This document shows, piece after piece, positions 1 to 20,000 of a DNA stretch of 20,000 nt. Origin of the DNA: Elsinoe ampelina (Eukaryota); assembly GCA_010093995.1 (NCBI GenBank), contig ML992504.1, positions 1,050,925-1,070,924 of the forward strand, read 5' to 3'. Below the pieces are notes generated by a model. The model was not told the DNA's origin. It made no database searches and saw only the letters and a program-made list of their open reading frames with translations. Each line of letters opens with the position of its first letter. Positions within the stretch are counted from its first letter, which is position 1. A program made the translations under genes and the position numbers.

Positions 1-1316
1 GTCTTCTCCCACAGCCCCGTCGCCTTCCCTTTGGCCTCGACCAACACCCTCGCCCCCTCACTCCTCCTCCCCCTCTCCTCCATCCAAAACTCCCTCGCCT
101 CGGTCGGATAACTCGTATGCCTCACCTCAATCTCCCAATCCGGCAAATGCTCCTCGGCCCTCTCAAGCCAATACAACATCCTCTTCTCCCTATCCCCGAC
201 ACCAGCAAAATGCACCAAAAAATCCCCCCTCCTCACCTGAAACGGTGCCAAAGTCTCATTATGCTCCCCCTGATACGCATTAAACCACCTCTGCGGCGCC
301 CACACCACATTCCCCCTGAACCTCGCATCCTTCAACAACTCATCCATGGCAGACTGATCCCTAAACACCAACGGCGCCTCGGGCCTATAAAACCGAAAAC
401 TCACAATCGCAGCAAACAACTCGACCGACCACTGACACACCCTGACGGGGAAAACCCCATTATTCAACCCATTCCAATCCCTCGTCACGAGCAGATTCAC
501 ATCGTCAAACTCGGGGCTAGGCGGCAGGAACGTCTCCACCGGCACGTACGGGTTCAGCAGCACCGTGTCGGCGTCCACCCACAGCAACCACTGCAACCTC
601 TCCGCTTCGGGCTTGGCGAGTTCCCGGAGGAGCAGGGCGAGGATGAACCCGGGTTTGCTCCATACGTCGTCTAGGATCCCGTGACGTAGTACGTGTAAGG
701 GGTACCCGTGCATGCGGTCGTGCGTGATGTGTGTCTTGAGTGCGCGCTCGTAGATGGCTGCTCCGCCGAAGATGATGGTTACTTTGCCGACTGAGGGGCG
801 TGCGCCGAGGAGGTCGGAGCCGGATGGGTGGTAGGTTTCGGTGGTGTTGGGTGGGGAAGAGAGGTTGAAGGTGTCGAGGGTGAAGGTCGCCGGGTAGGTT
901 TTGTTGGGGGACGAGGGGCGGAGCGGGTGTAGGGAGGAGAGGTGTCCCGAGACGGCGTGGCGGAGGTCCGAGAGGGCGGATTTGATGGAGGGGGACTTTG
1001 GGGGTGCGTGGGGTGCGTGGTGGGCGTTGTAAGCAGGGGGAGGGGAGGGATGGGTGGGGTCGTTGTATGCGGTGTGGGCGTCGAGGGGGGCTTCGAGGAT
1101 GTCGGCTGAGGGATAGTCGTATTCGGCGCCGTCAACTTGGGGGCTGCTACTCAGACTGGATGTGAGGAAGTAGCCAAGTAGAATACAGAGACAGGCAATG
1201 GCGGCGAGACGAGCGCGGCCTGCACCAAATGTGCCGACAGTGCGCGCGCGCTGTTTGACCCATCGTGGAAGCTCGTCAACGTTGACGCTAATGAGTGGAG
1301 AGGACGGCGACGACAT
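1..1316 (-). CDS. Glycosyltransferase family 34 (GMA12/MNN10-like galactosyl/mannosyltransferase), type II membrane protein; 3' end lies beyond the window
   Basis: Translated by hand; absent from the ORF track because it has no stop in the window. Open frame from ATG 1316 (context CAAAAAATG): MSSPSSPLISV..., TM anchor RLAAIACLCILLGYFL, P/H/S-rich stem, then VWSKPGFIL, WLLWVDADTVLLNP (DxD), DWNGLNNGVF, FRDQSAM, APQRWFNAY and GDFLVHFAG, all typical of GT34. An in-frame upstream ATG exists at 1370. Confidence 0.92.
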   Translation of the reverse strand, partial: MSSPSSPLISVNVDELPRWVKQRARTVGTFGAGRARLAAIACLCILLGYFLTSSLSSSPQVDGAEYDYPSADILEAPLDAHTAYNDPTHPSPPPAYNAHHAPHAPPKSPSIKSALSDLRHAVSGHLSSLHPLRPSSPNKTYPATFTLDTFNLSSPPNTTETYHPSGSDLLGARPSVGKVTIIFGGAAIYERALKTHITHDRMHGYPLHVLRHGILDDVWSKPGFILALLLRELAKPEAERLQWLLWVDADTVLLNPYVPVETFLPPSPEFDDVNLLVTRDWNGLNNGVFPVRVCQWSVELFAAIVSFRFYRPEAPLVFRDQSAMDELLKDARFRGNVVWAPQRWFNAYQGEHNETLAPFQVRRGDFLVHFAGVGDREKRMLYWLERAEEHLPDWEIEVRHTSYPTEAREFWMEERGRRSEGARVLVEAKGKATGLWEK

Positions 1317-1391
1317 TTTTTGCGAGTGTACAAAAGAGATGAGAAAAGAGAACCGTGTCAAGAATGCCATTGCTCAGGGACATTGCTTATC

Positions 1392-2939
1392 TTAAGAGAT
1401 TATCTCGGCATCCCTTGCGTCGAGCTCTCGAACCCTTCGTTCATGCCAGATGCTCATGGCAACTTTTTTACCGAGCGCTCGCCGCGAATACAAGGTACTG
1501 TCCGTTGATTCTATCAAGCCAACGAAGCTGCCAATCCGCTCGCCGGCCTTTACCAATGTCTCGTACTGTTTGCCCGGACCACTTGAATACCTCACCAGGT
1601 CGGGGTCGAAGACGACTGTATTTTCCGGGAAGATGACCACAACTGTGCTTCCTCCGTACTGGAAGTAGCCCAGTGGCCGTCCACGGTATACTTCTTCTCC
1701 CGTTTGGATACCTTCGATGTACTTGATGCTGCCAACAAGCATGGCTCCGATCGCCACAACAAAGATGTATTTGCCAGTCGAATGCTCGATGATGCGCATC
1801 ACACTGCGTCGATTTGCACAGAACACGTCGAGTGTATTTGCCTGAGCCTTACGTAAGAATAGGTTTGGATGATTGCAGCGGGAAACTTACCTGCCTGACG
1901 GCTTGTGGATTGACCGTATAGTATGCTCCTGGTATCTCCTTGATGTCAACAATTGTGCCCTCCACGGGAGAATGCCAGCGATGATAGTCTTGGGGTGCGA
2001 GTCGGTGAATGGCAATGCTGGCAGATCCGAGTTCACGCGCCCAGGCTTCATTTTCAATCAAGGTCTCCAAGCTGAAGCCGAAGCCTTTGATCCAAAACTG
2101 AGTCGCCTGCAGGATAGATCGGTACACAACCGTGCGGCTGTCCGCAGCTGCTGAGATTGCATCTTCCTGCCATCTGTTAGCTTGTTCCTGTGAGTCCACC
2201 GACAAACATCGCCTACATCATCTGGGTCGGTAATTGGCCGGGCTGCTGGTTTGAGTGCCCGGCCAAAAAATTCATTGAATGATTCGTAGGATTCCAGATG
2301 CTCAAACTCCCACTCTGTCTCGGTATCCTCGAGATGATAGTGTTGGATGAAGTACCTGATATAGTCACGACTATCAGTAGAATCGTACAGTCGGCCAAGC
2401 CTCTCCGTTTGCTCTTTCAGTAAATGTTTCGCCGCGTCGGTTTGCAAAAGCCTGATTTGAGGCGAGCCACAGTACAAGAGGTGCATGCCGAGGCGGACGA
2501 AAAGCGGCATCCGTTCCTACTCCTTCATGCCTGACTCTCGAATGATGTAGTAGTTGCCAGCTTGCATGCGATCAAGCAGTTCATGCATCGTCTCGGGATT
2601 GAAAGGCCGCGCGTGACATGCATACATGAAGCGATGCATCCAGTCATCTCCAGCCTCCTGGTGGTACGTGACGCTCATGAAGAGAAATCGATCGTGGTGA
2701 AACTTATCGTCCTGCTCTGCGACGACTCGCTCTGCAGCAAAGTAATTGGATACGCTGGCTAGATGCTGGTCGGTCTCCTCGTCGCCGCTGCTACTGCCGT
2801 CGCTTGCCTCGCTTGGCCGTGACTCGGACTCACTGTCATTGTCATTGTCATCGCCTGATTCGCTTGCCAGGGTCCGAGGCTCGGATCCGTTGTCATCATT
2901 GGGGATGCTTGCAAGTGTCTGAGGTTCGTGGTCCGTCAT
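1392..2939 (-). CDS. Phosphatidylserine decarboxylase proenzyme (PSD2-type catalytic domain, no C2 domains), 3 exons, with an in-frame TAG at codon 141 (possible pseudogene or edited gene)
   Basis: Exons 2939-2217, 2166-1891 and 1841-1392. Introns 2216-2167 (GTAGGC..GCTAAC..CAG, 50 nt) and 1890-1842 (GTAAGT..CTTAC..CAG, 49 nt). Motifs FNEFFGRALKPAARPI, AADSR, RLAPQDYHRWHSP, AIGAMLVGSI and the YFQYGGST self-cleavage site are intact. TAG at 2519-2517 lies in frame between GNYYIIRESGMKE and ERMPLFVRLGMHLL. Confidence 0.88.
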
Positions 2940-3918
2940 GGCAGGTGATACGAATTGAATGTATGCTGTAGCGATGCTTGCCGGAGTGTGGATAGTATAG
3001 ATTATGTGCTTAGGTCTACCGATCAAGAGCGAACGAATGTCGAGCACTATGTCAGTGGAGGAAACTATGTGTGGAAAGCGCGACCTGTACAGAGACCTTT
3101 GCTTTGGGACTCCCAATGGTACGAATGCAGCACCTACCTACACATCATGCTTGTCGACAAGCTGAATCTCCGCGTATCTGAACGACAATATGACTATCAG
3201 TAATAGTCATTATGCCCCTCTGCTGAATAGATATCGGCAAACTTTCAGCCACCATACGCCAGATCGTGATCAAAGGGCCGATTAGATACGCCGGACAGAG
3301 GGCGAGCGCGCGGGGTCGTGGGAGTGACATGAGTGACCGGAAGGCTTCATGGGAGTTCGCATCCACGGTCTACAAACCGTCCATGCCGCTTCTCAAGCCT
3401 GTTTCGCACCTCCGGAAGCTTGACGAGTGTTTGATGACAACCGCGAGAGTGCGATTCGACGATTCACCGCTTGGACATCGCGGGGCCCCAGGCCATCAGA
3501 GTTTTTCCTCGTCATTTTGGCCAGAACGCTAAACCCGTTTGAGGAAACCGCTCCTCTGACTCCCGACAACCGGCGATTTTGGGGCTTCTGGCATTTGCGG
3601 GTGACATCTCCGCCAGCCCATCTCAAGACAAGACTTCAAGCCGTCTCACAACACGCTATTCCCGACCACACGGCAGATACTGAACGCCCCTCTCGCCTAC
3701 AGGATATAGACGAAATCCTGCCACCCCTCCACGAGATCTCATCACCCTCAATATCCTCTCAGCCCATCCCGACCACGAAACAGAAACACGAACGCATCCG
3801 AAATCCCCCCCCCCCGCGATACGCCATACCACAACTCACCTCCCCTCCTCGATGGTGACAACCCCATAACCCTCACCCAAATAGCGCAGCAGGACCCGCG
3901 CCTCCTGCCTTCCTCAAT

Positions 3919-4509
3919 ATGACCTCCAACCGCCCCTTCCTCTCTAACTTCCTCGCCGCCTTCCGCGCCCACTCCAGCACCCTCCCCAAATCCAACCCCT
4001 CTCTGTCGAGCACCAGCACCTCCAACCCCGCCGTCTGGACCGCCGCCGCATCGACCTATACGGGCCCAACTCAAACCACCCAACCCCAACAAATCCACTC
4101 CTCCCCGCGCACCATCGACCCCCGCAAGGTCCCGGCGCAAACGAGCCGCTCCACATCCCCCGGCCCACTCCCCTTCTCGCCTCCCCTCCAACACAACGTC
4201 GGCCCGCTCTCGCACACGACGCGAGGCACTTCACCAGGAGCCAGTAGCGTAGACAAGAGTCCCTTCCCACAAGCCAGCGAACGACGGACAGGGACGTCAA
4301 CGGCGGCGATAGGCATTCCTTCGAGCGCGAACAGGCGGCGAGGGAGCGATACTAGTAGCGAGGGCGGGTTTCGGGACGTGGCGAGTGGGCAGGAAAAGTG
4401 GTATATAGGGGGCAGGACGGCGGGAGGGGAGGAGAGGTATTATAAGCTTTCGGTGGTGAGGAGGGAGAGGAGCGCGGACAGGCTGAGCGCGGATCGGTTG
4501 AGTCTATGA
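3919..4509 (+). CDS. Hypothetical fungal protein, 196 aa, S/T/P-rich and probably disordered, with a conserved-looking C-terminus
   Basis: Single-exon ORF with strong codon bias. N-terminal PFLSNFLAAFRAHS and C-terminal RRRGSDTSSEGGFRD..EKWYIGGRT..EERYYKL..DRLSADRLSL resemble an uncharacterised Pezizomycotina family (recalled, not searched). Confidence 0.8.
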   Translation: MTSNRPFLSNFLAAFRAHSSTLPKSNPSLSSTSTSNPAVWTAAASTYTGPTQTTQPQQIHSSPRTIDPRKVPAQTSRSTSPGPLPFSPPLQHNVGPLSHTTRGTSPGASSVDKSPFPQASERRTGTSTAAIGIPSSANRRRGSDTSSEGGFRDVASGQEKWYIGGRTAGGEERYYKLSVVRRERSADRLSADRLSL

Positions 4510-5172
4510 CCGAGCTCGAGAGCAGACGGAAGACGGCCGCAGATCGTTAGGGTATAAGGGCGGGCAGGGAGGATGACATGGCGTTTTGGTTTGGGCATTG
4601 CATTGCATGGTATGCATTGATCGGGACAGGATCAGATTGATGGGTCGGGCTTCATGGCTCGTTTTATGATTGATGGGGCTCGCTGCCTAAGTAAGAGTCA
4701 AGAGTACATAGGACTTCTTCCTCCTTTCCTCCTTGCCGTGCGTTCCTCTATGACCACACTCCGTGACGCCTGCCGCTAAATTGAAGTCTGTAGATGGTGA
4801 CTCGCTGCCATGTCCCGATATCCCCTGCAGTCTGCTCTTATGATTCTGAGAATGTCGCTTCGTTGGTCGACGGAGATGCCGGGTCGATGTATCGAAGGTG
4901 CGAGGCCCGTAGATAATCGAAGAAACGGTTGTCATACAAGTAGTTGAGCACAGCTGTGCATGCGTGCCTGGCGGATTGTGTCTGATGCGTTGCCTGTTGC
5001 CAAGTCAATGAGTGTCCGTAGTCCTCCTGGACATTAGCAGCAAAGCAGCAGTCGCAGCAGCAGCAGTCGCAAAGAGGTCGTTCTCCGGATATTCTCGTGC
5101 GACTTCTTTCCCAACGCTGGTGAAAAGAGTGACGTCTTCATCTGGTTGCTCATTTGGGAATTGTTATGGCTT

Positions 5173-6624
<1,452 letters not shown>

Positions 6625-7513
6625 TCAGCCCAAGGATGTTGTCGAGGTCGTTCTTGCGGCCAGGCTCCAATCGCACGATGTTGACAAATGTTTGTCTGTT
6701 GAAATGATCCGGTAGGTGGAGGATTTCGATTGTGCGCGTCAAGAAGTGTTGTGCCAGAGAATAACTCCTCAATGATTCCGATGATGATCTGGGAAAAAGT
6801 CGCGAACACGGGTTCCTGTGGAAGAGCTCTGGTCTTTTGAAGCTAACCCTTTTTGGCTAGCGAATTTTTGACCGCAAACAGTTCACACCTTGTGCTACAA
6901 CCCGCAACCAAGGAATATGCTTGTAGGGCACAATGACTGCTCGTGGAAGTCACGACGTTGCGAGAAAAGGCGCTACTTTCTGTGATCCTTTCTGATGCCT
7001 CTTATGTGCGAAGTCCCTCTTCGATGACATGGGAAGAAGCAAGTGCTCTGGACCACGCCAAGTATGCAGAATTACTCGATTCGTTTAGCGCTAAGCTTGC
7101 GTTTAATAATGCGGCGCGTCGACGTGCCGTATATCTCCTCGCCAGACGCATTCGATAATCCTTCCAATTCGCCGTGCTATTGGCTCGGAAGCGCATTCCG
7201 CTGCAGACCATCGCCGCCACATACAATCTCAGACATAATTGACAGGATCCTGGTTCAGACAGGTCGGTCAGCTGCAGACCGCTCGAGCGGCCTGGGACTT
7301 GTTCTGCTGGTGGGTTCTCTTCCATGTGTTTCCATGCGACAGAAACGACAATCACTCAGAGTTGTCTTGTTGTCGTCGCAGTATCAACACGCTCCTCATC
7401 ACATGTGGCAGGTGCGGCACGACCTGTTGTCGCAAGGGATCCCTCCACTTTCCATTTAAATTCCATCCTTTCACTTTCACCTTTCCCTGCCACCTTGCAT
7501 TCTCATAATCACC

Positions 7514-10500
7514 ATGGCCCGGCACAGGCGCTCTGACGGCCGTCCTAGGTATCGACAACACGACGTCTGGCCAGATCGCGAAAGGCACTACTCCCTAGAA
7601 GGAACATGGGCGGGAAGCCCCACCTCTTATACATTGTCCCGCCATCCTATCGATATGGATCGGTAAGTCGTGTTGGGTATCTTGGTATGCTTTCATCTCA
7701 CACCTTCTACAGTATCGATGCACAACATCAACCACCACCAAAACGCATTCGTGATGATCATGCCCAAGATGGGTCCCGAAAGGTTCCCAGGCTTGCCGAT
7801 GTGCCTCATACGTCCACCATCTCCTTGAGCGAGTCACAAATCGAACAGATCGAGCAGTTTGGGAAAAATCTGATCGAATTCACTACTAAGCAAATCGCTT
7901 TCGTTGAGGACGATCGCAACCTCACACAAATGAGAAAGGAGTACGAAAAAGTCAAAGAGCATCACCGTACGTTTGGCAAGTCTCCCGTACATCTGGAAAA
8001 TGCCCTCCGAGACCGCACAGCACAGCGTGACCGCCACGAAAGAGAGCGCAGTGCCAATGAACGTGCTATTGAGGATGCTCTTAGTCAACTTTTCCTAAGT
8101 GTCCTCAGCCATCACAACGTCATGCGCGCGGACTCACCCACGATCCCTAGTGCTTCAACACAAGAGATCATAGCATTACAAAATCAGATTGCAAAATTGC
8201 AGGATACACAAACGAGCGCGTTCGGTGCAGCTCACAGCGCCGAAGAGAAGTTCCTACGCCATGAGCGCGAACAAAATGATCGTACCGCTGACATTCGGAG
8301 AGAGCTACGTGAGCTCGCAGATCAACACAAGAGAGAGCGGGACGACCTACATAATCAGATTCAGGATCTGAAAGCCACCAATGCAAAACTCAGAACTGAT
8401 CAAGCGATCTTATCTGCCAGGCTACCAAAGCTTGAAGAAAGGACTACTAGCATGGAGAACATTCAGAAAGCCTCTTCTACTATGGGTGAGAAGATCGACC
8501 TTGCGACAAGCTCTATCACATCTGTCGCCAGCGATACTTCACTTGTGAGAGATAAGATGGCTCTCATCGACAAGCTCAAAGACACTCAAGAACGTCACGA
8601 TCTTTCTATCAAATCACTAGAAAATACAGACAAGTCTCGCAAGGCCTCGATCGAAGCCATTGACACCAATGTGAAGAAGTTGTCCGAAAAGAGCCACGCA
8701 GATCACACTACCCTCAGAATCGAATTGGACAACCTGGAGAAGAAGCATGTTGATGAAATCTCAAAGGTGGACAAATCCATAGCTGGTCTCGAGCTCAAGA
8801 TGGGCAAATTCCCCACAAAATCAGCACTTCAACAAGAGATCACACGGACGGAAGCTTCAATCCAATCACAAATTGGCAACTATCTACAGGAAGGTTCCAG
8901 CATATATGACAACATGGTGGCACGCTTGGCAACCCTTAGTAAAGAACAGGTGCAAACGCAAATGGACGCGGAACGACCAAAGATGGCGGACAAGCTCGAA
9001 GCACTTAAAACAAGTTCAGCAAAGGAATTGGTCAAGCTCTCGTCCGAGGTCAAACAGAGTAGCACAAACACTCTAAAGGAGCTGTCCAACGAGATCAAGC
9101 AGATCAAGGCAAGACAAGTCTCAATGCCGGTAAACATCACATCGCAGCTAGAAGACCTTCAGAAGAGTAGTCATGAGATGAGCGAGCGGCTCGATGTCCA
9201 CACACGCGCCCAAAATGAGTTTAGGGTGCGTCTCGAACACTTCACAAAAAACCAACGTCAAGCGGAAGCATCTCGTCCCCCTATCGATCAGCAAGCAGCC
9301 CAGCAGCAGAGACCTCGTCAGGCCTCTCAGCTGCATTCACCACTTCATGCACAATCTGGACAACATCTGTCAAGCATTAGTACTACGCCTGCAGTCTCAA
9401 GCCAGCTTCAGAGCTCTCCAGTATTACATCACGGCGGTCCGCGCAGTCAGTCTCAGTCTCCAGTGTACATGCAGCCCGCTCAACAATTCGGTAGCATCAA
9501 CGGTACTGTCATGCAAGGCCCCATTCCAGGCCAAGCTGTACCCCATTGGCATACCCCCGTGCCAGGTCAGACCCGCCTACCTCAACAGACATTCGCTCCC
9601 CCTCAGCAGTCTGCGACCCCTGCCGGTCTTAGCAACGTCGAAAGGACGCAGATCTTGAGAGAGCTCTTCGAGACTATCAGCAGAGAGCTTGTAAGGCCTG
9701 GCAGCATCATACTCCAGACGAATGAGAAAGTTGACAAAGCGTTGGCAACGATCTCGCCAGTCGTACAGGAAGAGCTGAATCGTATCCGGGACCACTTTGA
9801 GCAAAGGTTGAGTGGACAGAACACCTTTGCGACGAATCTTATGGCCACCGTCAATGAAGCGAATAGCCGGATCAATCGAGCTATGGATAAGCATGATGAT
9901 ATAGAGAAGCGTGTCGGCAGCCTTGAGCGCATCAGTAACACAGCACTAGCTGGTCACTTGATGGGTATGGGAGAGGGGACACCACGTATCGCTACCCCGA
10001 AGAGCGCCTCGCCTGGTCCATCGGATCTCTCCAGCGTCAAGTCGGACATCAATCGTCTGATGAACGACTACCAGTCATTGAGCGAGAAAGTAGAGATCCA
10101 AAGTGGAGAGATTGATGGGCTTAAAGGCGACACCGCAAAACTTGTCGACAATGCTGAGACAATGACTGATAGGGCTGACGACCTAGGCCAATTGATCAGA
10201 GCTAGCGAGAAGGAAATCTCCAAGCTACGCAAGGACCACACAAGTCTGTCCACCACACTCAAACTCGTACAAGACCAGAGCCAGACCACATCGTCCGGCC
10301 ACAACGTTATCAGGACTCTAACCGAGACTCACGACTCCAGACTGGCCGACTTGGAAAGACTGGTCCACACCCACGACACACTTCTCGACAAAGCAGATCC
10401 GAACACAATCCCAGCCCTCCGCATGACCGTCAAGGAGAACTCCTCCCAGCTCGACGACCTCGAAAAGCTGGACCTCCCCGGTATCAGAGCCACAGCAGAG

Positions 10501-10707
10501 AAAGCCGACAAGGGTATCAAGAAGCAGATCGCCCGCGAAGGTGTCATTAAGAACTCCATCGCCAGGCTGGAAGGACATGTCAAGTTGACCAAGACGAATT
10601 TTGAGGCCGAGGACAGGGTCGCTGTTGGGAGGGTCAGGGCAGCGGAGAAGAAGAGAGCCACGGAGCAGTCTGACGCCTCGAGTGTGGCGGGGAAGGGGAC
10701 GTCTTAG
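7514..10707 (+). CDS. Large coiled-coil protein of unknown function (~1047 aa spliced) with a central Q/P/S-rich low-complexity linker
   Basis: Exon 1 is 7514-7662 (ACCATGG start after a pyrimidine-rich leader; MARHRRSDGRP...). The intron is 7663-7712 (GTAAGT..CTCAC..TACAG, 50 nt). Exon 2 (7713-10707) joins in frame to the 1033-aa track ORF. Heptad-rich E/K/L/Q segments flank the PQQSATP-type region. The frame stays open for 33 more codons after the TAG. Confidence 0.85.
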
Positions 10708-13217
10708 GAAGATGTCATCTTGATTGATGACAGAGCTGTGTCGGATGTTGTGGAGGTCGGGAGGAGTCCTCCATCGACCGCGAGGGTGAAATTGGAAAGG
10801 ACGAGTTAGACGGCAGGGAAAGGTGTGAATGCTGCTGCTCTACCCTCCTCGTCGCCGGGATTCATATGAAGGAGCGAGGCGGATGGGGAGATGGGAGGAA
10901 GAATGTACAACTCGCATCCGACGACGGGGACTCCGCCCGCGCAGGACGACGGATGGTATCACGCCTCGGTATCTCGGTTTCTCTCGGTCTCCCGGTATAT
11001 ACCCACGACTATCACGGCTGGCCTTCTTAGCGTTGCATCGTATACCCCCGTAGCAGGCATTGTAATTATTTTCGGTTCTTGTCCTCCTGAGCCCTCTTCG
11101 TATGTCCTGCCCCGGCTTGTCCTGATCTGCCCTGGTTGTCCCATGTCTTGGGCATGTGTTTTTGCCGCGGCACATTTGTTGCGATGGCTTGGCGTGTGAC
11201 ACTTGTGTGCCGGTCTTGATACTTGACTGGAGGGGTAGTGTACCTGCCCAGGCTCAGCTTGAGAAGGATGGGTGGCTGGGCAGGCATGGAGCAGGGTAGT
11301 GCTAGGTTGGACCAAGGCAGGCGGGGCGTCACGGGCTTGGGGCAGGGGGGATGGTCCCATCTTGGTCGAGCTTGGTCGGTCTGTTCGACGATCGAATGTT
11401 GGTCTGTTCCTGAACGGGATGTGCGGGAGGATCTAAGATGTGCTAATGCGATCTTGGATGGGGGCGATGTAGCCGTTTTGGGATGGTCGCATTGATGGCA
11501 GAGTACTGTAGACCAGGATGGTATGGGTGTCTGTAGAGCCGCGGTCTTGACTGTTGCTGTGGCTGGGGAGAGCTTCGAGGCGTCAGGGGTTTGAAAAGGG
11601 CTTACTACGTGGCCCGCAAAGTGCACTGGGCCGGTGTCGGTGTTGCTGTGAAGATGTCTGTTTCCCTCGGGAGGCAGTCTCACGTGACGAAGAGAGGTCT
11701 ATAGCTTTGTATAATGGTGGCTTCACCTTGCACAACGTGGACGAGATCGGTAGGTCTTGCAGTAGAAGGACTCCGACCTGGAAGTTTACAAATCTCCCTA
11801 CTTGATGGTGGATGGAGTGACGCATTGGCCGCATGTCCATGTTAGGAAAGTGCGCTCCTATCATGGTCGACGTAGACACACCGTTGGCATTTTCCTGTGC
11901 CATGGTGGATCATACTGCACGGTGCTCAATATGTTGGTCACATACCTGCAGACCAGCACAGACTCAAAGGGAGTCGATGTTGACTTGGCTGGACCTGCTG
12001 CGGGACACACCTCAAGAAGCAATCAAAGAGGGCGCTTTGAGATCGTCGGTGGCAACATTCTACTCACAGTCGAGGAGTATCAGACAAATGCCTCGGTCAA
12101 TCGCTCAATGATCAATTTCCCCGTCGACATCAATGAGGGCAAAGACTGGCCCTGTGACCTCTTCAAGCCTACCAGCGGGTCGTGATGCCAGAGCGGCAGG
12201 ATTACGTTGTGGGGCGCGTAAATATCGGGTGAAAGCCATGGGGGTGGCGTTCAGGCACGAGAAGTGCATGTGCTTGATAGAACCGTGCTTGAGATGCAGA
12301 GCGATGTGCCTCGGTGTGTTAGCACAATGTCACCACAGATACTTTCGGCATTCACGTCTGGAGCCGAAGGCGGGGGGTTCTTCTCTGCAGCAATCTTCTT
12401 CGTGGTGTGAACGATCGCTGTGGACCTCGTGGTATGGTTTACTGTGCCTTACACCAGGGGCTTGCAGGTCGCAAGCACACGTCCTGCTACTGTGGAAGCG
12501 AAGGGCCCGTGGGAGCTTCAAGGGCTCCTGCGCAGAAATCGATGCTTCGCCATTATCAACGACGATGTATTCAATGCTCATGCGCCTAGACTTGAGTCGG
12601 CGCACGAAAGTCCAGGCTTAGCCAAGAACAATGTTTTGGGCAAACTCCAAGCCGCTTGGGTGTGACGCTGCAATCCCACACGCGCAGTTTCTTGCTGGTG
12701 GTCCTGAGCCGCGGTTGTAGTTCCTGCCCAGACATCGACGTGGAATTGGCATTGTGCTAGACACGTACTCCACACCTCAAAGTCGGTGATGGTGGGATAA
12801 AACACGACCATGAATGCATGTCAACCATGCAGTAGATCACTCCATCGGGCTTCTCGATTGATGGTGACAAATGGGGACCAAGCATGGCCGCAGGACGTCG
12901 AGGACGAGCTCGAGGTTTTGCGGAGTAACACTTTTGCGGAGTATGCACGCCAGGCCAAGATGCCAGACCTGCATAGCGGAGTGCTTCCCGGAACATGTCC
13001 GTAGCCATATTGGTGAGATGGTGGCGGAGTACTCGTGGGGAAAGGCGGAGAAGAGCACGTGCGGTCTGCAGGACATCTGTCGATACCATCCTGTCAATTA
13101 ATAATCGCCGTGTGCATGCATGACGGAGTAATATGGCAGGGAGTGCATGGTGAAAAGGAAAAGTCAAAGCCGGAGCTTACTCGTTTGGATGTCGCTTACA
13201 GCTCCATAGCAAAGATA

Positions 13218-14621
13218 CCGAGGCGTTCGTGAAGCAATCTGTGACTGTTCCTGGGTCGACTCCGCGATGTTCATGACCAAGTCCGGTACAGGAGATGTTG
13301 GAGAAGAGCTATAAGAGAGAAGAAACGGGTTCTGATTGGTTGAAAGGGGGTGGGATCGGTGAAGCGTGATCAATCTGAATCAATGACAGGTAATTTGGCT
13401 TGCAGACGCAAACGCATGCGAGCCTCGGTGTTTTGCAGAGACGCGGTGAAGGCTGTCGGCGTGAGGTCTGCTGTCAAGAATAGGCCAGCGGGCACTAAAC
13501 CGTACCAGGACATTGCCTGGATCCCAGTAGCCCCCAGATGCCGCGAGTGGAAATAGGACGTGGGGAAAAATCAGGAAGGAGTCGGGGAATTTCCAGGCAG
13601 TGTGGGTGTGTCCGTGTCATGTGCCAGCTTGGCCTGAGAAGGAACGTTATGCACTGCTGTCACATCAAACTCTGACACACTGACACCTCGCCGCACTAGT
13701 CGACCACGCTTTGGAGGTCCTCGACCCTGTCACTGTTGCAGGATGCATCTGAGAAGGGGCCTCTCTGACAGTAGAGGTTCCTGCTCTTGCTTGACTAACA
13801 CATTGGTGCGGTGTATGTCCTCTTCAGATCTGTCTCGGATTGCAGCATCTGACGCATATCGATGCTATAATAACTCTATCTCTTCCCCAGGCAGTTCACC
13901 AACAACCAGATCTCCACTATGGCGATCGCAGGAAACCGGCGGAAGCTGATCCAAACAATCTGCCTCGGTACGTCAACCTTGCAGCTCTTACCTGCCCACT
14001 CCTATAGACCCTCAGAATCCACTACCTAGCTTCCGCGGACCTTGCAGTAGTGCTGCACTTGACTCACTCTCATTCAATAAAAGCTGGTCTTGGTCTGGTC
14101 AAGCTTCATGCCTCGGTACCTGGACTGTTCTCTTTCTGCAGCCAGTGGAGACCCGCAACCCGCCCTGTGATGCTTCATGCAAGCCTCGGTATCATCCCTG
14201 CTGCAGCAATCACTCGACAGCCATACTGAAACACTGCAGAGCTAGTTACCACACACCCTTGATGCGCCAAGGCACGTACAAATAGTCGACATGATCCGTC
14301 CACATCCCTATGCGCTCCATGACCTACGTAGCCCCTTGGCAACCTCGAGCTTACCCAGCTTACCCCCAACTCCGCACCAAATGGCGCAAACAAGCTACAC
14401 GGTACGGCGTGATATACTGTACGCCTCGGAAATGAACCGACACTGCGCGTCGCGGTAGCATGGACCGCTCTTACCGCTTGGACGACCGCCATACACACCC
14501 CGCCGCATTCCGTCTGCACCCCGCCAGAAAAGCATCTGCGCCAAGATCATTCGCTGATGGCTTGTTGATCACGCTCACGGCCTCATCTTTGGATTACCAA
14601 GTTACGTGTGTTGTCCCTCGG
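13218..14621 (+). promoter_or_regulatory. Cluster of CCTCGG motifs (FarA/FarB/CTF1-type Zn2Cys6 binding core) upstream of the cutinase
   Basis: CCTCGG at 13423, 13963, 14111, 14184, 14424 and 14616, plus CCGAGG at 13218. Four have the extended form GCCTCGGTA. CCTCGG is the established core for fatty-acid/cutin-induced genes. Confidence 0.65.
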
Positions 14622-14748
14622 CCGGACATCCTGGTTGTGCATCTGGCGATGGAGGAGGTACACTTGGCAGTGTCGATTCGGGCTCTGGGGTAATCGATGG
14701 TGCCTGATGATCTAGAGATTCAATGTCCAAAGATGTGAGACGCACGGG

Positions 14749-14754
14749 TATAAA
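14749..14754 (+). promoter_or_regulatory. Putative TATA box of the cutinase gene
   Basis: TATAAA 147 nt before the ATG, followed by a C/A-rich leader and the start context TCAAAATG. Confidence 0.55.
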
Positions 14755-14895
14755 GTCACGGTGACCCCCTGCTGAAACACAACTTTCTCTTGCCATCCTG
14801 ACAACTACCAGCGGCAGGCCGATCACTACTTCCAATCCTTCAATCACTCAAAGCATCCACCGGTATCCACTTCCCCTACACCCCAAACCATCAAA

Positions 14896-15631
14896 ATGAA
14901 GTTCAACCTCGCTCTTCTTGGTCTTGCTGGCATTGCTGCCGCCAACCCCATCCCCGAGGCCGTGCCTGAGGCTGAGCCAGTCCTCGAAGCTCGCCAATTC
15001 GGCAGCGACACCGCCAACGAGTTGGTCAACGGTGCTTGCCGCCGTATCACCTTCATCTGGGCTCGTGGTTCCACCGAGCCAGGCAACCTTGTACGATGTC
15101 CAACTATAGAAGGTCCGAATACCAAGCTAATCATCTGAACAGGGCTCCACTCTCGGACCCGATGTCTGCTCCGGCTTGAAGTCCCGCTTCGGCAGTACCA
15201 GCGTTGCTTGCCAAGGGATTGGCGGTCCTTACACCGCTTCCATCGGCGACAATGCTCTGCCCGTTGGCACCACCCAGGCTGCCATTGGCGAGGGTGTTCG
15301 TCTCTACAACCTGGCCTCCACCAAGTGCCCCCAGACCATCATCGTCGGAGGTGGTTACTCTCAGGGTGGCGCTGTCACTCACGGTCTCGCTCGTGCCCTC
15401 TCCAGCACTGTCCGTGGCCGCGTCGCTGGTCTTCTCACCTTTGGTGATACTCGCAACCAGGCTGACGGTGGCCGCATTCCTCCCTTCCCTGCTTCTCAGA
15501 CCAGAATTATTTGCACCAATCTCGACCCCATCTGCCGCGGTCAGCTCATTGTCACCCTTGCTCACCTGTCCTACGGCGATGATGTCCCAACTGGTGTCAA
15601 CTTCCTTGCTGGCCGCATCAACGCCGTCTAG
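14896..15631 (+). CDS. Secreted cutinase (CE5), 227 aa, 2 exons
   Basis: Exon 1 is 14896-15090, the intron 15091-15142 (GTACGA..GCTAAT..ACAG, 52 nt), exon 2 15143-15631. Signal peptide [16 protein letters not shown], propeptide ending [16 protein letters not shown], nucleophile motif [18 protein letters not shown] (Asp) and AHLSY (His). Confidence 0.96.
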
Positions 15632-16448
15632 ATGCAAATGCAAGCCAAGGAGGAGTGGGGATGGTGGGCGTATACAGAAACAGTGGGGGAGCAGACCATC
15701 GCTTAGGATTGCAGCTATCAAAAGCCAGGCCGTGAGTGATTGGGCAGCCGGGGTGGTGGAAGAGGCGTGGGATGGGAGCAGACGATCGAAGCTTTCGCCG
15801 CTGGCTATACTGGGAAATTGCCTCTCACACCATCGACAAGAATGATCTGCCCGCTGAGCTCGACATTACCTTCAACTGTCTATATCTTTTTGACCTTCCA
15901 TACTTGAGAGAATGAGAAATGCTTTGATGATCCTCAATTCTTCTTTTGTAAACCAATCCTTGTGATACAATTGGTTCCCATCAGATGGGACATCCTCTAT
16001 GACGACTATGGTACCGCCCACTAGTATTCCGGTACCATGATCCTTTAACCATAACCAGAATATGGGCAGTCTGGCTGACCACCCTTACACGGGTCCGACC
16101 AGGCCTTGCAGGTACCATCGATCTGACCTGCATCACTCGAACAGCAGCTGACCACTCTCCAGCAGAATTCTGACAGGGAAAGGTGACAATATGAATCGTT
16201 CACCATCGACCGACCAAGGATTGCGAAAGCATTGAGTGTGGTCGACGGCAGAGCCGCATCTGGCGCGGGAGGTGTGGAGACGACGTGGGGCCTCATCCCG
16301 ATGCTTTTAATTAGCGTGGCTTGCAGACCGAGGCACCTGGACCTTTCCTCACAAGAAGATTGTTTCGGGATGTACGGTAGATAGGTACAGAACGGCAGGC
16401 AGAGATGACGACAGGTACTGGTGAACATCTCAAGCAAGAAGCACTCGT

Positions 16449-16469
16449 CACCATCACCATCACCATCAC
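16449..16469 (+). repeat. (CACCAT)3.5 microsatellite
   Basis: CACCATCACCATCACCATCAC is read directly from the sequence. Confidence 0.8.
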
Positions 16470-17426
16470 GGCCTTCCAGACCGCATTGTCATCGACCTCG
16501 CCGGCATGAATGTCTATCGCAAACCTTCAGTACGCGTGAAGCCGATCTCGACGTCCAAGGTTTGGCCCATACCAAACAACAAGCCCTTCCCCGCTCTCGG
16601 AGGATTTTCTTGATGGTGCATGACTCTTGCTCACACACCACCCAGACCAGCTTCAAGCTTGAGGCGTAGCCATCTGGCACTGCGATGCAAACCTTGCTCG
16701 ACCAAGGACCGATGGCTGGCCAGTCGGAGCAGGCGGGCTTGGAGACTGCTCAATTTAATTTTTGATCGGAGACCTGTCAGAATTGATTGATCTTCTTGCT
16801 TTGACATGCGACACACTGATCAGTGCAGAACGACAACAGGGCCAGCAAATCTGCTTCGTATAGCACAGAATAGGCATTGCCTCGCTCGCGTTGTAGTACC
16901 ACCAATTCTGCTGCTTGGAAGTCGTCTGCGTTTCATCCTGTTGATTCGATAGGCTCAAGCCGCCATTATTGTCGAGTCAAGACCACGCATGAGCAAGGAT
17001 GTTGCGAATGGCACTGCCCGCCGACCCGAAGCGCCTGTCTATCACCTAGATCCGAAAGTCGACACCAATGTCTCGGCACCGCCAGATCTGATAACTATCA
17101 AGGATTACTTCTCCTCGGAGAACGTGGCCAACTGATAGGGAACCTCTCCTTCAAGCAGCTATAGGACGCCCCTGGCCAGTATTGACTGGGCACCTGTCAA
17201 CCGAGGCATAAGCTGGAGCGCCAAGAAGACCCTGATTCAGTTCATCCCAAGGTTGAACTGAACACTATCTTACTATTTTACTAATCCATAATCAAATTAG
17301 ATAATTATTGTCTTAATCTGCTACTATTAAGGAGTTCTTTTAATTTAGCTATCTTTTAGTACACTAGGTTAAGTATTTATATAGTTATAATCTACCTTAT
17401 TTTAGTAGTTTAGGCAGTAATTAATC

Positions 17427-17836
17427 TAGGGTGGTCGAGTGAGTAATTACTATACTCTAAAATTACAACGTGACTTTTCGTGAAATTTTCGTGTTTTTTG
17501 ATGTTTTTACGTGTATTAGTAAGCTTCTTTTATAATCTAAAGTATTTTTTCTATACTATAAAAAAATCTACATTTTTTGGTACTACTTTCGCTTACGTAA
17601 TTCTAGATCCTGATTTTTAGAAGAAGAAAGAAATTTGAAATCACTACTAAAAATCAGGATCTAAGATTACATAAGCAAAAATAGTACTAAAAAATGCAGA
17701 ATTTTTGATAGTATAGATAAAATATCTTTATTAGTAAAATACGCTTACTAATACACGTTAAAATATCAAAAAACACGAAAATTTCACGAAAAGTTACATT
17801 GTAATTACTATACTCTAAACCCACTTAACTACCCTA
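17427..17836. mobile_element. 410-bp non-autonomous hAT-like element (MITE) with 18-bp TIRs and an 8-bp target-site duplication
   Basis: Left TIR TAGGGTGGTCGAGTGAGT versus reverse-complemented right TIR TAGGGTAGTTAAGTGGGT (4 differences, all transitions). Flanks are AATTAATC (17419-17426) and AATTAATT (17837-17844). No coding capacity. Confidence 0.75.
17461..17806. repeat. Long imperfect inverted repeat: 160-bp arms (17461-17620 and 17647-17806) with a 26-bp spacer
   Basis: AATTACAACGTGACTTTTCGTGAAATTTTCGTGTTTTTTGAT... pairs with ...ATCAAAAAACACGAAAATTTCACGAAAAGTTACATTGTAATT. The inner ends AGATCCTGATTTTTAG and CTAAAAATCAGGATCT also pair. Confidence 0.95.
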
Positions 17837-17869
17837 AATTAATTTTTTCCTCCCCTACACAAGTTAATA

Positions 17870-17880
17870 GTTATAAGCCC
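17870..17880 (+). other. Copia-type primer-binding-site relic
   Basis: GTTATAAGCCC is a RIP version of the (G)GTTATGAGCCC motif that follows the 5' LTR in many Copia elements. Confidence 0.55.
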
Positions 17881-18037
17881 GGTATAACTACCCCTATATA
17901 AGTATATTACTTAGTTGCTTTTCTACTCTATTTATTAGTTAATTCTCTACTATCTTACTTTTTAAGTATTAGAATCTATTAAGAACTACCTTAACTATAA
18001 CTATAGGATTTAGGTGTTAATAAGGAGATAAACAACT

Positions 18038-20000
18038 ATAGATACTAACACCTTAATAGCTAGAACACTTATTATTCTTACTATATTAGCTAAATAGGCT
18101 AGCTAGCTATATATTATTAAGATAAGAGTATTAAATACTAAGATATAGAACCTTATTAATCCTTAGAAGACTATTAAACTAGAAGGGCTCCCTAAGCCTT
18201 AGAGGCTAGAAGTAGTAAATATTAACTTCTTAGTACTCTTTTAGATATATAAGAAGAAATAAGTATAATATAATAAATAGTATAAGGCCTTAGCTAATTT
18301 AGCTAGCTTTATTTAGTTATTAATTGTACTATAAGTTCTTACTATTATCTAACTAGAAGAGGATTCTTATCTATAGGCTATTCTTAGAGTATTAAAGAAT
18401 AGATTTACTCTATCTAATATAGCTATTTAGCTTAAGGTTAAAGTACTTTAGAGGAAGTAGCTATCTAGCTCTTTCTTATAGAATATAGACTATTAGCTTT
18501 AGTAATAGGAAGAGGTTATAGACAAGGCTAGGAACTATAATCTACTAGAAGCTTAAGGCTTAAGGCTATAGAGAGACTTCTTACTCTCTATCTTAAAGAC
18601 TAAACTAGTATTTACTAATAAGTACCTTATTAATCTAGATTTACTAACTCTACTAACTATGCTTAAACTAATTACTAAGTTTAGATAGTTTTATAAACTC
18701 TATAAGCTATATAGTACTATAAAGGCTAGTAAGGGGGCTATAGCCCTTTCTATAGCTACTAAGAATATTCTTTATAAGAAACCTAGTCTCTATAGAGAGC
18801 CTAAATATATATACTAAAGCTAGTATAAGTAGATTAAGTGCTATTACTTAAATAAGTATCTAAGGCTAGAAGGATAGACACTAAACTAGTAGACTATAAA
18901 GGAGGTTAAATAAAGGCTAAATAATAAGACTCTTAAAGAGAGAATTAAGGCTTCTATTACTAAGGAAGTATAATATTAAAAGGAGTTAACTCTACTAGTA
19001 TTAATTAATATAGCTATTACTATTAAATTATACTTAATATTTATCTTAGCTACTACTAATATCTTAAGCTTATAGATACTAGATTCTAGAGTAACTAATT
19101 ACATCTATAATTATACTATAAAGGATAGATATAAGGTTACTAGAATTATAGAACCTTATAAGAAACTATTCTATAGTAATACCTTACTTAGTATTAAGAG
19201 TTAAAGAACTATTAATATTATAGCTCTTTATAAAGGAAAGTCTATAACTATCTATCTTATAAAGGTAGCCTATATACTATTAATTATAACTAATCTAGTT
19301 AGCCTTAGGAGGTTTATTAATAGTAGAGTCTACTAGAACACTTAAACTATAGAGATTAGCTATAAAGGAAAAGTACTCTTCTTAGTTATACTAAAGTATA
19401 ACTAATATATTCTTAAGAATAACTCTAAAGCTTCTAATATTACTACTATAGTATTAAGGAATAATAATAATTATCTACTATTAGTATTTACTATAGTTAC
19501 TATAAGGACTAATTAATCTTAGTATAAAGTTATAGGCTATCTAAGCCTAGAGTCTATTAATTACCTTCTAACTACTATAGTTAGTAGTAAACTAACTCTA
19601 ACTAAGCCTAGTTTAGCTTAACTAATTTATCTTAGGTCTTTATATTAGACATATAAGCTATTAAATACTTAGTAGATTATATTAAGGAGCTCTAATACTA
19701 AACTTACTATATTAAAGCTATTTAAGAGAACTACTTTTAATATTATTATTAATAGATTTACTAGCTATAATAAGGTAAGATATATAAGCTACTTTACTTA
19801 TAGGACTACTAACTATTAACTAGTTACTACCTATACTTATAGATATAAAATTAATAAAATCTATATTAAGATAATTACTTATATTAAAAGCAATTTTAGC
19901 TTTAAAATTAGATTCCTTAGAAGTAATAATAAGAGGGCCTTTAGCCTTAAATTTACTATTTTTCTAGATAGTAAAGAAATCTATTATAAGCTATCTACTC
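18038..20000 (+). pseudogene. Copia gag-pol relic with many RIP-induced stops
   Basis: ATA(ATG)GAT.. at 18038 de-RIPs to a gag-like start (IL....EWASWLYIIK..A....IWNLIDP). Trp and Gln codons are systematically converted to TAG/TAA. Confidence 0.8.

Follow-up and report, generated by a model that had tools for sequence, protein, structure and literature searches.

A TAG stop codon within a hairpin, followed by a coding-like tail, in a coiled-coil gene of Elsinoe ampelina

A coiled-coil gene of Elsinoe ampelina, a fungal pathogen of grape, ends at a TAG codon (positions 10705..10707, plus strand, of the 20,000-nucleotide stretch analysed here, referred to as the window) that is placed in the loop of a hairpin and is followed by 33 open in-frame codons. 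A preliminary description had proposed that A-to-I editing of this codon acts as a stage-specific switch that adds a SUMO-interacting tail to the protein. We consider an ordinary gene end more likely than such a hidden switch. Our best reading, which we hold at about even chances, is that of an ordinary stop in a lineage-restricted gene, with a chance or relic tail and no wider meaning. The hairpin and the tail themselves are real, and it is the editing switch that we doubt. The shared C-terminus of the protein, the unedited and unspliced consensus mRNA and an Ame1 orthologue of ancestral type are directly observed parts of this reading.

The gene, its transcript and its end in related species

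The preliminary description had noted that an editing site would be of particular interest outside Sordariomycetes and had suggested RVB2 as a marker of the host, a placement that was borne out. RVB2 (5173-6624, minus strand) is 95% identical to its counterpart in Elsinoe australis and 94% to that of Sphaceloma murrayae, and a DUF726 protein of this genome matches an Elsinoe ampelina entry with 100% identity over 371 residues, E. ampelina being a Dothideomycete. A sexual stage exists for this species and is described as poorly known (PMC8295512). Within the window, an AT-rich block at 17500-20000 (GC 22-29%) has RIP-type dinucleotide indices (TpA/ApT 1.85; (CpA+TpG)/(ApC+GpT) 0.16) consistent with past sexual cycles. 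Neighbours recognized with Pfam are a GT34 glycosyltransferase (3-1316, minus strand), a piece of phosphatidylserine decarboxylase (1395-1886, minus strand) and a cutinase (15134-15628, plus strand), while RVB2 and the coiled-coil gene (from 7197 onward, plus strand) are arranged head to head, their transcript ends lying about 450-500 nt apart.

RNA contigs were examined from four of five runs, and the two runs that bridge the stop, X1 and X2, come from two studies. No run is on record as RNA, and X1 and X2 were taken as RNA because spliced joints are seen in them. The coiled-coil gene is expressed and spliced: a single X1 contig covers 7197-11059, from which two GT..AG introns of 239 nt (7310..7548) and 50 nt (7663..7712) have been removed, both joints being also present in X2. 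The first transcript exon (7197..7309) is non-coding in the frame of the gene, the first in-frame ATG of the spliced transcript (7655..7657) opens a product of about 1000 amino acids, and the main coding exon extends from 7713 to 10707, the TAG closing a stop-to-stop frame of 1052 codons. The mRNA was expected to cover the tail and does so, extending past 10809 to at least 11059 in the X1 contig, where 10810..11059 forms further 3' untranslated region. Beyond this end, at 11140-11599, two X1 contigs of low depth (2.9 and 4.25) correspond either to a longer 3' form or to a separate transcript. At the other end of the gene, intron 1 holds an in-frame ATG (7514..7516) in a strong context, opening an N-terminal piece of about 47-49 residues (7514-7662, plus strand) that resembles the N-terminus of the E. 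fawcettii protein (36% identity, E 5e-5). The spliced transcript of X1 and X2 removes this ATG, and the contigs may have lost a short 5' tip. Use of an inner promoter, or retention of the intron, may thus give the gene a second N-terminus.

The product was modelled by AlphaFold, with low confidence (mean pLDDT 53.5), as a long helical, coiled-coil protein with a disordered Q/P-rich middle. No Pfam family passed the cut-off, a PDB search returned generic coiled-coil matches only, the Atlas lead "Paramyosin" scored 0.88 and 0.83, under the 0.9 mark of the tool, and a paralogue search in the same genome matched only the gene itself. The family appears confined to Elsinoe and Sphaceloma: when 1.84 billion representatives were searched in full with HMMER, four members were retrieved, one each from E. 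batatas, E. fawcettii, E. australis and S. murrayae. Two metagenome scans for relatives gave 447 and 361 pattern matches, none of which was confirmed.

The E. batatas orthologue, 85% identical overall, has the same KGTS end, and the three more distant ones, at 25-31% identity, stop short of the TAG position by 5, 10 and 5 residues. When annotated proteins are compared, the tail is therefore found in none of the four orthologous species, whose ends lie 0-10 residues from the TAG. The preliminary description had offered as its own alternative a private nonsense allele (CAG or TGG changed to TAG), that is a recent mutation, in the strain or the species, that cut a normal C-terminus. A coding-like tail is the one thing that speaks for it. 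Because all four orthologues stop at or just before the TAG and lack the tail, both this allele and a PSC-type site are refuted, and with runs from two studies carrying the TAG we find a recent truncation hardly credible. A recoded canonical stop is a different matter, given that the annotation of a protein would stop at the TAG in either case, and orthologue C-termini cannot exclude it. We put at about even the chance that this coiled-coil gene, restricted to Elsinoaceae, has its normal, long-established end at the TAG.

The hairpin over the stop and the sequence behind it

The hairpin (10698..10716, plus strand) comprises six firm pairs, one of them G-U, and two U-A pairs closing an AGG loop. 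It is stable in windows of 61 to 501 nt, the outer pairs having P 0.80-0.99 and A10706 being unpaired with P 0.93-1.0. Placement of the stop in a stable hairpin loop thus stands, whereas the accompanying proposal of a tRNA anticodon-arm mimic is not supported, the inner U-A pairs being predicted closed (U10704-A10710, P 0.83-0.96; U10705-A10709, P 0.57-0.67). The form predicted has eight pairs and an AGG triloop; in these models the predicted loop has 3-5 nt, and a 7-nt "anticodon" loop left open is a minority form. A register with a 7-nt loop and six or more pairs is possible for 0.44% of 26,106 TAG triplets and for 1 of 42 control TAG stops, and neither a tRNA gene nor an Rfam family was found. 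Compared with shuffled sequences, the fold is not better in windows of 51-141 nt (z -1.2 to -1.4) and is better only in windows cut tightly around the hairpin. A match to a bacterial-type terminator at the hairpin was discarded as meaningless in a fungus.

Around the stop, UUAGGAA (10704..10710, plus strand) matches the preferred base of the F. graminearum editing consensus (PMC9600606) at each of the six positions from -2 to +4. This match is a point in favour of editing that the preliminary description had missed, and with it all the cis features of Fusarium editing sites, namely U at -1, the context and the hairpin loop, are present. The same bases contain the tetranucleotide UAG-G (PMC4615788).

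Behind the stop the frame reads EDVILIDDRAVSDVVEVGRSPPSTARVKLERTS up to a second TAG (10807..10809, plus strand), so that the 33 open codons (10708..10806, plus strand) are as they had been described. They contain a SIM-like motif, EDVILIDD (10708..10731, plus strand), and a psi-K-x-E motif, VKLE (10786..10797, plus strand), sequence patterns whose functions are putative. Both motifs had been reported and do exist. Among 27,305 shuffled versions of the tail that stay open, 88 contain both, a count to be read with the motifs having been picked after the fact, and the main protein contains no psi-K-x-E and one match to the SIM core. If translated, the tail would be disordered.

Controls for the tail and for the stop were drawn from ORF ends of 81 sources covering 820 kb of this genome. 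From 205 ORFs of 300 or more codons, 176 were left without shadows and 56 of these were dropped for a donor-like site upstream, which gave, with the target excluded, 119 ends (42 of them TAG) that are unannotated and some of which will be false ends. The codon score of the tail, 10.4 bits, is reached by 6 of the 119 controls and by 142 of 27,305 open shuffles. In frame, the tail stands out from the other two frames by a coding contrast of 13.0 bits, a value that no control attains in frame (0/119) and 3 of 357 attain in any frame, and that lies above 83 of the 119 true gene ends. At codon position 1 the purine share remains at 0.8 throughout the tail and drops after the second TAG. Judged by its composition, the tail does look coding in frame. 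We also considered a decayed duplicate of the gene end and rejected it, its local alignment being equalled by 746 of 2000 dinucleotide shuffles and its global alignment by 134 of 2000 codon shuffles, with no long repeat.

The same controls indicate how far chance may account for the site. An open run of at least 33 codons after a stop is common (34/119). A hairpin that has six or more pairs and holds the A in its loop is found at 5 of 42 control TAG stops and equally often round TGA (5/56), a best stem of eight or more at the stop in 2 of 119 controls and the six-position editing context at 3 of 42 TAG stops, while context and 6-bp hairpin coincide in 24 of 25,472 TAG triplets. Assuming 10,000 genes and treating the features as independent, which they are not fully, we expect per genome 16-30 TAG stops with context and hairpin, and 0.13-0.25 when such a tail is added. 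Within a single genome such a site is thus rare, while in a scan of many genomes it is nothing out of the ordinary. Stops flanked before and behind by coding-like sequence make up 5 of 23 TAG (counting the target), 4 of 24 TGA and 2 of 14 TAA, and this low-power test within the genome shows no excess of TAG. A control gene for a dipeptidase (Peptidase_M19; at 7873-9630 of L067, minus strand) has a TAG in the same six-base context with 166 open codons behind it; this run-on is acidic and protein-like, and the dipeptidase domain is complete before the stop.

If the TAG is an ordinary stop, ribosomes would terminate there, the tail would presumably go untranslated, and its 33 codons would belong to the 3' UTR and have no programmed role. 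The tail may resemble protein because gene ends are G-rich here, so that triplets of the Glu/Asp/Val/Gly type often follow a TAG, or it may be left over from an extension that, for some time, belonged to the coding sequence in the ampelina/batatas lineage. Hairpin and editing-like context would then be a coincidence expected once in every few genomes. Against an ordinary stop count the unusual in-frame signal of the tail, the rarity of context and hairpin together, and a second TAG beside a hairpin, that of DBF2, considered below.

A selected and translated tail would also fit this in-frame signal, and leaky readthrough would supply such a tail with no editing enzyme: a near-cognate tRNA (Gln or Tyr) would read UAG-G at low frequency and add the 33 residues. 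We regard such readthrough as unlikely, though it deserves to be taken seriously, and see an equally limited chance that its product is a minor isoform in which the SIM-like and SUMO-acceptor motifs, or a degron, come into play. In yeast, UAG-G is reported to leak more than any other UAG context (PMC4615788) and tRNA-Gln(CUG) to prefer it (PMC6614816), and the mRNA covers the tail. On the other side, the mammalian data of the former source place G with the least leaky bases at +4 of UAG, the CAR-YYA motif is absent after the TAG, and structure 3' of it that could be stimulatory is not significant against shuffles (z -1.2, -1.0 and +0.1).

RNA at the stop and the editing machinery

A10706 is bridged in two of the four runs, at depth 52.7 in X1 and 3.8 in X2, with no other letter; X3 also reads A near the end of a contig, and the X4 pieces listed stop at 10692. 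The A>G change called for by the preliminary description is thus not seen in the contigs, a weak test with consensus sequences of no stated stage, from which rare variants have been dropped and stage-specific or low editing could escape. A 56-nt contig of X3 (record 20, depth 2) shares 10680-10709 and departs from the genome upstream of 10680; an artefact of folding back at the extended hairpin may be behind it.

The contigs also bear on a minor splice form, in which the TAG would double as a 3' splice acceptor (CTTAG|G), an in-frame intron would remove the stop and the tail would be the last exon. The acceptor sequence, a CTGAC at 10670 and in-frame GT donors at 10618, 10624 and 10633 could serve it, but none of the four runs has a joint near 10707 that removes the stop, X1 and X2 running straight through, and the donors are of poor quality. 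Between the CTGAC and the intron end there are 38 nt, compared with 16 nt in the two real introns of the gene, and the intron would delete the R..E..R motif common to all orthologues. We consider this form very improbable.

Editing of mRNA in F. graminearum needs Tad2-Tad3 and Ame1, and Feng 2024 reports that residues MV500-501 of Ame1 replaced an ancestral KN and are required, and that the Sclerotinia Ame1 orthologue cannot substitute (PMC11087585). The same source lists one Ame1 copy per Myriangiales species and gives KAF2220993.1 (L003) as the E. ampelina orthologue, one of two DUF726 genes in this genome. We fixed the place of MV by means of the mutagenesis primers of that study, between NPW/F...G/A and RA. 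At that place KS is found in L003 and LA in the other DUF726 gene, and MV occurs in none of the 118 scored close homologues (of 120 listed, two being unparsed). As to its machinery, the editing proposal thus meets an Ame1 orthologue of ancestral type that lacks the MV needed in Fusarium, where MV goes with an Ame1 able to bind Tad3. Genes that we take, from their deaminase motifs, to be Tad2-like (L096/L101) and Tad3-like (L100) are present; their presence says little, these being general eukaryotic tRNA enzymes.

Matched parts of RID-like and SPO11 genes contain no in-frame stop, a check of low power. The gene L092 (G000:C6, about 846,200), which we presume from its kinase motifs to be DBF2, ends in a TAG that has a hairpin next to it and 71 open codons behind it, the A of this TAG being paired in the MFE structure. 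The DBF2 stop is reported to be edited in Sordariomycetes, while outside this class TAG is found at DBF2 in under 37% and the hairpin in under 34% (PMC13123824). The TAG and hairpin found here can be due to chance.

A review (PMC11156358) lists Sordariomycetes and Pyronema as groups with known editing and states that the fruiting bodies of Aspergillus and Botrytis have none. The origin of editing in Pyronema is independent (PMC11087585), and pseudothecial species were unexamined for editing as of 2020 (PMC7306014). Scattered stops at PSC sites are reported in other classes in which editing was undetermined (PMC10776026). In the literature searched, with most subscription papers outside its scope, we found no editing report for Dothideomycetes or Elsinoe.

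According to the editing hypothesis, Tad2-Tad3 would deaminate A10706 in the hairpin loop and turn UAG into UIG, read as Trp. This would need a cofactor other than an Ame1 of the Sordariomycete type, or cofactor-free editing at low level. The hypothesis fits the cis features best, with six of six preferred bases and a stable hairpin loop, and it could draw on the Tad2-like and Tad3-like genes, on the precedent of Pyronema, on the DBF2 TAG by its hairpin, on the predicted disorder of the tail, as in known stop-loss cases (PMC13123824), and on the 33 hyphal sites, including two stop-loss, of F. graminearum (PMC11169179). Set against these are KS in place of MV in an Ame1 listed with one copy per Myriangiales species, so that the known trans factor is missing, the A read in consensus RNA, the paired A of DBF2, the uninterrupted RID-like and SPO11 parts, the negative fruiting bodies of Aspergillus and Botrytis (PMC11156358), and hyphal FgTad2, which did not edit PUK1 mRNA in vitro (PMC10962958). 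Stop-loss editing at A10706 is in our view improbable, and doubtful to the same degree is its use in ascomata, or at low level in hyphae, to add a disordered tail with SIM and SUMO motifs. Of the proposed switch, the cis features, the coding-like tail, the mRNA cover and the non-Sordariomycete host hold, the anticodon geometry, an A>G signal and a Fusarium-type Ame1 find no support, and the nonsense alternative is refuted.

Significance and comparison with known systems

Should the site be edited, a Dothideomycete would edit A-to-I without the Sordariomycete innovation in Ame1, with Tad2-Tad3 alone or with another cofactor opening the UAG, a prospect that we rate as poor. Either mRNA editing would have originated a third time in ascomycetes, or editing under selection and free of a cofactor would be proven, perhaps with the DBF2 UAG opened likewise. 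The result would also bear on which Pezizomycotina classes edit mRNA, a question named in PMC11156358 and PMC7306014. Thanks to its full cis consensus, the site would then be a ready reporter. If readthrough were true, the gene would represent one more leaky stop, with a SUMO-type tail instead of the usual targeting signal.

The site resembles stop-loss editing of the FgDBF2 type (PMC13123824), which affects 403 genes in F. graminearum according to that source, in having a UAG at a canonical end, an A in a predicted hairpin loop and a short disordered extension. It differs from Sordariomycete stop-loss editing in its Dothideomycete host, in an Ame1 orthologue without MV500-501 and in contigs that show no A>G. 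As the Ame1 MV and the host class, two defining features, are both different here, we do not file the site as a member of the Tad2-Tad3-Ame1 system. With the PSC pseudogenes of F. graminearum (PMC10776026) it shares an in-frame TAG and coding-like sequence behind it, whereas the orthologues of PSC genes continue through the site and here all four species stop at it or before. The hyphal sites of F. graminearum, CHE1 and two of stop-loss type (PMC11169179), likewise have U at -1 and a hairpin loop; they are described as rare, outside the sexual stage and giving extensions of 11-28 amino acids. Such editing is reported only in a Sordariomycete, and the contigs of the present site carry no edited letter. 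Finally, the UAG-G tetranucleotide is common to yeast near-cognate readthrough (PMC4615788, PMC6614816) and to type III viral UAG-G plus pseudoknot. Unlike the viral arrangement, the present stop has no significant structure 3' of it, and its hairpin spans the stop itself, where a translating ribosome would presumably melt it.
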